Program-made: the position numbers and the translations under genes
Source: Clostridia bacterium
GTDB taxonomy: Bacteria; Bacillota; Clostridia; Oscillospirales; CAG-272
DNA length: 64,000 nt
Reading direction: 5' to 3'
Assembly: GCA_017456895.1 (NCBI GenBank)
Contig: JAFTIN010000006.1
Location: forward strand, 5,511 to 69,510
The notes under the pieces: model-generated
Told to the model about the DNA's origin: nothing
The model's input: only the letters and a program-made list of their open reading frames with translations
Database searches by the model: none
Shown: positions 1-64,000 of the stretch, piece by piece
Numbering within the stretch: position 1 is the stretch's first letter
Layout of the letters: every line of letters begins with the position of its first letter

Positions 1-934
1 CAAACACTCCAAGATCAAGCTCTGCACCACTAATAACGAAGAAGAGCACGAGAAGGGGCGCCGTCCACTTCTCCGCCCTGTTCATAAGATCCTCGGAGAA
101 GTCACAGATATTGCAGAACAGAGTGCCGAGCATCATACATGAGAGGAGCGATGAGAATGCGATATGTACCGATCCGATCGAGAGCTTAATACCGGAGATG
201 GCTACGGTAGCCATAACGAAGGCAACCGAGATCGCAATACGCTTAGAGTTAGAGTGGAAGTACCTCTCGCAGAAGGTGAAAAGACCGCCCATAGCCGCGC
301 CGAGCACTATTGAAAGAACGACCTCAAGTAAAGGATTTACCACCATAGAGATAATGTCAACGACGCCTGTTTCGATCGATTTGGCAACGCCGAAGGAGAT
401 TGCGAATACGACAAGACCTACCGCATCATCAAGTGCAACAATGGGTAGAAGAAGGTCGGTCAATTGGCCCTTTGCCTTATACTGTCTGACAACCATCAGG
501 GTAGCTGCGGGAGCAGTCGCGGTAGCAACTGCACCAAGGATAATGGCGGCGGACATCGGGAATACATCGTTACCTACGATAAGAGAAAATGATATAAGGG
601 CTACATCAACCACAATGCCGGTAAAGAGCGCCTGAAATACGCCGATTATGGTAGCTTGTCTTCCAATCTTTTTAAGCTGGGAGAGCCTGAATTCGTTACC
701 GATAGCAAAGGCTATGAAGCCAAGTGCCAGATCACAAAGTATCTTATAATGCTCAGGCGAATTGTCCGTCGGATTGAAACCGATGCCAATACGTCCCAGC
801 AAAAACGGACCGATAAGAACACCCGCAACCAGGTAAGCAGTAACAGCGGGAAGTCCGACAAGTTTTGCCAATCTCGAGAGCATAAGGCCCGCGAGCAAAG
901 CTATAGATAAAGTCAAAAGTACTGTCGTAGTCAA
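1..934 (-). CDS. cation:proton antiporter (Na+/H+ exchanger family), N-terminal part; the gene continues past the left edge
   Basis: My own minus-strand translation from TTG 934 (GAAGG 8 nt upstream) gives LTTTVLLTLSIALLAGLMLSRLAKLVGLPAVTAYLVAGVLIGP...LALGFIAFAIGNEF, a typical CPA-family N-terminus with many TM helices. It is not in the ORF track because it is open at the edge. Confidence 0.75.
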   Translation of the reverse strand, partial: MTTTVLLTLSIALLAGLMLSRLAKLVGLPAVTAYLVAGVLIGPFLLGRIGIGFNPTDNSPEHYKILCDLALGFIAFAIGNEFRLSQLKKIGRQATIIGVFQALFTGIVVDVALISFSLIVGNDVFPMSAAIILGAVATATAPAATLMVVRQYKAKGQLTDLLLPIVALDDAVGLVVFAISFGVAKSIETGVVDIISMVVNPLLEVVLSIVLGAAMGGLFTFCERYFHSNSKRIAISVAFVMATVAISGIKLSIGSVHIAFSSLLSCMMLGTLFCNICDFSEDLMNRAEKWTAPLLVLFFVISGAELDLGVF

Positions 935-1018
935 GATTGTTCGCCTTCTTTCAAAAAATAAAAAATGATATTAACGCCGATTTATGAAAACCGCAATTTA
1001 CAAATTAAGCCTTTTTCA

Positions 1019-2623
1019 TCAGACACGCAGAGCAAATACCTCCGCAGCTATTATGAAGTAAATAAGCAGTGAGGCCGCATCAACAAGAGTAGTGATAAAG
1101 GGAGATGCCATTACCGCAGGGTCAAATCCAAGCTTCTTGGCAAGGATGGGAAGGGCTGCTCCGATAAGCTTTGCAAAGATTATCGTGAGTGCCAGCGAGA
1201 CCGCAACGGCAAGAGCGACCATAATGGAAACGTCGGGGTTGCCGAGCAAGAAACGGTCAATAAGGACTACTTTAATAAAGGTTGCGGCGCCTACCGATAG
1301 ACCTGCCATAAGGCCGACTACAAGCTCCTTATACATAACCTTCAGTATATCCTTGAACTCTATCTCGCCGAGCGAAAGGCTACGGATAACAGTAACCGAT
1401 GACTGTCCTCCGGAGTTACCGCCGGTGCCCATTATCATTGGAACAAAGAGGACAAGCGCCGCAGAGAGCGCGTCTTCAAATATTGTGAGTATAGCAGAGG
1501 ATATCGTGGCAGAGAACATAAGAAGCAAGAGCCAAGGCAACCTCGCCTTAAGGAAATCAAATGGAGAGGTCTTCAGATACGTGGTCTCTGTGGGTGACAT
1601 ACCTGCCATCTTTGCGAAGTCCTCCTCCGTCTCTTCTCTGATGACATCCATAGCGTCGTCGACGGTAACAATACCAACAAGACGGCACTCACTGTCAACG
1701 ACGGGAAGAGCCAAAAAACCGTACCTGTCAAAGAGGAGCGCAACCTCCTCCTTATCATCCGAGGTGCGCGCAAAGACAACGTTCTCCTCCATGATCTCGT
1801 CGAGAGTCACATTTCTCTCGCTTAAGAGAAGATCCTTAGCGGTAACAATACCGAGAAGGTGTCTTTTCTTATCCGTGACGTAGCAGGTGTAGATGGTCTC
1901 CTTGTCTATAGCAACCTTTCTGATGTGATGGAGTGCTTCTCTAACGGTCATCTCCGGGATGAGTCTGACATACTCGGTGGTCATGATCGCACCGGCGGAG
2001 TCCTTATCGAAGAGGAGGAGGCGATTGATCATCTCCCTTTCTTCCTTACTTGAAAACTTGATAATTCTCTTGACGACCGCTGCGGGCATTTCTTCAATTA
2101 TATCGACTGTATCGTCGAGGTACATTTCCTCAAGTATTGCTTGGAGCTCATGGTCGGTGAAGCTCTCGATAAGAGCCATCTGAGTGTCGGTGTCCAGCTC
2201 AATGAAAACGTCTGCAGCCGTCTCCTTAGAAAGAAGACGCAGGAGTATGGCGTGATACTTCGACTCAACCTCGGAGAACAACTCGGCAATATCGACCGGG
2301 GGTGTCTCCTCGAGCAGAGCCTTGAGCTGCGCGTATTTCTTGGACTCGATAAGAGCTGTGATGGCCTTGGGCTCCTCTACGTTTTCGTCAGCGGATATGA
2401 GGGGCTCAGGCTCCTCATCTTCCTCCTCCGATACATCCGTTCCGATCTCCAGCTCGTCGATCTCGTCCTCAACAAGGAGGCCCTCACCGACCTCATCGAG
2501 AATCTCCTCGCCATCAGCATCTGCTACCAGCTCAACGGTATCTTCAAGCTCGTCAGTCTCTTTTTCAAGCTTATCTACCTGATTCTCTAAAAGTTCATTC
2601 TCATTTTCAAAGATTTCCTTCAT
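1019..2623 (-). CDS. mgtE: magnesium transporter MgtE
   Basis: 534 aa with an acidic N-terminal extension, a CBS-pair region and a C-terminal TM domain containing MGTGGNSGGQSS. RBS aaaaGGAGcgg lies before ATG 2623. Confidence 0.9.
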   Translation of the reverse strand: MKEIFENENELLENQVDKLEKETDELEDTVELVADADGEEILDEVGEGLLVEDEIDELEIGTDVSEEEDEEPEPLISADENVEEPKAITALIESKKYAQLKALLEETPPVDIAELFSEVESKYHAILLRLLSKETAADVFIELDTDTQMALIESFTDHELQAILEEMYLDDTVDIIEEMPAAVVKRIIKFSSKEEREMINRLLLFDKDSAGAIMTTEYVRLIPEMTVREALHHIRKVAIDKETIYTCYVTDKKRHLLGIVTAKDLLLSERNVTLDEIMEENVVFARTSDDKEEVALLFDRYGFLALPVVDSECRLVGIVTVDDAMDVIREETEEDFAKMAGMSPTETTYLKTSPFDFLKARLPWLLLLMFSATISSAILTIFEDALSAALVLFVPMIMGTGGNSGGQSSVTVIRSLSLGEIEFKDILKVMYKELVVGLMAGLSVGAATFIKVVLIDRFLLGNPDVSIMVALAVAVSLALTIIFAKLIGAALPILAKKLGFDPAVMASPFITTLVDAASLLIYFIIAAEVFALRV

Positions 2624-2824
2624 TTTTCCGCCTTTCCGCTCCTTTTAAGAAGCATTTTTAGTTAGCGGAGATCGCGATAAGAATATAGCAAGCCATCGCG
2701 ACTCCCTCGTAATTATTTACCTGATAACTTCGCGAGTCATCCACGATCGCTCACTTCCTTTCTTTCTTGAAAATCTTGTGGGTAGCTTTGACCAAGTCTT
2801 GTACATCCACGTTGTTTTAAAAAT

Positions 2825-2859
2825 AATAGCTTGGCCCCTTTTTCTTTAGCCAAGCTATT
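2825..2859 (-). terminator. rho-independent terminator after the DUF523 gene
   Basis: 11-bp stem aatagcttggc/gccaagctatt, followed on the minus strand by atttttaaaa. Confidence 0.75.
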
Positions 2860-2901
2860 ATACTCCCTTTTTCCGAAAATTACAACCCTTTTTGGAAAAA
2901 T

Positions 2902-3330
2902 TTATAAAATATTTATTTCGCTTTCTCCGATAACGCGAATCCCCTCTTTGGTAAGCAGCTCGGCAGTCACTCCGTCACGGGCAGTAAGCACACCGGAGAA
3001 GCTACCGTCATATATTTCACCCTTGCCGCAGGAGGGGCTTCGCTCCTTGAGAATAGCTATCTTTATATTGTGAAGTCTACAAAGACGAAGGGCCTCTTGG
3101 GCACCACATCGATAGTTATCCGTAACGTCACGTCCGTCCCTCATCATCACCTTATCACCGATCCTCTCCGAGGGTACTCTCGGGGTTGGAAGGCCGCCCG
3201 CTACCTCAGGACATACGGGTATGAGATTGTAGCTTTCCGAAAGAGCAAGAACATCGGGATTGGCCTTACTCTTGCCGTCGTAACGGCAGGGTGTTCCGAG
3301 CAAGCACGCGCTGACGAGTATAGATTCCAT
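2902..3330 (-). CDS. DUF523 / TudS-like (2-thiouracil desulfurase family) protein
   Basis: 142 aa with the Cys pattern SACLLGTPCRYDG...CPE...ERSPSCG. AGGAG RBS. Starts 16 nt after the murC stop. Confidence 0.8.
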   Translation of the reverse strand: MESILVSACLLGTPCRYDGKSKANPDVLALSESYNLIPVCPEVAGGLPTPRVPSERIGDKVMMRDGRDVTDNYRCGAQEALRLCRLHNIKIAILKERSPSCGKGEIYDGSFSGVLTARDGVTAELLTKEGIRVIGESEINIL

Positions 3331-3345
3331 TTTATTCTCCTTTTA

Positions 3346-4734
3346 CTATTGTATCTTTCTAAAGTCCTCAACCACACGGGACATATCTCCGGCACCGAGC
3401 AAGGCAATTGCCCCGCAGGGGTACGTTAGAGCTGTCCTGCAAGCATCCATATCCTTTGAATAGTGGGCATTTTTAATCATTTTTGCAAGATTTTCCGAGG
3501 TCACCCCCTCGATAGGACTTTCGCGAGCAGGATATATATCTAATATAATTGTAAAGTCTGATTTACTTAATTCGACAATAAATTCCTTCCATAGGCTCAT
3601 CGTCCTCGTGTAAGTGTGTGGTTTAAATATAACACTTACCGTGCCATATCGTTCCTTCAAAGCACTGATGAAAGCACCAATTTCAGTTGGATGATGGGCA
3701 TAATCATAAAATACCGGAACGCCGTCTATAAGAGCTATACGAGTGGCTCTGCGATCGATTCCCATAAATGAGCATACCGCCGCTACAATCATATCACAGG
3801 GTACCAAAAGCAGGTCACATAAGACCACTGCTGCAGTGATGTTATATAGGTTATACTCGCCAATAAGCGAGGTGGAGAGGTCAAAGACATGGCGCCCCGA
3901 CTCAATTCTGAAATAGGTTGTTCCACACGACGAAGAGACGCATGACAGGCGGTAATCTGCATCATCCGCCTTTCCGTATGTGATCACCTTTCCCGTGTAA
4001 GTCGCAGACGAGCCTTCGAGCTCATCAGCTATGCTGCGAGCAACCTTATCGTCAGCGTTTATTATCGCCACTCGAGAGCGCTGTGCCGCAGCAAGAAAGG
4101 AGAGCCTAATGTGTTCGATCGAGGTAAAATAGTCGGTGTGGTCAAGCTCCACAGAAGTTATGATCTGATGTGTCGGGCACAAAGATAAAAAGGAGTCCTT
4201 ATACTCACATGCCTCGGCAACAATTATGTCAGTATTGCCTATGGCATACGAGTTACCCGAAGTAAGCGTCGCACCCGAAACCGCAGTCGGTGATGATCCG
4301 CATTCACGTAAGATATGCTCTATAAGAGCAGTCGTTGTGCTCTTTCCGTGCGAGCCACTTACAGATATACGGCGATTAAAGCCCGACATTACCGCCCCAA
4401 GGAGTTCTGCCCTGGAAACAAGAGGTACTCCGTGAGCTATAGCAGAAGTTATTTCCGCATCCTCTGAGTCCATCGCAAGCGAGTAGACTGCAAGCTTGAC
4501 CTCCTGCCATCTCATGGCGTAGCACGGCGCAAGCGTTACACCTTCTATTTGTTTCACTGTTCCCTGCTCAAGGAGTCTGTCCCAACCGGAAACACTCTGG
4601 CCAAGGCGAACAAGAAGCTCAGCCAATGGGCGCATTCCGGAGCCTAAAATTCCGATGAAGCGTACCGAACCGTGAACGTCCTTTAAAATCGAGGACACAG
4701 CCTCGATACCAAGCTTAGAATTAAAAATCGACAA
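3346..4734 (-). CDS. murC: UDP-N-acetylmuramate--L-alanine ligase
   Basis: 462 aa, TTG start after GGAGG. Has GILGSGMRPLAELL and the Mur-ligase P-loop GSHGKSTTT. Confidence 0.9.
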   Translation of the reverse strand: MSIFNSKLGIEAVSSILKDVHGSVRFIGILGSGMRPLAELLVRLGQSVSGWDRLLEQGTVKQIEGVTLAPCYAMRWQEVKLAVYSLAMDSEDAEITSAIAHGVPLVSRAELLGAVMSGFNRRISVSGSHGKSTTTALIEHILRECGSSPTAVSGATLTSGNSYAIGNTDIIVAEACEYKDSFLSLCPTHQIITSVELDHTDYFTSIEHIRLSFLAAAQRSRVAIINADDKVARSIADELEGSSATYTGKVITYGKADDADYRLSCVSSSCGTTYFRIESGRHVFDLSTSLIGEYNLYNITAAVVLCDLLLVPCDMIVAAVCSFMGIDRRATRIALIDGVPVFYDYAHHPTEIGAFISALKERYGTVSVIFKPHTYTRTMSLWKEFIVELSKSDFTIILDIYPARESPIEGVTSENLAKMIKNAHYSKDMDACRTALTYPCGAIALLGAGDMSRVVEDFRKIQ

Positions 4735-4972
4735 TAGCCTCCGTTTTTCTTTGCGTGTTCAAAGTTTATTAACCAAATATTTACAACTATACTCCTTTTT
4801 GTTCAAAAAGCCTCTGTATTTTTTTAACAAACTTGTTGTATACTATATGCAGGAATAAAAACGAATGTTAATAGTCATTGCCTCCCAGCATAAAAGACGT
4901 TATAGATTTTTTCTCTATCAGAAACCGGCCGGACCTTGTATAGACTATGCATTTAGACGAAAGGAAAAACAA

Positions 4973-5275
4973 ATGCAAATCACAGACATCAAAATCAGAA
5001 AATTCTTTGACGAAGGTCCTATGAAGGCTGTAGCTTCCGTTACCTTCGACGACTGCCTCGCAGTACACGACATCAAGGTTATCTACGCAAGAGAGCGCTA
5101 CTTCATCGTTATGCCCTCAAGAAAGAATCCCGACGGAACATACCGTGATATTGTTCATCCAATCAACTCCGAGTTCAGAGCAGCTCTTGAAGAGGCGGTT
5201 ATTGACGCATATCACGTGCAGCTTGTTGCTGCTGAGCACGACGAGAAGGAAGCGGACGAGCCGTACGTTCTCTGA
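4973..5275 (+). CDS. spoVG: septation protein SpoVG
   Basis: MQITDIKIRKF...MKAVASVTFDDCLAVHDIKVI...IVMPSRK matches SpoVG. I trimmed the track ORF (4865) to ATG 4973, which is preceded by aaGGAAAaa. Confidence 0.9.
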   Translation: MQITDIKIRKFFDEGPMKAVASVTFDDCLAVHDIKVIYARERYFIVMPSRKNPDGTYRDIVHPINSEFRAALEEAVIDAYHVQLVAAEHDEKEADEPYVL

Positions 5276-5467
5276 GTTAAGCATAGCAAATTAGGCGAGA
5301 AATTTAACACGCATACCGACTAAATATATTATACATTGATCGCTCTCGATTGTCAATATCGGGAGCGATTGTTTTATCTTTAGAACTATTGTGACAATAT
5401 TGCGACAAAAAATGCGGCTCGCTATGAGCCGCATTTTCTTTATGTAGTTTCTAATTCAAGACTTGAA

Positions 5468-7141
5468 TTACTCGGAAACCTTCTCAGCGGGAGCTTCTTC
5501 TACAGGAGCTTCCTCTGCAGGAGCCTCTTCTACAGGAGCCTCCTCAACGGGAGTTTCCTCTACAGGAGCCTCTTCAACAGGGGTCTCCTCAGCGGGAGCT
5601 TCCTCTGCAGGAGCCTCTTCTACGGGAGTCTCCTCAACAGGAGTCTCCTCGACGGGAGCTTCTTCTACTACGGGAGCTTCCTCTACTACGGGAGCTTCCT
5701 CTACTACGGGAGCTTCCTCTACAGGGGTCTCCTCAGCCTTCTTAGACTTTCTGGAACGAGCGGGCTTAACCTCTGCATTAGCTTCCTTGTAATCCTTGAT
5801 TGCCTGTCTCTGGTTAGCAAGAGCTGCCTTCTGGAGCTCGGTGAACTCAGCCTGCTTCTCAAGGAGAACCTTACCTGCCTCCTGAGCCTTAGCGTTGCCC
5901 TGAGCAATTCTGTTCTGAGTATGAAGGATTTCCTTCTGTGCCTGCATAACTGCCTTCATAGCGTCGTTGAGACCGCTCTGAGTAGCAATTACTGCGCTCT
6001 GAGTCTCGATCATGCCGTTCTGAGCATCTGCGAGTGCCTGCTGCTGCTCAACAACGAGCTTCTGGCTCTCAACAACTGCTGCCTGCTGAGCATTAACCTC
6101 AGCCTGATCCTGGTTAACCACTCTAAGGCTGACCCGAATACCCTGCTGGTCACGCATGATACGACGGAGAGTATCATTGGTCTGCTTCTGCATTGCGTTG
6201 AGGTTCTTCTGTCTGTCGGAGGTAAGATTCTGAGACTCGGTGAGAGTATCAAGTGCCTCGAGCATAGAAGCGATCTCTTCGCCCATAGCCTTAAGCTTAT
6301 TATAGATCTCCTGCTCCTTAGCAAGAAGCTCGCCCTGAAGCTGAACGTTAGCCTCAGCAGCCTCGGAGTTAACAACAACGGTAGTAGCGGGTGCGGGAGC
6401 AGCAACCTCCTTAACAACCTCAACCTCTCTTACAACGGTAGCGGGAGCTGCGCCTGCGGGAGGCTCGGGAAGAACAAGCTCGTCGAAGTAGTCGCGGAGC
6501 TTCTTATCCATGTAAAGGGTGAACTTAGCCATAGTGTTATCAACAGCGTTCTGAACGATGGAGGAAACGTCGAGGATAACAGGGTTGATGCTAACGGGGG
6601 ATACGGTGATAGGTGTCGGAGCGGGTGCGGGTGCGGGTGCAGGTGCGGGAGCGGGCTCTTCCTCAACAACGGGCTCTTCCTCAACTTCCTCTTCCTGCTC
6701 TTCCTCTACGATATCGACAACGCGCTCGCTGAGGATAGCAAGCTTCTTCTCAAGCCACTCTCTGTATCTCTCAAACTCAAGAGCAACCTTCTCACTCTTG
6801 CGGTGGGATCCGCGCATATCAAGAAGATCACAGATCTCGCCGTAATCCTGCTCAATGGAAGTGAAGTAAGAGTTGATGAGCTTGTAGACTTCCTTGTAGT
6901 CTTCATGTGCTCTGTAGAACTTGTCAAGAGAGAGGTCAAGCTTTCTCTCCTGCTTAGCCTTAGGCTTCTTGTCATAAGCAGCCTTAGCTTTCTTGTACTC
7001 GTCAGTAGCCTTAACATAAGCCTTAGCTGCCTTACGGAACGAGCGGAACTCAGCCTTAATACCGTTCTTGGAACCGGTAATGTGGGTACGAAGCTCCTTT
7101 ACCTGTCTTGCGATTTCACTCTTAGAAAGTGTAGGACTCAT
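5468..7141 (-). CDS. hypothetical coiled-coil protein with (AP)n and (EEAPV)n low-complexity repeats
   Basis: 557 aa counted from ATG 7141 (GAGGAG RBS). K/E/Q-rich heptad-like regions, no signal peptide, and a consensus promoter upstream. Confidence 0.75.
   Translation of the reverse strand: MSPTLSKSEIARQVKELRTHITGSKNGIKAEFRSFRKAAKAYVKATDEYKKAKAAYDKKPKAKQERKLDLSLDKFYRAHEDYKEVYKLINSYFTSIEQDYGEICDLLDMRGSHRKSEKVALEFERYREWLEKKLAILSERVVDIVEEEQEEEVEEEPVVEEEPAPAPAPAPAPAPTPITVSPVSINPVILDVSSIVQNAVDNTMAKFTLYMDKKLRDYFDELVLPEPPAGAAPATVVREVEVVKEVAAPAPATTVVVNSEAAEANVQLQGELLAKEQEIYNKLKAMGEEIASMLEALDTLTESQNLTSDRQKNLNAMQKQTNDTLRRIMRDQQGIRVSLRVVNQDQAEVNAQQAAVVESQKLVVEQQQALADAQNGMIETQSAVIATQSGLNDAMKAVMQAQKEILHTQNRIAQGNAKAQEAGKVLLEKQAEFTELQKAALANQRQAIKDYKEANAEVKPARSRKSKKAEETPVEEAPVVEEAPVVEEAPVVEEAPVEETPVEETPVEEAPAEEAPAEETPVEEAPVEETPVEEAPVEEAPAEEAPVEEAPAEKVSE
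5480..5740. repeat. in-frame 15-nt tandem repeat (~17 units) encoding EEAPV/EETPV/EEAPA
   Basis: Directly visible periodic gga-gcY-tcc-tcW-acR units. It produces the antisense (GASST)n shadow ORF 5463..5792. Confidence 0.9.
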
Positions 7142-7217
7142 AATTTTTCTCCTCACATTGTAAATTTAAGCTGATAAAGCCGCAAAAAATTACGCCCTTA
7201 TCTTTTTATACGCCTAT

Positions 7218-7246
7218 ATTATACTAAATAAAAACGCGTATGTCAA
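7218..7246 (-). promoter_or_regulatory. sigma-A type promoter for the coiled-coil gene
   Basis: Minus strand reads TTGACA-17 nt-TATAAT (perfect consensus), ~75 nt upstream of ATG 7141. Confidence 0.65.
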
Positions 7247-7953
7247 TACTAATTGCAAAATTTTTTAAGTTTTTTTAAATTTTTCTTAATCCGACTTTGA
7301 CAAATTGTAAACAGTAGTTTAGTTTTTTGCCGTTTTTGCATTTTTCATAAGAGAAGGAAAAAATAGCCAACTTGTCCGATCGGTGTTTTTATGCCCCCGG
7401 GTAACGTCCTTCTCCGCTAATCAAAACGGTAAATAAGGTTGCAAAAAACCGACGTTCCAAGAACGAATTATTAAGAATATTTCATTTTACCGTGTACAGC
7501 GCAAAGTTTTCTCGCTCGCAGGGGGGCGGAAGTAAAAACGTTGCTGTCAGAGATGGCAAAAGATCGGTCGCGGCGTCATCTCCGGCTCTGTGCCTTCGTA
7601 AAAAATGTGAACAAAATATTCACTCATCGAGAGATATACTGATACAAATTCTCCGTCAATGTGCGCTTTAATGATCATAAAATGCTATGTGCCAAAAATG
7701 TAAACCAAGGCATTTTTGAAAGCAAAACATCCATTAATGATTATTTTGTAAATAGTTGTTATAGTTTTGTGGCAATTATCACCCGCTTGGCGGTTTTTAC
7801 AAAACGCATTCTTAAAAGTTGGGCTTCTAACGTTTGGTCACCCTGGTTGCCGGACCTATACAAATTCTGCAAAAGCTATTCTCTCTAAGTCACCATATAC
7901 GCGCGCGGCAAGACCGAGCCATGTTAAATCTCACGCCCTTACTAAGCCTTGCA

Positions 7954-7984
7954 AATAAAAAAGGGGTGAGACTAAGCTCACCCC
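7954..7984 (-). terminator. rho-independent terminator of the msmX-like gene
   Basis: ggggtgag/ctcacccc stem with a 6-nt loop. The minus strand continues tttttatttg. Confidence 0.85.
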
Positions 7985-8021
7985 AATAATTATTATTCTC
8001 AATATATCAAGAAGCTTTAGA

Positions 8022-9155
8022 TTAGTGACAAATGCACTTCTCGGAATCCTTATCAAAGATATGGATTCTCGACGCGTCGATAGCAACCTTGATCTTGTCA
8101 CCGGAACGAGCAGTGGAACGAGAGGAAACTCTGGCAATAATGTTCTTGCCGTTGGTAGCATCCTCCATACCCTCGAAGCCGAGATAGAGATAGATCTCAG
8201 CACCCATAAGCTCGGTAACGTCAACGTCGACGTCAAGTGTAGTATCAGCCATGGTGTTAAGGTACATAGGTTCGTCGTGAATAGCCTCAGGACGGATACC
8301 GAAGATAACCTCCTGACCGATGTACTCCTTAAGATCAGGGTTGTTAGCCTTCTCTGCAGGAAGAACGATCTCGGTGTTACCAATGGTAGCGTAGAGGTCA
8401 TTGCCCTTCTTAACGAGCTTACCGGTGATGAAGTTCATCTGAGGAGTGCCTATGAAGCCCGCAACGAAGAGGTTGCAGGGAGAGTCATAAAGGTTCTGAG
8501 GAGTGTCAACCTGCTGGATAACACCGTCTCTCATAACAACGATACGGGAAGCCATGGTCATAGCCTCTACCTGGTCGTGCGTTACGTAGATGAAGGTGGT
8601 CTCAACCTTCTTATGAAGCTTGGTAAGCTCGGTTCTCATGCTGGCACGGAGCTTTGCGTCGAGGTTGGAAAGCGGCTCGTCGAGAAGGAATACCTTGGGG
8701 TTACGAACGATCGCACGACCGAGCGCAACTCTCTGCTTCTGACCACCGGAAAGAGCCTTAGGACGTCTCTCAAGAAGGTGCTGAATATCAAGAATTCTTG
8801 CAGCCTCCTCAACACGTCTCTTGATCTCCTCCTTGGGAACCTTACGGAGCTTAAGACCAAACGCCATGTTATCAAAAACAGTCATGTGAGGATAAAGAGC
8901 GTAGTTCTGGAACACCATCGCTATATCTCTGTCCTTAGGTGCAACGTCATTTACGTATCTGTCACCTATGTAGAGCTCGCCCTCGGTGATCTCCTCAAGA
9001 CCCGCGATCATACGAAGAGTGGTGGACTTACCGCAACCGGAGGGACCAACGAAGATAAGGAATTCCTTATCCTTGATCTCAAGGTTGAAGTCGGAAACGG
9101 CAACAACGCCGCCGGGATACTTCTTGTAAATATGTCTGAGTGAAAGACCTGCCAT
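8022..9155 (-). CDS. msmX: sugar ABC-importer ATP-binding protein (MsmX/MalK/UgpC family), stand-alone
   Basis: 377 aa. Walker A GPSGCGKST, signature LSGGQKQR, Walker B FLLDEP and a C-terminal MalK-type regulatory domain. AAGGAG RBS. Confidence 0.9.
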   Translation of the reverse strand: MAGLSLRHIYKKYPGGVVAVSDFNLEIKDKEFLIFVGPSGCGKSTTLRMIAGLEEITEGELYIGDRYVNDVAPKDRDIAMVFQNYALYPHMTVFDNMAFGLKLRKVPKEEIKRRVEEAARILDIQHLLERRPKALSGGQKQRVALGRAIVRNPKVFLLDEPLSNLDAKLRASMRTELTKLHKKVETTFIYVTHDQVEAMTMASRIVVMRDGVIQQVDTPQNLYDSPCNLFVAGFIGTPQMNFITGKLVKKGNDLYATIGNTEIVLPAEKANNPDLKEYIGQEVIFGIRPEAIHDEPMYLNTMADTTLDVDVDVTELMGAEIYLYLGFEGMEDATNGKNIIARVSSRSTARSGDKIKVAIDASRIHIFDKDSEKCICH

Positions 9156-9424
9156 TTTTAATATCTCCTTAAAAATTTTTTAACACATACATTTTAACAG
9201 ATCGATTGTCAAATTCCAATAGACATCTTAACGGTTTTTCGCAGTCTTTTTTGTGTGTTTTTTTGCATATACAGTCACTTTAGGTCACTTATTTTGCTTA
9301 GAAATCCTAACAATTCTAATTTATTAGAAAAAATGGCCTATATATAATATATAAGGAAGAAAAAAGACGCGAGAGGTTGTTTTTCAGCGGCTTTTAGCGC
9401 TTTTTCTCGCATCTTTTATGTTTT

Positions 9425-10696
9425 TTATTTCATTTTTGACGTTTTCTCTATGACTGCGGTGTATTTACGAACGGAAATTGCAGCAAAAACAATCGCCAAG
9501 ACGAGCATTAAGCACCATGAAAACGCGGTGCTCGACCATCCAAAGCGGTCAGAAATAAGGCCAATTCCGTACGTGGATATCGCAGCTCCGATATATATAC
9601 AGCTGTTACATATTCCACCTACGGTCGCTGCCCTGCCGGTATGGGCAAATCTGCCGGGCAGACAAGAGATGAGAAGAAAATTCACTCCATGCATAGAGGC
9701 ACAGATCAAGGAAGCAAGAAGCAGAGATATTATACCGGATGCTCTCCCCTCAGTGCCGACAAAAAGAGCAAGGAGAAAAGCGCACAAAAGTGAGAGTGAG
9801 AACAATATCACAGTTCCCCTTGCTTCATTATTAAACAATCCCCTTCGATGAAGGACGGTAACGATAGATATACTGATTATCGAGAAGATCGGTAAGATAA
9901 CCGACAAAAGCGTGGACTCGGATGCCCCGGCGCCAAAGCATTCGGAATAAAGCGTCGGCAGCCAGGACTCTATGCCGTCGCGCAAGAATCCGCAAACGAT
10001 AATGCAAATAAAGATCGTGAACACACCCGAGTTCTTGAGAACCGAGAGTATTTTGCCTTCAGAATTTGTAGAGGAGAAGGAAGCTCTTATATCCATACAA
10101 TCAGCAACACATACATCATCCGGGAGTATAAGCTTTAACGCGATAACAAAGACCAAAATTGACAAGAAGGCCAAAACAGATGCAGTAAAGAATACGGTTT
10201 CCCAACTCATAAACTCAAGGCAAATGGGAACAAAAGTATACAAAATTACGGTAGAAACATGGGCAGCGGCTGTAACGACAAGATTGGCCGTCACGTAAGA
10301 TTTGTGGTCAAGATAGGTCGACAGAATCTTAACTATAGGCGGCCAAAGCATGGCTTGAGCCAACCCATTTACACCCCATATGACTACCATCATCCATTCG
10401 GTAGCAAATGGCATGAGCGCATTACAGACCGTAGTTGTAGATAGGCCAAGCAGGATAACGCGCTTTGGCTTAACTCTATCGCCGAGATATCCGCTAACGA
10501 TCTGACCAACTCCGTAAAAGGCAAAAAGCATAGTGCCGACAAGCCCCGCATTAGTTCGTCCAATGGCGCCATTCTCTATCATTCCTGCCATAACGGCGGC
10601 AAAATCCTTGCGAGAGAAATAGCTGACAAAGTATACAAACGAACAAAGAGCAATTATTCCTTTTTTTGAGTAAGCCTTTTTCTTCTTGTAAAGCAT
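9425..10696 (-). CDS. MFS transporter (organophosphate:Pi antiporter-like N-terminus)
   Basis: 12-TM profile with YFVSYFSRKDFAAV. I prefer ATG 10696 (GAGGTGA 6 nt upstream) over the track GTG 10705. Confidence 0.8.
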   Translation of the reverse strand: MLYKKKKAYSKKGIIALCSFVYFVSYFSRKDFAAVMAGMIENGAIGRTNAGLVGTMLFAFYGVGQIVSGYLGDRVKPKRVILLGLSTTTVCNALMPFATEWMMVVIWGVNGLAQAMLWPPIVKILSTYLDHKSYVTANLVVTAAAHVSTVILYTFVPICLEFMSWETVFFTASVLAFLSILVFVIALKLILPDDVCVADCMDIRASFSSTNSEGKILSVLKNSGVFTIFICIIVCGFLRDGIESWLPTLYSECFGAGASESTLLSVILPIFSIISISIVTVLHRRGLFNNEARGTVILFSLSLLCAFLLALFVGTEGRASGIISLLLASLICASMHGVNFLLISCLPGRFAHTGRAATVGGICNSCIYIGAAISTYGIGLISDRFGWSSTAFSWCLMLVLAIVFAAISVRKYTAVIEKTSKMK

Positions 10697-10962
10697 TTCA
10701 GTCACCTCAAAAACACGTTTTAACTCATTCTACCACTTTACTTAAGCAAATGCAATAGGAACGCTCATTTTATATATAAATAATCAAGTTGCAAATAAAA
10801 GATCTTAATTCACCGCCTTAATCCACCGCAACGCATAATGAGTCTATAAAGCGCGAAAATGAGCGGCTCGCATTTGTTGCACAATACGCAAAAGTACCTC
10901 TTACATATACGTTAATCAATAAATATGTTGATTATTGTTTACATATTCAATAAATAACAAAA

Positions 10963-10989
10963 GATGGTGTCGCACGATGCGACACCATC
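10963..10989 (-). terminator. rho-independent terminator of tpiA
   Basis: gatggtgtcgc/gcgacaccatc stem. The minus strand continues cttttgtt. Confidence 0.8.
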
Positions 10990-11012
10990 CGTTTTTGTTA
11001 TAGCGTACATTC

Positions 11013-11771
11013 TTACGCATTAGCAGCCTTTACTATAGCCGTGAACTTATCAGTCTTGAGGGATGCACCGCCGATAAGGCCGCCGTCAACGTTAGCCTTG
11101 GCGAGGAGTTCAGCAGCGTTGCCGTCATTCATAGATCCGCCATACTGGACGATGATCTCTTCTGCAGCCTCTGAGCCATAGAGCTCAGCGATGCACTCAC
11201 GAATAACTCCGCAGGTCTCGTCAGCCTGATCGGGTGTAGCAGTAAGGCCTGTGCCGATAGCCCATACAGGCTCGTAAGCAATAATAACATTTTTGAGCTC
11301 GTCAGCAGTAATATCTGCGAGGTCGAGCTTGGTCTGCATTCTAACGACCTCGTTGGTGATACCGGAGAGTCTCTCCTCCTTCACTTCGCCGAGGCAAAGG
11401 ATAACCTTGAGGCCTGCCTTGAGAGCCGCCTTAGTACGAAGGTTTACAGTCTGGTCAGTCTCGCCGAAGTACTGTCTGCGCTCGGAGTGGCCGATTACAA
11501 CATACTCGGTGCCAATCTCCTTGAGCATAGCCGCGCTGATCTCACCAGTATATGCACCGCTCTCTGCGAAATGAACGTTCTCTGCGCCAACGTGAATGTT
11601 GGTTCCCTTTGCCGCCTCAACAGCAGTGGCGATGTCTACGTAGGGAACGCAAAGCACGATATCGCACTTGTCAAGTCCCGCTACCATAGGAGCGAGCTCG
11701 GTGATAAATGCCTTAGTCTGACTGGGAGTCATATTCATCTTCCAGTTACCGGCAATTACGTATTTTCTCAT
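11013..11771 (-). CDS. tpiA: triose-phosphate isomerase
   Basis: MRKYVIAGNWKMN..., IGHSERR, AYEPVWAIGTG. The track ORF (to 11981) is an artefactual extension through the repeat array. Confidence 0.92.
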   Translation of the reverse strand: MRKYVIAGNWKMNMTPSQTKAFITELAPMVAGLDKCDIVLCVPYVDIATAVEAAKGTNIHVGAENVHFAESGAYTGEISAAMLKEIGTEYVVIGHSERRQYFGETDQTVNLRTKAALKAGLKVILCLGEVKEERLSGITNEVVRMQTKLDLADITADELKNVIIAYEPVWAIGTGLTATPDQADETCGVIRECIAELYGSEAAEEIIVQYGGSMNDGNAAELLAKANVDGGLIGGASLKTDKFTAIVKAANA

Positions 11772-11832
11772 ATTTTTATAGTCCTTTAATGTACTTTTTC
11801 TTTGTTTTGTCATATTTTTTTGGATAACACAA

Positions 11833-12040
11833 GGGAAAATCCAAAATTTTAATTTTCGAGATAGTTGCCACGTACTTCTACCCGAAGCAATATTTACATA
11901 TTGCGAGCTTGGTAGAATACGGGGGAAATATCCGAAAATGTAATTGTCGAGATAGTTGCCACGTACTTCTGCCCGAAGCAATAGCTACCTATTGCGAGTT
12001 TGGCAGAATACGGGGAAATATCCGAAAATTATTTATCGAG
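11833..12040. repeat. ~90-bp tandem repeat (2.3 copies) in the pgk-tpiA spacer; each full copy carries a two-tier hairpin
   Basis: Copies begin near 11833, 11923 and 12013. The last (partial) copy overlaps the pgk stop codon. The hairpins are at 11876..11917 and 11967..12008. Confidence 0.9.
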
Positions 12041-13345
12041 CAAACAGCTTACGCCGGGAAGATCCTTACCCTCAAGGAATTCAAGGGATGCACCGCCACC
12101 GGTGGAGATGTGAGTGATCTTGGAAGCGAAGCCAAGCTGCTCACATGCCGCTGCGGAATCACCGCCGCCTACGATAGTGATTGCGGAGCTGTCAGCAAGA
12201 GCCTGAGCTACAGCAACGGTACCCTTTGCAAGGATGGGGTTCTCAAATACGCCCATAGGTCCGTTCCAAACAACGGTCTTTGCAGAGAGAACAGCATCAG
12301 CGAAGAGCTTAGCGGTCTTGGGGCCGATGTCAAGGCCTTCCTTATCAGCGGGAATGCTGTCTATGTCAACGTAGTCGATCTCAATGGGAGCGTCGATGGG
12401 GTTGGGGAAGGAAGAAGCAACCGCACAGTCGATGGGGAGAAGGAGCTTAACGCCGTTAGCCTCTGCCTTAGCCATCATCTCGCGGCAGTAATCAAGCTTG
12501 GTTTCATCAAGGAGAGAGTTACCAACGCCAAGGCCTCTCGCAGCTGCGAAGGTGTAAGCCATACCGCCGCCGATGATGAGAGTATCAACCTTGGTAAGAA
12601 GGTTGTCGATAACGTTGAGCTTGTCAGCAACCTTTGCGCCACCAAGAATAGCAACGAAGGGTCTCTCGGGGTTCTGAAGAGCCTTACCCATTACGGAAAT
12701 TTCCTTCTGGATGAGGTAACCGCAAACTGCGGGAATGTAATCAGCAACGCCTGCGGTGGAAGCGTGAGCTCTGTGAGCTGCGCCGAATGCGTCGTTAACG
12801 AAGAGGTCAGCGTAATCAGCAAGAGCTTTTGCAAGATCAGCGCCGTTCTTGGTCTCGCGAGCGTCAAATCTGGTGTTCTCAAGGAGAACAGCGTGTCCGG
12901 GCTCGAGAGCAGCAACCTTTGCCTTTGCATCCTCGCCAATGATGTCCTCAGCGAAGGTTACGAGCTCAGCGCCGAGGAGCTCGTTAAGACGAGCGCAAAC
13001 GGGCTTAAGAGTAAGCTTCTTCTTATCGGAAACAAGCGCCTTTGCAAGGTAGTCAGCGGTAGCCTGTGCCTGCTCCTCTGCGGGGAGAGCCTCAACCGCC
13101 TTCTTCTCCTTCTTGGTAAGTCCGAAGCCCTCGGTAAGAATGCTGTGGGGCTTACCCATATGAGAGCAAAGGATAACCTTTGCGCCATGCTCGAGAAGGT
13201 ACTGGATAGTGGGGAGAGCGCCAACGATTCTCTTATCGGAGGTGATAACGCCATCCTTCATAGGTACGTTAAAGTCGCAGCGGACAAGGACTGTCTTGCC
13301 GGATACTTCAACGTCTTCAATTGTCTTCTTGTTGTAAGTTGCCAT
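12029..13345 (-). CDS. pgk: phosphoglycerate kinase (with a ~36-aa insertion after the SHMGKP motif)
   Basis: 438 aa. [47 protein letters not shown]. Confidence 0.93.
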
Positions 13346-13417
13346 TTTAGATAACTCCTTTATATTTTTTAATTATTAACCTGTTCTTGACGAGTGACCC
13401 AACCCTCGCCAAATAAC

Positions 13418-13446
13418 ATATTATCACAAATTAATCAATAAGTCAA
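13418..13446 (-). promoter_or_regulatory. candidate promoter of pgk-tpiA
   Basis: Minus strand reads TTGACT-17 nt-TAATAT with TG upstream of the -10. Confidence 0.5.
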
Positions 13447-13493
13447 TATGATTGTTAAAAAATAAACAAAAATATTCGCACACGCGTAAAAGA

Positions 13494-13522
13494 TTGACTT
13501 TACTAAAGACTTGTGGTATAAT
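13494..13522 (+). promoter_or_regulatory. candidate promoter of the lipoprotein gene
   Basis: TTGACT-17 nt-TATAAT, 30 nt upstream of ATG 13553. Confidence 0.6.
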
Positions 13523-13552
13523 GGTATCATCCAATACAACACGGAGGCAAAT

Positions 13553-14626
13553 ATGAAAAAGACTCTCAAATTATTATCACTTATTCTTGCGCTCTCTCTT
13601 GCATTCACACTTTCTTCGTGTGAGATACTTGAGTCCTTCCTTGCAGGAGACAATACAGGTACAAACGAATCCGGCGGTGAAGCGGGTGACTCCACCGGCA
13701 ACGACTCCGAAAACGGAAAGCCTACGACCCCATCCGATAAAAACGAAAACGACGGTGTCAACGATGAGGATCCCAAGGAGGATAGCAACGAAGACCTCCC
13801 CGGCGGCGGAAATGATAACGTGCCCGGCGGAAGCAATGATAACGTGCCCGGCGGAAGCAATGATAACGTGCCCGGCGGCGGAAACGACAATGTGCCCGGG
13901 GGCGACAATGATGACGATAGCAGCGACGACGATCCTACAGATTGCGCGCATCTCTATGCAAATAACATCTGCATATATTGCAGTAAATCCTACGTAAGCG
14001 ATGAAAATGCAAACAATTGCACTCATAATTGGTCGGATAAATACTGCACAAGCTGTGGTGCAAGATGCGATCATAAATTCGATACAACCACGTGCGAATA
14101 CTGCGGATACGTCTCGGGTGGTATAGACAACCCGATAAACATCCACTTCGAAGGTGCCGAGATACCCGTACCTTATTCCGCAACCTTCTTTGACGTTGTC
14201 GCACTTTATATGACGTTTGACACAGACGTTGAGATGAGCTTTATTAACAATGAGTGGGCGATAGACATCGACGGTGAGAGAAGAACCGTTGGTATGTACG
14301 AGACTCCCGCAGACTTTGGAAGAGACGTGTGGCTCGTATACTTAGGCAACAGCAATCCCGGCGGTGACGGTTATCCCGGCGGTGACACAGGCAGTAACCC
14401 CGCCATCGTCTACATCATCAGCGTGATCGACGATCCTGCATACGTGCCCTTCACCATCGAGAGTGACACTCCCCTCTCGGGTGAGGATATCATACAGAGA
14501 GCAGGAATCACCAATCCCGAATGCTTCTATATCTACGTCAACACCTCGGAATTATATGAGCTCGACAGCTTCAGACTGATGATCTTTGGCGAGTCGGTCA
14601 ATATAGAATTCCATCTCGCGGGCTGA
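13553..14626 (+). CDS. hypothetical lipoprotein with a (PGGxNDNV) repeat and three CxH..CxxC modules
   Basis: MKKTLKLLSLILALSLAFTLSSC lipobox, GGAGG RBS. I trimmed the track start 13511 to ATG 13553. Confidence 0.8.
   Translation: MKKTLKLLSLILALSLAFTLSSCEILESFLAGDNTGTNESGGEAGDSTGNDSENGKPTTPSDKNENDGVNDEDPKEDSNEDLPGGGNDNVPGGSNDNVPGGSNDNVPGGGNDNVPGGDNDDDSSDDDPTDCAHLYANNICIYCSKSYVSDENANNCTHNWSDKYCTSCGARCDHKFDTTTCEYCGYVSGGIDNPINIHFEGAEIPVPYSATFFDVVALYMTFDTDVEMSFINNEWAIDIDGERRTVGMYETPADFGRDVWLVYLGNSNPGGDGYPGGDTGSNPAIVYIISVIDDPAYVPFTIESDTPLSGEDIIQRAGITNPECFYIYVNTSELYELDSFRLMIFGESVNIEFHLAG
13798..13915. repeat. in-frame 24-nt tandem repeat (~4.5 units) encoding PGG(G/S)NDNV
   Basis: cccggcgg(a/c)(a/g)gcaatgataacgtg units, two of them identical. 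Confidence 0.85.
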
Positions 14627-14642
14627 GCAGCCGCAATATATC

Positions 14643-14674
14643 AAAAAAAAGCCGATGACATCATCGGCTTTTTC
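14643..14674. terminator. bidirectional rho-independent terminator
   Basis: aaaaaaaa-gccgatga..tcatcggc-ttttt, between convergent genes. Confidence 0.85.
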
Positions 14675-14693
14675 ATTTATACCAAAAAAGCTA

Positions 14694-15821
14694 TCACCAG
14701 ATATTCTCTCCGCGCTCAAGCTTATCAACAAGGTACAGCATACGCGGAAGGTGGAAGGGCCCCTTGGAGTAGTTACCCTTAAGAGTGTTTGCTCGAGTAC
14801 CGTCGTAGTGCATATATCCGTACCATTCACCGAACTCGGGATCCGGGTATCTGTCAAAGCACCAATCTCTAAGCGCCTCAAAGCTCTGTAGATACTTCTC
14901 TTCACCGAACACGTTATAGCACAGGCGGTTGGCTATCATAGCCTCGCACTGTGGCCACCATATCTTCATATCCCACTCAAGGTGATCGGGCGGATTGCCG
15001 TCACAATCACAGAAGGCTATAATGCCTCCCTCGCGGTATCCGTGCTTCATAGAAATATCTATAATTTCCTTTGCCTTATTCTTGTAGAGCCCGTTATCCC
15101 GATAGACGCCCTCGGACATAAGGAACCAAGCGGCCTCAAGAGAGTGGCCGGGGTTGATCTCGCGGCCGACGGGCGTATCCAGAAAGCATCCGTCGAGGGT
15201 GACGTTCTCAAGAAGGCCCTTATCCTCAAAGAAGTGTGTGAGTATCTCATCGGCACACTCAACGGCTATGCGGTCGTATTTGTCATGATTAACCTTGCGG
15301 AGCACTTGGGCGGTCGCGAGCATGATCATAGACGGTCCGAGCGCCTTTGTCTCGGTTTTGGAGACATCGGGGGACGGTACCCTCGCCAGATCCTCCCTGT
15401 ATAGCCTATAGGCGATATCAAAATACTGCTCCGCCTTATTCCACACATCGACCTTACCGGTAGCAATATAGTATTCCGCGCAGCCAATAGCGGCGAAGGT
15501 CTCGCTGTAGTAAGTGGAATCCGCAACGATCGCCCTTCCCTCACGTGAGGCTATGAACGGGAGTCTGCCGCTTTCATCAAGCTCACACTTAGGAAGAAAG
15601 CTATACATATTCTCGGCAACATCAAGATAAGCCGGATTTTTGTCAAGCTTGTTATAAGCAAGGGAATAGGTATACATTGTTCTTCCGGCAAACCAAACGT
15701 TTTTATCACTGCCGTACACCCTGCCCTCACGGTCGATAAAGTTGAAAAGGCCTCCCGATTCATGATCGATAGCGTGCTCGATCCAGAACGGGAGAACGTT
15801 GTTAAGAAGAAAATCTCTCAT
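14694..15821 (-). CDS. AGE-family (N-acylglucosamine 2-epimerase-like) epimerase/isomerase
   Basis: 375 aa. LPFWIEHAIDHESGG, VWFAGRTMYTYSLAY, alpha/alpha-toroid-type repeats. Confidence 0.8.
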   Translation of the reverse strand: MRDFLLNNVLPFWIEHAIDHESGGLFNFIDREGRVYGSDKNVWFAGRTMYTYSLAYNKLDKNPAYLDVAENMYSFLPKCELDESGRLPFIASREGRAIVADSTYYSETFAAIGCAEYYIATGKVDVWNKAEQYFDIAYRLYREDLARVPSPDVSKTETKALGPSMIMLATAQVLRKVNHDKYDRIAVECADEILTHFFEDKGLLENVTLDGCFLDTPVGREINPGHSLEAAWFLMSEGVYRDNGLYKNKAKEIIDISMKHGYREGGIIAFCDCDGNPPDHLEWDMKIWWPQCEAMIANRLCYNVFGEEKYLQSFEALRDWCFDRYPDPEFGEWYGYMHYDGTRANTLKGNYSKGPFHLPRMLYLVDKLERGENIW

Positions 15822-15951
15822 AATAATCTCCTTTCTTTCTCACACAGATTATAGCATATAAATAAAAATATTGCAATAAGTTCAACAAATTATCTTGACT
15901 TGCTTTCAAGGTCGGGATAAAATATATTCAGAAGAAAAAGGAGGTGTAAGC

Positions 15952-16932
15952 ATGCTTATCCGCGTTCCAGAGTATTTCACCGGCTTCACGTGTATTGCGG
16001 ACAAATGTACCGACAGCTGTTGTGTTGGCTGGGAGATAGATATAGACGAAGATACAAGTGCAAAATACCGCTTGCTAAATGCACCGATCGGAGCGGAAAT
16101 ACGCGAAAAAACCTCACACGGGTACTTCCCTCTTCAGAAAAACGGACGGTGCGCTTTCCTCGATGACGTGGGACTGTGCCGCATCATTTCCTCGGTTGGC
16201 AAGGAGTATTTATGCGATATATGTCGAGAGCATCCAAGGTACTACGGTGTCGGCGCCTTCGGTATAGAAGGCGGACTCGGGCTCGGATGTGAGGAAGCAG
16301 CAAGGATAATTTTAGGCCTCAGGAAAAAGCCGAGGCTCATTGTTATCGACCGCGACGTACGCTATTTTGACGAGGACGAATTTGCCGAGGGAAGCGAATA
16401 CTTCCGCGATAGGCTGACCGACCTGATATTCGAAACCGGAATAACAAAGCTTTGCGGGGCGTATATGAATGCCGCGAGAGTAGCAAACGACGATGCCTAC
16501 GATATACTGACGCACAAGATCGGACGTATACACCCGGACGTTGCACCGCGCGAGGCAGATACGGAGGACTTAGGTAGACTACTTGAAGCTTCCATGCGAT
16601 TGCTCGATGAGTGCGAGGCACTAAATGACGATTGGCACGAAATAATAGATATGGCGAGCAGAGTGAAATTGAGCTATATCTTGAGTCGCGAGGACGAGCT
16701 TAGAGCGCTCATCTACTACTTTACACACAGGTACGTAAGAGAGGGTATCGAGGATATGTCTATCGGCGGAAGGATACTGTTTGCATTAATCAGCGCCCTA
16801 TCCATTATCGCAATATCCGCAGTGCCGGGCTGTGGCGGTAGTGACGTAAAAGCTGCAGTAATGTACTCAAAGAATATAGAGTACTCAACGGATAACGTCG
16901 ATTATATTATAGATAATCTTGATATTTTGTAA
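15952..16932 (+). CDS. FliB-like (flagellin lysine-N-methylase family) Cys-rich protein
   Basis: FTGFTCIADKCTDSCCVGWEIDIDEDT..Y...GRCAFLDDVGLCRI resembles the FliB/YkgJ CxxxC..CC..W signature. GGAGG RBS before ATG 15952. Confidence 0.7.
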   Translation: MLIRVPEYFTGFTCIADKCTDSCCVGWEIDIDEDTSAKYRLLNAPIGAEIREKTSHGYFPLQKNGRCAFLDDVGLCRIISSVGKEYLCDICREHPRYYGVGAFGIEGGLGLGCEEAARIILGLRKKPRLIVIDRDVRYFDEDEFAEGSEYFRDRLTDLIFETGITKLCGAYMNAARVANDDAYDILTHKIGRIHPDVAPREADTEDLGRLLEASMRLLDECEALNDDWHEIIDMASRVKLSYILSREDELRALIYYFTHRYVREGIEDMSIGGRILFALISALSIIAISAVPGCGGSDVKAAVMYSKNIEYSTDNVDYIIDNLDIL

Positions 16933-16959
16933 CTTTTGATTTACATATTTATACAAAAA

Positions 16960-16996
16960 CTGTACAGAGCGCCTTGCGATGCTCTGTACAGTTTTT
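16960..16996. terminator. bidirectional rho-independent terminator
   Basis: ctgtacagagc/gctctgtacag 11-bp stem, A-run before and T-run after. Confidence 0.85.
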
Positions 16997-17012
16997 CTTT
17001 TATATAAATACT

Positions 17013-17186
17013 ACCCCCTATCAGCTTTGACACGAGATGGCAGCCTGCGTGGGCGAGCATGGAGTATCTTGATAGCACCGAGTAGGACACCCTACGTAGC
17101 ACCCTGAATAACGGTGACTACGCGGAGGGCCACCCTCATCACTCCTTGATCGATCATCTGTAGACGGATCTCTTCTGATAGCTTTC
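17013..17186. ncRNA. candidate structured RNA or 3'-UTR element, class unassigned
   Basis: GC-rich island in AT-rich spacer. Closing stem ctatcag/ctgatag, inner stem ggagt/actcc, and three consecutive hairpins. The strand was not determined. Confidence 0.3.
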
Positions 17187-17286
17187 AAGCAAAAACAGTC
17201 CCGTGAAAAAGCCGCCTACAAGCCCTGAAGAAGCGAAGAAAAGAAGCGTACCAAGGTGTTCCTTTAAGATTTTTTCAGCTTGCCTA

Positions 17287-18352
17287 TCATTTTACTTTCG
17301 CGTATATCTCATCGAAGAGAGATTTAGTAAGCTCGGGAGTCTCATCTGCGATAACGAGTATCTCATCACCGGTATGAATGACGATAACCGGACCGCCTCC
17401 CGTATAGGTGTAGCGAACGTAGTGTCCGATATCCTCAGAATCGAAGAGGCCAAATAGGATCTTCGCGGAGGCGTAACCGTTAAGTCTGACTCCATCTATG
17501 CCGTCCTCGTCATATTCAACACTGTCAATGTCGGCATAGTCAAGAGTGAGTGCGCCGCCGTAAGTTGTATCAATGCTAAGTGAGGTATCGGTAAGGGTGT
17601 AGTCAATCTTGCCTACGAACATCATTATCGTAATAAGCACGATAAGAACAGAGAAAATGATGACGGCAGCAATAGAGGACTTTTTATCCTTGCCTGCAGA
17701 AGCATAATTCCTGTATTCCTCCTCGGTTGCGGTGCCCTCTCTGATCTGACGCTTGTAGAAAAGATAGGAATAAACAATGGGAGGAATGACCGCGGCAACA
17801 GGCAACAGTAACGGCGATCACTAAGAATATGGATATCTTAAACGGAACGAAGCAAAGAGGGATCAACGCAAGGCCGCAGATTACCCAGAGCTTGGCGCTG
17901 AAGCGGTGTGTAGCCGCCCAGTTATCGTCGTTGGCAAGAGCCCACTTCACCTTTATACCAAAAGTGCGGTTTCTCGTTGCCTTGGGCATAAAATTGCCCA
18001 TAATGATAAAGGTAAGAGAAATAAATAGAGGTACGATCATTTTAAGTGTGAAGGTGATGAGGCCGAGCGCGATCATCATAAAGATACTACTGACAAATAT
18101 CGATATCGCGGGTATTATCCAGAAGCAAAGATTTAGTATCTTTGAGCTCTGCTCTCTCGAGGCGTTGTCCCTGAGAGTAAGGAATATGCAGAAGAAATGA
18201 ATCAGCAGCATGAGAACCGGCATTATCCAAGTGAAATACCAGGCGCCGAGAAGAGCCTTTTTAACCATATCCTTGAGGATAAGAGCTGCAATAGAAGGAA
18301 CAATAATCAATAAGGAAGAAATAAGGATCTTCCATTTGTTTTTACGAATCAT
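17287..18352 (-). pseudogene. SdpI-family (DUF1648+SdpI) membrane protein continuing into a TM + PH-like domain; reading frame broken near 17806-17812
   Basis: ORFs 17684..18352 and 17287..17805 overlap by 122 nt in different frames. The first ends in a non-membrane tail (CCRGHSSHCLF...). The second has no RBS and begins in mid-helix (PVAAVIPPIVYSYLFY). KATRNRTFGIKVKWAL..NW..THRF is SdpI-like. Confidence 0.55.
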
Positions 18353-18617
18353 GTTTATCTCCTTTCAGATTCTTGACAAAGAGTAAAATATCCTCAAGCA
18401 CAGAGGTATTCAACTCATAGTAGATGAACTTTCCCTCACGCTTATCGCGTATGAGGTCGGCGTCCTTTAAAACCGAAAGATGACGCGAGATGGATGCACC
18501 CGTTACCTCGAAATGCGAGACTATGTCTCCGGCGGACATTCTGCCGCCCTTAAGCATATCGAGGATCTCTCGCCTTATCGGATCGGAGAGCGCCTTAAGT
18601 GTTGACTGTAAGCTCAT
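18342..18617 (-). CDS. ArsR/SdpR-family autorepressor-type transcriptional regulator
   Basis: 91 aa. LSDPIRREILDML..GRMSAGDIVSHFEVTGASISRHLSVLKDADLI winged HTH. Overlaps the sdpI-like gene by 11 nt. Confidence 0.85.
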   Translation of the reverse strand: MSLQSTLKALSDPIRREILDMLKGGRMSAGDIVSHFEVTGASISRHLSVLKDADLIRDKREGKFIYYELNTSVLEDILLFVKNLKGDKHDS

Positions 18618-18692
18618 TTGTTTTTCCTTTCCATATAATTAGGAAAACGTTCAATATCCTCTGTTCCCCGATATCCGGTTTGTGGGATGAAG

Positions 18693-18723
18693 ATATTTAA
18701 CATTTAACCTAATTGTTAAATAT
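18693..18723. promoter_or_regulatory. candidate operator: 10-bp perfect inverted repeat ATATTTAACA-N11-TGTTAAATAT
   Basis: Abuts the -10 box of the sdpR-like promoter on its transcribed side. Confidence 0.5.
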
Positions 18724-18752
18724 ATTATATCAAACGAAAAAGAAATTGTCAA
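18724..18752 (-). promoter_or_regulatory. sigma-A promoter of the sdpR/sdpI-like operon
   Basis: Minus strand reads TTGACA-17 nt-TATAAT with TGn (extended -10). Confidence 0.65.
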
Positions 18753-18834
18753 GAGGATAGTCAGAAAAAAGTTTTTTCAAAAAGACCGACGGGCAAAACA
18801 TAATAGTATATAATTGATGCAACAGAATAATAAA

Positions 18835-18860
18835 AGCGGATCTGCAGTAGCAAATCCGCT
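18835..18860 (-). terminator. rho-independent terminator of tldD-pmbA
   Basis: agcggat/atccgct stem. The minus strand continues ttttattatt. Confidence 0.7.
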
Positions 18861-18892
18861 TAAATGATAATTATTATTTACAAAAACAGGAT

Positions 18893-20236
18893 TTATTTTC
18901 CTGCTATGCTCATACCCGGAACGAGAACATCGGGAGAGCAGAATCCGGTAAAGCCGGTAGTAACGCCGCGTTCAAGCTTGTTGCCGAGGGAGGAAATACT
19001 CTTCATAAGCTCGAAGAAGTTGCCCGCTACCGTGAAGCCCTTAACAGCCTCAGCCTTCTTGCCATCCTTGATAAGGAAGCCCGCCGACTGGAGCGAGAAG
19101 TCGCCGCTAACGGGGTTTGCGCCTGCATGTAGGCCGTTGATCTCGGTAATATAAATTCCGTCGCCGGCCATAGCGAAGAGCTCGTCTTGACTCTTGTCGC
19201 CGGGCTCAATAGCAAAGGAATACGGTCTTATGCCGATGGGGGAGGAGTATCCCGCCTTGGAAGCGTTTGCAGTAGTCTCCTTGCCCATAGCAAGAGCCGT
19301 CTCTCTGTTATGGAGGAAGGTCTTGAGAACGCCCGCCTCAACTACCGCTTTACGGTGAGTTGCAACACCCTCAGCATCAAACGTGGTTCCAACCGCGTTT
19401 CCCTCTCTTTGAGGATCGTCGGTGATGGTAACTATCTCGGACGCGATCTTCTCGCCCTCCTTGCCCTTGAGCCTCGACATACCGTCTATGACCGCCTTAG
19501 CGGAGAAAGCAGAAGAGAATACGGATAGGAGTGAGCGCATCTGGTTACCGCTTATAACTACGTTATATTTTCCGGAATCAACCGATCCTGCGCCAATCCT
19601 CGCAAGAGCCTCGCTAACAGCCTCATCTACCACCTCGGTGACCGTTTCATCACCTGTAAGGATCTTGAAGGAGTAGTCCTGCTGGTTCTCATCTCCAACA
19701 CCAACTACAGCCTCTCCTATAAGAGCGTTTATGCCACAGTCAAGCGAGAGATCAACACCGTGAGAGTTCACGAGTCTTACGGTTGTTCCGGCACAGATAG
19801 CCTGAGAGGAGGTTCCCTCCTTAACAGCGGGATCTTTGGCAAAGAGAGCCTCGCCCGTCTTTATTGCATAGTCTTTAAGATCTGCCGCAGAGAGAAGCTC
19901 AACCTTCTTGATCTTAAGCTCCTCGTAGCTGTCCGAGCCCGCATAGATTCCTACGGTATCGGGCTTTTCGGTAGCCTCGGCGTTTGACTTAGCGCGGCGA
20001 GGCAGCTCAGCCATCTCGGACTCGCTCATAAGCTCGGTGGAGGCATAGCCCATCTTACCGTCAACGAGAACTCTAAGACAAAGACCACCACTCTCGGAGG
20101 ATGAGAAGGAATTTACCTCCTTATTAAGCGTAGCGACGGAGACGCTCTCGTCGCTCATGTAATATATTTCGTACTCGGTGAGGCCTTCTTCCAAAAGAGC
20201 CTTAACGAGCGCATTTTTTAATAAGTCAAAGTTCAT
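18893..20236 (-). CDS. pmbA: PmbA/TldE-family metalloprotease subunit
   Basis: 447 aa, TldD/PmbA fold without the HExxxH motif. ATG lies immediately after the tldD stop. Confidence 0.85.
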   Translation of the reverse strand: MNFDLLKNALVKALLEEGLTEYEIYYMSDESVSVATLNKEVNSFSSSESGGLCLRVLVDGKMGYASTELMSESEMAELPRRAKSNAEATEKPDTVGIYAGSDSYEELKIKKVELLSAADLKDYAIKTGEALFAKDPAVKEGTSSQAICAGTTVRLVNSHGVDLSLDCGINALIGEAVVGVGDENQQDYSFKILTGDETVTEVVDEAVSEALARIGAGSVDSGKYNVVISGNQMRSLLSVFSSAFSAKAVIDGMSRLKGKEGEKIASEIVTITDDPQREGNAVGTTFDAEGVATHRKAVVEAGVLKTFLHNRETALAMGKETTANASKAGYSSPIGIRPYSFAIEPGDKSQDELFAMAGDGIYITEINGLHAGANPVSGDFSLQSAGFLIKDGKKAEAVKGFTVAGNFFELMKSISSLGNKLERGVTTGFTGFCSPDVLVPGMSIAGK

Positions 20237-21616
20237 TTATCTGCCTCCTACTGTGATATTTGATACGCGGATAAGGGGCTGACCAACGTCGGTAGGAACG
20301 CTACCGGAGGAGGAGCCGCACATGCCCTGACCTGTCGCAAGATTCTGACCGACCATATCGATGTCCTGAATGATCTTAGAGCCGTTGCCGATAAGCGATG
20401 CGCCGCGGACAGCCTCGCAGATCTTACCATTTCTAACAATATACCCCTCGTTTACCGCAAAGTTGAAGTCACCGGTGAGAGGATTGACCGAGCCTCCGCC
20501 CATGGACTTAGCGTACAGGCCGTATTCGATAGAGGCAATGATATCCTCGTTCCTGTCCGGGCCGTTATCAATGAAGGTGTTAGTCATACGTGATGTTGGC
20601 TCATACGCATAGCTCTGTCTGCGGGCATTACCCGTAGAGGGCATACCCATTCTGCGAGAGCCGAGACGGTCGATCATATAGCTCCTCAGCACACCGTTCT
20701 CGATAAGGACGTTGCGCTGTGTGGGATGTCCCTCGTCGTCGATGTTGACAGATCCCCATGCGCCGGGAATCGTGCCGTCATCTATAGCGGTAACCTTCTC
20801 GTTAGCTACCTTCTGACCGAGCTTACCGCACATTTCAGAGCAACCGATACCAACCGATGTAGCCTCAAGCGAGTGACCGCAGGCCTCGTGGAAGATAACA
20901 CCGCCGAAGCCGGACTCTATCGCTACGGGCATTTGACCCGCAGGACAGTATACCGCGCCGAGATTGACCATAGCCTGTCTTGCTGCCTCTGTACCAATGT
21001 CTTCAGGCTTGAACATCTCAAAGACCTCAAGTCCCATACCGCGGCCGGGAGAGCAAGAGCCCGACTGAGTCTCGGTGCCGTCGGAAGCAATGGCGCTGAC
21101 CGCCATACGGGTACGGATATGTCTATCCGAGGTGAGCAGTCCCTCGGAATTTGCGATCTCTATGGTATGATCTACCGTGAGAAGGTTTCCTGCCGCTTGT
21201 ATTATTCTCTTATCGTACGCCTTCGCGCTCGAGCACGCGAGCTTAAGAAGATCCGTCTTTATAGACGTCTCTGCAGATGCCGGAGCGATGCGCACGGGGT
21301 GAATATTTGGAAAAATGCGCTCGGTGAGAACAACGCTCTGCCCTTCTCCGACCTCACCCATAGCCGCAGCTACCGAGCGAGCGCACTTGATAAGACCGAG
21401 AGGTGTGGTGTCAGAGGTAGAGCCGTAAACAGTAGAGGTGCCGCGAAAGGCGCGGATACCCACACCGGATACGACCTCGTCGGTTATGGACTCTATTCTC
21501 TCGTTTAGAAGCGATATTCTACCGTTGTGAGTGTACTCGCAATACACCTCAGCAAAATCAGCGCCTCCCGAGAGAGCTATACTGAGTATTTGTTCGTATA
21601 GTCTTTTTTCAATCAT
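20237..21616 (-). CDS. tldD: TldD-family metalloprotease
   Basis: 459 aa with HEACGH zinc motif and C-terminal GxC..SSG..P. Confidence 0.88.
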   Translation of the reverse strand: MIEKRLYEQILSIALSGGADFAEVYCEYTHNGRISLLNERIESITDEVVSGVGIRAFRGTSTVYGSTSDTTPLGLIKCARSVAAAMGEVGEGQSVVLTERIFPNIHPVRIAPASAETSIKTDLLKLACSSAKAYDKRIIQAAGNLLTVDHTIEIANSEGLLTSDRHIRTRMAVSAIASDGTETQSGSCSPGRGMGLEVFEMFKPEDIGTEAARQAMVNLGAVYCPAGQMPVAIESGFGGVIFHEACGHSLEATSVGIGCSEMCGKLGQKVANEKVTAIDDGTIPGAWGSVNIDDEGHPTQRNVLIENGVLRSYMIDRLGSRRMGMPSTGNARRQSYAYEPTSRMTNTFIDNGPDRNEDIIASIEYGLYAKSMGGGSVNPLTGDFNFAVNEGYIVRNGKICEAVRGASLIGNGSKIIQDIDMVGQNLATGQGMCGSSSGSVPTDVGQPLIRVSNITVGGR

Positions 21617-21820
21617 AATATACCTTTCCCGACCTTTCGGCCGCCAAAAAAATAAAAAATTACTTTAATTATATATGATTAAGAGCATTTTTTCAATAGG
21701 TATGGAAATTTATAGTAACTGTATTTTTAATGAGGGTATTAGTACATCTAATACATGATCAAAATATTTATACAATTTTCGACTTTTTTCACTTTTTGGT
21801 CAAAAAAATTATATTCTCTA

Positions 21821-21849
21821 TTGACTTAACGATACAAATGTTGTATAAT
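21821..21849 (+). promoter_or_regulatory. candidate promoter of the TetR gene
   Basis: TTGACT-17 nt-TATAAT. Confidence 0.6.
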
Positions 21850-21958
21850 TTTCTACGTTGATTGTTTTTTTGGCAAGGAATAAAGCAGTGCAAAGCTTGA
21901 TTTCGAGTCCGCGTACTGCATTCTGAAGCTGTATTTTTTATTTCATCGGAGAGTAAAA

Positions 21959-22534
21959 ATGGCAAAAAAAGAAGACCTTAGAATCATCAAAACGAAAGCA
22001 GCACTGACGAACTCTTTCTTCGCCCTTCTTGAAGAGATGACGGTTGAGGACATCACAGTAAACGGCCTTTGTGAGAAGGCAGGAGTCCGTCGCGCAACCT
22101 TCTACAAGCATTTCACCGACAAGAACGATTTTATTCTTTATCTGATAAAGGACGTGCGCGAGCGCTTTGAGCACGATACGTGGAATAAGAACGGACTTGT
22201 ACCGGTAACTAAAGAATACTATCTCAAGTACGCAGAGGCAGTAATACAATATCTGCTCACAAGAGAGAATGCCGTAAAAAAAATAATCGACTCGTCTGTG
22301 CGTTCCACCTTTATCGAGGTATTTGTACAGCAGAACTACAAGGACACGAAAAAGAAGCTGGAAATAAGCGCAAAGGGAGGAATGAATCTCATCTCATCTC
22401 CCGACGTAGTAGCGAGCATGCTCGTCGGAGGAACTGCGCGCGCCATCGTCAATTGGTTTGAGAATACCGAGAGGTGTCCTGTCAATGTTCTGTTAAGAGA
22501 TATATTCAAAATCATCGACAGAGTTCTGTCATAA
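21959..22534 (+). CDS. TetR/AcrR-family transcriptional regulator
   Basis: 191 aa. N-terminal HTH IIKTKAALTNSFFALLEE...VNGLCEKAGVRRATFYKHF. Confidence 0.85.
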   Translation: MAKKEDLRIIKTKAALTNSFFALLEEMTVEDITVNGLCEKAGVRRATFYKHFTDKNDFILYLIKDVRERFEHDTWNKNGLVPVTKEYYLKYAEAVIQYLLTRENAVKKIIDSSVRSTFIEVFVQQNYKDTKKKLEISAKGGMNLISSPDVVASMLVGGTARAIVNWFENTERCPVNVLLRDIFKIIDRVLS

Positions 22535-22566
22535 AAGAGCTTTTTGACAACCAATATACACAAAAA

Positions 22567-22606
22567 CAGGCATCCAAGAGCTAATCTTGGATGCCTGCTT
22601 TTATTT
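22567..22606. terminator. bidirectional rho-independent terminator
   Basis: 13-bp stem caggcatccaaga/tcttggatgcctg, flanked by aaaaa and cttttattt. Confidence 0.85.
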
Positions 22607-22622
22607 CAGGGTTTACACCTGC

Positions 22623-24050
22623 TTATATTTCTTCTAGATCAATGTCCGGATCACTGTACGCCTTATTCTGCTTTCCAAGGATAAAAAGAACTATCGCAAG
22701 AGCGACCGCTCCGGTAACAAGCCAGGATATAGGATAGGAGACGTATATACTCTCAAGAGTGAGGAAGTACTCAAAAACGGTGAGCAACCACACTACACGC
22801 AAAAGGCAAGCGCCGATAAGCGATACAACTGCAGAGGTCATGGAGCGACCGAGTCCGCGCAATACTCCGCAGCCAACCTCCATAAAAGCAAGTATGAAAT
22901 AAGGAAGAGTCTCGCATCTCATCTTGATCATAGCAGACTCGTAGGCTATGGCTGCCAGTCCCTCGCCGTCATGTATGCCATAGAGAGCGAGGAGCGGTTG
23001 ATTGAAGATCATAATAAGTGAACTCGCGATGAGACCAACCGCCATAGTGATGGCATAGCAATTGATAAGTACCTTTTTAACCCTATCGTATTTGCCCGCA
23101 CCGACGTTTTGGCTGGTAAAAGCAACCGAGGCCTGACAGACGGAGTTAGTGGCAGTATAGATAAAACCGTTGAGGTTTGAGACGGCGGCATTAGCATCCA
23201 CCACCGGCTCATATACGCTGCCGGGAGCCAATATCTCGTTTACTCTAAGTACAGACGACTGTATCATCATATTCGAGATGGAAAAAAGCGCGCTCTGTAT
23301 TCCCGCAGGGAATCCCACCCTGATAACGTCCCTTAGCGACCTTCTGTCCATCTTAAGCTTCTTCCACTCAAAGCGGCAAGCATCGTCTGCGCGGGAAAGT
23401 GAAAGGATAAGAAGAATGGAGGATAGAATGTTTGAGATAACGGTAGCGAGCGCAACGCCGTCCACCGACATACCGAAAAGGAGCACGAAGACGAGGTTGA
23501 GCATAACGTTGACAAGCCCTGAGGCGGTGAGTATATACAGAGGTGTTCTTGTATCTCCCTTGGCGCGGAAGATTGCCACCGCATAGTTGGTAAGCGCAAC
23601 GAATGGAGCACCCATAAAGTACACCTTAGTATAAAGCGTTGCCAGATCGAGAAGATTACCCTCAGCGCCCATAAGGCTGAGTACAGGTCGCGAAACGGTA
23701 AGACCGATCAGACACCCGAGCACACCGAGAACCACCGCCAGTATGAGTGAGGAGTGAACGACTCGGGAGGCGAGCTCCCCTTCCTTTGCTCCGATACGCT
23801 GAGCAATAACTACGTTTGCTCCAACAGCAAAGCCAATAAAGAGATTAAGTATCAGGTTAACGAACGGTCCGGTAAGTCCTATAGCTCCGACCGAGTTTGC
23901 CTCGCTCGACAGACTGACGATCATCATATCTGCCGCGTTGTATGTGACCTGTAAAAGATTCGTCGCCATCATAGGCAGGACGAACATAAGTATTTTGCCG
24001 AAGAGAGGCCCTTCGGTCATATCAATGTTTTTGCTTAAAGTTGTTCTCAT
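22623..24050 (-). CDS. MATE-family efflux transporter
   Basis: 475 aa, 12 TM. GPLFGKILMFVLPMMATNLLQ..YNAADMMIV is a typical MATE N-terminus. Confidence 0.88.
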   Translation of the reverse strand: MRTTLSKNIDMTEGPLFGKILMFVLPMMATNLLQVTYNAADMMIVSLSSEANSVGAIGLTGPFVNLILNLFIGFAVGANVVIAQRIGAKEGELASRVVHSSLILAVVLGVLGCLIGLTVSRPVLSLMGAEGNLLDLATLYTKVYFMGAPFVALTNYAVAIFRAKGDTRTPLYILTASGLVNVMLNLVFVLLFGMSVDGVALATVISNILSSILLILSLSRADDACRFEWKKLKMDRRSLRDVIRVGFPAGIQSALFSISNMMIQSSVLRVNEILAPGSVYEPVVDANAAVSNLNGFIYTATNSVCQASVAFTSQNVGAGKYDRVKKVLINCYAITMAVGLIASSLIMIFNQPLLALYGIHDGEGLAAIAYESAMIKMRCETLPYFILAFMEVGCGVLRGLGRSMTSAVVSLIGACLLRVVWLLTVFEYFLTLESIYVSYPISWLVTGAVALAIVLFILGKQNKAYSDPDIDLEEI

Positions 24051-24116
24051 TTTTCTGTTCTATTCAGATAATAAGTAATGTTTAGTAGTCGTAATTCATA
24101 TTTTATGGGGTGTAGT

Positions 24117-24146
24117 TAAGCCTTCTCCGCAAAGGGAGAAGGCTTA
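24117..24146 (-). terminator. hairpin downstream of asnS (weak U-tract)
   Basis: 12-bp stem taagccttctcc/ggagaaggctta. The T-run is on the plus side only. Confidence 0.45.
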
Positions 24147-24158
24147 TTGTTATTGATC

Positions 24159-25553
24159 TTAATACTCTGCATTACCGACCGTTCTGGGGTAAGGAATTAC
24201 GTCACGGATGTTGGACACACCGGTGAGATACATAATAATTCTCTCAAAGCCGAGGCCGTAGCCTGCGTGCTTGGTGCCTCCGTACTTACGAAGGTTGAGG
24301 TACCACCAGTAATCCTCCTCAGAGAGGTTGAGCTCTGCCATACGAGACTTAAGCACGTCGAGTCTCTCCTCACGCTGAGAGCCGCCGATGATCTCGCCGA
24401 CGCCAGGAACGAGAAGGTCCATAGCCGCAACAGTCTTGCCGTCGTCGTTAAGGCGCATATAGAACGCCTTGATATCCTTGGGATAATCTACAAGGAAGAT
24501 GGGCTTCTTGTACACCTGCTCGGTGAGGTATCTCTCATGCTCGGTCTGAAGGTCAACGCCCCAATATACGGGATACTTGAAATCAGCGCCGGACTTAAGA
24601 AGAACGTCGATAGCCTCGGTGTAGGTAACCTTAGCGTAATCCGCGTTACGAAGCGCGGTGAGTCTGTCGAGCAATCCCTTGTCAACAAAGCTGTTGAAGA
24701 AGGTGAGCTCTGCCTGGCAGTTATCCATAACGTGGTTAATGATATACTTGATCATATCCCACGCGAGCTGCATGTTGTCGTTAAGGTCAGCGAACGCGAT
24801 CTCAGGCTCGATCATCCAGAATTCTGCCGCGTGACGGGCGGTGTTGGAGTTCTCTGCCCTGAAGGTAGGGCCGAAGGTGTAGATGTTGCCGAAAGCCATG
24901 GCGTAGGTCTCGCCCTCAAGCTGGCCGGAAACCGTGAGGTTTGTGCTCTTACCGAAGAAGTCCTTCGAGAAGTCGACCTTGCCGTCCTCGGTCTTGGGAA
25001 GATTGTCGAGGTCAAGAGTGGTAACTCTGAACATCTCGCCCGCGCCCTCTGCATCCGAGCCGGTGACTATCGGGGTGTGAACGTATACAAAGCCGCGCTC
25101 GTGGAAGAAGGAATGAATAGCGTAAGCCACCTCGGAGCGCACTCTGAATACCGCGGAGAAGAGGTTTGTCCTCGGACGGAGGTAAGCCTGCTCACGAAGA
25201 TACTCGACGGTGTGGCGCTTGGGCTGGAGTGGATAGTCGGGAGTAGAGGTTCCCTCTATCTCAACCTTCTCGGCCTTGAGCTCCATAGGCTGCTTTGCGC
25301 CGGGGGTAAGAAGGATCTTACCTGTAACAACGAGAGCCGCGCCAACGTTCTGCGATGCGATCTCGTCGTAGTTGTCTACCTTTTCCCTCTCAAATACTAC
25401 CTGAATGCTCTTGAAGTACGAGCCGTCGTTCAGGTCTATAAATCCAAAGGCCTTGGAGTCTCTGAGGTTTCTCACCCAGCCGCCGACGGTAACCGTCTTG
25501 CCGCCGTAGGACTCCATATCGGCATATATATCTCTAAGTAGATCTCTTTTCAT
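24159..25553 (-). CDS. asnS: asparagine--tRNA ligase
   Basis: 464 aa. Class IIb OB-fold N-terminus [40 protein letters not shown]. Confidence 0.92.
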
Positions 25554-25665
25554 TTTTTGCCTCCAATGTAAGAGTAATTGTCATAATAATATATTCTAAC
25601 ACAATAAGTTTATTTTTTCAACAGGTTTTTAAAATATTTGTAAAGAATGTGGAGTAAATATGATA

Positions 25666-25690
25666 AGTGGTGGGTTTTCTGCCCACCACT
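25666..25690 (-). terminator. hairpin after the SGNH-hydrolase gene
   Basis: agtggtggg/cccaccact stem. The flanks are only moderately U-rich on the minus strand. Confidence 0.5.
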
Positions 25691-25707
25691 CTTTTATTTC
25701 TTGATTA

Positions 25708-28197
25708 CTATCTCAATTCTTCGCCGCAAAAGCATATTTCGGGAAGTCCAAATAGGATTCTGAAGAAGTTAATGATTAAACGTACGATAGTTTCAAAAAG
25801 ACCTGCTCCACATTTGGAGTGATCAATTTCCAATTCTATGATTTCACCGCAAGATTCACAAACCTTGGAGCTTTGCTCTTCAGTCCATTCGTGTCCGGGA
25901 GCGGCAATATCACGGATTTCGAATTTTTCGCAATCGGCGCAATCTCTACGTTCTACACCGTCTATTTCACACTTGGGAGCGATAACCTGAACCCAATCTT
26001 CATAGTTGTGTCCAGAAGCTTCGACCACGTTGGTTTCGCGATCGATCTCTACACCGCAGACATAACAATAAATTACGTTATCGTAAGAACCATCTGCCGT
26101 ACAAGTAGGCTCGACGTTATTTTCCGTCACTTCTTTATCACGAGTGTGCCCCAATGCGTCAACGTAATTATCAACGTAAGAGTCACCGCAGGTGCAGGTG
26201 TAAGTGGTGTAACCCTGCTCTGTGCAGGTAGGAGAAATTGTCACGGCACTATAAAAGTGACCGCGCTTGGAGATAACGTTAGTTTCAAAAACGTTACATC
26301 TTGTACAATCACGTCTTTCAAGACCGTCCTCTGTACAGGTGGCGGGAGTTACTTCGTACCAATCACCGTAATTATGATTAAGGACGCTAACGTAATTATC
26401 AACGTAAGTGTCACCGCAGGTGCAGGTGTAAGTGGTGTAACCCTGCTCTGTGCAGGTGGGGGTGGTGATGATTGACGTGTAAGAGTGTGTATGACCGCCT
26501 TCCCAAACCTGAATATAATCAATGTAGGCATTGGTAAAGCCGTGGGTATCAGTACCCATATAAGGGAACACGAAGTCCTTGCCGGACAGCCAATCGGATG
26601 TGGCATGCTGATCCTTTGTGCCGATGTAATAATGATTCATAGGACCGATTTCTTCACCGTCCACAAACAGATAGACCATATTGGAGCCGTCTTCCGAAAT
26701 CCGGTTTTCCAGGCAGTAGGTATGCAGAGCCGTCCAGTCGATACCGTAATCACCCAGAGCTATGCCATAATTATGACTACCATTGGTTGTCTTTTCACCC
26801 ATAGAAATGATACCGTTCGTATTGCTCTTGAAAATATACCGTGCATTGTAGTTGGCGTTCACATTGTCAGAAGTGAAGACTCGGGCACCGCTGGAGCCGT
26901 TTGTGTTCAGGAACGTACCTTCGCACCTCCACTCTACGATCCAGGGCGAATCATGCAAAAGAACGACTTCATTTTCCAGCGTATAGCTTGTTTTGCTGAA
27001 CACACCGTCCGTGGTAGTACCGGAATTCTTTGTCAGAGTATTGCTGCCGCTAACGCAAGCCAGATCAGTTACGTCAAACTCCCAGCGATAGTCCTGCGAT
27101 TTGTGGTCTGTTGCTTCTGCGATAATGACCACATCACCGATGACAGAGTCTATGGATATCGTTCTGTTTGCATAGGTGGTGTCCGTAATATCCTCGCCAC
27201 CCATGGTCACGGAAACAGACAGTTCCTTGCCGTTCTCAGCCGTCAGTGTACAGGAAAAAGCATCACCGGAAACCACGATCTTATCGTCACCGTAGTCCGT
27301 CGTTACACCATCCAGATCAAAAGAAACAGTGTGGGTATCCACCTCGTAAGCGGTGTTTGCCAAGAGCGCCCGCTTGAACGCTTCCGTGTAGGCATCCATG
27401 CCAAGGCGGTTGGGATGCACTCGGCCGTCACCGATATAGGTGTCAAAATCAGCCATGGTAATGGCGCTGCCGTATATATCCACGATATGGGCGCCGAAAT
27501 GCTCCACCACCTGCTTCAGTTCAGCATTGAACGAGCGGATCAACTCATCCGTTCCATCAACACGCTGTGAAATATTTAGGTAGTACACCTCTGCATCCGG
27601 ATAACGCACCGATATCTTATGCAGCATGATGGCAGCAGCCTCCAACGAGGTGATCGGCTCGGAGTAGGTATAGCTGCCGTCCTCGTTCAGCAAAATCAAT
27701 TCGGTATAATCAATATCTGCCGTTCCCAAAGTTTCTTTGTAATACTGGAAGTCATTAGTACCCATCTGGATGCCGATAATGTCAGGTTCTTCACCGTCGT
27801 TATTATGTAGCTGCACACAGCGATCCACATAAGCGCCTACAGTACCGTTGCGCTCGTAGAGCAAAGAGGAACCGCTCCAGGAGTTGTTTACTAACAAGCG
27901 CAGTCCCAAGTCGTTTGCAAGTTGCATCCACCATGTGTCGTTAACATAGACGCCATGGCGACCTTCTGTATAATAGGTCGCGTTACTACCGATGGTAGAA
28001 TTTGAGTCGGGGTTATTGGATATCCCTGTGTATGTAGAAATACTGGCGCCAAGGATAGATACTTTCTTCCCTTCAAAAAGATTTTGGTCACTTGCAGAAT
28101 TTGTTGCCTCTGTAGCAAACGCCATCATCAACGTTATGCCGAGAAGTATCACAAGCGTCAGCAAAAAGCTGATTATCAGTTTATTTCTTAACTTCAC
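25708..28197 (-). CDS. secreted SGNH/GDSL-family hydrolase + lectin/LamG-like region + C-terminal Cys-triad repeats
   Basis: Signal peptide (V)KLRNKLIISFLLTLVILLGITLMMAFA. SGNH blocks GASIS, NNSWSGSS, MGTNDF, DGRVHPN. I moved the start to GTG 28197 (AGGAG 9 nt upstream) because the candidate promoter -10 lies only 15 nt from the track start 28224. Confidence 0.8.
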   Translation of the reverse strand: MKLRNKLIISFLLTLVILLGITLMMAFATEATNSASDQNLFEGKKVSILGASISTYTGISNNPDSNSTIGSNATYYTEGRHGVYVNDTWWMQLANDLGLRLLVNNSWSGSSLLYERNGTVGAYVDRCVQLHNNDGEEPDIIGIQMGTNDFQYYKETLGTADIDYTELILLNEDGSYTYSEPITSLEAAAIMLHKISVRYPDAEVYYLNISQRVDGTDELIRSFNAELKQVVEHFGAHIVDIYGSAITMADFDTYIGDGRVHPNRLGMDAYTEAFKRALLANTAYEVDTHTVSFDLDGVTTDYGDDKIVVSGDAFSCTLTAENGKELSVSVTMGGEDITDTTYANRTISIDSVIGDVVIIAEATDHKSQDYRWEFDVTDLACVSGSNTLTKNSGTTTDGVFSKTSYTLENEVVLLHDSPWIVEWRCEGTFLNTNGSSGARVFTSDNVNANYNARYIFKSNTNGIISMGEKTTNGSHNYGIALGDYGIDWTALHTYCLENRISEDGSNMVYLFVDGEEIGPMNHYYIGTKDQHATSDWLSGKDFVFPYMGTDTHGFTNAYIDYIQVWEGGHTHSYTSIITTPTCTEQGYTTYTCTCGDTYVDNYVSVLNHNYGDWYEVTPATCTEDGLERRDCTRCNVFETNVISKRGHFYSAVTISPTCTEQGYTTYTCTCGDSYVDNYVDALGHTRDKEVTENNVEPTCTADGSYDNVIYCYVCGVEIDRETNVVEASGHNYEDWVQVIAPKCEIDGVERRDCADCEKFEIRDIAAPGHEWTEEQSSKVCESCGEIIELEIDHSKCGAGLFETIVRLIINFFRILFGLPEICFCGEELR
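26162..26461. repeat. intragenic direct repeat pair (~72 nt, 2 mismatches) spaced 228 nt (76 codons) apart
   Basis: acgtaattatcaacgtaag.gtcaccgcaggtgcaggtgtaagtggtgtaaccctgctctgtgcaggt occurs at 26162 and at 26390. Confidence 0.85.
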
Positions 28198-28238
28198 GTA
28201 AATATCTCCTAAATCAGAAATCATTACATAATAATTTT

Positions 28239-28267
28239 ATTTTACACCTAAAATGTGTTTTTTGCAA
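28239..28267 (-). promoter_or_regulatory. candidate promoter of the SGNH-hydrolase gene
   Basis: Minus strand reads TTGCAA-17 nt-TAAAAT. Confidence 0.5.
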
Positions 28268-28440
28268 TGCTTTGACTAAAATATTCGGATATACTTATCC
28301 CACGTCGGTCGCGGCTGCTCGGTTAATTTGTTTTTCTTCTTACTTAAAAAGTATTTACCCCATGCGTTCTCAAAAATCGATAATTAATTTCGCATTTACC
28401 CTTATATTTTCCGGGCTGAGGGCTAATAAAAACTAAAATG

Positions 28441-28469
28441 TTGACATTTCCGAAAAAAACTGATACAAT
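28441..28469 (+). promoter_or_regulatory. candidate promoter of the 28547-32522 operon
   Basis: TTGACA-17 nt-TACAAT. Confidence 0.6.
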
Positions 28470-28546
28470 GAAGGAGTTAACGAAGTTAATGGACACCCAG
28501 TTTTATGACGTTAGCAAGTGGTAACAAAAGGAAAGGAGAAATTTTT

Positions 28547-29362
28547 ATGGAATTCCACGTTAACCACCCTGTGCTGTTCGTGATAGTCGGCATTATCATA
28601 GCCGCAGTTATCGGACAGTCGGTATACTTCCTTATCAAGTCGTACAGACGAGCTAAGGCAAACGGCATGGATATGGCAAAGGTCAATAAGACGATAAAGA
28701 CCGCCGCCATATTCACTATAGCACCCGCGATCTCAATCGTAATCACGGTAATCGCACTCTCGCAGTCGCTCGGTATCGCACTGCCCTGGCTGAGGCTCTC
28801 CGTCGTAGGCTCGCTTTCTTACGAGGCGATAGCTGCGGCAAACGCTGCATCCGGTATGGATACCACCCTCGCGGCTCTGGCAGGCAATATGACTGCATCT
28901 CAGTACGTTACCATCACAATAGTTATGACTGTATCTATCATGGTAGGTATCTGGCTCGTGCCCGTCATCGCAAAGAAGTACCAAAAGGGTCTGGTCTCCT
29001 TTGAGAAAAAGGACGCTAAGTGGTCGGGCATACTCCAGAACTCGCTCTTTATCGGTATGATCTCCGCCTTTGTCGGCTTCGTCTTCTGTGACGTATCCAG
29101 ACTCTGGACGAGCGAGAACGGCGTGTTCTCAACTACAGTAAAGAACGCTGAGGGCGTCGAGGAAATAGTACAGTACACCTCAACCTCCGGTCTTGTACCC
29201 GTATTTGTAATGCTCATCTCCGCGCTCGCGATGTGCGGCTGCGGTATCCTTATCAATAAGCTGAAGTGGAAGTGGGTAAACGACTATGCACTGCCCATCT
29301 GCATGGTACTCGGTATGGTATTAGCTATACCTCTCACCGCTTGGTTAGGAGGTAAAATGTAA
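28547..29362 (+). CDS. polytopic membrane protein (I recall it as DUF5058-like; unverified)
   Basis: 271 aa from ATG 28547 (AAAGGAGAA RBS), ~6 TM. Confidence 0.7.
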   Translation: MEFHVNHPVLFVIVGIIIAAVIGQSVYFLIKSYRRAKANGMDMAKVNKTIKTAAIFTIAPAISIVITVIALSQSLGIALPWLRLSVVGSLSYEAIAAANAASGMDTTLAALAGNMTASQYVTITIVMTVSIMVGIWLVPVIAKKYQKGLVSFEKKDAKWSGILQNSLFIGMISAFVGFVFCDVSRLWTSENGVFSTTVKNAEGVEEIVQYTSTSGLVPVFVMLISALAMCGCGILINKLKWKWVNDYALPICMVLGMVLAIPLTAWLGGKM

Positions 29363-30036
29363 TGAAGAAGAATAAAAACATGACTTATATGGACACTGTC
29401 CACAGAGACGGTACTATATGGAATCTCTCTGTGATGGCTCTGCTCATCCTCTTCCCCATTCTCGTATGGATACTCTTTGAGGACGCGGCTCCCGACTGGC
29501 GCGGCGTTGCGCTCGGCCTTCTCGGTACTGCGCCCATGTACTGGGCTGTCGGTGTGGTTGAGGTAATCACCTTTATCCCCATGCTCGGTGCCGGTGGATC
29601 CTATCTCTCCTTCGTGACCGGTAACATCTCCAACCTCAAGCTCCCCTGTGCTATCAACGCACTTGAGAACGCGGGTGCGGATCCCAAGAGCGAGGAAGGT
29701 GAGATCATCTCCACCATCGCTATCGCAGTATCCTCTATCGTAACCACGATCATCGTTGCTCTTGGCGTTGTGCTTATCGTTCCGCTCTCTCCCATTCTTT
29801 CCAACCCCGTCTTCACACCTGCCTTTGACCAGATGCTCCCCGCACTCTTCGGAGCACTCGGCGTAGCACTTATCTCGAAGAACTGGAAGATAGCTATAGC
29901 ACCTGTTATCCTTATGCTAATTCTCTTTATCTTCATACCCGCGCTCGACTCGGGCATGGTAGGTATTATGGTTCCCGTTGGCGTCATCTTCACCATTGCG
30001 GTATCCAGACTTATGTACAAGAAAAATCTGCTTTAA
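29362..30036 (+). CDS. hypothetical polytopic membrane protein
   Basis: 224 aa, ~6 TM. TAATG stop/start overlap with the preceding gene. Confidence 0.7.
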   Translation: MKKNKNMTYMDTVHRDGTIWNLSVMALLILFPILVWILFEDAAPDWRGVALGLLGTAPMYWAVGVVEVITFIPMLGAGGSYLSFVTGNISNLKLPCAINALENAGADPKSEEGEIISTIAIAVSSIVTTIIVALGVVLIVPLSPILSNPVFTPAFDQMLPALFGALGVALISKNWKIAIAPVILMLILFIFIPALDSGMVGIMVPVGVIFTIAVSRLMYKKNLL

Positions 30037-30054
30037 TAGGAGATTATGTAAATT

Positions 30055-31494
30055 ATGCCTTACGTATTAGCCGCTATAGGCGTTGTTATCGCCGCCTTTA
30101 TAGCAGTTGTTCTTATAAGAACATTAAGATTTAAGCCCAAGGCTCTGCCCGAGGTAGACGAGAGCGAGATCACCTTCGATAAGGAAAGAGTGATCGACAA
30201 CCTCGCCCGTCTTGTCAGATGCAAGACTATATCAAAAATAGATCACGTGGGTGAGGACGACGGAGAGTTTGATAAGCTTATCAGCCTTTTGCCCGAGCTC
30301 TACCCCAACGTATACGCTCACTGCGAGCTCGTTACCTTCCCTGACAGAGGCTTACTCTATAAGTGGGAAGGAAGAAAGCATGAGAGCCCCTCGGTATTTA
30401 TGGCGCACTACGATGTAGTACCCGTAAACGAGGAGGGCTGGCAAAAGCCTCCATTTGACGGAATTATCGAAGACGGTGTCCTCTGGGGCAGAGGTACTCT
30501 GGACACCAAGGTAACCTTTGCAGGCGCTCTCTTTGCCGCAGACCACCTTATCGGTGAGGGCTTTGTACCCGAGAATGACATATACTTAGCCTTCTCCGGA
30601 TGCGAGGAGGTCAACGGCCTCGGCGCAAAGCATATCGTAGATTATTTTGAAGAAAAAGGCATCAATCCCGCGCTTGTGCTCGACGAGGGCGGCGCCGTGG
30701 TTGAGAAGGCCTTCCCGGGTCTCAAGAGTCCTTGCGCGTACATCGGTATTGCCGAAAAAGGTATGATCGACGTTGAGTACCGAGTTAAGTCGAGCGGCGG
30801 ACACGCCTCCGCTCCCAAGCCTCACACCCCCGTAGGCATCCTCTCAAAGGCCTGCACCAAGGTTGAGGCGAAGCCCTTCAAGAGCCACGTGACCAAGCCC
30901 GTAGCCGAAATGTTCGACACCCTCGGCAGACACTCGAGCTTCCTTTACAGAATGATATTCGCTAATATGTGGTGCTTCGGCTGGGTGATCGACCTGCTCG
31001 GCAGACTCCAGGGCGGAGATATCAACGCCCTGATCCGTACGACCGTCGCCTTTACCCAGATGTCGGGCAGCTCCGCCTCAAACGTCATTCCTCCCGAGGC
31101 TACGATGGTATCCAACCTCCGCCTCAACCCCGAGGACACGATGGACTCTGCGCTTGAGTACCTGCGCGGTGTTGTTGACGATGACACGGTTATTCTCTCA
31201 AGACTCCGCGGCTACAATCCCAGCCGCATATCGGTGACCGACTGCGAGGGCTTTGACAGAGTCGTAAACGCTACCGCGTCTACCTGGCGCGGCTGTATCC
31301 CCACTCCCTATCTTATGATGCAGTGCTCCGACTCCAGACACTGGGGTAAGATCTCCGACAAGGTCTACCGCTTCTCGGCTATGGATCTTACGAGCGAGGA
31401 GAGAGCCTCCATCCACGGACACAACGAGCGTATCCGCTTTGAGTGTGCCGAAAAGGCGTGTGAGTTCTTCATCCGTATAATGAAAAAATCCTAA
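30055..31494 (+). CDS. membrane-anchored M20/M25/M40-family metallopeptidase
   Basis: 479 aa with an N-terminal TM. MAHYDVVPV, WGRGTLDTK, GCEE, LDEGG metal-ligand blocks. Confidence 0.88.
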   Translation: MPYVLAAIGVVIAAFIAVVLIRTLRFKPKALPEVDESEITFDKERVIDNLARLVRCKTISKIDHVGEDDGEFDKLISLLPELYPNVYAHCELVTFPDRGLLYKWEGRKHESPSVFMAHYDVVPVNEEGWQKPPFDGIIEDGVLWGRGTLDTKVTFAGALFAADHLIGEGFVPENDIYLAFSGCEEVNGLGAKHIVDYFEEKGINPALVLDEGGAVVEKAFPGLKSPCAYIGIAEKGMIDVEYRVKSSGGHASAPKPHTPVGILSKACTKVEAKPFKSHVTKPVAEMFDTLGRHSSFLYRMIFANMWCFGWVIDLLGRLQGGDINALIRTTVAFTQMSGSSASNVIPPEATMVSNLRLNPEDTMDSALEYLRGVVDDDTVILSRLRGYNPSRISVTDCEGFDRVVNATASTWRGCIPTPYLMMQCSDSRHWGKISDKVYRFSAMDLTSEERASIHGHNERIRFECAEKACEFFIRIMKKS

Positions 31495-31511
31495 CGTCGT
31501 AAAAACAACAG

Positions 31512-31538
31512 AGCCGCAGGCGACGTCCTGCGGCTTTT
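31512..31538 (+). terminator. rho-independent terminator (possibly partial)
   Basis: gccgcagg/cctgcggc stem followed by ttttt. Confidence 0.75.
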
Positions 31539-31556
31539 TAACTAAAGAGGTATAAA

Positions 31557-32522
31557 ATGATTTTTGAAAAGAAGATTGTAGACTTTTACAAGAAGATACT
31601 GATCCGCCGTCAGGACCCTGACGGAAGCGTCTTCTATTTCTCCGCCGCCGACTTTGACGGTCTTGTATCAGAGGATTACTCCTTCACGGGTGACAAGGGA
31701 CAAAGGCTCGTTGCCCACCTCTACTACAGAGGAGCAAAAAGATACGACAAGCTCATTATTCTCGAGCATGGAATGGGCTGCGGACACGCGGCGTATATGC
31801 GCGAGATCAACGAGATCACAGAGCGCGGCTATACCGTATTTACCTACGACCACACGGGCACGCTGATGTCCGAGGGCGAGAGCATATACGGCTTCTCCCA
31901 ATCTCTTGCGGATCTTGACAGAGCGGTAAGCTTTGCCCACTCGCTCGAGGGCTACGAAAGTGCGGACATCTCGGTGATCGGTCACAGCTGGGGCGGTTTT
32001 TCTACCATGAATATCCCTGCTCTGCACCCCGAAATTTCACACGTGGTGGCACTATCCGGATTCATCTCCCCGAAGGAGATACAGGAACAGGTGCTTACCG
32101 GACTTCTGAAGCTCTACCGTAAAGCGATATACAGAACAGAGGTCGAGTCCTTCCCCGACTACTACCGCTACGACGGCAGAGACAGCCTCAAGGGAACAAA
32201 GACCAAGGCGCTCATCGTCCACTCAAGAGACGACCACACCTGCTCCTTTGACCGTCATTTCGGTAAGCTGAAGGAGGCGCTCGCAGAGAGTGAAAACGTA
32301 CAGTTCCTCGCCCTTGACGGAAAGAGGCACAACCCCACCTACACCGACGAGGCAGTACAGCTGCTCGCGGAGTTTAACGCCGAGTTAAGGAAGAAAAATA
32401 AGGCGAAGGAGCTCACGACGCCCGAGAAAAAGGAGGCCTTCAAAAGCTCCTTTGACTGGTGGCGTATCACCGAGCAGGACAAGAACGTCTGGGATAAAAT
32501 ATTCGAGTTTATTGAAGGTTAA
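31557..32522 (+). CDS. alpha/beta-fold hydrolase
   Basis: 321 aa. Nucleophile elbow GHSWGG, plus downstream D and H. Confidence 0.85.
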   Translation: MIFEKKIVDFYKKILIRRQDPDGSVFYFSAADFDGLVSEDYSFTGDKGQRLVAHLYYRGAKRYDKLIILEHGMGCGHAAYMREINEITERGYTVFTYDHTGTLMSEGESIYGFSQSLADLDRAVSFAHSLEGYESADISVIGHSWGGFSTMNIPALHPEISHVVALSGFISPKEIQEQVLTGLLKLYRKAIYRTEVESFPDYYRYDGRDSLKGTKTKALIVHSRDDHTCSFDRHFGKLKEALAESENVQFLALDGKRHNPTYTDEAVQLLAEFNAELRKKNKAKELTTPEKKEAFKSSFDWWRITEQDKNVWDKIFEFIEG

Positions 32523-32525
32523 CTA

Positions 32526-32914
32526 ATAAAAAAGGCTTCCCGACGGGTTCCTACCATAAAGCAGGTTTTGAACTACCGAACAAAGAAAAAGGAGTACGGA
32601 CAATTTTGTTCGTACTCCTCTTCATACGCCTTGCCTGCAAGGTATAGTGTGTTACATCTTACGGTGTTCTGTCGGGCGGTAATTGTTGAAAAGTGATATG
32701 CCTCGCACGGCACGGCGTGATATTTTTGCTCCGCAAAAGTGATATTGCTCCCGCTGGTCGCATTGATATTCTATTCGCCTCTTTCTTCCAACGTGCGTAG
32801 CGCATATCACGTCCAAAGGACATATCACGCACGAAGTGCATATCACTCGCCGTAGGCGAATAGAGTTGGCGCACCTGCTTTATCGCAGTTGCGCCGACGG
32901 AAGCCTTTTTTATT
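32526..32914. repeat. ~390-bp inverted-repeat-bounded modular element (BOX/MITE-like) with GTGATAT heptamer arrays
   Basis: ATAAAAAAGGCTTCC and ATAAAGCAGGT occur at identical 30-nt offsets at both ends in inverted orientation. Four (G/T)TGATAT lie on the plus strand (32693, 32717, 32739, 32763) and three on the minus strand (32804, 32822, 32840). Confidence 0.75.
32581..32619 (-). terminator. rho-independent terminator for leftward transcripts
   Basis: 13-bp stem aggagtacggaca/tgttcgtactcct. The minus strand continues tttttctttg. Confidence 0.7.
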
Positions 32915-32929
32915 TTGTATAAGAAGGTG

Positions 32930-34291
32930 TTATTTCTGCTTATCTGCATCCTTCTCCATTTTCTTAAACATCTTCTCATATGGAGCTAGCATACCCTCGT
33001 TCATCTTGTTACCCATCTTAGAGAGGAGCTTCTCGTTTCCGAGAAGCATACCGACAAGGTGCATAAGAACAGAGCGGCCGCTGAAGCGCTTTGGAAAATC
33101 GTAGATCCCGGTCTTCTTGTAGAATTTATGGTCGGCGCGCATCATACCGCGCATCTCGAAAATAAGATCGCGGAAGATCTTCATTCCTCCTACTCCCCAG
33201 AAGTTTTTGGGAGCGGTGTGACCCGTCCTCAGCGCAAAGGCGAGACTCTCGGCGAGCTCGTCAACACGTCTGTTGGTATCGTATTCATCCGTGGCAACAC
33301 CGGAAAGAAAGTTGCCTCCGGTCTCTGCCCTCGCCTCGATAACGGTGCGCAGATTATTCTCCGCTGAATAGTTGCCCGAGATAAGATAGCCGACAGGCAT
33401 ACCTACCGTGACCGTCCTATGTCCGTTACAGAAATTGCGGTCATCATACATCTTAAAGCGCGAGCCCATGGAGTGATCGCTGATCTTAAAAGCGTAGACG
33501 ATAGCATCCGCAGTTTGTATATTCTCGCGTAGGAAAACATCAAATCCGTCCTTGTAAACGCATTTCTCCGAAACAGCGCAACGGAAGCAACCAAGGCAAC
33601 CGCCCGAGAGAGGATACTCCGAGATGTTGACCACACGGGTAGTATAAGGAAGTACAGCCCCGAATCTCTCGATCATACGTGAAAGGTTGGAGTCGTGGTC
33701 GGTCTCGTCGGTGAGAATAAGAACGTCCTTGTCCCCCGTCTTCTCGCCCTCACACATGCTCGGTGTCGCAGGGGTGAGAGTGTACGGCAGGGGCTCGCTT
33801 TTATTGACAAATATATTTTTATCTATCGACCAGAGAAAGCGCTCAAAGAATGCTTTAGCGTCTTTTTTGCCAGCTTCAGTTAGCAAATCCTCCATATCTG
33901 CGGATAGTCCGCGAACATATTTCATTCCGAGGTCAAGAGCATTTTCCTCGATATATTTATGTGCGGTTATGTCGTAAAAGTGCTTGGAGGTGGAGATCTG
34001 AGTCGCCCATTTGCCCGAAAGATCTATGCCGTCAGCCTTTGTAAGCTCAATAAACCTATGTAGCTGTGAGGGAGCGAGGAAGGTATAAACCGGATAGGAA
34101 AATATGACCGCGTCGGAAGAAGAAAGAAGCTCGCGAGCCTCTGTAAAATCCTTCTCAAGCGCCTTGATCCTCTGCCCTGCGTGAAGGACGGTAAACTCGT
34201 GCTCCGGATATATGATACCGAGATATCTGACGGTCTGCAGAGTCACGCTGTACTTCCCCTTAGGGCTACCGTTTATTACTGCTATTTTCAT
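32930..34291 (-). CDS. flavodoxin-fold NAD(P)H-dependent oxidoreductase (two tandem flavodoxin-like halves)
   Basis: 453 aa. MKIAVINGSPKGK...IFSYPVY. The second half has a CLGCFRC..C Cys cluster. Confidence 0.78.
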   Translation of the reverse strand: MKIAVINGSPKGKYSVTLQTVRYLGIIYPEHEFTVLHAGQRIKALEKDFTEARELLSSSDAVIFSYPVYTFLAPSQLHRFIELTKADGIDLSGKWATQISTSKHFYDITAHKYIEENALDLGMKYVRGLSADMEDLLTEAGKKDAKAFFERFLWSIDKNIFVNKSEPLPYTLTPATPSMCEGEKTGDKDVLILTDETDHDSNLSRMIERFGAVLPYTTRVVNISEYPLSGGCLGCFRCAVSEKCVYKDGFDVFLRENIQTADAIVYAFKISDHSMGSRFKMYDDRNFCNGHRTVTVGMPVGYLISGNYSAENNLRTVIEARAETGGNFLSGVATDEYDTNRRVDELAESLAFALRTGHTAPKNFWGVGGMKIFRDLIFEMRGMMRADHKFYKKTGIYDFPKRFSGRSVLMHLVGMLLGNEKLLSKMGNKMNEGMLAPYEKMFKKMEKDADKQK

Positions 34292-34359
34292 ACTGTCACC
34301 TCAAAAGAATACATTTGTCAATTAAGTATACCATACTTTATGTGGAATGTCAAATATAA

Positions 34360-34389
34360 GGAGCGGCTCGCGAAAATGCGAGCCGCTCC
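34360..34389 (-). terminator. rho-independent terminator of the 42708->34412 operon
   Basis: 12-bp stem ggagcggctcgc/gcgagccgctcc. The minus strand continues ttatattt. Confidence 0.8.
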
Positions 34390-34411
34390 GAGCTTTATAA
34401 TCTATTGATCA

Positions 34412-37400
34412 TTAATGGTAAAGCTCAAATACTGCGGAAAGTCCGCCCTGATGAAGGACTACCTGATCCGCGGTAGCAAATGCAGTGATGATAGCCGCAG
34501 TATCGGGAGATCCTGTACCGATAGCAAGTCCGTTCATATCGTAGAAGGTACCGGACTCGCCCTCTTGTACGAAGTAGATGGTGTGTGCCGTGCCGTCAGG
34601 ACCTACTGCGGTAAGGAAGGGAGCGCCTGCCTGGAAGTAAGAATTCTGAAGGATAGCAGCCCATTCTGCCTCGAAGTTCTCGGTCGCTTCATACCATCTC
34701 TCAACGCCTATACCGTCGAAGGTCGCAGTGCCTTGGATCATACCGTCGGTGAGAGCGTCTGTGCTGGAGCCTCTGGGCATAAGGATCGCCTTGATATTCA
34801 TCTTGCCCTGACTGTCTACCCAGGTCGCATTCACGGTGTTGCCCATCGCACCGGTTACGGTGGAAACGAGCTGATCAAGACCGCCGCCGAGCGCCTTGAT
34901 ATTACCTACGATACCGGTTGCGCCGACCGCCTTGAACCATACCTCCTCACCTGTTACGTGAGTCTCGATCACAGAGCCGTTGACCGTGGTTACGGGGCTA
35001 TAGTAGGATTCTGTGCCGTTTACGTTCTCCTTAACGCTCTGGGAGATAATGACGGGTCCGCCCGAGCCGTTGATGTAGCTGTTCTCTATGTTGAGCGTGG
35101 AGTCAGCCCATACGAACGCGCTGTTCTGATAGGAGTCGTAGCACTTGGAGTCCGTCACGCTAAGTGTGCCGGAGTAGTCCGGGAAGTAAGCGATGAAGAA
35201 GGAGTTGTTGACCGTGTTGGTCATAGCGGTGCTTGCGTATCTCGCAGACTTAAGAAGGATAAGTCCGCCTGCGGTAACAAGATTGCCGTCGGTCTCACCG
35301 TCCACCCAATTGTCTCTGGACGCGTTGCCGATGAAGGTAATATTCTCAATGGAGATCTCGGGAACTGCTACGGGAGTCCAGTTGGAGGAGATAGCCTCGA
35401 ACATAAAGAGTGTTGCGTTGGAGTAATCGTCGCCGTAATCAAGATCGAGGTCGGCATCGAATACTGCGGGAGATGCGATAAGCGGGAAGTTCCTCGTATC
35501 GATAGCGAAGAAGTTACCCTCGATCACAAAATCGGAGGAGCCTGTGCGTCTGTAAATAAAGGTACCGTCAATAAGGTACTTAGTTCCTTCAGGAGCAACG
35601 CTCGTATCTACTACCTCACCGTCAACGATCTTGTAATAGGTTACGTCCTTTTTAGACACGTTGAAGAAGGATGCGGGAACATCGGACGCGCTGATGTGAA
35701 TGTCGTTGTGGATAACGATGCCTGCGGGAGATACGCCTGTAAGACCCTTGTCTGCCTTGAATGCATTCCAATCATCGCGCCCGGTGTAGTTATCGATAAC
35801 GGCAAGCTGCCATGCCTCGTATACGTTGTAGGCGTCGATTACGCGTGCCTCAAGAACGAGAGGATTGGTATTGTTGAGTATATAATACTCATCCGAGGGA
35901 AGAACGCTGATCTTTATCTTCTCGGCAACAGCCTTGAAGCTGTAAAGTCCGTTATAGGTATCAACCACAGCAAAGAGCTCGGAGCCAAGATAATAGGAAA
36001 CCATAGTAGGCTTCTGAGGATCTTGGGTCTTTTCAAGCAGGACGTACTCGCTTCCGTCGTGATAATAGATATCAACGTCGGTATAGTAGGAGGAAAGCGA
36101 CTTAGGAGAGCCGTTATCGAGAACCGAGAACAGAGGATTGAGTCTGAACTCGTTGTCGTCACCGATAGTATAGAGCTTGCCGCCGTTAAGGAACTGACCG
36201 GAGAAGCCGGTGTCGCCGTAGTTAAGCGTGCCTGCGTTCTTGTTATCGCTGTCGAAGGAGGTGAGGCTGCCGGGCTTCTCAAACTGAGTTACGGTAGGCT
36301 TTGCCTCGATCACGGTAACCTGGAAGGTAGCGCCTGCGGTCTCGTTGTTCACCTCGTCGGTGAAGCTGACGGCAACGGTCTTGGTACCTGCTAGGGAGGT
36401 GTCGACAGTGCCGACGGTGAGCTTATCATAGCCGAGCTCAACGACCTTGCCGCTGAGGTAAGTAACGGTAATGGTAAGACCTGTGAAGTCGGGGGTCTCG
36501 CCTACCTCGTAGGAGGTATCGAAGCTGCCGCCAACGGTGATGGATGCGATCTCGTTCTTAAGAACGGTGATGGAAATGTTGCCTGCCGCAGCCGTGCCTA
36601 CGTTAACAGCCTTAAGGATAGAGGAGGTGGCAACGGTGCCGCCCGCAACGGTAACCTTAGAGGGATCAACGGTCTCGGTCACGCCCTCAAGATGCGCATA
36701 GGATGCGACAACTACAAGGCCGGTGTAGTCGATGGTCTCGCCTACGTAATAGGTGGTCTTATCGGGCATAGAGGAGATGGAGTATGTGGGGCTGTATACC
36801 TTGATGGTGAGGTAGACGTAGAGTCTGCCCGTAACGGCATCGGTATATGCTATAGAAACGTTAACGCTCTTACCGTTCTTCGCGCCCTCCTTGGTAAGCG
36901 CGGAGATATCGGAGGAAACGATGGTGAGCTCGGTGAGAGGGATATTCTCTACCGCGGGAGTACCGTCGTTATAGGTAACGGTGAGGGTAAGGCCGGTAAG
37001 GTCGAGTGCCTCGCCCTGCTTGTAGTTAAGCTTTACACCCTCGGTGTTAAGCGTGGGAGTTGCAATTATATCACCGACGGCAACGACGAACTCACCGATC
37101 TTTACATCGCCGATCTTGACCTCAACGGGCTTCTGACCGGGGGTAGCGGTAATGTTCTGCTCGTGGACGAAGGTGAGCGATGCAAAGGGCACGCTCTCGC
37201 TCCTGCCGAAGTGGTATACCGCGGTAACCGCGATGCCATCGAAGGAGACGGTGTCACCCTCGAAATAGGTGAGAGTCATACCCGAGGTGTCAACGGTGTA
37301 GCTCTCGATGGCGTCGACCTTGACGGTGAAGCTGTCAGAGCCCTGTACACCCGAGATGGGGTCGAGGTAATGAACGATGACCGTCTTTTCGCCCGCTGTG

Positions 37401-38182
37401 CTCATATCAAGAGTGTCCGCGGTGAAGTCGGTGACCGTCCTCGTCTCGCCGTTCTCGTAGCTGACGGTAAGGGTAAGTCCGGAAAGGTCAAGCACGTCGC
37501 CTGCCATATATTCGGTCTTTACGTTCTCGGAGTTAAGAAGAGTCTCGGTGATCGCGGGATACTTAACGGTAACCGTGATCGCGCCTGCGCTCTTACCGTC
37601 GTAGGTCACGACGATATTCTTGGAGCCGGGGGCCGCGGTGATATCGGTGGAGTAGCTATAGGAGATCTTGGTAAGATCGGTCATTTCTACGTCAGCACCG
37701 CCGTTTGTGAACTTCTCAATAACCTTCACGCCCGTGAAGTCGACGTCCTCACCCACAAAGTAGGTGGTCTTCATACCCGAGCAGTCGACCTCGTAGCCTG
37801 CGTGCTTAGGTGCGTTGGGATCCTCGGAAACGGTGATCTGCACGTAAGCCTTCTGCTCTACGTTAAGGTTGGGGTCAAGGAAGGAGACGGTGACAGTCTT
37901 CTGACCCGGGGTCGCAGTGATGTCGTCGTCATAGGTGATGGTGAGCTCATCAAAGGTGTAGACCTTAGTGAGAGACTCGTCTGAGTAAACGGCTGTCGCC
38001 TGTATACCGGAGAAGTCGATCTCCTCGCCGACGTAGTAAGCAGTCTTTACCGTCGAGCGGTCTACGGTAAAGCTCTTAAGGCTAAGAGAGCCGGTAAGTA
38101 AGGTACAGGATGCCATAACGAGGAGCACGCTGACAAGCAGGAGTGCCGTTATGACCTTTTTGGATGTGCGAGGTGTTTTCAT
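34412..38182 (-). CDS. 1256-aa surface lipoprotein: 7 Big_3-like Ig repeats + ~630-aa beta-helix-like C-terminal region
   Basis: Lipobox LLVMASC. Seven repeats of the pattern Y.VGE.(I/L)D(F/L)(S/T)G(I/L)...V.Y. The C-terminal half has PbH1-like segments (IENITFIGNA..., NIENSYINGSGGPVII). Confidence 0.85.
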   Translation of the reverse strand: MKTPRTSKKVITALLLVSVLLVMASCTLLTGSLSLKSFTVDRSTVKTAYYVGEEIDFSGIQATAVYSDESLTKVYTFDELTITYDDDITATPGQKTVTVSFLDPNLNVEQKAYVQITVSEDPNAPKHAGYEVDCSGMKTTYFVGEDVDFTGVKVIEKFTNGGADVEMTDLTKISYSYSTDITAAPGSKNIVVTYDGKSAGAITVTVKYPAITETLLNSENVKTEYMAGDVLDLSGLTLTVSYENGETRTVTDFTADTLDMSTAGEKTVIVHYLDPISGVQGSDSFTVKVDAIESYTVDTSGMTLTYFEGDTVSFDGIAVTAVYHFGRSESVPFASLTFVHEQNITATPGQKPVEVKIGDVKIGEFVVAVGDIIATPTLNTEGVKLNYKQGEALDLTGLTLTVTYNDGTPAVENIPLTELTIVSSDISALTKEGAKNGKSVNVSIAYTDAVTGRLYVYLTIKVYSPTYSISSMPDKTTYYVGETIDYTGLVVVASYAHLEGVTETVDPSKVTVAGGTVATSSILKAVNVGTAAAGNISITVLKNEIASITVGGSFDTSYEVGETPDFTGLTITVTYLSGKVVELGYDKLTVGTVDTSLAGTKTVAVSFTDEVNNETAGATFQVTVIEAKPTVTQFEKPGSLTSFDSDNKNAGTLNYGDTGFSGQFLNGGKLYTIGDDNEFRLNPLFSVLDNGSPKSLSSYYTDVDIYYHDGSEYVLLEKTQDPQKPTMVSYYLGSELFAVVDTYNGLYSFKAVAEKIKISVLPSDEYYILNNTNPLVLEARVIDAYNVYEAWQLAVIDNYTGRDDWNAFKADKGLTGVSPAGIVIHNDIHISASDVPASFFNVSKKDVTYYKIVDGEVVDTSVAPEGTKYLIDGTFIYRRTGSSDFVIEGNFFAIDTRNFPLIASPAVFDADLDLDYGDDYSNATLFMFEAISSNWTPVAVPEISIENITFIGNASRDNWVDGETDGNLVTAGGLILLKSARYASTAMTNTVNNSFFIAYFPDYSGTLSVTDSKCYDSYQNSAFVWADSTLNIENSYINGSGGPVIISQSVKENVNGTESYYSPVTTVNGSVIETHVTGEEVWFKAVGATGIVGNIKALGGGLDQLVSTVTGAMGNTVNATWVDSQGKMNIKAILMPRGSSTDALTDGMIQGTATFDGIGVERWYEATENFEAEWAAILQNSYFQAGAPFLTAVGPDGTAHTIYFVQEGESGTFYDMNGLAIGTGSPDTAAIITAFATADQVVLHQGGLSAVFELYH

Positions 38183-38237
38183 TTCTTAGAAATCCTCCTT
38201 GTATTTTTTATTTATATATTTCTGTATTTTGTTAACT

Positions 38238-38744
38238 TTAGTTTGCTTGTGAGCGCCCCATTATGGAAACACTGGTGCTCTTGTTAGATCCGTCAGTCGC
38301 CTTAATCGTGATGGTAAAGACGGTATCGGGCTTCAGAAAGACAAAGGTCTTGCTCACCTCGTGAAAGACTGCAACGCCCTGCATAGCCGCCTCGTCAAAC
38401 TCAAATCTGACGCCTGTCTCATCGGCAAGATGAGGCATTACCTCGTAGTTGATCTGGACTGCGTTCGGGTTGGTGATAACGCTCTCGTCATCCGCGGTGT
38501 ACTCTGCCCCGCCCGGTGCGGGAATAAAGTCGAAGATGAAAAGAGGTATATCGTGCATAGGACCGATGTAGTCCGAGGGGGTCAGGGTCTTCGGATTCTC
38601 ATTCTGTACCGTGACGGTATCGCACTGAATATTGGATACGTAGGTGATGCCGTCAAAGATCTTGACCTCGAGGCCAAAGAAATTTACTATCGCTATCGAG
38701 GCGATATACACAGCGAGAATTATAATTACTATCGTCTTTTTCAT
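38238..38744 (-). CDS. small N-terminally anchored beta-sandwich-like protein
   Basis: 168 aa with a single N-terminal TM (MKKTIVIIILAVYIASIAIVNFF). ATG lies 2 nt after the upstream stop. Confidence 0.7.
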   Translation of the reverse strand: MKKTIVIIILAVYIASIAIVNFFGLEVKIFDGITYVSNIQCDTVTVQNENPKTLTPSDYIGPMHDIPLFIFDFIPAPGGAEYTADDESVITNPNAVQINYEVMPHLADETGVRFEFDEAAMQGVAVFHEVSKTFVFLKPDTVFTITIKATDGSNKSTSVSIMGRSQAN

Positions 38745-38746
38745 TA

Positions 38747-40441
38747 TTACTTCTCCTTATAAAACGCCTTGATCTTGGAAACATAGGTGACCGCCTTGAA
38801 CGAGGCGAGTATAACGGTCACTACAGCAAGCTTTGTCCACACGCCGCTATTCGACTTTGACGAGAGGAAAAGCGCAACGATAAACACTACCGCGGAGATA
38901 AGAACAGCAAGAATAGCCGAGCCGGACTCGTTAGGGTTATTCGACTGCTCGCTGAAGGTGGCGTACTGCTCGTATTGAGGGTTCATAATATCACGCTCCG
39001 CGCTCATAAAGAGGTGAGAGACGTATACTGCGTAAACGGTGATGCCGAACATAAGTGAATCCGTCCTTGAAAGCGAGGTAAAGCCCGCAAAGATCGAGAC
39101 GGTAGCCACCGTGCCGATAAGGGAGATCACCATCGGGAAGAACAGCTTTGAATAAAGGAGGACGGCATACGGAGTGGGTTGCACCTTGTTAAGGTAGGAG
39201 CTGGAGCCGTCTCGACTATATACTGATGCAAGACTAATGTTGGTCATAAGAAGAATGAGAAGTATTATCATTGCATTAAAGCAGACGGTCATCTGCTTAC
39301 CGGTATAGTCAAGATTCATTGATGAATAAAGCTTGTTGAGTAGATATATCGCCATAGGCATGATTACAATAAGAATGCCTGCAAGCTTAATAAAGTAGTT
39401 AGAGCGAAGGCCGCTCGTCCACTCCTTTTTAATAGCGGAGAGGAAGGGCGAAAGCTTCCTGTTTCTCCTCTCCTTTGCGGCATTTTTCTTCTTGAACTCG
39501 AATGGAGTCGCAGCCATACGGCAAAACAATGGCTTCGAGATAAGGAAGCAAAGGACAAGCGCGATCATATCCACGAGCCCGAGAACCAAAAGACTCTTTA
39601 CTGTCTCAGAGTGAAAAATGATATTGGTAAGACCGACAGTCTTGCCCACTATGAGCTCAGTGAACTTGTAGATCGGGGAGAATATCTCCGTATAGGACTT
39701 AAGGAAATTCTGTATATCCCAATAGGTCTCGCCCCATGACTCAATGAAATTGATGTCAGCGGGAATGATGCGGAGCACCGCCCAAAGAAGGGCTATACCA
39801 ACCACCGCCGCAAGCGAATAAAGAACATACTGAAGCACCTTAACACGGTTTAAAAACACGTAAATGTACATCGCGGGGATCGAGAGAAGCGCAGAAATAA
39901 GCACGGGCACCGTAGATATAAGCACAAACATCACAAAGAGCCAAGGATAGTAATACGCTCCATAACCCTTAGCAATTCCGAAGGCGATGAACATCGGTAT
40001 AGTGAACATAAAGCTCTTACGTATCTCGTATACGTAGTAGGTTGCAAGCTTGGATAGAAATATAAGAGAGGGAGTCGCCGGGAACGTAAGAAGCACCGAA
40101 TTATCCTTGGAAAAATACAGCGACTTCATAAGTCCCGCCGTGTCGGTCACAACCGACAGAAGAAGCATTACTCCAAACACGATCGATATGACCGAGACCG
40201 GTATATCCCGCACGAGCGAAAACAGGCCGAGCAGCTTCACGTAACTGAAGAGGACAGTCAGCACTGCAGTTATCGCCGCAAACTCTATAAGCAACCATAC
40301 GAGCTTGAATATCAGTCTGCGCGTCGAGCGAAGATAGCTTAGATCCATCTTCTCCTTCAGTTGCATTTTGACAAGAGTCAAAAGTGCGGAAAGCGACTCG
40401 CGTATCGATTCAAGGCAGAATGTGTTTTTCACCTTCGTCAT
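38747..40441 (-). CDS. multi-pass membrane protein, putative ABC-exporter permease
   Basis: 564 aa, >=12 hydrophobic segments. ATGA overlap with the upstream ABC ATPase fusion gene. I recall the Pfam 'putative ABC exporter' family as similar in size and context (unverified). Confidence 0.75.
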   Translation of the reverse strand: MTKVKNTFCLESIRESLSALLTLVKMQLKEKMDLSYLRSTRRLIFKLVWLLIEFAAITAVLTVLFSYVKLLGLFSLVRDIPVSVISIVFGVMLLLSVVTDTAGLMKSLYFSKDNSVLLTFPATPSLIFLSKLATYYVYEIRKSFMFTIPMFIAFGIAKGYGAYYYPWLFVMFVLISTVPVLISALLSIPAMYIYVFLNRVKVLQYVLYSLAAVVGIALLWAVLRIIPADINFIESWGETYWDIQNFLKSYTEIFSPIYKFTELIVGKTVGLTNIIFHSETVKSLLVLGLVDMIALVLCFLISKPLFCRMAATPFEFKKKNAAKERRNRKLSPFLSAIKKEWTSGLRSNYFIKLAGILIVIMPMAIYLLNKLYSSMNLDYTGKQMTVCFNAMIILLILLMTNISLASVYSRDGSSSYLNKVQPTPYAVLLYSKLFFPMVISLIGTVATVSIFAGFTSLSRTDSLMFGITVYAVYVSHLFMSAERDIMNPQYEQYATFSEQSNNPNESGSAILAVLISAVVFIVALFLSSKSNSGVWTKLAVVTVILASFKAVTYVSKIKAFYKEK

Positions 40442-42708
40442 ACGGTCACTCCCTTGGCAACTCTTTCCCTCTCCTCGGCCTCTTTAAGAGATACCGGCGG
40501 ATGGGTGTTGCCGTCAATAGTGTTCATATAGAAGGTCTCGAGCGGTACCCCGCTCTCCTTGATCTCAGCAACAGTTTTGGTGGTGAGGATCTGACCCTTA
40601 CGGATAATGGCGATCCTGTCGCAGATGTTCTCAACGACATCAATAATATGGCTGGAGAAGAAGACTATGTTACCCTTTGCCGCATGCTCCTTCATACACT
40701 CCTTGACCTGGAAGATGGACTCCGGATCAAGGCCTGTGAGGGGCTCGTCGAGTATCCATATCTTCGGATTATGGACGAGGGCGGACATAATGGTTATCTT
40801 CTGCTTCATACCGTGGGAGTAGGTCTTCATTGGGTTGTCTATTGATCCCTCAAGACGGAATCTGGCAACGTACTCCGCAATCCTCTCATCTCGGTCCTGC
40901 TCCGAGACCTTGTATAGGTCAGCGATATAATTGACATACTCTCGGCCGGTGAGGTTCTCATAGAGAGCGTAATGATCGGGAACGAATCCTATCTGCATCT
41001 TAGCACCTACAGACTGCTTGTCCACGTCGTAACCTGAAACCTCGATCTCACCCGAGGTGATGGTCTGTATGCCTACTATGGATTTAATTATTGTTGACTT
41101 GCCCGCGCCGTTAGGACCGAGGAAGCCGAATATCTGTCCTCCCTCTATCTCGAGGTTGGCGTCATAAACAGCGTAAACGTCGCTGGTGGAATATCTCTTT
41201 GAGAAATGACGGAGGATAAGCTTACCCTCGTTTTCAGGATTCATAGGCTCTTGCATACTTCTACCTGCAAGATGCACCTCCAGAGCGAGTCTGTCAGCCT
41301 TTATCTTGCGGTTCCTTTCCATAATGATTGCGTATGTGTCGGTTATCTCGAATATCTGCTCGTATAGGAACCACATAGCGAATGAAAGAACTATGTAGAC
41401 CACAAAATAAATGAGCTGATATACGGGATAAAGTATAAATTTGAAGTCTCCGATCTTTAGGATCGTGTTAATGTCAAAGGTGATATCTCTCAGGTCCTCC
41501 GCCCAGTCGCCGAGCTTGGACGCGACAAAGTCGGAGTTGATGAAGAAGAAGTCGGTCTCGTTGCCCATACCCGTGAGCACGGCGTTCGCCACGAGGACGA
41601 AGGCGTAGTAGCAGAAGAAGGCGATGAGAGAGTAGGCAAACTGCTTCATCTTCGGGCGTCTGAAGATGCCGAGTGTCATAATAAGCACGGGAAGCGCGAA
41701 GGCAATATAGTGGTTGAACCAGAACTCGAAGGTCCTCGTGGCAAGCCAATTCGCACCGTCGGTGTTCGGCATTATCATCGCTAAGAATGCGCCGAGCACG
41801 TTAATGAATATCGTGAAGTAATAGAGTTTCTCCATCCTGAAGATCAGGACCAGAGGGATGATGAACATCGCTGTATTGCAAAGGTGGAGCGGCCAGTCCT
41901 CAAGGTGGAGGAAGGTCGAGAAGTCGTACTTAAAGCAGAAGGAGATCATCGTCGCTATGCTTATGTAAAGAAGGGCGTATCTCTTCTGCTCATAGGTGCG
42001 CTTTCTCAATAAGAAGTGTATCGCAAAGATAAACACGAGCGAGCCGTAAAGCACTATTCTGTGATACACGTTGAAGTCGTCGACCTTGATCGCGCTGTTG
42101 CCAAATCCGAAGATCGCCTGCGGTGCCCACGCGGGAAGATTAATAAGGAACATTCCGACGAAGATGAGGGCTGTGGTGAGCCACCCTTTTGCCGTCTGCT
42201 TTATCCTCACACCATCAAGGAGAAGCCTTGAGGAAAGACCGAGTCCGACACCGAGCTCAAGAGCAAAGATGAGGCTGCGCCAGTGAAAGACGTCGGCAAG
42301 CTCGCCGTCCATACCGCGGCAGAGCATCGGAAGAGCGATTATCGAGACGAGATACACCGCGGGCGCAACGTAGCGAACAATGGGTGTCACCCTCGGCAGA
42401 TGCTCCTCGAAGAATACGTAGCTAACAACGGTAAGCTGAACCGTAAATATGAGCCAAAGAAGAAGGACCGAGAAAAAGGCCTTTACACTTCCCGTCGCAC
42501 CGAACGGAGAATAAATGTTGAGTCCTACCGTACTCTGCAGAGCATACTCACCGCCGAACGAGCGTACGAAGAATAGGACGCCGTATAGACAGGCCAAAAG
42601 CTTTTTCATATTTAGATTTTTAAAGAGATTCCTGTCTTTAGTGAAATACAACAGGGCAAATGAGCCTAATGCAAACAGCAGGGCTCCGAGGTAGTAAACG
42701 ACCGTCAA
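40438..42708 (-). CDS. fusion protein: ~480-aa polytopic domain with YwaF/TMEM164-like WPLHLC core + C-terminal ABC ATPase
   Basis: 756 aa, TTG 42708 with GGAGGA 7 nt upstream. WPLHLCN is encoded at 41878..41895. Walker A GPNGAGKST, signature YSHGMKQK, Walker B WILDEP. Confidence 0.85.
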   Translation of the reverse strand: MTVVYYLGALLFALGSFALLYFTKDRNLFKNLNMKKLLACLYGVLFFVRSFGGEYALQSTVGLNIYSPFGATGSVKAFFSVLLLWLIFTVQLTVVSYVFFEEHLPRVTPIVRYVAPAVYLVSIIALPMLCRGMDGELADVFHWRSLIFALELGVGLGLSSRLLLDGVRIKQTAKGWLTTALIFVGMFLINLPAWAPQAIFGFGNSAIKVDDFNVYHRIVLYGSLVFIFAIHFLLRKRTYEQKRYALLYISIATMISFCFKYDFSTFLHLEDWPLHLCNTAMFIIPLVLIFRMEKLYYFTIFINVLGAFLAMIMPNTDGANWLATRTFEFWFNHYIAFALPVLIMTLGIFRRPKMKQFAYSLIAFFCYYAFVLVANAVLTGMGNETDFFFINSDFVASKLGDWAEDLRDITFDINTILKIGDFKFILYPVYQLIYFVVYIVLSFAMWFLYEQIFEITDTYAIIMERNRKIKADRLALEVHLAGRSMQEPMNPENEGKLILRHFSKRYSTSDVYAVYDANLEIEGGQIFGFLGPNGAGKSTIIKSIVGIQTITSGEIEVSGYDVDKQSVGAKMQIGFVPDHYALYENLTGREYVNYIADLYKVSEQDRDERIAEYVARFRLEGSIDNPMKTYSHGMKQKITIMSALVHNPKIWILDEPLTGLDPESIFQVKECMKEHAAKGNIVFFSSHIIDVVENICDRIAIIRKGQILTTKTVAEIKESGVPLETFYMNTIDGNTHPPVSLKEAEERERVAKGVTV

Positions 42709-42767
42709 GGTGTGATCCTCCGATATGTTTATTTAGTGGCAAAATACCGCAAAACATGCAAAAAAAC

Positions 42768-42807
42768 ATGAGTTTGGCTCGAATTATCACACCCGAGCCA
42801 AACTCAT
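42768..42807 (-). terminator. rho-independent terminator of the 5'-nucleotidase gene
   Basis: 14-bp stem atgagtttggctcg/cgagccaaactcat. The minus strand continues gttttttt. Confidence 0.88.
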
Positions 42808-42976
42808 TATAAACAAGAATGCCTATATTGTAAAGTAAAATTAATAAATCTTCATATTTTTTAATAAAGAATAATAATTACAAAGCAGTGCTTTTAATAA
42901 ATCCTTTTCAAAGCGATGAGCGTCGAATTATATTTGCCCAAGACACGGTATGCTTGTACGAACAATCGCACTCAAA

Positions 42977-44596
42977 TCACTCATTCTCACGTCTTTCAAA
43001 ATACATAGCTACAAGATCTCTTGCATAAACGTTCACATCATATCTTGCCACTTCCGTAAGCCTATTGTAAACATAAGTTGACGAATACGTATCAGTAACG
43101 ACATAATACCTCGCATCGAGATCTATGTTGTTTTCAAGATAAGTAAGATCATCACCGTAGATATAGTAATTCTTGTTAGACGTGGTGAGAAACTTGCTAT
43201 ACAGGTCCCTGCCGGATATTGAGCACAGGACGATCTGATTGTCAAACGGGAGAATTGAATAAAGGTCACTGTAGGTCACAGTACCTGCGTAAAGATTATA
43301 AGGACTGCGCGCGGAAATAAATCCTCCGCCGAGAACGATGTCATATTCCTCTCCCCACTTTTCGACGCCCGCTTCATAATAGAGCTTGGCAACCAATTGC
43401 TTAATTGCGGTCGAGGACATATAAGAGGGATTGTTACCAACAACTCTGTATGCCGGCGCGATCTCATCAGCATACCTTGACAGCAGCTCATCGACAAGAG
43501 GGTCTGCACTAAGATTTGTATAAACTCCGGACCTCACGACCTCGGGAGAGAGGACATTTCTGTTCTCGTTCGCAGTATTGTACTTAAGCTTAGCATGAGA
43601 AAGACCGCTATTCTCTCCTCCGCCCTGGATATGATATACCCCTTTTGTATCGTAAAGTACGTAGGACTGATGCGTGTGCGCCTCAAATACGAGATCCACG
43701 TAGCCGTCCGAAAGCTCAATATCGTAATAAGAGGAAAGAGCGCTGTCAGAAACAGCCTTTTTACCCGAGGAGCTCTGGCCGTAGCCATCATGAATAGAAT
43801 AGACGATAAACTCAACACCGAGCGAACGCAGTCTGTCTGCCTCCGCCTTAACGAGCTCGGTAAGCTCGTCACCGACTTTAAAATAAAAGCCGCCAACCAC
43901 TTCGCCTGAGATGGAGGAGTAGCAGTCGCCGATGGCACCAATAATGCCGATCTCTATACCTCCCCTGCTGACGATCACCGAAGGAGTAGCGTAATCTGCC
44001 CTCTCGTTCGTGTCCCTTTCATAGACATTGATAGCAAGAAACGGAAAGTCTGTATTCTCAAGGTTTGAATAGATGTACTCGTCACCCCAGTCATACTCAT
44101 GATTACCGAGAGTCATAGAGACAAAGCCGAGCTCACTCATCCAATCTGTTAGCAGTGCACCGTGAGTAAGATTTGACTCGGAGGTACCCTGCCACATATC
44201 TCCCGTGGAGAGAAGAACGGTATTATCATCGGACACGTTCTTCAGGTAGGTTGTAAGTCCCGAAATGCCGGGCTGGGAATCGCTCTTCACTATCTTACCG
44301 TGAAGGTCGTTTATCGCGTAGACGTCGACAATAACTATTACCGACTCCGAGCAGACGTCGCACAGACCGTTATCGTCAACGTCCCTATGCGAGGTACAAT
44401 CTTCATCGGTATCCGTGCTGCCGCTCTGATCACCGTTATCCCCTGTATCCGAGCTATCGTTTTCACCGCCGGCAGAAGGACCCCCCATTCCGCCAATATC
44501 GTTTGTCGGTCCGAAGAACTCCTTAACTCTGTCCACAAGACCGCAGCCGGTGAGCAGGAAGCACAGAAGCAGGACAAGAGCTATTAATTTTCTCAT
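42977..44596 (-). CDS. lipoprotein 5'-nucleotidase / calcineurin-like metallophosphoesterase
   Basis: Lipobox LLTGC. DLHGK, GDMWQGT, GNHEYDWG motifs. An N-terminal D-rich linker carries CTSHRDVDDNGLCDVC. Confidence 0.88.
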   Translation of the reverse strand: MRKLIALVLLLCFLLTGCGLVDRVKEFFGPTNDIGGMGGPSAGGENDSSDTGDNGDQSGSTDTDEDCTSHRDVDDNGLCDVCSESVIVIVDVYAINDLHGKIVKSDSQPGISGLTTYLKNVSDDNTVLLSTGDMWQGTSESNLTHGALLTDWMSELGFVSMTLGNHEYDWGDEYIYSNLENTDFPFLAINVYERDTNERADYATPSVIVSRGGIEIGIIGAIGDCYSSISGEVVGGFYFKVGDELTELVKAEADRLRSLGVEFIVYSIHDGYGQSSSGKKAVSDSALSSYYDIELSDGYVDLVFEAHTHQSYVLYDTKGVYHIQGGGENSGLSHAKLKYNTANENRNVLSPEVVRSGVYTNLSADPLVDELLSRYADEIAPAYRVVGNNPSYMSSTAIKQLVAKLYYEAGVEKWGEEYDIVLGGGFISARSPYNLYAGTVTYSDLYSILPFDNQIVLCSISGRDLYSKFLTTSNKNYYIYGDDLTYLENNIDLDARYYVVTDTYSSTYVYNRLTEVARYDVNVYARDLVAMYFERRENE

Positions 44597-44640
44597 TTTC
44601 TCTCCTTAACATAATATTTAAAGGACTCGAAAAAACGCAG

Positions 44641-44669
44641 ATTATACGTAATTTCGCCGTATGATGTAA
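44641..44669 (-). promoter_or_regulatory. candidate promoter of the 5'-nucleotidase gene
   Basis: Minus strand reads TTACAT-17 nt-TATAAT. Confidence 0.6.
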
Positions 44670-44741
44670 CATACCACTATTTTACAGTATATTAAGCGTT
44701 ATTTCAAGTCCTTTTTAATAAACTCGGATAATAAATTGAGA

Positions 44742-47288
44742 TTAGGTACGAATAATATGCTTTCCAGAAACAAAAATATGTTCAACACCGTCGAGTATAA
44801 ATTTCACGGTAGCATTGGAAGGAACCTCTATCTCGTATATTACACCCTCGTCCGTCTTGCGCCACGATGACGAGACTGTACCGTAGATTCCGGTGTATTT
44901 GCACGAAGCGTAACTGAGACTTCCTCCCACTCTTGGAGAAATAATATACTCGTTCTCCCTACCGACCTTTACGCCGCACATCTCACTGAATAACCACTCA
45001 CAGACCGCGCCCTTGGAGTAATGGTTAAGAGAGGCAACGCCTCCCTGAGCCTCAGTGCCCTCCCAGCTCTCCCAGATGGTATCTGCGCCCATTTTGGGCA
45101 TAAAGAGCCAGCCGGGCATCTTTTCGTTTTCAAGGAGTCTGTAAGCGTATTCAATATTCATATCCCCGAGAACGTACAGAATAAACGGTGTGGAGAGAAA
45201 TCCCGTACCGAGTCTCCAGCCGTAGTTATCAAGCGCTTTAAGTAAACGTTGCTTTGCATATTTCTCGTTTTCCTCATCCAGAAGTCCGAAGTACAAGGGG
45301 CGCACAAGCTTAGACTGTCTGTCGGTATCAAGACTGTGTCTCTCGGTTCTGACAAGGTGTCCGTAGCCCTCTTTAGCTATTTCTCTGTACCTTTCGTACT
45401 CCTGCTTGTCCTCAGCCCTGCCGAGAACGTCCGAGACCTTCGACATAACGTCGAGCATATATACGATATAGGCCGTAGTCTCCTCGGGGTGAGGGCAAAT
45501 AAAATCTGTTACCTTAAACGGATTGACGTCGGCGGGCTCCGCCCACTCACCGTAGGATTGGCCGTAGTTTGAGATCATACGTCTATGATTGCCGTGAAGT
45601 CCGGTGGGCATACCGGTGGGATAACGCTTACCGAGCGTTCTTATCTTATAGAGAGCATATCGCCTCATATCGGCATAGCACTCCTCAAGAATACGGACGT
45701 CACCGTAGTGCTCATATATGCGATAGGGGATGAGCACACCTGCGTCCGACCAGCCTGCAGAGCCGTCCATCGGAGACATATAGAAGTCTATGCCTCCCTT
45801 AGGAGTGATCTGGCGGAAGACTCCGCTTCTTCTCTGTCCGTCACGCATATCGTGAAGGTATTTTCTCGCAAAGGCCACGTAATCGAAGAAGTAAGAGGCG
45901 GTGCGACAGAATATCTGCGCGTCACCCGTCCAACCGTGTCTTTCACGCGTGGGACAGTCGGTAGGTACGTCAAGATGATTGTTCCTCGCCGACCAGAGCG
46001 TATTCTCAACGAATTTGTTTATAAGCGGATGTGAGCAGTCGAAGGATATCGTCTCCTCCATATCCGACCACACGGCAACCGCCGTGAAGTCCTCCGCCTT
46101 GAAGTCCATATCCGCCTCAACGAGAACGTATCTGAAGCCGAATACGGCAAAACGGGTCTTGTACTCGTTTAGCCCTTCCTTGGCGGTATAGTGCACCTCC
46201 TGAAGGGGTGTCTGCCTTTTTTTAGTTGCGCACTGAATATTCTTTTGGGTAAACTCTCCGTTTCCGTCGAGCATCTCACCAAAGCGAAGATGGATCTCAT
46301 CCTCGGCCTTGGCGCTAAGGGAAAAGCGTATATATCCCGCAATATTCTGTCCAAAGTCAAGCACGGTCTTGCCGCTCGGTGTGACTATGAGCTTCGGGCT
46401 TTGAAGGTAAGCCTTTTCCCTGACGGGTACGTTATTTGATGCTGTAGGGATAATTTTGTGATTACATACCCTTGCTCTGCCCAAATAGGTCGGGATACAA
46501 AGGGCATCATACACCTCGCCGTCCTGATTATCGGAAAAGAGGAGCGGTCCGTCGTTCGACCACGACCAGTCGGAGTCTGTAGCGACCGTCTGATATGTGC
46601 CGTCCGTACGCTCTATCTCAAGCTGAACGAGCAGCTTTGTTCTGCTTCCGTACTGATTGGTGATTCCCCAGGCGCCGCAGGAGCCGCGGTACCAACCGTC
46701 CGCGAGCTTGGCCTCAATAACGTTTCTTCCTTCAAGAAGCATTTCTGTCACGTCATAGGTCTGGTACTGCACTCTCTTTGCATAGTCGGTATGTCCGGGA
46801 GCGAGGACAAAATCCCCTACCCTTTCGCCGTTAAGCTCCAGCTCGTAAAGTCCGCAGGCTGTGGCGTAAATGCGAGCCGATTTTATATCCGACGCCTCAA
46901 ACTCGCGTCTGAACAGATCGACCGGATATCGATGTTTGCGCCTTGGACGGTAGTCACCCGAGATCCACTTAGCCTTCCAATCCTCTTTTTCAAGAAGCCC
47001 CATCTCAAACGATGCCCTCGAGGGCTCTCCCTCTTTTCCGTCCTCGTTCCAAAGAGTGAGCGTCCACTCTACTCTGTCACGTGAATTGAGCCTGTAGGGA
47101 TAGGTCGCCCTCATCGAGGAGGACTCCACCTTGCCGCTGTCCCAAGCGACATCACCATTAACGATCGCAACTATGCGGTATGCACTCTGACGAACGTCAC
47201 CCTCGGCATTCCAGGTGAGCGTGGGATTTTGGATATCTATGCCGATAGGATCCGATAAAAACTCTGTTTTTAGTCTGATTGCTTTCAT
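44742..47288 (-). CDS. alpha-L-rhamnosidase (GH78)
   Basis: MKAIRLKTEFLSDPIGIDIQNPTLTWN is a typical GH78 N-terminus, ~848 aa. I trimmed the start to ATG 47288, 1 nt after the transporter stop (TAAgATG). Confidence 0.88.
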   Translation of the reverse strand: MKAIRLKTEFLSDPIGIDIQNPTLTWNAEGDVRQSAYRIVAIVNGDVAWDSGKVESSSMRATYPYRLNSRDRVEWTLTLWNEDGKEGEPSRASFEMGLLEKEDWKAKWISGDYRPRRKHRYPVDLFRREFEASDIKSARIYATACGLYELELNGERVGDFVLAPGHTDYAKRVQYQTYDVTEMLLEGRNVIEAKLADGWYRGSCGAWGITNQYGSRTKLLVQLEIERTDGTYQTVATDSDWSWSNDGPLLFSDNQDGEVYDALCIPTYLGRARVCNHKIIPTASNNVPVREKAYLQSPKLIVTPSGKTVLDFGQNIAGYIRFSLSAKAEDEIHLRFGEMLDGNGEFTQKNIQCATKKRQTPLQEVHYTAKEGLNEYKTRFAVFGFRYVLVEADMDFKAEDFTAVAVWSDMEETISFDCSHPLINKFVENTLWSARNNHLDVPTDCPTRERHGWTGDAQIFCRTASYFFDYVAFARKYLHDMRDGQRRSGVFRQITPKGGIDFYMSPMDGSAGWSDAGVLIPYRIYEHYGDVRILEECYADMRRYALYKIRTLGKRYPTGMPTGLHGNHRRMISNYGQSYGEWAEPADVNPFKVTDFICPHPEETTAYIVYMLDVMSKVSDVLGRAEDKQEYERYREIAKEGYGHLVRTERHSLDTDRQSKLVRPLYFGLLDEENEKYAKQRLLKALDNYGWRLGTGFLSTPFILYVLGDMNIEYAYRLLENEKMPGWLFMPKMGADTIWESWEGTEAQGGVASLNHYSKGAVCEWLFSEMCGVKVGRENEYIISPRVGGSLSYASCKYTGIYGTVSSSWRKTDEGVIYEIEVPSNATVKFILDGVEHIFVSGKHIIRT

Positions 47289-47289
47289 C

Positions 47290-48849
47290 TTATTCTCTGT
47301 CAAGCTCTTTCTGAATAGCGAGGTAGTACTCCTCGCCCTTCGCCTTTTCAACCTGCCAAAGAGCCTCATCCCTCTCGCTAAGAGGCTCGAGCACTACGTC
47401 AGTTTCCACGCCACGGCGCGCCTTGATGATCGCCTGCTTTCTTGACACCGTTTTTTCAACCGAGAAGAATATAAGAAGCACAGCGAGAATTATTCCCGTA
47501 AAGGTCTCAAGACCTACGAACGAGAATGTGATCACATCCGTAACAGCAGAGGGCTGGGTAAAGGCAACAGTGTTGCCAAGCTGATCAACAGTGGGAGCTA
47601 TGTATCCCGCGTTTGCCAAAAGGCCGTTAAAAATTCCGGTAACAATACCGATCATAGCGCAGGAGATAATGCTGTAGATGGACATAGCGAGACCGTCACA
47701 GCGCATACCGCTCTTCCAATCGAGATGATCGAGCGTGTCGGCAAAGAGTGCCATAAAAACGTAAGCGCAAGGAAGTCCGCCGATGTTTTTGATAAACTGG
47801 CCGATAAGCACGACCACCATATTGGTGGGAACGAGCCAGCAGAGAAGACTGCCTATAGCATAAAGAACGAAGCCCCACATAGTGACGTTGCGCTTGCCGA
47901 ACTTCTTTGCCAGAGGCCATACTGCGAAGATTCCTATACCCATAGGAACGCCGCCGATGACCGATACAAGCATCTGCGTGATGCCGTCGTTGTACGTGCC
48001 GAGCACGTAGTTACAGTAATAAACAAGACCAATGTTCTTAAGGCTGGAGCCGAAGGTGAAAATGAGGAAGTAGATAAGAACGATGAGAGTGTACTTATCG
48101 GTCAGGACGACCTTCAACTGAGTTCTGAAGGGGAGCTTCTCGCTCTCCTCACCCTTCTCCTCTGTAACGCGCTCCTTGGTGAAATAGTATTCAAGAAGGA
48201 TAAGAGGCAGGGAGATAATGGAGAGAATACTCATTACGGTCACCCACTTCGCCTTATCAACGCCGAGCATAGGAATAATAACCATCGGGAAGATGAGAGC
48301 TACGAGAATGCCGCTCATCATAATTGAGGCTATCTGATTGAATACGGAAAGACCTCCGCGCTCGGTGGTGTTTCTTGTCGAGAGAGGGACCATAAGATTA
48401 TGGCTCATACTGAATATGGTATACGAGAAGGAGTAGAACAGGTTATACGATAGCATTACCCATATAGCCTGAACGGTCTCGGAAGCCTTGGGCACGGCGA
48501 ATAGCAGTATTCCGCTTATTGCAACCATAGGAGCAGAGAGGAGGAGCCACGGTCTCGCCTTGCCCTCGGAGGTCTTGGTCCTGTCGATGACGTATCCCAT
48601 GATCACGTTAGTAAATGCGTCAATTATCTTAGATATTATTGGGAAAACGGTAAGGAAGATACCGCCCCAAATATGCGTAAGATTTAACACGTCCGTATAG
48701 TAAACATTGAGATAAGTAGCGAGAACTGCATTTAAAAGCAACGCACCGCACGGGCCGAGAAGGTAGCCGAGCCACTTTTCCTTTCCGGTAACAGAGTCGC
48801 AGGTTACCCTGCTCTTCAAGAGCTTATTATCAAAAAGCTTAGTCTTCAT
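47290..48849 (-). CDS. glycoside-pentoside-hexuronide (GPH):cation symporter-family transporter
   Basis: 519 aa, 12 TM, MelB/GPH-like N-terminus. 4-nt overlap with the GH3 stop. Confidence 0.87.
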
Positions 48850-51278
48850 TTTTTATTCTCCTTTGGGAGCTTAGGGGTGTCGATCTTCTTCATCATACAT
48901 CCAAGTCCCTTGAATATTTTTCCGTTTGCCATATGTACAAGGCCCTCTGCTAAGTTATATGGGAACTGTCCGCTCGATGTCATAGAGTTAGTCAATATAG
49001 ATCCGCTCCGCATAGCTCGTCCTTTGAAAATGGCGCCCTTGATCCTGTTGTCGCGCTCCTTGCCCTCGGGAAGGCGCTTAGCCTTTCTTAACTCCATCTT
49101 GGGGATAAGCATTATTCCCGCGAAGATCATCTTACCTATAAAGGTTTGTGTGAGATCGGTAAAACGACTCTCTATTGTGATGGGTGTTTTGGGAGGAACG
49201 GCGGGCACCTTAAGTGATGACATTTCCTCAAAGACCTCGTCGTCCATCCCCTCAAGGTCAAGAGAACGGTAGATCCTGTCAACGCGCTCGGTATAAGGTG
49301 AGCAAACCGTCTCTCCCTCAAACGCAGCAGTCAACTCCATAACGGGAGTCTGTGAGTCACGGCAAAGTTCAAGGATGTATTCACCATCCTCAAGAACAAG
49401 ACGATTTTCTTTAATATTCCAATACTTGAGGCTGTCAATAGGTACAAAAAGCTCTACACGGGTAGCCTCTTCGGGCTCAAGATACACCTTCTTAAAGGCT
49501 CCGAGCTCGCGGCGAGGTCTCGGTACTGTGCTATCCCTTTTAGAGGTGTACAGCTGTACCACGTCGGCGCCTCTGACACGTCCTACGTTCTTTACAGTTA
49601 CCGATACGCATACGCCGTCATCTCTCTTTTCGAGCGACATATCGCTCCACTCAAAGTCGGTATATGACAGTCCGTATCCGAAGGGATAGCGCGCTCCATG
49701 ACCCTTGGTAGCATAGTATCGATAACCGACGAACACGCTCTCACGATAAACCTCCACCGGGGTCCTTGAAAAGCTCTCACCAAAGGGAACGTAAGAGTAA
49801 TCGACAGGCCAGGTCTCTGCAAGTCTGCCCGAGGGAGAGACGTCGCCGAAGAGGAGCGAGTAGGTAGCCTCACCCGAGCCCTGTCCGGGCAGATACATAT
49901 TAAGTATTGAAGATACGTCATCCGCAAAGGAAGCCTCATAGGGAGATCCGCAGTAGCTGACGACGACCACCCTCTTGTTTTTCTTTACGATAGCATCTAT
50001 GAGCGCAAGCTGGTTCTCGGGAAGTCGCATGTGCTCTCTGTCACAGCCCTCGCTTTCAACGTCATCGGTAAGACCGACAAACAGGAGGACCGTGTCGAAT
50101 TTCTCAGCTTCCTTGATTGCCTCACGTATAAGCTCGTCATTAACCTCAACGGTATTCTCACGGTAGCCCTTGAGATAAGTGTATTCTACACCGTGAGAGT
50201 CAAAGGCCTCCATAGGTGTAACCAGCCTTGCGGGATTGATAAGCGAGCTTCCCGCACCCTGGTATCTGGGTTTCTCAAACAGTTCACCTACAACAAGATA
50301 CTTTTCGTCCTTACTAAGGGGGAGTGCGCTATCGTTTTTAAGCAGCACCGCTCCGTCCGTCGCTATTCTTACCGCGAGATCGTGATGAAGGTCAAAGTCC
50401 GCGTTTTCCTTCACACGCCCCTCGTGGTTGGCAACGAGTGTAAGTATGTTGCGTACCGCCTGATCAAGCACAGATTCGTCGAGTGCACCGTCTTTTACGG
50501 CATCTATTACCCACTTGCGCGAGATGGTGTTGTCACCCGGCATCTCAAGATCGAGACCTGCTTTTAGCATAGCTACTCTGTCATGTGTAGCTCCCCAGTC
50601 GGTCATAACGAGGCCGTCAAATCCCCATTCGCGGCGCAAAACGTCGGTAAGGAGCCATCTGTTGGCAGAAGCGTACGTACCGTTTATCTTGTTATACGAG
50701 CACATCACAGTCTCGGGGTGTGCCCCCTTTACCGCGATCTCAAAGGGTCTAAGATATATCTCTCTGATGGCACGCATATCCGCGACGCTGTCGCCCATAA
50801 GCCTGTAGTTCTCACTGTTGTTAAGGGCAAAGTGCTTGATAGCGACGGCTGTGTCGGTGCTCTCTATACCGGATACCTCACCCGAGGCCATAGCGCCGGC
50901 AAGAAGAGGATCCTCCGAGAAATACTCAAAGTTACGGCCTGCCAGGGGATTGCGCTTTATATTCGTTCCGGGACCGAGAACGACGTCTATACCGTAGTGT
51001 CTTGCCTCGTTGCCGATGGCAACGCCCATTTCGTGAGCGAGATCCGGATTAAAGGTCGAGGCGAGAGTGACCGCGGTCGGAAAGCAGGTTGCGGGATCGC
51101 TGTTGCCCGTATCGTCAACGTCCTCACGCTGGACTCTGAGTCCGTGCGGACCGTCGGACATACGTATACTCTCGATGCCAAGCCTGGGTATCGGATTGGT
51201 GTACATAAAGTCGGTGCCGGCAACTATCGCCGCCTTCTCCTCAAGCGTCATTTCCTTTATAAGCTCGTCTATTCTCAT
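48846..51278 (-). CDS. GH3 beta-glucosidase with a ~150-aa C-terminal extension
   Basis: 810 aa. [21 protein letters not shown] (nucleophile Asp), GH3 C-terminal and Fn3-like parts. Confidence 0.9.
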
Positions 51279-51396
51279 AGGCCCTCCAATAATTAGCTTT
51301 TTATTTTGATTATATCATATTTATTCATATATTTCTTGCATTTTTGTATTTTTTATGGTATTATTGTATTATCATCAGTATCTTGCGGAGTGGAAT

Positions 51397-52584
51397 ATGC
51401 AAACTGTGGATATTAAATACATGGCAACCTCAATAGGTGATCTTGCCGGCGTGCCGGTGAGAATATACGAGAGAGGAGAGCTCACTCTCTTTCACTCAAG
51501 GCAGGACTTCCCCGCCGACCCCATAAAGCCGTATCTTGATTCGATACTCGCACTAAGCGGAAATATCGGCTATTTCGTCACGCCTTACTTTAATTACTAC
51601 GGCGTTATGAAGCATGACGATCTGGCGGTTGTGATCGGGCCATCGAGACAGACGCCCATGAGTGAGAGAGATATGCGCGAGCTTGCCTTCAGCTGTGACG
51701 TGGAATCCTGCGACACAGACAGGTTTATCACGGCAATGAAGTCGCTGGTGCAGATGCCGCTTGAGAGCATAGTACAGATACTCTGCGCTCTCAACCACGT
51801 CTTGACGGGAGAAAGGCTATCCGTCTCCGACGTGGCAATATACGACCTCGGCGAACCCCTCGGAAACGGTCCCGAGGCAGATTCGATATACAAAAAGGAG
51901 GCGCTCGGCGGCGAGGCCGTGCACAACACACTGGCACTGGAGTCACAGCTGCTCGATATGGTAAGACGCGGTGACACTCTCTCGCTGACCGAATGGGTGA
52001 GGAGTGCTCCGGCGGTAAGAGGAGGCAGACTCGCAGACGATGCGGCAAGACAGATGAAAAACACCTTCATCGTAACAGCAACCCTCGTCTCACGCGCGGC
52101 GATACGCGGCGGAATGGACATGGAGGAGGCGCTGTCTCTGTCCGACTCGTACATAAGAAAGTGCGAGATAATGGCCACCCGAGACCAGATAATCAACCTG
52201 CAGTATCATATGGTGCTCGACTACACCAAGAGAGTGGAGGAGGAGCGGCTCGGAAAGGACACCTCAAGGCTCGTCAGCGAGGTGATCAAGTACGTCAGGA
52301 GGAATATCTCCGTAAGGACGAGTGTTGAGGATATGGCGGCGTCCATGTTCGTCAGCAGAACTCACCTTGCGGCAAAATTCAAGGCTGAGAGCGGCATGAC
52401 TCTGTCCGAATTTATTCTCAAGGAAAAGGTAAAGGAGGCGAAGCGGCTCCTGAAGTACACGGACAAGGGGCTTTGTGCTATCGGGGAATATCTCGGCTTT
52501 TCCTCTCAAAGTCATTTCACAAGAGTGTTTAAGAAATACTCGGGAAAAACACCGAGTGAGTACAGAAATGAAAATAACAGTTAG
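51397..52584 (+). CDS. AraC-family transcriptional regulator
   Basis: C-terminal double HTH ...IGEYLGFSSQSHFTRVFKKYSGKTPSEYR. Divergent from the GH3 operon. Start set at ATG 51397. Confidence 0.85.
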   Translation: MQTVDIKYMATSIGDLAGVPVRIYERGELTLFHSRQDFPADPIKPYLDSILALSGNIGYFVTPYFNYYGVMKHDDLAVVIGPSRQTPMSERDMRELAFSCDVESCDTDRFITAMKSLVQMPLESIVQILCALNHVLTGERLSVSDVAIYDLGEPLGNGPEADSIYKKEALGGEAVHNTLALESQLLDMVRRGDTLSLTEWVRSAPAVRGGRLADDAARQMKNTFIVTATLVSRAAIRGGMDMEEALSLSDSYIRKCEIMATRDQIINLQYHMVLDYTKRVEEERLGKDTSRLVSEVIKYVRRNISVRTSVEDMAASMFVSRTHLAAKFKAESGMTLSEFILKEKVKEAKRLLKYTDKGLCAIGEYLGFSSQSHFTRVFKKYSGKTPSEYRNENNS

Positions 52585-52589
52585 CAAAA

Positions 52590-52621
52590 AGGACGGAAAT
52601 GGCTATTTCCGTCCTTTTTTG
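52590..52621 (+). terminator. rho-independent terminator of the AraC gene
   Basis: aggacggaaat/atttccgtcct stem followed by tttttt. Confidence 0.85.
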
Positions 52622-52631
52622 AGTATATAAC

Positions 52632-52667
52632 AAAAAAATAGAGAGCCCGACATATCGGGCCCTCTCT
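52632..52667 (-). terminator. rho-independent terminator of the membrane-protein gene
   Basis: agagagcccga/tcgggc(cc)tctct stem. The minus strand continues attttttt. Confidence 0.7.
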
Positions 52668-52677
52668 GTAAAGATCA

Positions 52678-53334
52678 TTATTTGGATTCTATACGGTCTG
52701 CGAGAGTGACATCTCTGTTCAGCTTGAACTGATAGATCGCTGCAAGGATGCCGAGAACGAAGCCTATAAGCATAGCAAGACCGATAAGTGCAATATCAAA
52801 GGTAAATATCATTGCAAGGCACATAGCGGCAGCCATCATTCCACCGATTGATGAGGTAAGTATGTATAGGGGCTTATAAAGCTTGTTATAGAAGAGCTTT
52901 GCCGCAGGAACGACAAGGACTATCGCAAGGATTATTCCAACGATGAGCCCTACTGCGGAAAGATCAAAGAGACTGAATACAACCATCGGGACACAAAGTC
53001 CGAAGATTATACCAAAGCATCCTCCCATTATGTACACTGCGATCTTGTAGACCTTGAGCGCGAGGAGGCCGAAGAGGATCGCGCATACTATACCGAGAAC
53101 GAGCGGTAGGATCTCTCCCGCACCACCGACATCCGCAACGAGCATGCCGAGCTCTACGGAGCCTATATCAAATCCTGTATAGATAGCGGAGATAATGACG
53201 AGCGGCCTTAAAAATTTGAAGCCGAAGAACGCATCAAAAATGCAGGCGATCATCGTAGTGATAAGAGTAGAGACCAGTATCTCAGTAGGTATTTGAGATA
53301 ATATCTGTTCAAGTACGTTAACTTCATTTCCCAT
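52678..53334 (-). CDS. hypothetical polytopic membrane protein
   Basis: 218 aa from ATG 53334 (GGAAAGGAAA RBS), ~7 TM. Confidence 0.72.
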   Translation of the reverse strand: MGNEVNVLEQILSQIPTEILVSTLITTMIACIFDAFFGFKFLRPLVIISAIYTGFDIGSVELGMLVADVGGAGEILPLVLGIVCAILFGLLALKVYKIAVYIMGGCFGIIFGLCVPMVVFSLFDLSAVGLIVGIILAIVLVVPAAKLFYNKLYKPLYILTSSIGGMMAAAMCLAMIFTFDIALIGLAMLIGFVLGILAAIYQFKLNRDVTLADRIESK

Positions 53335-53490
53335 GGTAATATTTCCTTTCCATTTTTTACACCTATATTTTAGCACATAATTCAGTTATTTGCAAGAGGT
53401 TGATTAAAAATATTCATTTTATCCGTCTATGCTTGACTTTAACACTTAAGGATGGTATAATTTTAAAAAACGTCTTATCGGGAGGTAGAA

Positions 53491-54354
53491 ATGAAGGAAG
53501 GACTGAAAACAGGAATCATCCACACGTCGTACGGGGCACACGGTTACCCCACGGCTTTCTCGCTTATCGCGGAGCACGGATACGACTGTGTAGACTATCA
53601 GAGCTTTGTCAACATTGAGTCGGATTTCTTCAAACTTCCTCTCCCGGAATTTGAAAAAGAGCTCATACACCAAAAAGCCCTGATCGAAGGTTACGGACTC
53701 ACTGTTTCTCAGGCACACGCCCCATGGAGAACACCAAAGGACGGTGATCCGGAAGAAAGAAAGCTCTGGCGTGAGGCAATGAAAAAAGCGATATACGGCA
53801 CGAGTGTGCTCGGCTGTCACCGATTCATCGTTCATACGTTATTGCCGTATATGGATGGCCCGGATCATCCGGAGGAGGTATGGGCGCTGAACGAGGATTT
53901 CATCGCAGACCTTGCAGACTATGCAAGTAAGTACGACATCAAGGTATGTGTTGAGAATCTGCCCTTCCCTCTCTATCCCCTTTCTACCGTTGAGGCGGTA
54001 TGCGAGCTCGTTGACAAGCTGAAGAGAGACAACCTGAAGGTATGCCTCGACACAGGTCACGCGGCGATCTTCAAAAAAGAACGTGTCGGCGACGCGGTAA
54101 GATATATTGGAACGAGGCTTGAGGCGGTGCATATCCATGACAACATGGGCGATACGGACAGCCACATGATCCCCGGTGAAGGCATCATCGACTGGGAGGA
54201 CTTTGCCACAGCGCTCAGTGAGATAGGATTTGACAAAGTAATATCGCTTGAGACCGGTACGGATTATGATCTATACCCGGAGTGCGAGTGGGATGAAAGA
54301 GAAAGAGCGCTCGCAGACTTTGCAAAAGATCTGGCAAAAAAGGCCGCAAAATAA
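53491..54354 (+). CDS. sugar-phosphate isomerase/epimerase (xylose-isomerase-like TIM barrel)
   Basis: 287 aa. VENL, CLDTGHA, VHIHDN metal-site blocks. Confidence 0.85.
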   Translation: MKEGLKTGIIHTSYGAHGYPTAFSLIAEHGYDCVDYQSFVNIESDFFKLPLPEFEKELIHQKALIEGYGLTVSQAHAPWRTPKDGDPEERKLWREAMKKAIYGTSVLGCHRFIVHTLLPYMDGPDHPEEVWALNEDFIADLADYASKYDIKVCVENLPFPLYPLSTVEAVCELVDKLKRDNLKVCLDTGHAAIFKKERVGDAVRYIGTRLEAVHIHDNMGDTDSHMIPGEGIIDWEDFATALSEIGFDKVISLETGTDYDLYPECEWDERERALADFAKDLAKKAAK

Positions 54355-54476
54355 AAAGAGAAATAACTGAAGCGACGGTATTCTTAGTGATGAATTTGAA
54401 AAAACCGCTGAGTGTGAGCATCGCGTTTGTCCGGACACATACAGTGTGGGCTAAGTCCAAACCTTATAATTATAAA

Positions 54477-54521
54477 AAGAGATAACAAATCGGTTCATAG
54501 CCGAAACGTTATCTCTTTTTT
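54477..54521. terminator. bidirectional rho-independent terminator
   Basis: 10-bp stem aagagataac/gttatctctt with an inner tcgg/ccga stem. A-run before and T-run after. Confidence 0.78.
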
Positions 54522-54746
54522 GTTAGTGTTGTTTTTTATTTAGGCGAAGACGAAGCTTATATGCAGTGAAGCTTGTACTATGCACAAGTTAGGTTTTCCA
54601 AGCTTTGCCAAAGTCTAAACCTCACTATCCGCTTACCCATTAGGGCAAGCTTTGCATCAGCGCGTTTCCCGTTAAGGATAAGATTCCAAAGAAAAAGATG
54701 TTCTTTCAACTCTTTATCTTCGAGTCAGAAGACGACGTACTCTCTC

Positions 54747-57152
54747 TTATTTTATATCGTAAACACTTCTGACAAGGAGCTGTCCTACCTCGCCCTCGAG
54801 GATTCTGACGCGTTTTTCACCCGCATTCATATCAAAGAAGTTATCAGAGAGGATAAAATCCGAGTCGGGAGAGTAGATCTCAACGCTCTTGGCATAAGCG
54901 TTAGCTTTAACGACGATCTCGTCTCCGTCTGCATATACCTCAAGCTCGGGATCCACGAAGTCGAAGTGCTTGGGCGCTGTAAACAGAACTGTGCCCTCGG
55001 ATACAACGTCTGAGTCTACAACAAGCTCATAGGAAAGATAGTTGGTTCTGACATCGGTCTTCTCATAGTCTATCTGATCAAGATGTGTGACCGAAAGAGG
55101 TTCAACGTGGACTGGGTACTCTAAGCGCGAGATGACCTGTGAGGAGCTGTCGCGAAGTGTCGCGACGACCGTACCGTCGATCGGCTCAAGCGTATCGTTG
55201 GTAACCGATATAGTCGCCTTTGTCTCATAATCAAAGAACCAAGGCTCCATAATAACGTGGGGGCGTGTGGTTTTTTCGCCTATTTCCGCGCAGGAAACGA
55301 GCACGGGTGAGAAGAACCTCTTGGCATAATAGTGCAAAGCCTTTAGTCTGCCGTAATAATCTATACTCGACCAGGATGCGACCGGCCAAATATCATTAAG
55401 CTGCCAATAGAGAGTACCCATACATCTGCCTCTGTTACGGCGAAGATGCTCAACGCCGTATCTCATAGCCTCAGCCTGCAAAAGCTGAGAGGCATAAAGG
55501 AGTGTACCAAACTCTGTCGGATACAGGAAGGTCTCAGAAAGATAACTGATTATCTTGGCGTTGGCACCGGCATTTCTCTGATGCATCTCCATAACTCTCG
55601 AGAATATATTTCTGTCCTCGGGGAGCGTAACAGCGTTTATTGTCTTCTCGCAGGGGAAGGACTGGAAACCGAACTCGGAGAGATAGCGGAAATAATGATT
55701 CCTATACTCTGAAAAAGGCTTGTTCTGATGCCAGACATCCCAATAATGGGAGTCACCGAAGTTCTCGTTGTTAGGATCGATAAAGCGACCAAGTGAAACC
55801 GGAGAGGTGTGAATGTAGGGTATCTCGGGACATACCTCCTTAACGATCTCTGCTATAACGCCCTCAAAGAGCTCTATGTTAACAGGTATGCACACCTCCT
55901 TGACCTCGAGCTCTGCTCCCACTCCGCAGGACTCGATCTCATTGTTTCCGGAGATAACGGCAAGGCAGGCGTGATGGCGAATCCTCTCAAGATTCTGTCT
56001 GACCTCGACAACAATGTTCTCAAGCATGCGCTGATCGGGCATAATAAATGTACAAGCGAAAGCAAGATCAAAGAATACGATAATACCAAGCTCGTCGCAA
56101 ATATCGAAGAAGTAATCGTCGGGATAGTATCCGCCGCCCCATATCCTAATGGCATTGAAGTTGGCAAATACACACCTCTCGAGGAGCTTGCGCGAACGCT
56201 CCTCCGTACAGCGGGAGAGGATATTGTCCTCGGGTATGTAATCGGCACCCATGGCGAAGAATTTGACTCCGTTACACTCATGGGTAAAGCTCTCTCCGTA
56301 TCTGTCTTTTTCGCGGATAAGCTTGAGACTCCTCAAGCCAACTCTTTTTGTCTGAGAGTCGACAGACACACCGTCCTCAAGTATGTCAACCCTGAATGAA
56401 TATAGTGGTTGCTCACCGAGACCGCGAGGCCACCACAGCTCCGCATCAGTTATCTCACACTCCTCGTTCGCAGCCAGATAATATCTCTCACCATCCGGTG
56501 TATCCACGCTAACAGAAACTACGCAATCCTTGTCGGTTTCCACCAATGGTGTAACGTATACTTTACCATTTTCGTGCTTTTGCTCGATTTTAAAGGACGT
56601 GATCCTTGCGGAATCTTTAGTAATAAGCGTTACACTGCGCCATATTCCCATATCCGGAAGGAAGGGACCCCAGTCCCATCCAAGCATACAGTGAGCCTTC
56701 CTAATGTATCCAAATCCCGCGAGCGTCTGAATATTCTTACATAGGTCAAGCTCGGCAGCCTTCTGCTTGATGTATGGGTGAATGTTTCGGCAGATAACCG
56801 AGAGCTCATTATCACCGTTCTTAATAACGTTGGTTACGCTTAGCTCGTAGGTCACGTGCATATCGTCAGTATGGGCTATGTGTGTGCCGTTTAGAAATAC
56901 GTCAGCTATTGTGTCTATGCCATCAAAACGAAGGATATACTCATCCTCGCCCTTCTCGAAATCAAAGGAGCGGCTGAAGGTGTAATCACCGTGGGTAAGC
57001 GCGAGGGCGCCAAACTCGTTATCACGCCAATAGGGATCTGCCATCATATCGGCGTCGAGCAGGAAGGAGTAAAGCGAGCCCGGGATCTTTCCCTCACACT
57101 CAATACCGCCCCCCGTCATCTTCCAAATTCCGTTAAGAGATAATTCTTTCAT
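54747..57152 (-). CDS. GH2 beta-mannosidase
   Basis: 801 aa. LNGIWKM...IPGSLYSFLLDADMMADPYWRDNE is a typical beta-mannosidase N-terminus, with a GH2 TIM-barrel core. Confidence 0.88.
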   Translation of the reverse strand: MKELSLNGIWKMTGGGIECEGKIPGSLYSFLLDADMMADPYWRDNEFGALALTHGDYTFSRSFDFEKGEDEYILRFDGIDTIADVFLNGTHIAHTDDMHVTYELSVTNVIKNGDNELSVICRNIHPYIKQKAAELDLCKNIQTLAGFGYIRKAHCMLGWDWGPFLPDMGIWRSVTLITKDSARITSFKIEQKHENGKVYVTPLVETDKDCVVSVSVDTPDGERYYLAANEECEITDAELWWPRGLGEQPLYSFRVDILEDGVSVDSQTKRVGLRSLKLIREKDRYGESFTHECNGVKFFAMGADYIPEDNILSRCTEERSRKLLERCVFANFNAIRIWGGGYYPDDYFFDICDELGIIVFFDLAFACTFIMPDQRMLENIVVEVRQNLERIRHHACLAVISGNNEIESCGVGAELEVKEVCIPVNIELFEGVIAEIVKEVCPEIPYIHTSPVSLGRFIDPNNENFGDSHYWDVWHQNKPFSEYRNHYFRYLSEFGFQSFPCEKTINAVTLPEDRNIFSRVMEMHQRNAGANAKIISYLSETFLYPTEFGTLLYASQLLQAEAMRYGVEHLRRNRGRCMGTLYWQLNDIWPVASWSSIDYYGRLKALHYYAKRFFSPVLVSCAEIGEKTTRPHVIMEPWFFDYETKATISVTNDTLEPIDGTVVATLRDSSSQVISRLEYPVHVEPLSVTHLDQIDYEKTDVRTNYLSYELVVDSDVVSEGTVLFTAPKHFDFVDPELEVYADGDEIVVKANAYAKSVEIYSPDSDFILSDNFFDMNAGEKRVRILEGEVGQLLVRSVYDIK

Positions 57153-57766
57153 ATTTCCTCCATATAAACAAGTTCAACTATTTCATTTTCTGAGCTCACC
57201 GAGAGCAGAAACTCATTTTCCTTGGCAGTGAGTCTATGCACGTTAGTGGTCAAAGTCTCTGAATCAAGAGCAGTCGGATTTAGTGCTCCGTCACCGCGCC
57301 TTTTCAGATCGCTCTCTTTTTTTACCCAGCAGTCAAGTAAGTACAAGGACCGCTCCTCGGTCGGCAGAGAGAACATATATTCCCTTTCCTTCTTTGTTAA
57401 TACCTTTGAGCTAAGCCCTTCCTTAATATCTCTCACCTTCTCTACGTCAGCGCCCACTGCCGTCTCTGATATTGCGACAGATACGAGGCCATCAGTGTGA
57501 GAAAGCGAAAAACTAAATTCCGGGCAAATCCACTTGCCATTCGGCGTTTTTGTAAACTGTATGTTATCAAAATCGAGGTTTAAGTATTCTCTGACAGCGC
57601 GTTCAAGCAACTTCCATACGGCGTATTTCTCGCGCTTTGCCTTTTCGCTGTGACAGGATCTGATCTCCAAGTCGCGCTCGGGAGGATAGAGTTTACTCAT
57701 ACAGGTCGTCTCTTTTATTTCGGAATAAAAGACTATAGTTCCAAAACTCTTCTTCACACCGATCAC
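57149..57766 (-). CDS. Sfp-type 4'-phosphopantetheinyl transferase
   Basis: TPNGKW, FSLSHTDG, GADVEKV, WVKKESDLKR motifs. The stop overlaps the mannosidase start (ATGA). The start is uncertain (GTG 57766 or ATG 57700). Confidence 0.78.
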   Translation of the reverse strand: MIGVKKSFGTIVFYSEIKETTCMSKLYPPERDLEIRSCHSEKAKREKYAVWKLLERAVREYLNLDFDNIQFTKTPNGKWICPEFSFSLSHTDGLVSVAISETAVGADVEKVRDIKEGLSSKVLTKKEREYMFSLPTEERSLYLLDCWVKKESDLKRRGDGALNPTALDSETLTTNVHRLTAKENEFLLSVSSENEIVELVYMEEI

Positions 57767-57782
57767 CCCCCTCTTAGGCTAA

Positions 57783-57811
57783 ATTATATCACAACTTCCT
57801 GCTTTTTGCAA
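57783..57811 (-). promoter_or_regulatory. candidate promoter of the PPTase/beta-mannosidase operon
   Basis: Minus strand reads TTGCAA-17 nt-TATAAT with TGn (extended -10). Confidence 0.55.
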
Positions 57812-57899
57812 TACGAACAATAAATATTAATTATTTTATTGAAATCAAAAAAAAATTGTGATACAATAATATTTGTACTACGGTTCGAAAGGATACAAT

Positions 57900-58604
57900 A
57901 TGTTCAGATATGAAACTCACCTCCACTCATCCCCCGTCAGTAAATGCGGCAGCTATTCTGTCCGGGACAATCTGGAGTTTTACAAAGAGATAGGCTACGA
58001 CGGAGTCTTTCTCACCAATCATTTTATTGATGCAAACATCGGCTGTGATAGAACACTGCCTTACGAGGAACAGATCGAGTTCTACTTCACCGACATCGAG
58101 GAGGGTGAGAGGATCGCGCCCGAGATCGGAATCAAGTTCTTCTGGGGAATTGAAACCTCATACCTCGGTACAGACTTTCTTGTTTACGGTCTGTCAAAAG
58201 AGTGGTATCTTACTCACCCCGAGATCATGACGGTCTCTCGCAAGGAGATGCTCACGATGATGGCGGATGATGGCGCCCTGATCATACAGGCTCACCCCTT
58301 CCGTGAGGCAAGCTATATCGACCACGTAAGGCTCTTCCCCTATCACGTGCACGGAATCGAGGTCGACAACTGTGGCAACGAGGACTTCCAAAACGATATG
58401 GCGAAAATGTACGCCGACGTATATCATCTGCCCCACTCCGCAGGCAGCGACAATCACATCTCACGATATATATCACGTCTGGCAGGAGTGGAATTTGATA
58501 GGCCTATTGAAAGCATTGGTGACTTCATTGGAAGAATGAAAAACGGAGAAGCAAAAACCTTCTCTATACTTATCGAAAACGGACAAGTAAAAAAGGAGAT
58601 ATAA
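57900..58604 (+). CDS. PHP-domain metal-dependent phosphoesterase
   Basis: MFRYETHLHSSPVS...TNHF...AHPF. Start set at ATG 57900 (GAAAGGA RBS). Confidence 0.83.
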   Translation: MFRYETHLHSSPVSKCGSYSVRDNLEFYKEIGYDGVFLTNHFIDANIGCDRTLPYEEQIEFYFTDIEEGERIAPEIGIKFFWGIETSYLGTDFLVYGLSKEWYLTHPEIMTVSRKEMLTMMADDGALIIQAHPFREASYIDHVRLFPYHVHGIEVDNCGNEDFQNDMAKMYADVYHLPHSAGSDNHISRYISRLAGVEFDRPIESIGDFIGRMKNGEAKTFSILIENGQVKKEI

Positions 58605-58606
58605 TA

Positions 58607-60361
58607 ATGGGAAAATGGAATCTTGATATACTCTATACCGGATTTGACACCGTAGAGTATCAAAACGATCTTAAAAGACTTGAAGAGTTACTACCCGAGC
58701 TCTCTCGCGTAGCTGACTCGATCAATGAGCTTAGCGATGCAGAGCTCATCACCAAGTACATCAAAGTGCATGAAGAGCTCTCCGAACTTGTGGAAAAGCT
58801 GGCTATCTACGCCAACCTCAGGTACTCTGCAAACACCCGCGACACCGAAGCGGCATCTATGCTTGGTCGAATCATGCAGTCTATGAGCGCTACCGCGGCT
58901 CCAGCAGCGATTATCGAAAAAGCAATTTCCGAGATCGACGATCTCGATAAGGTAATAAAGAGCACCCCCGCACTTGCCGACTTTGAGTATATGATCACCA
59001 AAATCAAGGACTCCTCCCGTTATCTGCTCTCGGACAAGGAGGAGACTATCATGGCAAAGATGGATCTGTCCGGTGCATCCGCGTGGAGCGATCTGCAGAG
59101 CAGTCTCACAAGCGGTGTAAAAGTGAAGTATGAGGGCGAGGATATCACCCTCTCTGCAGTAAGAAACCTGGCATATTCCCCGGATGCCGAGGTAAGACGC
59201 AAGGCGTTCGACGCCGAGATCGCCTGCTACGACTCCATCAAGGAGGCGGTTGCATTCGCCCTCAACAGCATAAAGCTCCAGGTGCTCACCGAATGTGAGC
59301 TGCGTGGATACGAATCGCCTCTGGCAAAAGCACTATACCAATCGAGAATGAAAAAAGAGACACTCGACGCACTCCTCGGTGCTATGGATGAGTATCTACC
59401 CGCCTTCCGAAAGTATATGAAGGCTAAGGCAAAGGCGCTCGGTCACAAGGGCTCTCTTCCCTTCTACGATTTATTTGCTCCTATGGGCAATAGCAACAAG
59501 GTATACTCGGTCGATGATGCGAAAAATTATCTTCTCGGAATATTCGCAAAGTTTGACACCGAGCTTCACGATATGGTAAAGTGTGCGTTTGAAAACGGTT
59601 GGATCGATTTCTTCCCGAGAGAAGGTAAGGTTGGAGGAGCATTTGACTGCGGAGTTCCCTCAGCTAAAGAGAGCCGTGTGCTTACAAACTTTGACGGTTC
59701 ATTCAGCGATGTCGTAACCCTTGCTCACGAGCTCGGACACTCCTTCCATGACAGACAGGTCTTCTGCCACTCTATACTTAACCAGGGATACTCTATGCCC
59801 GTAGCGGAGACTGCCTCTACCTTCAATGAGGTTCTCGTTATGGAGACCGCGATAGCTGAGGCTGCCGACAGAGATGAGAAGCTTGCGCTTATCGAAAGCC
59901 AGCTTATGGACGCAAACCAGATCATCGTGGATATCTACTCTCGATTCATTTTTGAAAAATCCGTATTCGAAAACAGACCTATGGAGTTTATGGATGCGGA
60001 TAAAATGTGCGCGCTTATGATAGATGCTCAGAAAAAGGCGTACGGCGACGGCCTCGACGAAAACGCTCTGCACCCCTATATGTGGCTGTGCAAGGGTCAC
60101 TACTATAGCGGAGGTCTCAGCTTCTATAACTTCCCATACGCCTTTGGCGGTCTGTTTGCCCGTGGCCTGTACGCCAAGTATAAACAGGAGGGCCCCGCCT
60201 TCGTCGACACCTACAAGGCTATGCTTAGAGCTACCAGCATTACCGACGTTGAGGAGTGCGCCAAGATAGCAGGTATTGATCTCACCGATAAAGAGTTCTG
60301 GCGTCAGGGACTTAAGTCCATAGCAGACAGAATAGACGAGTTCTGTGAGTTAATCGGATAA
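58607..60361 (+). CDS. M3-family oligoendopeptidase (PepF-like)
   Basis: 584 aa with HELGHSFH zinc motif. Confidence 0.87.
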   Translation: MGKWNLDILYTGFDTVEYQNDLKRLEELLPELSRVADSINELSDAELITKYIKVHEELSELVEKLAIYANLRYSANTRDTEAASMLGRIMQSMSATAAPAAIIEKAISEIDDLDKVIKSTPALADFEYMITKIKDSSRYLLSDKEETIMAKMDLSGASAWSDLQSSLTSGVKVKYEGEDITLSAVRNLAYSPDAEVRRKAFDAEIACYDSIKEAVAFALNSIKLQVLTECELRGYESPLAKALYQSRMKKETLDALLGAMDEYLPAFRKYMKAKAKALGHKGSLPFYDLFAPMGNSNKVYSVDDAKNYLLGIFAKFDTELHDMVKCAFENGWIDFFPREGKVGGAFDCGVPSAKESRVLTNFDGSFSDVVTLAHELGHSFHDRQVFCHSILNQGYSMPVAETASTFNEVLVMETAIAEAADRDEKLALIESQLMDANQIIVDIYSRFIFEKSVFENRPMEFMDADKMCALMIDAQKKAYGDGLDENALHPYMWLCKGHYYSGGLSFYNFPYAFGGLFARGLYAKYKQEGPAFVDTYKAMLRATSITDVEECAKIAGIDLTDKEFWRQGLKSIADRIDEFCELIG

Positions 60362-60387
60362 TTTGCTAACCGATAGTTATAAAAAAA

Positions 60388-60417
60388 ACGAGTATGAGCA
60401 ATCAGGCTCATACTCGT
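60388..60417. terminator. bidirectional rho-independent terminator
   Basis: 12-bp stem acgagtatgagc/gctcatactcgt, flanked by aaaaaaaa and tttc. Confidence 0.85.
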
Positions 60418-60433
60418 TTTCTTTATTGCGTTT

Positions 60434-60904
60434 TTATCCTTTAATGGAATATATATACTTTTCGATCTTTTCCGGTACAAGATCCGAAAGGGTCTCTGTG
60501 CGCTTTATCCTCTCGCGAACAAGAGTGGAGCTTATGCCCCTAAACTCCTCCTCGCAAAGGATAAGCTCCGTCTCATATCCACCATGCTTCATATTATAGT
60601 CAGCCTGGGTTTGCTCCCATTCAAGATCCTCTTCGCCTCTGTACCCTTTTACTATCCTCGATATATCGTGCTCACGCATATAATCAACAACGCGGCCAAG
60701 AGAGTATGAGACAAAGACGTTGTCGAGGTCCTCCGTTGCCAGCATAAGCATGGCAACCCTATCCTCGAGCGAGAACATATATTCCTTGTTCGGATTGGTA
60801 AAGATTACTACGTAAACCTCTTCCTCGCGTTCGGCAACGCGGCGTATCATATCCGCATGTCCGAGAGTGACGGGATCATAGCTTCCCGGCATTATTACGC
60901 TCAT
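60434..60904 (-). CDS. coaD: pantetheine-phosphate adenylyltransferase
   Basis: 156 aa. PGSYDPVTLGHADMI. Confidence 0.9.
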   Translation of the reverse strand: MSVIMPGSYDPVTLGHADMIRRVAEREEEVYVVIFTNPNKEYMFSLEDRVAMLMLATEDLDNVFVSYSLGRVVDYMREHDISRIVKGYRGEEDLEWEQTQADYNMKHGGYETELILCEEEFRGISSTLVRERIKRTETLSDLVPEKIEKYIYSIKG

Positions 60905-61473
60905 TTTTCGTCACCTCTGTATATCAGTACGTTTACCGAGGTCTTTTTGCCGTACGAGGTGCTCTTGACAAACTCAAAGCCCGCGAGTCTTTGATCGCCC
61001 TCCTCGACGGTCTCGGTTCCGCTCTCAAGAACAAGTATGGCGCCGGGAATAATCAGCTCCGCGTCGCGAAGGCGCACCGCCGAGTCGACACAGCACTCCA
61101 TAGCGTAAGGAGGATCGATAAAAACAAGATCAAATTTGTCCCTGCCGGAAGCCTTTCTTATATAGTTGCGATAATCCGCAATCGAAAACTTTGATTTATC
61201 GAAAAGATCGAGATCCTTTGCGTTGCGCTTAACAATATCCATAGCATCACGCTCGGAGTCAACGAAAGTAACCGACTCTGCGCCTCTTGAGAGCGCCTCA
61301 AAGCCGAGCTGCCCGGAACCTGCAAAGAGATCAAGCACTCGTCTGTTTTCTATATCAAACTGTATGGAAGAAAAGATAGCTCCCTTTATCCTTTCCGAGG
61401 TAGGTCGGGTAGCCTCCCCCTCAAGAGTAATAAGCTTTCTTCCCTTTTTGCTTCCTGTAATAATTCTTACCAT
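60901..61473 (-). CDS. rsmD: 16S rRNA (guanine966-N2)-methyltransferase
   Basis: MVRIITGSKKGRKL...TRPTSERIKGAIF, DLFAGSG, FIDPPY. ATG 61473 lies 1 nt after the uvrC stop. Confidence 0.85.
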   Translation of the reverse strand: MVRIITGSKKGRKLITLEGEATRPTSERIKGAIFSSIQFDIENRRVLDLFAGSGQLGFEALSRGAESVTFVDSERDAMDIVKRNAKDLDLFDKSKFSIADYRNYIRKASGRDKFDLVFIDPPYAMECCVDSAVRLRDAELIIPGAILVLESGTETVEEGDQRLAGFEFVKSTSYGKKTSVNVLIYRGDEK

Positions 61474-61474
61474 T

Positions 61475-63301
61475 TTACTTTTCCTTTTTATCAAAATATT
61501 CGCGGATGGACTCGGCATCCTTTTGTGATATACCCTTGATCTTCACAAGCTCGGCAACCGAGGCTGCCTTGATCTTGACGTAAGGCATTGATGAAAGCAG
61601 AAGCTTTGCCTTTTTTTCACCGATGCCGGGAATCCTTGTCAAGGTCGAGTTTGTCAGCTTTTTGCTCTTATCTCGTGTTGAGTGCTTAAGTGCAAATCTA
61701 TGCGCTTCTTCCTGCAAATTGTAAATAAACGTATACACATTCATCTCTCTTGCGATAGATATCTCCTCATCCCCGTCGGTGATGGCTCTTGTCTTATGGA
61801 AGTCGTCCTTAACCATACCGTAAACAGGAATATCGATATCAAGCTCGGAAAATAGCTCCTTTATCATTCCAACGTGGCCTTCGCCACCATCAAGCAAAAT
61901 GAGGTCGGGTGTCTCACCGAGTGATGCCGTACCGTCACCTATATGAGAGACTCTGCGAGCCAATGCCTCTCGCATTGAGCCATAGTCATCCTGGCCAAGT
62001 GTGGTCTTGATCGAGAAAGCGCGATAGTCACTTTTCTTGAGCTTTCCGTCAGCGAATACAACCATCGAGGCAAAAATGGACTCGTTGCCAAAGTTTGAGA
62101 TATCATACGCCTCTATACGGCGAGGTACTTCCGACAGCCCGAGTAGTTCTGCAAGGCGTCCCACACTTTTATCCTCCCGTTCTACGGTGAGTCGATGCTG
62201 TCTGGCAGTCTCCTTTGCGTTCTCGAGTGCCATATCGCATAGTCTCCTGCCATCACCTCTTGAGGGCACCTTGACAGTCACTTTGTATGGAGCGGACAGC
62301 GTGAGATACTCCGAAAGAAGAGACCTGTCCTCCTCTGTAAGCTCAAAGTCAAGCATGATCTCACGCGGGATATTGCCTGCAGTATCATAGTAGTCAGCTA
62401 TCAGGGCTACGGCATCGTCCTCCGAGGAAAAGTCCGCCAAGGATAGCACAAACTGATTTTTATTCACCAGTGCTCCGCCTCTGATCGAGAGCATAGCCAG
62501 AACGCTCTCGGTCTCTCCGATATAAACTGCAAACACATCGCGCATTACCTTTTCATCAGCAACTACCTTCTGCTTTTCAACGAGTGCTCCAAGCGCACGT
62601 ATACTGTCGCGTAGCTGAGCGGCGCGCTCGAACTCCATTTCCTCTGCGGCATATTCCATATCCCTCGTAAGGCTGTCTACCGTCGCCTTGATATTGCCGT
62701 CGAGCACCCACTCCGCGCACTTAACAAGGGCCCTGTACTCCTCGCCGGATATACCTCCGACACAGGGAGCAACACATCTGCCCATATCCTTATAAATGCA
62801 AGGTCTTTCTTTGCCTATATCCTTCGGGAAGGATCGGCGGCAGGTATAAAGACCGAATATCTTCACCACGGTCTCAAGAGCCGTGTGAGCGGCTGAAGAG
62901 CCCTGATACGGACCAAAATAACGCGCCTTATCGCTTTTACGCTCTCTGGTAACAAAAAGTCGAGGATACTCCTCGGCGGTAACCTTGATATACGGATATG
63001 ATTTTGCATCCTTAAGCTTGATATTGTATTTCGGAGAATGCTTCTTTATAAGAACGTTCTCAAGTGCGAGAGCCTCGATCTCTGTGTCACAAACGATATA
63101 ATCAAAGTCACGAACCAGGCTGACCATACGTGCGGTCTTTGGAGTATGGTTATTGCCGGTGAAGTAGGATGTGACTCGGTTCTTCAGTTTTTTGGACTTT
63201 CCAACGTAGATGATCTCGCCGTCGGTATTTTTCATTATATAGACACCGGGTGTCTCGGGCAATGAATTAGCCTTGTCCCTAAGGCGTTCAATTATTGTCA
63301 T
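61475..63301 (-). CDS. uvrC: excinuclease ABC subunit C
   Basis: 608 aa. GIY-YIG N-terminus PGVYIMKN..GEIIYVGKSK, UVR domain, C-terminal (HhH)2. Confidence 0.93.
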   Translation of the reverse strand: MTIIERLRDKANSLPETPGVYIMKNTDGEIIYVGKSKKLKNRVTSYFTGNNHTPKTARMVSLVRDFDYIVCDTEIEALALENVLIKKHSPKYNIKLKDAKSYPYIKVTAEEYPRLFVTRERKSDKARYFGPYQGSSAAHTALETVVKIFGLYTCRRSFPKDIGKERPCIYKDMGRCVAPCVGGISGEEYRALVKCAEWVLDGNIKATVDSLTRDMEYAAEEMEFERAAQLRDSIRALGALVEKQKVVADEKVMRDVFAVYIGETESVLAMLSIRGGALVNKNQFVLSLADFSSEDDAVALIADYYDTAGNIPREIMLDFELTEEDRSLLSEYLTLSAPYKVTVKVPSRGDGRRLCDMALENAKETARQHRLTVEREDKSVGRLAELLGLSEVPRRIEAYDISNFGNESIFASMVVFADGKLKKSDYRAFSIKTTLGQDDYGSMREALARRVSHIGDGTASLGETPDLILLDGGEGHVGMIKELFSELDIDIPVYGMVKDDFHKTRAITDGDEEISIAREMNVYTFIYNLQEEAHRFALKHSTRDKSKKLTNSTLTRIPGIGEKKAKLLLSSMPYVKIKAASVAELVKIKGISQKDAESIREYFDKKEK

Positions 63302-63341
63302 AACCTACTCCTTTCTTCCGGTGTAGTTGATGTGAAAAGAA

Positions 63342-63368
63342 AAACGGCAGTCCGCCGACCGCCGTTTT
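63342..63368 (-). terminator. rho-independent terminator of ptsH
   Basis: aacggc/gccgtt stem. The minus strand continues tttttc. Confidence 0.65.
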
Positions 63369-63435
63369 CTGAGATAATTCCTGATTTTTACTCAATATTC
63401 GTCGTTTTCGGCTTAACCAAAATGCGACCTATTAA

Positions 63436-63702
63436 TTACAACTCCGGGAATCCGCCGTCTACGAGAGCTACGAGGCCGGAAACCGCCTCATTCTCATCGT
63501 TTCCGTCAGCAATAAGCGTAATTGTAGTGCCCTTTACGATTCCGAGAGAAAGAACACCGAGAAGGCTCTTGGCATTAACACGGCAATCCTCCTTCTCAAC
63601 CCAGATGGAACACTTATAAGAGTTAGCCTTCTGGATGAAGAACGTTGCAGGTCTTGCATGTAAGCCTACGCTATTCTGTATAGTAACGCTACGAGAAACC
63701 AT
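63436..63702 (-). CDS. ptsH: HPr phosphocarrier protein
   Basis: 88 aa from ATG 63702 (GGAGGAG RBS). GLHARPA (His15) and NAKSLLGVLSLG (Ser46). Confidence 0.9.
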   Translation of the reverse strand: MVSRSVTIQNSVGLHARPATFFIQKANSYKCSIWVEKEDCRVNAKSLLGVLSLGIVKGTTITLIADGNDENEAVSGLVALVDGGFPEL

Positions 63703-63843
63703 TAAATCAATCTCCTCCGAGAATTTTAGTAATACAAGTATAACAAATTGTTGAGGAAAAATCAATACTTTTTTCCAAAATAAAGTTTTAAACTTTATGT
63801 TTTTGCTTTATTTATTTTTAGGCAAATCGAACAAAAGATATTT

Positions 63844-64000
63844 TTATCGTCTGATAGAGATATCTATCGAGGAGGAGTCCTCTGCGCTTCCGTCACTAAA
63901 ATACGCGACTCGGTCATCAAACTCACTCTTTGAAACTCTGAGAGCCGCACTGCCAAGACCGAATACGCACCAGAACAGATAGTACATAGCCATATCAGCC
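63844..64000 (-). CDS. C-terminal fragment of an unidentified protein; the gene continues past the right edge
   Basis: My own minus-strand translation ...ADMAMYYLFWCVFGLGSAALRVSKSEFDDRVAYFSDGSAEDSSSIDISIRR* is open to the window edge. Confidence 0.35.
   Translation of the reverse strand, partial: ADMAMYYLFWCVFGLGSAALRVSKSEFDDRVAYFSDGSAEDSSSIDISIRR

What the first reader, a model, noticed from the sequence alone, without database searches (positions are those of the whole stretch)
32526..32914. Inverted-repeat-bounded modular element of GTGATAT heptamers alternating with mini-hairpins between convergent genes
This element fills the spacer between the alpha/beta-hydrolase gene (stop 32522) and the flavodoxin-like gene (stop 32930). 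Both ends carry ATAAAAAAGGCTTCC (32526-32540; reverse complement at 32899-32913). Exactly 30 nt further in, both carry ATAAAGCAGGT (32556-32566; reverse complement at 32873-32883). That block sits in the loop of local hairpins whose stems differ in sequence (GGTTC/GAACT versus GGCGCA/TGCGCC). Inside the element, four (G/T)TGATAT heptamers lie on the plus strand at 22-24-nt spacing. Three lie on the minus strand at 18-nt spacing, so the two arrays converge on ~32785. On the right arm each heptamer is separated by a triloop mini-hairpin of different sequence but the same shape (plus strand: GCG-tag-CGC, GTCC-aaa-GGAC, GCAC-gaa-GTGC, TCGCC-gta-GGCGA). The left arm has TTTTGC-tcc-GCAAAA. A strong leftward terminator (32581-32619) implies that the flavodoxin-gene transcript runs through the array as a ~310-nt 3' UTR. 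The architecture resembles modular BOX/MITE-like repeats of Firmicutes, or a protein-binding repeat array (sponge- or iteron-like). I cannot assign it to a named family.
Basis: seen in the sequence. Interest (0 to 1): 0.65.

Follow-up and report, generated by a model that had tools for sequence, protein, structure and literature searches.

The report
Gut-1 structured repeat inside a terminator
This 350-base spacer is one copy of Gut-1, a known but still unexplained structured RNA element of gut bacteria; here it lies inside the transcription terminator shared by two convergent genes, and it is real, widespread and probably spreads by insertion.

Summary
The repeats, heptamers, mini-hairpins and terminator lie at the stated coordinates.

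The element has a name. Rfam's Gut-1 RNA model (RF01706) matches the minus strand at 32799-32868 with 51 bits (gathering score 50). Gut-1 is an orphan candidate sRNA described in 2010.

Comparison with at least 48 related elements from gut Clostridia MAGs shows a larger conserved unit, 32547-32893 on the minus strand:
- a 5' hairpin;
- a covarying long-range helix that encloses the Gut-1 array (GUGAUAU linkers);
- a mirror array of AUAUCAC linkers, which is more strongly conserved;
- further hairpins and the element's own terminator.

The unit is a dispersed repeat. It follows a co-directional gene or a tRNA/rRNA operon in 35 of 40 loci. It is flanked by locus-specific halves of a bidirectional terminator and by short direct repeats. 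It is absent from the syntenic spacer of related species.

Its function is unknown. My best reading is an insertion-prone, transcribed structured module whose heptamers form a multivalent binding platform. The only recurrent neighbour is an Avd-like four-helix-bundle gene (PF05635), found in 7 loci.

Verdict: new member of a known kind; moderate interest.

The parts
32547..32893 (-). Conserved repeat unit (the whole element, about 347 nt)
   Evidence: blastn homology to L014 (82%), L107 (84%) and L012 (95%) stops at 32545/32550 and 32895. DNA-metagenome contigs of other copies break at 32545-32547.
32899..32914 (-). 5' flank: A-run plus GGCTTCC, the left half of the host bidirectional terminator (outer stem)
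   Evidence: It forms a 16-bp perfect inverted repeat with 32525-32540. The sequence is locus-specific: relatives carry different flanks of the same type.
32525..32540 (-). 3' flank: GGAAGCC plus T-run, the right half of the host terminator (outer stem)
32894..32900 (.). 7-nt direct repeat CCGACGG (plus strand), upstream copy in element orientation
   Evidence: (D6). Removing the unit and one copy rebuilds AAAAAAGGCTTCC-GTCG-GGAAGCCTTTTTT on the minus strand.
32540..32546 (.). 7-nt direct repeat CCGACGG, downstream copy
   Evidence: (D6)
32868..32895 (-). P0: 5' hairpin GGCGCAACTGC-GATAAA-GCAGGTGCGCC
   Evidence: Relatives have a hairpin of 10-17 bp here with an unrelated sequence (464 Watson-Crick pairs, 1 G-U, 3 A-C).
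32799..32868 (-). Match to Rfam RF01706, Gut-1 RNA (array 1)
   Evidence: 51.0 bits against a gathering score of 50, E = 3.7e-9 in the local search, full model positions 1-77.
32854..32864 (-). 5' strand of the long-range helix (UCUAUUCGCCU). It overlaps the 5' strand of local hairpin P1 (P1 = 32847-32859).
   Evidence: (I4): 11 nt, 100% complementary to 32770-32780. Covariation in relatives is shown.
32804..32846 (-). Array 1: three GUGAUAU linkers (32840-46, 32822-28, 32804-10) with mini-hairpins at 32829-39 and 32811-21. A third mini-hairpin lies at 32793-32803.
   Evidence: (D1)
32770..32780 (-). 3' strand of the long-range helix (AGGCGAAUAGA), between the two arrays
32693..32769 (-). Array 2 (mirror array): on the minus strand AUAUCAA, then AUAUCAC three times. 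These are the plus-strand heptamers at 32763, 32739, 32717 and 32693. Hairpins lie at 32746-62, 32724-38 and 32700-16.
   Evidence: The plus strand gives only a weak Gut-1 match (27.8 bits).
32629..32642 (-). Small conserved hairpin CCUUGCAGGCAAGG in the 3' extension
   Evidence: Conserved in L107 and L014.
32580..32622 (-). T1: the element's own intrinsic terminator (hairpin 32587-32622 plus a U-run on the minus strand)
   Evidence: (I2). It is conserved in L107 and L014. The T-run is present only on the minus strand.
32550..32566 (-). 3' terminal P0-like hairpin ACCUGC-UUUAUG-GUAGG.
   Evidence: (I1)

Best explanation
The interval is one copy of a roughly 347-nt dispersed, highly structured element of gut Clostridia. 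Its 5' half is the Rfam family Gut-1 RNA.

Shown:
- It lies in the loop of the bidirectional terminator shared by the convergent FMN-reductase/flavodoxin-like gene and the alpha/beta-hydrolase gene.
- Its orientation is the minus strand. In that direction such elements follow a co-directional gene, and their internal terminator works.

Inferred from comparative structure: the transcript folds into six parts.
- a 5' hairpin (P0);
- an 11-bp long-range helix that closes a loop holding three mini-hairpins joined by GUGAUAU linkers (Gut-1 proper);
- a second, mirror array of three hairpins joined by nearly invariant AUAUCAC linkers;
- two small hairpins;
- the element's own terminator (T1);
- a tail hairpin.

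Inferred mechanism: the RNA is made as the 3' extension of the upstream gene. It is a stable structured module that displays 7-8 copies of one heptamer between helices, as a multivalent binding platform for a trans-acting partner. The only candidate partner with any support is an Avd-like four-helix-bundle protein (PF05635), which is encoded directly behind the element in 7 other loci.

Inferred spread: new copies arise by insertion into terminator hairpins.

My confidence by step:
- Gut-1 family membership: about 0.9.
- Transcribed and selected in the minus-strand orientation: about 0.75.
- Arrived here by insertion: about 0.65.
- Multivalent binding platform: about 0.35.
For: - Rfam match at the gathering score. 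Relatives score 53-74 bits in the same orientation.
- The architecture is conserved in 48 parsed elements from 46 loci.
- The hairpin stems differ in sequence but pair: 1217 Watson-Crick pairs against 36 other pairs. RNAalifold finds compensatory changes in 19 of 33 predicted pairs.
- In the long-range helix one position covaries: A-U 21, C-G 15, U-A 10, plus two G-U wobbles and no A-C.
- The upstream neighbour is co-directional in 35 of 40 loci. This includes 10 tRNA genes and, in L046, the end of an rRNA operon.
- A unidirectional terminator lies inside the conserved unit.
- Contigs of metatranscriptome runs carry the element.
- Homology ends sharply at 32545/32895. Depth in DNA metagenomes is 8-58 times that of the flanks.
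- Junction direct repeats are longer than in cross-locus controls: mean 4.75 against 3.39 nt, and 6 nt or more in 3 of 12 loci against 3 of 132 controls.
- The syntenic spacers of L121 and L122 hold only an ordinary terminator.
- A PF05635 gene lies directly downstream in L106, L024, L011, L009, L103, L111 and L108. In L103 no promoter lies between the array and the gene.
Against: - No stranded reads were available, so the direction and ends of the transcript are not shown. The contig ends in the RNA runs coincide with repeat boundaries that DNA runs also show, so they say nothing about RNA ends.
- The P0, array and outer stems show almost no G-U pairs and no G-U over A-C bias: 16 against 10, 1 against 3, and 4 against 3. 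That is unusual for an RNA-only structure and fits selection on both strands or on DNA.
- The two arrays are mirror images down to their loops (UNC against GNA/GNRA). A single-RNA model does not explain this.
- The array-1 heptamers are degenerate and show no compensation in array 2.
- The PF05635 link holds in only 7 of about 100 loci, and 5 of those 7 are one homologous block. No such gene lies in this window.
- Two of the best junction direct repeats are palindromic and could instead be extensions of the stem.
- No binding or function has been tested for any Gut-1 RNA.
Confidence: 0.5

Rival explanations
1. A purely selfish, non-autonomous DNA transposon (MITE-like). The inward-facing GTGATAT arrays near the two ends are subterminal binding sites for a transposase encoded elsewhere. 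The palindromes act in single-stranded or cruciform DNA. The transcript and the Rfam 'RNA' are by-products.
For: - Heptamers read inward from both sides, as in transposons with several binding sites at each end.
- Homology ends are sharp, the unit is a dispersed repeat, and the flanks are halves of a terminator.
- Junction direct repeats of 5-7 nt include bases of the terminator loop.
- Syntenic spacers without the element exist.
- The palindromes are strand-symmetric with almost no G-U.
- Loops closed by C-G are of the GNA type on the ATATCAC strand. From my own knowledge, this is the loop type that is exceptionally stable in DNA.
- The P0 loop flips between close relatives.
- A 95%-identical copy lies behind an unrelated gene in L012.
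Against: - No transposase or other conserved neighbour was found.
- Copies within a genome are few (2-5 seen) and diverged into old subfamilies, not near-identical bursts.
- The terminal hairpins are not conserved in sequence between subfamilies.
- Orientation is strongly biased relative to transcription.
- The long-range helix covaries and shows G-U only on the transcribed strand.
- The arrays sit in the core, not at the ends, in subfamilies with a long 3' extension such as this one.
Confidence: 0.2
2. A passive 3'-end module. A stack of stable hairpins with its own terminator protects upstream transcripts from exonucleases and insulates neighbouring genes, as REP/BIME elements do. No specific binding partner is involved.
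For: - It always lies just behind genes, often highly expressed ones such as tRNA and rRNA operons and groEL.
- It carries terminators.
- Both strands fold with very low energy: -152 kcal/mol, z-scores of -7.5 and -8.7.
Against: A stabiliser does not need a nearly invariant heptamer (ATATCAC in about 160 of about 175 array-2 linker positions). Nor does it need a covarying long-range helix or a fixed order of modules across families of bacteria.
Confidence: 0.12
3. Two separate convergent Gut-1 sRNA genes, one on each strand. Each is read in its GUGAUAU direction, and each ends in the other's flank.
For: - The plus-strand array gives a weak Gut-1 match (27.8 bits, E = 0.0028).
- A promoter-like site, TTCATA-16-TATAGT, lies at 32621-32648 on the plus strand and is partly kept in L107 and L014.
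- Single-array Gut-1 loci exist: L113, L036, L042, L092.
- Each array has the same loop types when read in its own GUGAUAU direction.
Against: - In many relatives a bidirectional terminator lies 10-20 nt from array 2, which leaves no room for an inward promoter.
- The promoter scan found no more sites than in shuffles.
- No array-2 reverse strand reaches the Rfam threshold in 18 loci.
- The long-range helix ties the two halves into one fold.
Confidence: 0.08
4. A double-stranded-DNA operator or iteron-like array. A DNA-binding protein occupies the heptamers to control the adjacent promoter, to block RNA polymerase, or to organise DNA.
For: - Array-2 spacing is 22-25 bp, about two helical turns.
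- In many loci a promoter starts right after the fourth heptamer, for example ATATCAC-TTGACT-17-TATAAT in L306.
- TATCACT fits the WATCACW heptad bound by the omega repressor of inc18 plasmids. This is from my own knowledge, and it is a resemblance only.
Against: - Compensatory changes in every spacer hairpin, and a helix whose arms lie about 80 nt apart, have no role in duplex DNA.
- Array-1 spacing (16-21 bp) is out of helical phase.
- This copy and many others have no promoter behind array 2.
Confidence: 0.07

Closest known systems
Gut-1 RNA motif (Rfam RF01706; Weinberg et al. 2010, PMC2864571)
   Same: The covariance model matches at the gathering score. The copy has the same module order: (A/G)UGAWAU, then the UCGCC...GGCGA hairpin, then two or three variable hairpins joined by GUGAWAU. 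Some original seed sequences (BAAZ01000095, BAAZ01025322) already show, in their unmodelled flanks, the reverse AUAUCAC array, the GGCGAAUAUA box and outer inverted repeats.
   Different: The Rfam model covers only 70 of about 347 nt. The published description gives no function, says the motif is known only from human-gut metagenomes, and treats it as a free-standing sRNA. Here the carriers are named MAGs of Oscillospiraceae, Acutalibacteraceae, Ruminococcus and Christensenellaceae, mostly from ruminant, camel, pig and human guts. The element sits at gene 3' ends inside terminators.
Bacterial MITEs and structured intergenic repeats (for example bcr1 of the Bacillus cereus group, ERIC/IRU, Correia, and RUP/BOX of pneumococcus). 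Named from my own knowledge.
   Same: It is small and non-coding, folds strongly, is transcribed with neighbouring genes and lies between genes. It has short direct repeats at the junctions and syntenic sites without the element.
   Different: Copies in a genome are few and old. The termini are not conserved in sequence between subfamilies. The internal stems evolve by compensation. No autonomous partner is known. There is no sequence similarity to those families: no Rfam hit other than Gut-1 and no blastn hit in the plasmid or phage collections.
REP/BIME/REPIN elements mobilised by RAYT transposases (from my own knowledge)
   Same: A short conserved motif lies next to a palindrome. The units are arranged in opposite orientations. 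They sit at 3' ends and between convergent genes, and they are transcribed.
   Different: REP palindromes are conserved in sequence within a genome and number in the hundreds. Here the linkers are conserved and the palindromes vary. No RAYT gene was seen near any locus.
23S rRNA intervening sequences, some of which encode PF05635 proteins (PMC10053308; also my own knowledge)
   Same: An extra structured segment is lodged in the loop of a pre-existing hairpin and closed by a stem made from the host's two halves. Some copies are linked to a four-helix-bundle (Avd-like) gene.
   Different: The host hairpin is a transcription terminator, not an rRNA helix. No RNase III excision has been shown. In most copies, this one included, no PF05635 gene lies next to the element within the DNA examined.
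Protein-titrating sRNAs with repeated motifs (CsrB/RsmZ type; from my own knowledge)
   Same: Many copies of one short motif are presented by a chain of hairpins. The gene family has several copies. Members of the family are found in metatranscriptome assemblies.
   Different: The motif is GUGAUAU/AUAUCAC in the linkers, not GGA in the loops. No partner is known. This is an analogy of design, not a shared family.

Membership tests
Gut-1 RNA (RF01706) | Covariance-model score at or above the curated gathering score | tested here: met
   51.0 bits against 50, model positions 1-77, minus strand 32799-32868. The margin is narrow, but relatives with the same architecture score 53-74 bits.
Gut-1 RNA (RF01706) | Three or four hairpins of variable sequence joined by conserved GUGAWAU linkers, the first hairpin being UCGCC...GGCGA | tested here: met
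   (alignment)
Gut-1 RNA (RF01706) | Stems supported by compensatory changes among members | tested here: met
   1217 Watson-Crick pairs against 36 other pairs in hairpins of unrelated sequence. Compensatory changes occur in 19 of 33 RNAalifold pairs.
Gut-1 RNA (RF01706) | Expressed as a non-coding RNA in the modelled orientation | tested here: inconclusive
   The element is present in metatranscriptome contigs, but these are unstranded and confounded by its repeat nature. Orientation is supported indirectly.
MITE (non-autonomous DNA transposon) | Target-site duplication flanking the unit | tested here: inconclusive
   The 7-nt repeat CCGACGG lies at 32540-46 and 32894-900. Junction repeats are longer than in controls. 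However, two of the best are palindromic and half of the loci show none.
MITE (non-autonomous DNA transposon) | Terminal inverted repeats conserved across copies | tested here: not met
   Only an 11-nt block is shared by the two ends. The end hairpins differ completely between subfamilies, and the P0 loop even flips between close relatives.
MITE (non-autonomous DNA transposon) | Many near-identical copies in one genome | tested here: not met
   One copy in this 64-kb window. Two or three diverged copies were seen per assembly. The high metagenome depth cannot be assigned to one genome.
MITE (non-autonomous DNA transposon) | Empty orthologous sites | tested here: met
   L121 and L122 are syntenic loci that carry both flanking genes, with spacers of about 60-110 nt holding one terminator. 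These are other species, so loss cannot be excluded.
MITE (non-autonomous DNA transposon) | A related autonomous element that encodes the transposase | tested here: not met
   No conserved protein lies near the elements except PF05635, which is not a transposase. Whole genomes were not searched.
REP/BIME (RAYT-associated) | Palindrome of conserved sequence with a GTAG-type motif, hundreds of copies, and a RAYT gene | tested here: not met
   The palindromes vary and copies are few. No HUH-type transposase gene was recognised near any locus, though only recurrent neighbours were annotated.
Iterons / omega-type heptad operators | Directly abutting or helically phased repeats bound as duplex DNA, next to a replication, partition or promoter function | tested here: not met
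   The heptads are separated by palindromes of 9-18 nt. Array 1 is out of phase. No plasmid or phage match was found.
23S rRNA intervening sequence | Located in helix 25 or 45 of 23S rRNA and removed by RNase III | tested here: not met
   The element lies between protein-coding genes here. In L046 it lies after the last tRNA of an rRNA operon, not inside 23S. Processing was not testable.

The most novel reading that the evidence does not exclude
Gut-1 elements may be mobile structured elements that invade hairpin loops and work together with Avd-like four-helix-bundle proteins (PF05635). That would make them the counterpart, outside rRNA, of 23S rRNA intervening sequences. On this reading the two mirror arrays of heptamers and C-G-closed mini-hairpins are the protein's multivalent binding sites, on RNA or on single-stranded DNA. 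The complex would then mediate the element's stability, processing or spread into transcription terminators behind highly expressed genes.
Probability: 0.2. Interest if true: 0.8.

Novelty: new member of a known kind. Interest (0 to 1): 0.55.

Why it matters
Gut-1 has been an orphan RNA motif since 2010. It was known only from human-gut metagenome fragments, with no host, context or function.

This copy and its relatives add four things.
- Named hosts: the dominant uncultured gut Clostridia.
- A full architecture about five times longer than the Rfam model.
- A fixed genomic setting: inside or just behind terminators of co-directional genes and of tRNA/rRNA operons.
- A first candidate partner, PF05635.

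If the insertion reading holds, this would be a class of bacterial repeat that targets terminator hairpins yet stays under structural selection. That bears on how 3' UTRs and small RNAs arise. If the binding-platform reading holds, it opens a testable regulatory RNA-protein pair in organisms that make up a large share of gut communities.

Tried and rejected
1. RNA ends from metatranscriptome contigs. The 346-nt contig in X22 (32551-32888) looked like a discrete RNA. DNA runs break at the same places and show 8-58 times excess depth, so these ends are repeat boundaries. I dropped the claim.
2. Strand from G-U against A-C counts. The hairpin arrays, P0 and the outer stems show no bias. My first outer-stem search was biased by its scoring, so I redid it with symmetric scoring. 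Only the long-range helix shows a bias, about 6 to 1, which is weak.
3. Fold-back pairing of GUGAUAU with AUAUCAC, which would give four-way junctions. The counts match (4 and 4 if H0 is included). But the array-1 heptamers vary at positions 3-4 with no compensation in array 2, so the idea is unsupported.
4. Complementary kissing loops between the two arrays. The loops of one element do not pair up.
5. A conserved neighbouring gene. All-against-all clustering of 571 neighbouring ORFs gave only the PF05635 group.
6. Phage or plasmid carriage. There were no blastn hits. Of 119 viral-contig pattern hits, 2 are Gut-1-like and the rest are other tandem repeats.
7. Insertion polymorphism within the species. 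No joint skips the element in four DNA runs, and a strain 3.5% diverged also carries it.
8. Stranded raw reads. None were available for any carrier.
9. Literature. No paper in the library gives a function for Gut-1.
10. The near-match ATAAGAAAGGCTTCC at 61147 lies inside a coding region and is a chance hit.
11. The cassette-array idea for L068, where three elements each precede a small gene. The shared promoter and RBS are close to general consensus sequences, so I did not pursue it.
Full report

Yes.
- Outer arms ATAAAAAAGGCTTCC lie at 32526-32540 and, as reverse complement, at 32899-32913. With up to 2 mismatches allowed, 0.19 matches were expected by chance.
- The inner block ATAAAGCAGGT lies 30 nt further in on both sides.
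- Four (G/T)TGATAT heptamers lie on the plus strand at 32693, 32717, 32739 and 32763.
- Three GTGATAT heptamers lie on the minus strand at 32804, 32822 and 32840.
- Mini-hairpins lie between the heptamers.
- A 17-bp hairpin at 32587-32622 is followed by a T-run on the minus strand only.

The flanking genes are an alpha/beta hydrolase (Hydrolase_4, Abhydrolase_1) and a protein with an FMN_red/Flavodoxin_2 domain.

Both strands of 32520-32920 fold far better than shuffles: -152 kcal/mol, z-scores of -7.5 and -8.7.

**2. It has a name.**

A scan of the window against Rfam 15 gives one hit: Gut-1 RNA (RF01706), minus strand, 32799-32868. It scores 51.0 bits against a gathering score of 50 and covers the full model.

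A sensitive local scan adds a sub-threshold match of the plus-strand array, 32691-32774, at 27.8 bits.

Gut-1 was described by Weinberg et al. in 2010 as a probable non-coding RNA. It had 43 representatives, all from human-gut metagenomes, and no function was proposed (PMC2864571).

The flanks in the original seed alignment already contain a downstream reverse array of AUAUCAC plus hairpins, a GGCGAAUAUA box and outer inverted repeats. This is seen in BAAZ01000095 and BAAZ01025322. These parts were never modelled or discussed.

**3. Relatives and the full architecture.**

I scanned one genome per species for three GTGATAT copies spaced 8-20 nt apart.

Almost all hits are MAGs of gut Clostridia: Oscillospiraceae, Acutalibacteraceae, Ruminococcus, Christensenellaceae and 'Eubacteriales'. 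They come from ruminants, deer, humans and birds.

The arrays are arranged convergently almost without exception. The only cases with the opposite order used ATGATAT heptamers (L068, L116).

From 46 loci I parsed 48 elements, which share one plan. In the orientation of the Rfam hit, the modules are:
- P0, a hairpin of 10-17 bp with unrelated sequence in different subfamilies. In the tRNA-linked subfamily it is an A-run, hairpin and T-run.
- (C)AGTTNTATTCGCC, a loop, then GGCGA.
- Three units of heptamer plus a 9-14-nt hairpin (array 1, the part Rfam models).
- GTTnnnnGGCGAATAMA.
- Four units of ATATCAC plus a 15-18-nt hairpin (array 2).
- Then either a terminator or a promoter and a gene.

Array-2 heptamers are nearly invariant. 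ATATCAC fills 47 of 48, 43 of 44, 40 of 44 and 31 of 41 positions. Array-1 heptamers are degenerate, of the form GT[GT]NTAT.

**4. Evidence for structure.**

The hairpins between heptamers have different sequences in different elements but pair almost perfectly: 1217 Watson-Crick pairs, 16 G-U, 10 A-C and 10 other. The pair that closes the loop is C-G in about 90% of hairpins.

A long-range helix joins (G)TTNTATTCGCC to GGCGAATAMA(A) across array 1. In the window it pairs 32854-32864 with 32770-32780, 11 bp with no mismatch (I4). The variable position covaries: A-U 21, C-G 15, U-A 10, one U-G, one G-U and no A-C.

RNAalifold on 37 aligned elements predicts this helix on its own account and finds compensatory changes in 19 of 33 pairs.

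The helix competes with the local P1 hairpin (TCGCC/GGCGA) of the Rfam model. In a divergent element, L068 with ATGAAAT linkers, both partners change together with the 5' strand. Both pairings therefore seem to matter.

**5. Which strand?**

Four lines favour the Rfam orientation, which is the window's minus strand.
- The upstream neighbour within 200 nt is co-directional in 35 loci (25 coding genes, 10 tRNA genes) and opposed in 5, some of which are doubtful ORFs. Downstream neighbours show no bias (19 against 14).
- In L046 the element closes an rRNA operon (23S, tRNA, tRNA, 5S, tRNA-Asn, terminator, element). In L068 it closes a five-tRNA cluster.
- Wobble pairs in the long-range helix are G-U on this strand in about 6 cases, against one A-C.
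- The conserved unit carries a terminator that works only in this direction.

Against a simple RNA-only picture, the P0, array and outer stems are perfect palindromes with no G-U excess. The two arrays are also mirror images. Read in the GTGATAT direction, each has loops TTC, TAC, TTT and TTAC. Read in the ATATCAC direction, each has GAA, GTA, AAA, GCA, GTAA and GCAA. I have no full explanation for this symmetry.

**6. A dispersed unit lodged in terminators.**

blastn of all loci against the window shows that homology to L014 (82%), L107 (84%) and L012 (95%) stops at 32545/32550 and 32895. Between loci, only element-sized segments match.

In four DNA metagenome runs, depth over 32548-32925 is 8 to 58 times that of the flanking genes, and contigs break at 32545-32547. 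The unit is therefore a repeat in these communities.

For the same reason, the metatranscriptome contigs that cover just the element prove presence in RNA libraries but not RNA ends or high expression.

The sequence outside the unit is locus-specific but always of one kind: an A-run and a GC-rich arm on the 5' side, and the complementary arm and a T-run on the 3' side. About a dozen loci show this.

Short direct repeats abut the unit and include bases that would be the terminator loop:
- window: CCGTCGG;
- L037: CCCATGG;
- L041: CCCCTTT;
- L014: CACCCT;
- L066: (C)GCTAT;
- L095: CTTTA.

Matched junctions share longer words than cross-locus controls: mean 4.75 against 3.39 nt, and 6 nt or more in 3 of 12 against 3 of 132.

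Removing the unit and one repeat from the window gives AAAAAAGGCTTCC-GTCG-GGAAGCCTTTTTT on the minus strand. That is a textbook bidirectional terminator for two convergent genes.

**7. Orthologous spacers.**

A metagenome scan with the flavodoxin-like protein returned 58 homologous loci. Forty-seven were examined for the region downstream of the gene, though several have under 100 nt there. None clearly carries the element, and one or two have isolated motif matches.

L121 and L122 are syntenic with the window. Their flavodoxin-like proteins are 83% and 80% identical to the window's. Each also has a convergent hydrolase homologue, 54% and 60% identical.

Their spacers are about 60-110 nt and contain one ordinary bidirectional terminator. 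The element is thus present here and absent in the nearest syntenic relatives found. This fits gain by insertion, although loss cannot be ruled out.

Within the species it appears fixed.

**8. What argues against an ordinary MITE.**

- Assemblies with more than one locus carry members of different, old subfamilies. Examples are L008 with L098 and L070 with L086.
- End hairpins are not conserved in sequence. The P0 loop is GATAAA in the window, L012 and L107, but TTTATC in L014, L007, L087 and L041.
- No transposase accompanies any locus.
- Phage and plasmid collections give no match.

**9. A possible partner.**

Clustering 571 neighbouring ORFs gave a single recurrent family. It is a protein of about 118 aa encoded directly after array 2 on the same strand. 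It is present in L106, L024, L011, L009 and L103, and partially at contig ends in L111 and L108.

The protein belongs to PF05635, the 23S rRNA intervening-sequence protein family, with E about 1e-28. This is a four-helix-bundle family related to the Avd accessory protein of diversity-generating retroelements (PMC10053308).

In L306 and L106 the gene has its own promoter, which abuts the last heptamer. In the distant L103 (54% identity) there is no promoter, and the arrays form the gene's 5' leader. That is the layout expected for autoregulation by a protein that binds the array.

This is a lead, not a finding. Five of the seven loci are one homologous block, and the 64-kb window has no such gene.

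**10. Mechanism, with steps marked.**

Shown:
- family membership;
- the conserved modular fold with a covarying long-range helix;
- the orientation bias;
- the repeat nature;
- flanks made of terminator halves;
- absence from syntenic relatives.

Inferred:
- transcription as the 3' extension of the upstream gene, ending at T1 (about 32580) or at the outer stem and U-run (about 32526);
- arrival by insertion into the terminator loop;
- function as a stable module that exposes 7-8 heptamers between helices to bind a multivalent partner.

The rival readings, scored in the report sections, are:
- a selfish DNA element whose heptamers are subterminal transposase sites;
- a passive 3' stabiliser or insulator;
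- two convergent sRNA genes;
- a duplex-DNA operator array.

**11. Verdict.**

The finding is real and non-random, and it belongs to a known but unexplained family. It is a new member of a known kind.

The comparative work adds an extended architecture, hosts, a genomic setting, evidence for insertion and a candidate protein partner. It does not establish a function. Interest is moderate (0.55).

Noticed in passing
L306 2847-2905. Also forward in L091 and L008, and reverse-oriented after the element's terminator in L066, L050, L019, L085, L095, L094 and L098.: A second conserved two-hairpin motif, GGGTATGGGC-ata-GCCC-g-ATGCATTTGT-aata-ACAAATGC-GAAACYGGCGATAA, often lies next to Gut-1 elements. 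In the forward cases it sits just before an RBS and a small ORF. No Rfam family matched it at the gathering threshold.
   Followed up: partly
L068 1560-3800 (minus strand): Three heptamer/hairpin elements lie within 2 kb behind a five-tRNA cluster. Their linkers differ: GTGATAT, ATGATAT (arrays in the opposite order) and ATGAAAT (Rfam 74 bits). Each is followed by a similar promoter and RBS and a different small membrane-protein gene.
   Followed up: partly
L067 900-1700: A tandem duplication of about 413 bp contains the element. The second copy is preceded by a partial 3' end of a tRNA and a different terminator hairpin, while the arrays themselves are identical.
   Followed up: no
L015 (about 7 nt after array 2), L071 (directly after array 2), L062: In tRNA-linked loci, an inverted fragment resembling a tRNA T-arm (for example TGGATTCGAACGACCGAA) follows array 2. 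It forms an outer inverted repeat with the upstream tRNA gene.
   Followed up: no
window 32868-32895 compared with L014, L007, L087 and L041: The stem of the 5' hairpin is the same in close relatives, but its loop is reverse-complemented (GATAAA against TTTATC). This means the palindrome has flipped.
   Followed up: partly
L046 1941-2853: A Gut-1 element is the last feature of an rRNA operon: 23S, tRNA-Lys, tRNA-Glu, 5S, tRNA-Asn, terminator, element.
   Followed up: partly
PF05635 protein of L106: This small four-helix-bundle protein has thousands of close relatives in gut metagenomes. All but 10 of the 8000 scored candidates had E at or below 1e-10, and the best 120 are 91-97% identical to it. 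The ten contexts read for one of these relatives (P0058, 93% identical) are the same locus: GH31 gene, Gut-1 element, this gene.
   Followed up: partly
Viral-contig loci L179-L297: Most of the 119 matches to the three-heptamer pattern in viral contigs are not Gut-1-like; many lie on contigs labelled GVMAG. Only L189 and L227 look like Gut-1 arrays.
   Followed up: partly
window 61147-61161: ATAAGAAAGGCTTCC, one mismatch from the outer arm, lies inside what reads as a coding region. It has no partner or array nearby and I judge it a chance match.
   Followed up: yes
window 32763 and 32794: This genome's copy carries two departures from the family consensus: TTGATAT in place of GTGATAT, and a C-A mismatch in hairpin C. 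The laid metagenome and metatranscriptome contigs, which come from other copies or strains, read G and C at these two places.
   Followed up: yes

Follow-up and report, generated by a model that had tools for sequence, protein, structure and literature searches.

A Conserved Operon of Clostridia Links a TMEM164/YwaF-Like Membrane Domain to an ABC ATPase and a Predicted Surface Lipoprotein

Introduction

Integral membrane proteins of the YwaF branch of the TMEM164 superfamily are widespread in bacteria, and a literature search found no paper that assigns this branch a function. Human TMEM164 moves acyl chains from phospholipids to lyso-ether lipids by way of an acyl-thioester on Cys123, together with His181 (PMC12830759; bioRxiv 10.1101/2022.07.06.498872). 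In Bacillus subtilis, LhaT (YpjA) was described in 2025 as a lipoprotein N-acetyltransferase that acts at the outer face of the membrane with a lipid-linked donor; how that donor transits the membrane was left as an open question (PMC12345273). A first-pass annotation of the DNA described here had held that bacterial members of the family have no assigned function, which stands for the YwaF branch but not for its sister branch YpjA, which is LhaT.

Modifying enzymes are coupled to lipid or protein translocators in LplT-Aas, MprF, peptidase-containing ABC transporters (PCAT), and LptB2FG-LptC, and in the last of these a single-pass partner, LptC, inserts its transmembrane (TM) helix into the ABC transporter. 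In diderm bacteria, Lnt, an acyl-Cys thioester transferase that uses a membrane-lipid donor, is followed by LolCDE, an ABC machine that handles lipoproteins.

The locus described here lies in a window of 64,000 nucleotides (the whole stretch of DNA analyzed, with positions counted from its first letter) from a Clostridia bacterium. Its gene D, which encodes a TMEM164/YwaF-like membrane domain joined to an ABC ATPase, leads the conserved D-C-B-A operon. The resemblance to the systems above would be one of arrangement, with a modifying enzyme coupled to a translocator and gene B as a candidate partner of the LptC kind; LplT-Aas, MprF, PCAT, and LptB2FG-LptC belong to other protein families, none with a TMEM164/YwaF-type domain. 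With Lnt plus LolCDE the likeness is in logic and not in homology (Lnt has a nitrilase fold and LolCE are MacB-type permeases), and in the Clostridia described here the parts are either fused or share an operon with one putative cargo. LhaT shares the ATGY superfamily with gene D, and its role as an integral-membrane extracytoplasmic transferase can be compared by analogy only; it is of another family (DUF1405), with six TM helices, and stands alone, having neither an ABC partner nor a cognate lipoprotein gene. Our literature search found no account of a TMEM164/YwaF-ABC ATPase fusion system, as the first-pass annotation had supposed.

Results and Discussion

Organization and Distribution of the Fusion

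The features of gene D are as follows.

42806..42834, minus strand: promoter-like TTTACA-17-TATAAT upstream of gene D, called from the consensus match only (11 of 12 positions)
40438..42708, minus strand: gene D, 756-aa fusion protein (ORF translation), 13 predicted TM helices followed by an ABC ATPase
42094..42708, minus strand: residues 1-205, N-terminal 6-TM extension (AF2 helices, pLDDT 94.4)
41359..42069, minus strand: residues 214-450, TMEM164/YwaF-like (ATGY superfamily) 7-TM core (HMMs)
41878..41895, minus strand: WPLHLC motif (sequence), with the Cys277 codon at 41878-41880
41704..41724, minus strand: FWFNHYI, with the His333 codon at 41710..41712
41224..41358, minus strand: residues 451-495, last TM helix extended into the cytoplasm and a short linker (AF2)
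40519..41223, minus strand: residues 496-730, ABC ATPase domain (PF00005 and motifs)

The reading frame proposed in the first-pass annotation, which opens on TTG with a GGAGGA Shine-Dalgarno sequence 7 nt upstream, is borne out by the sequence and by homologue alignments; the TTG is the earliest start codon past the upstream stop, and the alignments begin at residue 1. The AF2 model of the full protein has a pLDDT of 89.3 and a pTM of 0.72. The first-pass annotation had described a membrane part of about 480 residues as an acyltransferase-like domain; the TMEM164-like core is confined to residues ~214-450, and residues 1-205 form a family-specific 6-TM extension, kept in fused and unfused relatives alike, for which Pfam and NCBIfam scans returned zero matches to a known family and hhalign suggested a faint, non-significant resemblance to the TMEM164-like core (probability 11.5%). 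The predicted helix 428-480 combines the last TM helix with a long cytoplasmic stretch, and unfused relatives stop just past its equivalent.

Uninterrupted fusions of this type occur in more than 120 protein clusters (69-99% identity), and the full-length architecture is present in at least 147 GTDB species-representative genomes; many of the hosts are uncultured, strictly anaerobic gut Clostridia. An assembly error or frameshift joining two genes might be suspected because both halves are free-standing in other genomes. With the identical continuous ORF in so many independently assembled genomes, and a confident continuous AF2 helix across the junction, this explanation is refuted and its probability is practically nil.

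In relatives at greater distance, neighboring genes of the same cassette encode the membrane enzyme and the ATPase separately, and the free-standing ATPases are 50-65% identical to the ATPase domain of gene D. Fusion is facultative, and by the logic of gene fusion and fission the adjacent yet separate halves are functional partners. One unfused relative (P0234) has no neighboring ABC genes.

The TMEM164-Like Core and Its Candidate Active Site

The proposed likeness to YwaF/TMEM164 is upheld by profile searches: Pfam TMEM164 (PF14808) covers residues 216-441, a 7-TM region (E = 1.1e-18; 68 bits, cutoff 25), and the same precomputed assignment is carried by all 120 homologues among the matches listed. 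A profile of the gene D family finds a single match among PDB sequences, TMEM164 (9lw1), and hhalign aligns the family with a TMEM164 fragment (P = 6e-5), pairing Gly306 with Gly155, Pro314 with Pro163, and His333 with His181. The NCBIfam model TIGR02206, now entitled 'TMEM164-related integral membrane acyltransferase', also aligns with residues 214-379 and gives a score of 64.8 bits (E = 6.9e-18), under its curated cutoff of 75. Foldseek comparison with the PDB, run on a very confident model, returned nothing significant, with TMEM164 absent among the best 50 matches. A Pfam scan at E up to 0.1 gave no match to DUF1405, the LhaT/YpjA family.

Gene D shares the LPLHLC-type motif with YwaF, and its close homologues are named 'YwaF family protein' by NCBI; on its profile scores it is related to YwaF/TIGR02206 but is not a canonical member. 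With its 13 TM helices it falls into a separate, 'long' subfamily that is linked to ABC genes. A phmmer search with the membrane part found 262 representatives at E ≤ 0.001, and among the best 150 of these the complete proteins are ~450-830 aa, the shorter ones being mostly partial matches.

The WPLHLC motif lies where the first-pass annotation had placed it, and its cysteine, Cys277, is kept in all 69 aligned relatives; His333, Pro273, and Gly306 are each kept in 68 of the 69, and the position of His275 holds His in 53 and Gln in 13. In the AF2 model Cys277, at the extracytoplasmic end of TM9, opens helix 276-290, and His333 lies inside helix 324-345, two helices on, which reproduces the pattern of the TMEM164 family and ATGY superfamily, with a nucleophile (Cys, Ser or Thr) on core TM2 and an invariant His on core TM4. 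By this analogy Cys277 is a putative acyl-accepting nucleophile. Profile alignments place Pro273, His275, Gly306, Pro314, and His333 opposite Pro122, His124, Gly155, Pro163, and His181 of human TMEM164 (PDB 9lw1/9lw3); the HMM alignment thus pairs His275 with a metal ligand (His124), and both the HMM and hhalign alignments pair His333 with the catalytic His181. The two proteins differ in that identity is ~15% and gene D is bacterial, with a 6-TM N-terminal extension and a fused ATPase; moreover, neither the HMM alignment nor the 69-sequence alignment shows a conserved counterpart of the metal ligand Glu106. At the human Cys123 position the HMM alignment places Leu274, with Cys277 three residues later, so that Cys277 is only a candidate equivalent of Cys123.

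From the AF2 helices (pLDDT 94.4) and the distribution of Lys and Arg along the sequence, the positive-inside rule predicts that Cys277, His333, His216, and Gly306 lie in the outer-leaflet half of the membrane; with Cys277 and His333 there, the chemistry would be extracytoplasmic. In two fused lineages (P0140 and P0197) Cys277, His275, and His333 are all lost at once, as expected if they form one site, and the retention of the TMEM164-like domain in lineages without the catalytic residues indicates a non-catalytic role as well.

The ATPase Domain

The canonical nucleotide-binding motifs reported earlier are present: PF00005 (ABC_tran) matches residues 516-657 (E = 1.2e-27), with Walker A GPNGAGKST, signature YSHGMKQK, Walker B WILDEP with the catalytic Glu, D-loop LTGLD, and H-switch His687; the VLGAFLAMIMPN motif is likewise found in the protein. 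These motif residues are invariant across 56 aligned sequences. The nearest NCBIfam models, DrrA (TIGR01188; 207.5, cutoff 312) and GldA (TIGR03522; 198.9, cutoff 403), both score below cutoff, which places the domain, by sequence, closest to DrrA/GldA yet outside both named systems. Foldseek gives EcsA, TM0544, and LptB as best matches (E down to 3.5e-17; TM-score to target 0.86-0.92), with ABCA proteins also among the matches. Motifs and fold together predict that the C-terminus of gene D is a catalytically complete ABC-2-type ATPase.

The D-C-B-A Operon

The genes keep the order D-C-B-A across loci, and stop and start codons overlap. Downstream of gene D the features are as follows.

38747..40441, minus strand: gene C, 564-aa polytopic membrane protein, PF16949 (ABC_tran_2) (Pfam)
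38238..38744, minus strand: gene B, 168-aa single-pass membrane protein with an Ig-like ectodomain (sequence and homologues)
34412..38182, minus strand: gene A, lipoprotein of 1256 aa that has a signal peptide and the lipobox LVMAS-C26 (sequence)
34360..34389, minus strand: terminator-like hairpin of 12 pairs, 10 of them G-C, 23 nt past the gene A stop

Gene C, whose start overlaps the gene D stop by 4 nt, matches PF16949 at 29.9 bits (gathering threshold 25.7), as do 16 of 22 gene C homologues (best E 1.6e-16); Pfam describes this family as a putative ABC component. The gene lies directly downstream of gene D in all 80 loci whose contig runs beyond D, and it follows the ATPase even in split cassettes, where the ATPase is its own gene. 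Gene C is presumed to be the likely ABC permease of the system. With this separate PF16949 gene directly downstream, the acyltransferase-like domain of gene D is more likely to be an enzyme module accessory to the transporter than to be its membrane domain. The converse arrangement, in which the TMEM164-like part is itself the transmembrane half of a TMD-NBD protein, gene C is an unrelated co-transcribed protein, and no enzymatic step takes place, takes some support from the way in which the membrane domain leads into the ATPase through a long helix, as in half-transporters. It is very improbable: Foldseek shows no structural likeness to any ABC membrane domain, the constant position and family of gene C speak against it, and the conserved Cys/His pair would be left without explanation.

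Gene B has a strongly conserved N-terminal TM helix and is found in 42 of the 80 loci, with a size-matched gap in most of the rest; distant split cassettes carry an N-terminally anchored Big_2 protein of 307-317 aa at its position. The conserved position downstream of B is held by gene A, which consists of seven Big_3 Ig-like repeats followed by a conserved C-terminal domain of ~630 aa (about 34415-36310); across the A proteins, one to seven repeats precede this domain. Pfam, PDB, and NCBIfam searches with the C-terminal domain gave no match. The lipobox Cys is present in all 68 gene A homologues, lipidation itself being a prediction. In one split cassette (L081) the downstream lipoprotein bears the gene A-type domain (E = 6e-80); in a distant one (L083) an 826-aa downstream protein shows a lipobox-like LIAC within the signal sequence at its N-terminus. 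The hairpin likely marks the end of the operon. None of the four proteins reaches a specific curated NCBIfam cutoff, and the system is therefore missed by current genome annotation.

An extracellular partner conserved alongside a single-pass adaptor with such a TM helix would also fit an FtsEX-like device without cargo, in which ATP hydrolysis switches lipoprotein A on and off through B and the TMEM164-like domain is mainly a membrane scaffold or lipid sensor; the membrane domains kept where the catalytic residues are lost point the same way. We consider such mechanotransmission improbable, since gene C is without the large extracytoplasmic domain typical of FtsX and MacB, D and C both lack an FtsX or MacB family match in the Pfam scan, and the near-invariance of the Cys, His, and Gly across 20-90% identity argues for catalysis.

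A further possibility is remodeling of membrane lipids: lysolipids, possibly lyso-plasmalogens as with TMEM164, would be re-acylated in the outer leaflet, and either the lysolipid or the product would be flipped by the ABC transporter, akin to LplT-Aas or MprF. Lipoprotein A would then have an accessory part, such as that of a surface enzyme making or capturing the substrate. Consistent with this, the sole biochemically defined PF14808 relative acts from phospholipids to lyso-ether lipids, the active-site residues are predicted in the outer leaflet, and LptB and ABCA are among the Foldseek matches of the ATPase, lipids being common cargo of ABC-2/type V transporters; the hosts, moreover, are strictly anaerobic gut Clostridia, a group that makes plasmalogens. 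It leaves unaccounted for the dedicated lipoprotein and single-pass protein of nearly every cassette, and no lipid-synthesis genes are conserved near the cassettes. On balance we regard lipid remodeling as unlikely, but deserving of real weight.

Proposed Mechanism

Our tentative reading, to which we give somewhat less than an even chance, is that D-C-B-A couples ATP-driven handling of lipids or lipoproteins to an outer-leaflet acyl transfer, with lipoprotein A as the probable acceptor. An ATPase dimer from two D subunits would drive the gene C permease, and two acyltransferase-like modules would thereby be held against the transporter, with gene B docking by way of its conserved TM helix. On the model of TMEM164, Cys277 would, with the help of His333, form a thioester with the acyl group of a lipid donor and then hand that group to the acceptor; the transporter may flip or present a lipid-linked acyl donor, or extract the product. 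The enzyme module would acylate the cognate lipoprotein A, at its N-terminus or on its lipid anchor, and so mature or anchor this Ig-repeat surface protein. Such a step would parallel the N-acetylation of lipoproteins from a lipid carrier by LhaT/YpjA and the Lnt-then-LolCDE logic of diderms, and it is the sister-family precedent of LhaT/YpjA that makes lipoprotein A the favored acyl acceptor. That an acyl modification is coupled to export, as the first-pass annotation suggested, we infer with the conserved operon in support.

TMEM164 and Lnt take their acyl groups from ordinary membrane phospholipids and require no ATP, so acylation of the lipoprotein leaves the role of the transporter unexplained; gene A may be a partner instead of a substrate. 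A bolder proposal, and a doubtful one, is a self-contained ATP-powered machine in which an ATGY transacylase is hard-wired to an ABC transporter that brings the acyl donor to the outer leaflet or removes the product, and N-acylates or re-anchors one dedicated giant surface lipoprotein. If true, it would serve Clostridia as the functional equivalent of Lnt plus LolCDE and would answer the question raised by LhaT, how ATGY enzymes are supplied in the outer leaflet.

Significance

Through fusion and a conserved operon, the YwaF branch is connected here with three partners: an ABC transporter, an adaptor, and a single specific surface lipoprotein. These ties yield a concrete hypothesis in which the candidate substrate is defined. 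If this is true, gene D would be the first ATGY enzyme mechanically coupled to a transporter. Host TLR2 recognition is controlled by lipoprotein chemotype, and the operon would, if the hypothesis is true, represent a new route of lipoprotein tailoring or anchoring in abundant gut Clostridia, among them Christensenellaceae- and Oscillospiraceae-like lineages.

Domain Architecture of the Fusion Protein

Gene D encodes an ABC ATPase fused to a predicted 13-transmembrane (TM) part with a TMEM164/YwaF-like core (residues 214–450), and stands first in a cassette of four genes.

40438–42708, minus strand: D, fusion protein, 756 aa
minus strand, following D: C, PF16949 permease, 564 aa
minus strand, following C: B, single-pass Ig-like protein, 168 aa
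34412–38182, minus strand: A, lipoprotein, 1256 aa

As the first-pass annotation described, the ORF of D has a TTG start with GGAGGA 7 nt upstream, its WPLHLC codons occupy exactly 41878–41895, and every ATPase motif listed there is found. The two-part composition was borne out by Pfam: residues 216–441 match PF14808 (TMEM164; E 1.1e-18, 68 bits against a cutoff of 25) and residues 516–657 match PF00005 (ABC_tran; E 1.2e-27). The proposed kinship with the YwaF model TIGR02206 was partly borne out. NCBIfam now calls this model "TMEM164-related integral membrane acyltransferase"; the membrane part alone aligns over residues 214–379 (64.8 bits, E 6.9e-18) but misses the curated cutoff of 75. Because the PF14808 threshold is passed, the TIGR02206 cutoff is failed, and Pfam gives the protein no match to DUF1405 (the LhaT family), D belongs to a separate "long" subfamily, with 13 TM helices, within the ATGY superfamily, which includes TMEM164, YwaF, and YpjA (LhaT). 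The ATPase is competent; its nearest NCBIfam models are the ABC-2-type DrrA and GldA, both scoring below their cutoffs. NCBIfam has no models for C, B, or A, and D receives just generic ABC-ATPase matches below curated cutoffs.

A search of 5.8 billion proteins recovered more than 120 clusters of fused homologs (69–99% identity, all about 750 aa, with the PF14808 plus PF00005 architecture), two of which NCBI names "YwaF family protein [Clostridia bacterium]"; when one genome per GTDB species was scanned, the same fusion turned up in at least 147 encoding stretches or species. These two counts rule out an assembly artifact, a source of error that the first-pass annotation had allowed for, since the recurrence of the fusion in independent assemblies excludes a chimeric join. 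In each of the 80 loci kept for analysis the fusion is intact, with identity falling from 88% to 47%. All 80 are metagenome-assembled genomes or other assemblies of uncultured organisms, labeled Clostridia, Eubacteriales, Oscillospiraceae, Christensenellaceae, or Borkfalkia, and derived from gut samples of ruminants, humans, and other animals. One relative, P0126 (1062 aa), has an extra N-terminal extension of about 300 aa ahead of the 13-TM domain, low in complexity and rich in Gly, Ser, Thr, and Glu.

Membrane Topology and Conserved Site

AlphaFold2, run with a 56-sequence alignment, modeled the whole protein at pLDDT 89.3 and pTM 0.72 and the membrane part alone at pLDDT 94.4 and pTM 0.91. 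From the helices and the distribution of Lys and Arg in sequence and model, we infer 13 TM helices running from an external N-terminus to an internal C-terminus; in this arrangement all positively charged loops lie on the ATPase side. A check for internal duplication, in which hhalign compared residues 1–205 with the core, gave a weak, non-significant signal (probability 11.5%).

Predicted regions and positively charged loops of D
Residues 1–205: six TM helices, matching no known family
Residues 214–450: seven helices, the TMEM164-like part
Residues 428–480: long cytoplasmic helix, an extension of the last TM helix that runs into the ATPase
Residues 23–33: positive loop, TKDRNLFKNLNMKK
Residues 165–172: positive loop
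Residues 235–238 and the start of the next helix: positive loop, RKRTYEQKRY
Residues 291–292: positive loop, RMEK
Residues 346–353: positive loop, RRPKMK

Conserved positions among 69 aligned relatives (20–91% identity)
Cys277: 69 of 69
Tyr367: 69 of 69
His333: 68 of 69
Pro273: 68 of 69
Gly306: 68 of 69
Asn303: 66 of 69
His216: 58 of 69
Position 275: His in 53, Gln in 13

By the predicted topology, Cys277 would lie at the extracytoplasmic end of TM9, His333 some nine residues inward from the outer end of TM11, and His216 at the outer end of TM7; given these positions, the conserved site is predicted to face the outer leaflet.

Relationship to TMEM164

Human TMEM164 is known to form an acyl thioester at Cys123, with His181 as a catalytic, phosphate-positioning residue, His124 and Glu106 as metal ion ligands, and Gly155 opening the pocket (PMC12830759; bioRxiv 10.1101/2022.07.06.498872). 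A direct sequence search of the D membrane part against the PDB gave no matches; a profile of the core family found TMEM164 (9lw1) as the sole PDB sequence at E <= 10, weakly (E 0.072), pairing Pro273 with Pro122, His275 with His124, and His333 with His181. Local hhalign of the core against the TMEM164 fragment from this match (P 6e-5, probability 65%) again pairs His333 with His181, together with Gly306–Gly155 and Pro314–Pro163. The two proteins differ in that Cys277 aligns three residues past the position of Cys123 and no counterpart of Glu106 is seen in the alignment. In the structural comparison that the first-pass annotation had proposed, Foldseek with the very confident model of the membrane part against the PDB returned nothing significant (best E 0.11, TM-score <=0.22), TMEM164 being absent among the matches listed, and the match list for the full model was dominated by ATPases. 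At the level of sequence, the HMM evidence establishes homology of the core to TMEM164 and thus to the acyl-thioester transacylase family; the geometric equivalence of the Cys/His dyad to the TMEM164 site is putative.

A Conserved Four-Gene Operon

The search for conserved neighbors suggested by the first-pass annotation, made by tblastn of the neighboring proteins against 80 loci, yielded a four-gene cassette in the fixed order D-C-B-A. The coding regions of D and C share 4 nt where the first stops and the second starts (in most relatives, 4 or 8 nt); B abuts C, and a short gap precedes A. D is preceded by a promoter-like site, and beyond A lies a strong hairpin resembling a terminator. Across the 80 loci no gene on either side is conserved with the cassette; this applies to the 5'-nucleotidase and 875-aa genes ahead of D as well as to those that follow A. 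The 5'-nucleotidase/metallophosphatase (42977–44596, minus strand, 539 aa, lipoprotein signal LLTGC) lies directly upstream of D, and its conservation beside the cassette is limited to the closest relatives (L001–L007).

The leader of D contains a 17-bp perfect hairpin with a U-run (42768–42807, minus strand), beginning directly past the promoter-like -10 box and about 170 nt after the 5'-nucleotidase stop. The surrounding 151 nt (42700–42850) fold at -43 kcal/mol (z-score -4.9). The hairpin could terminate transcription of the upstream gene or act as an attenuator; it matches no Rfam family, and Rfam gave no riboswitch or leader RNA upstream of D.

Permease C matches PF16949 (ABC_tran_2; 29.9 bits), as do 16 of 22 homologs; no solved relative, large extracytoplasmic loop, or internal duplication was detected in it. 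The N-terminal TM helix of B is strikingly conserved (consensus MKKxxxIxIxxxYIASIxVVGFFGM), and its ectodomain looks β-rich and Ig-like in sequence. A has a lipoprotein signal peptide (LVMAS-C26), with the lipobox Cys present in all 68 recoverable homologs, seven Big_3 repeats, and a conserved C-terminal domain of about 630 aa. Beyond Big_3, this domain has no match in Pfam, PDB, or NCBIfam; one of 12 family members gives a weak Beta_helix match. In loci L001–L080, homologs of A vary in length between about 700 and about 1290 aa with a constant C-terminal domain; judged by coverage, the part that varies is the N-terminal Ig-like region, estimated at one to seven repeats, which suggests a stalk of tunable length. 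The spacer between the lipidated Cys and the first Ig domain is just 2–10 residues. Two ORFs antisense to A (34415–36394, plus strand, 659 aa; 36692–37984, plus strand, 430 aa) have low-complexity translations; they most likely represent shadow ORFs cast by the coding strand, not genes.

An anti-phage defense system was considered and rejected: PADLOC reported generic ABC-ATPase similarities alone, and C, B, and A had no match.

Elsewhere in the window, the sole Rfam match is a Gut-1 RNA (RF01706; 32799–32868, minus strand; 51 bits, gathering score 50), just 3' of a 453-aa gene (32930–34291). An 838-aa ORF (25708–28224, minus strand), with homologs in only three of the 80 loci, encodes an unusual repeat protein with an N-terminal TM helix, a hydrophobic tail, and repeated Cys-rich units in its C-terminal half (e.g., TPTCTEQGYTTYTCTCGD.YVDNYV, CTEDGLERRDCTRC).

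Fused and Split Cassettes

The D membrane part matched 262 of 1.84 billion representative proteins (E <= 0.001). The best 150 of these include 56 fusions in which the P-x-[HQ]-x-C motif is intact and 33 free-standing proteins of about 450–510 aa with the same 13-TM layout. Exact look-ups of four unfused proteins, on contigs long enough to hold neighbors, placed three within the same cassette, with the ATPase as a separate intervening gene: the TMEM164-like protein is followed by ABC_tran (241–255 aa; 50–65% identity to the D ATPase domain), a PF16949-like permease, and a small anchored or Big_2 protein. A large lipoprotein follows in L081 and L083, the two split loci that extend far enough; that of L081 has an A-type domain (E 6e-80). 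The fourth, P0234, stands alone, without ABC genes beside it. Fusion and fission of two halves within one cassette is classic evidence that they work together, and the comparison indicates that C, more probably than the TMEM164-like domain, is the membrane subunit proper to the transporter.

In the fused lineages P0140 and P0197, Cys277, His275, and His333 are all missing (LPLGLSQ with FWVNQ, and WPLGITS with FWSKG); this joint loss supports the assignment of these residues to one putative site. Both retain the ATPase along with the entire membrane domain and seem to be catalytically inactive forms of this machine; their retention of the domain shows that it has a structural role which outlasts the loss of catalysis.

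Proposed Mechanism

The analysis shows the transacylase-family homology, the conserved Cys/His pair, the competent ATPase, the conserved four-gene operon, and the fusion and fission of the two halves. The inferred arrangement is a D2:C complex: its ATPase dimer would drive C and carry a pair of enzyme modules, B would dock by way of its TM helix, and acyl transfer would proceed through Cys277 on the extracytoplasmic side. The preferred acceptor is the cognate lipoprotein A, whose α-amino group and lipid anchor would be exposed at the predicted location of the site. LhaT (YpjA), of the same ATGY superfamily, offers the nearest precedent. In B. subtilis it N-acetylates lipoproteins at the outer surface from acetyl-heptaprenylglycerol made in the cytosol; its authors consider the route of this carrier across the membrane unclear (PMC12345273). 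Permanent attachment of a transporter to an ATGY enzyme would offer a natural answer to this crossing problem; alternatively, the ABC transporter may extract or reposition the acylated product, following an Lnt-then-LolCDE logic.

The main rival, by analogy with LplT-Aas, would be re-acylation of outer-leaflet lysolipids or ether lipids coupled to flipping, which is nearest to known TMEM164 chemistry but offers no reason for a dedicated lipoprotein. The data are less consistent with mechanotransmission of the FtsEX kind or with a plain half-transporter.

The first-pass annotation knew of no described system of this kind, and full-text searches on YwaF, PF16949, TIGR02206, ATGY, and TMEM164 with bacterial lipoproteins likewise gave none: they yielded just the TMEM164 and LhaT papers cited above, which mention neither an ABC fusion nor a D-C-B-A operon. 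The component families are already known; the domain architecture and the operon are new, and their function is putative. D provides a defined, testable handle on the uncharacterized YwaF branch, and the D-C-B-A cassette is possibly a handle on lipoprotein tailoring in abundant gut Clostridia.
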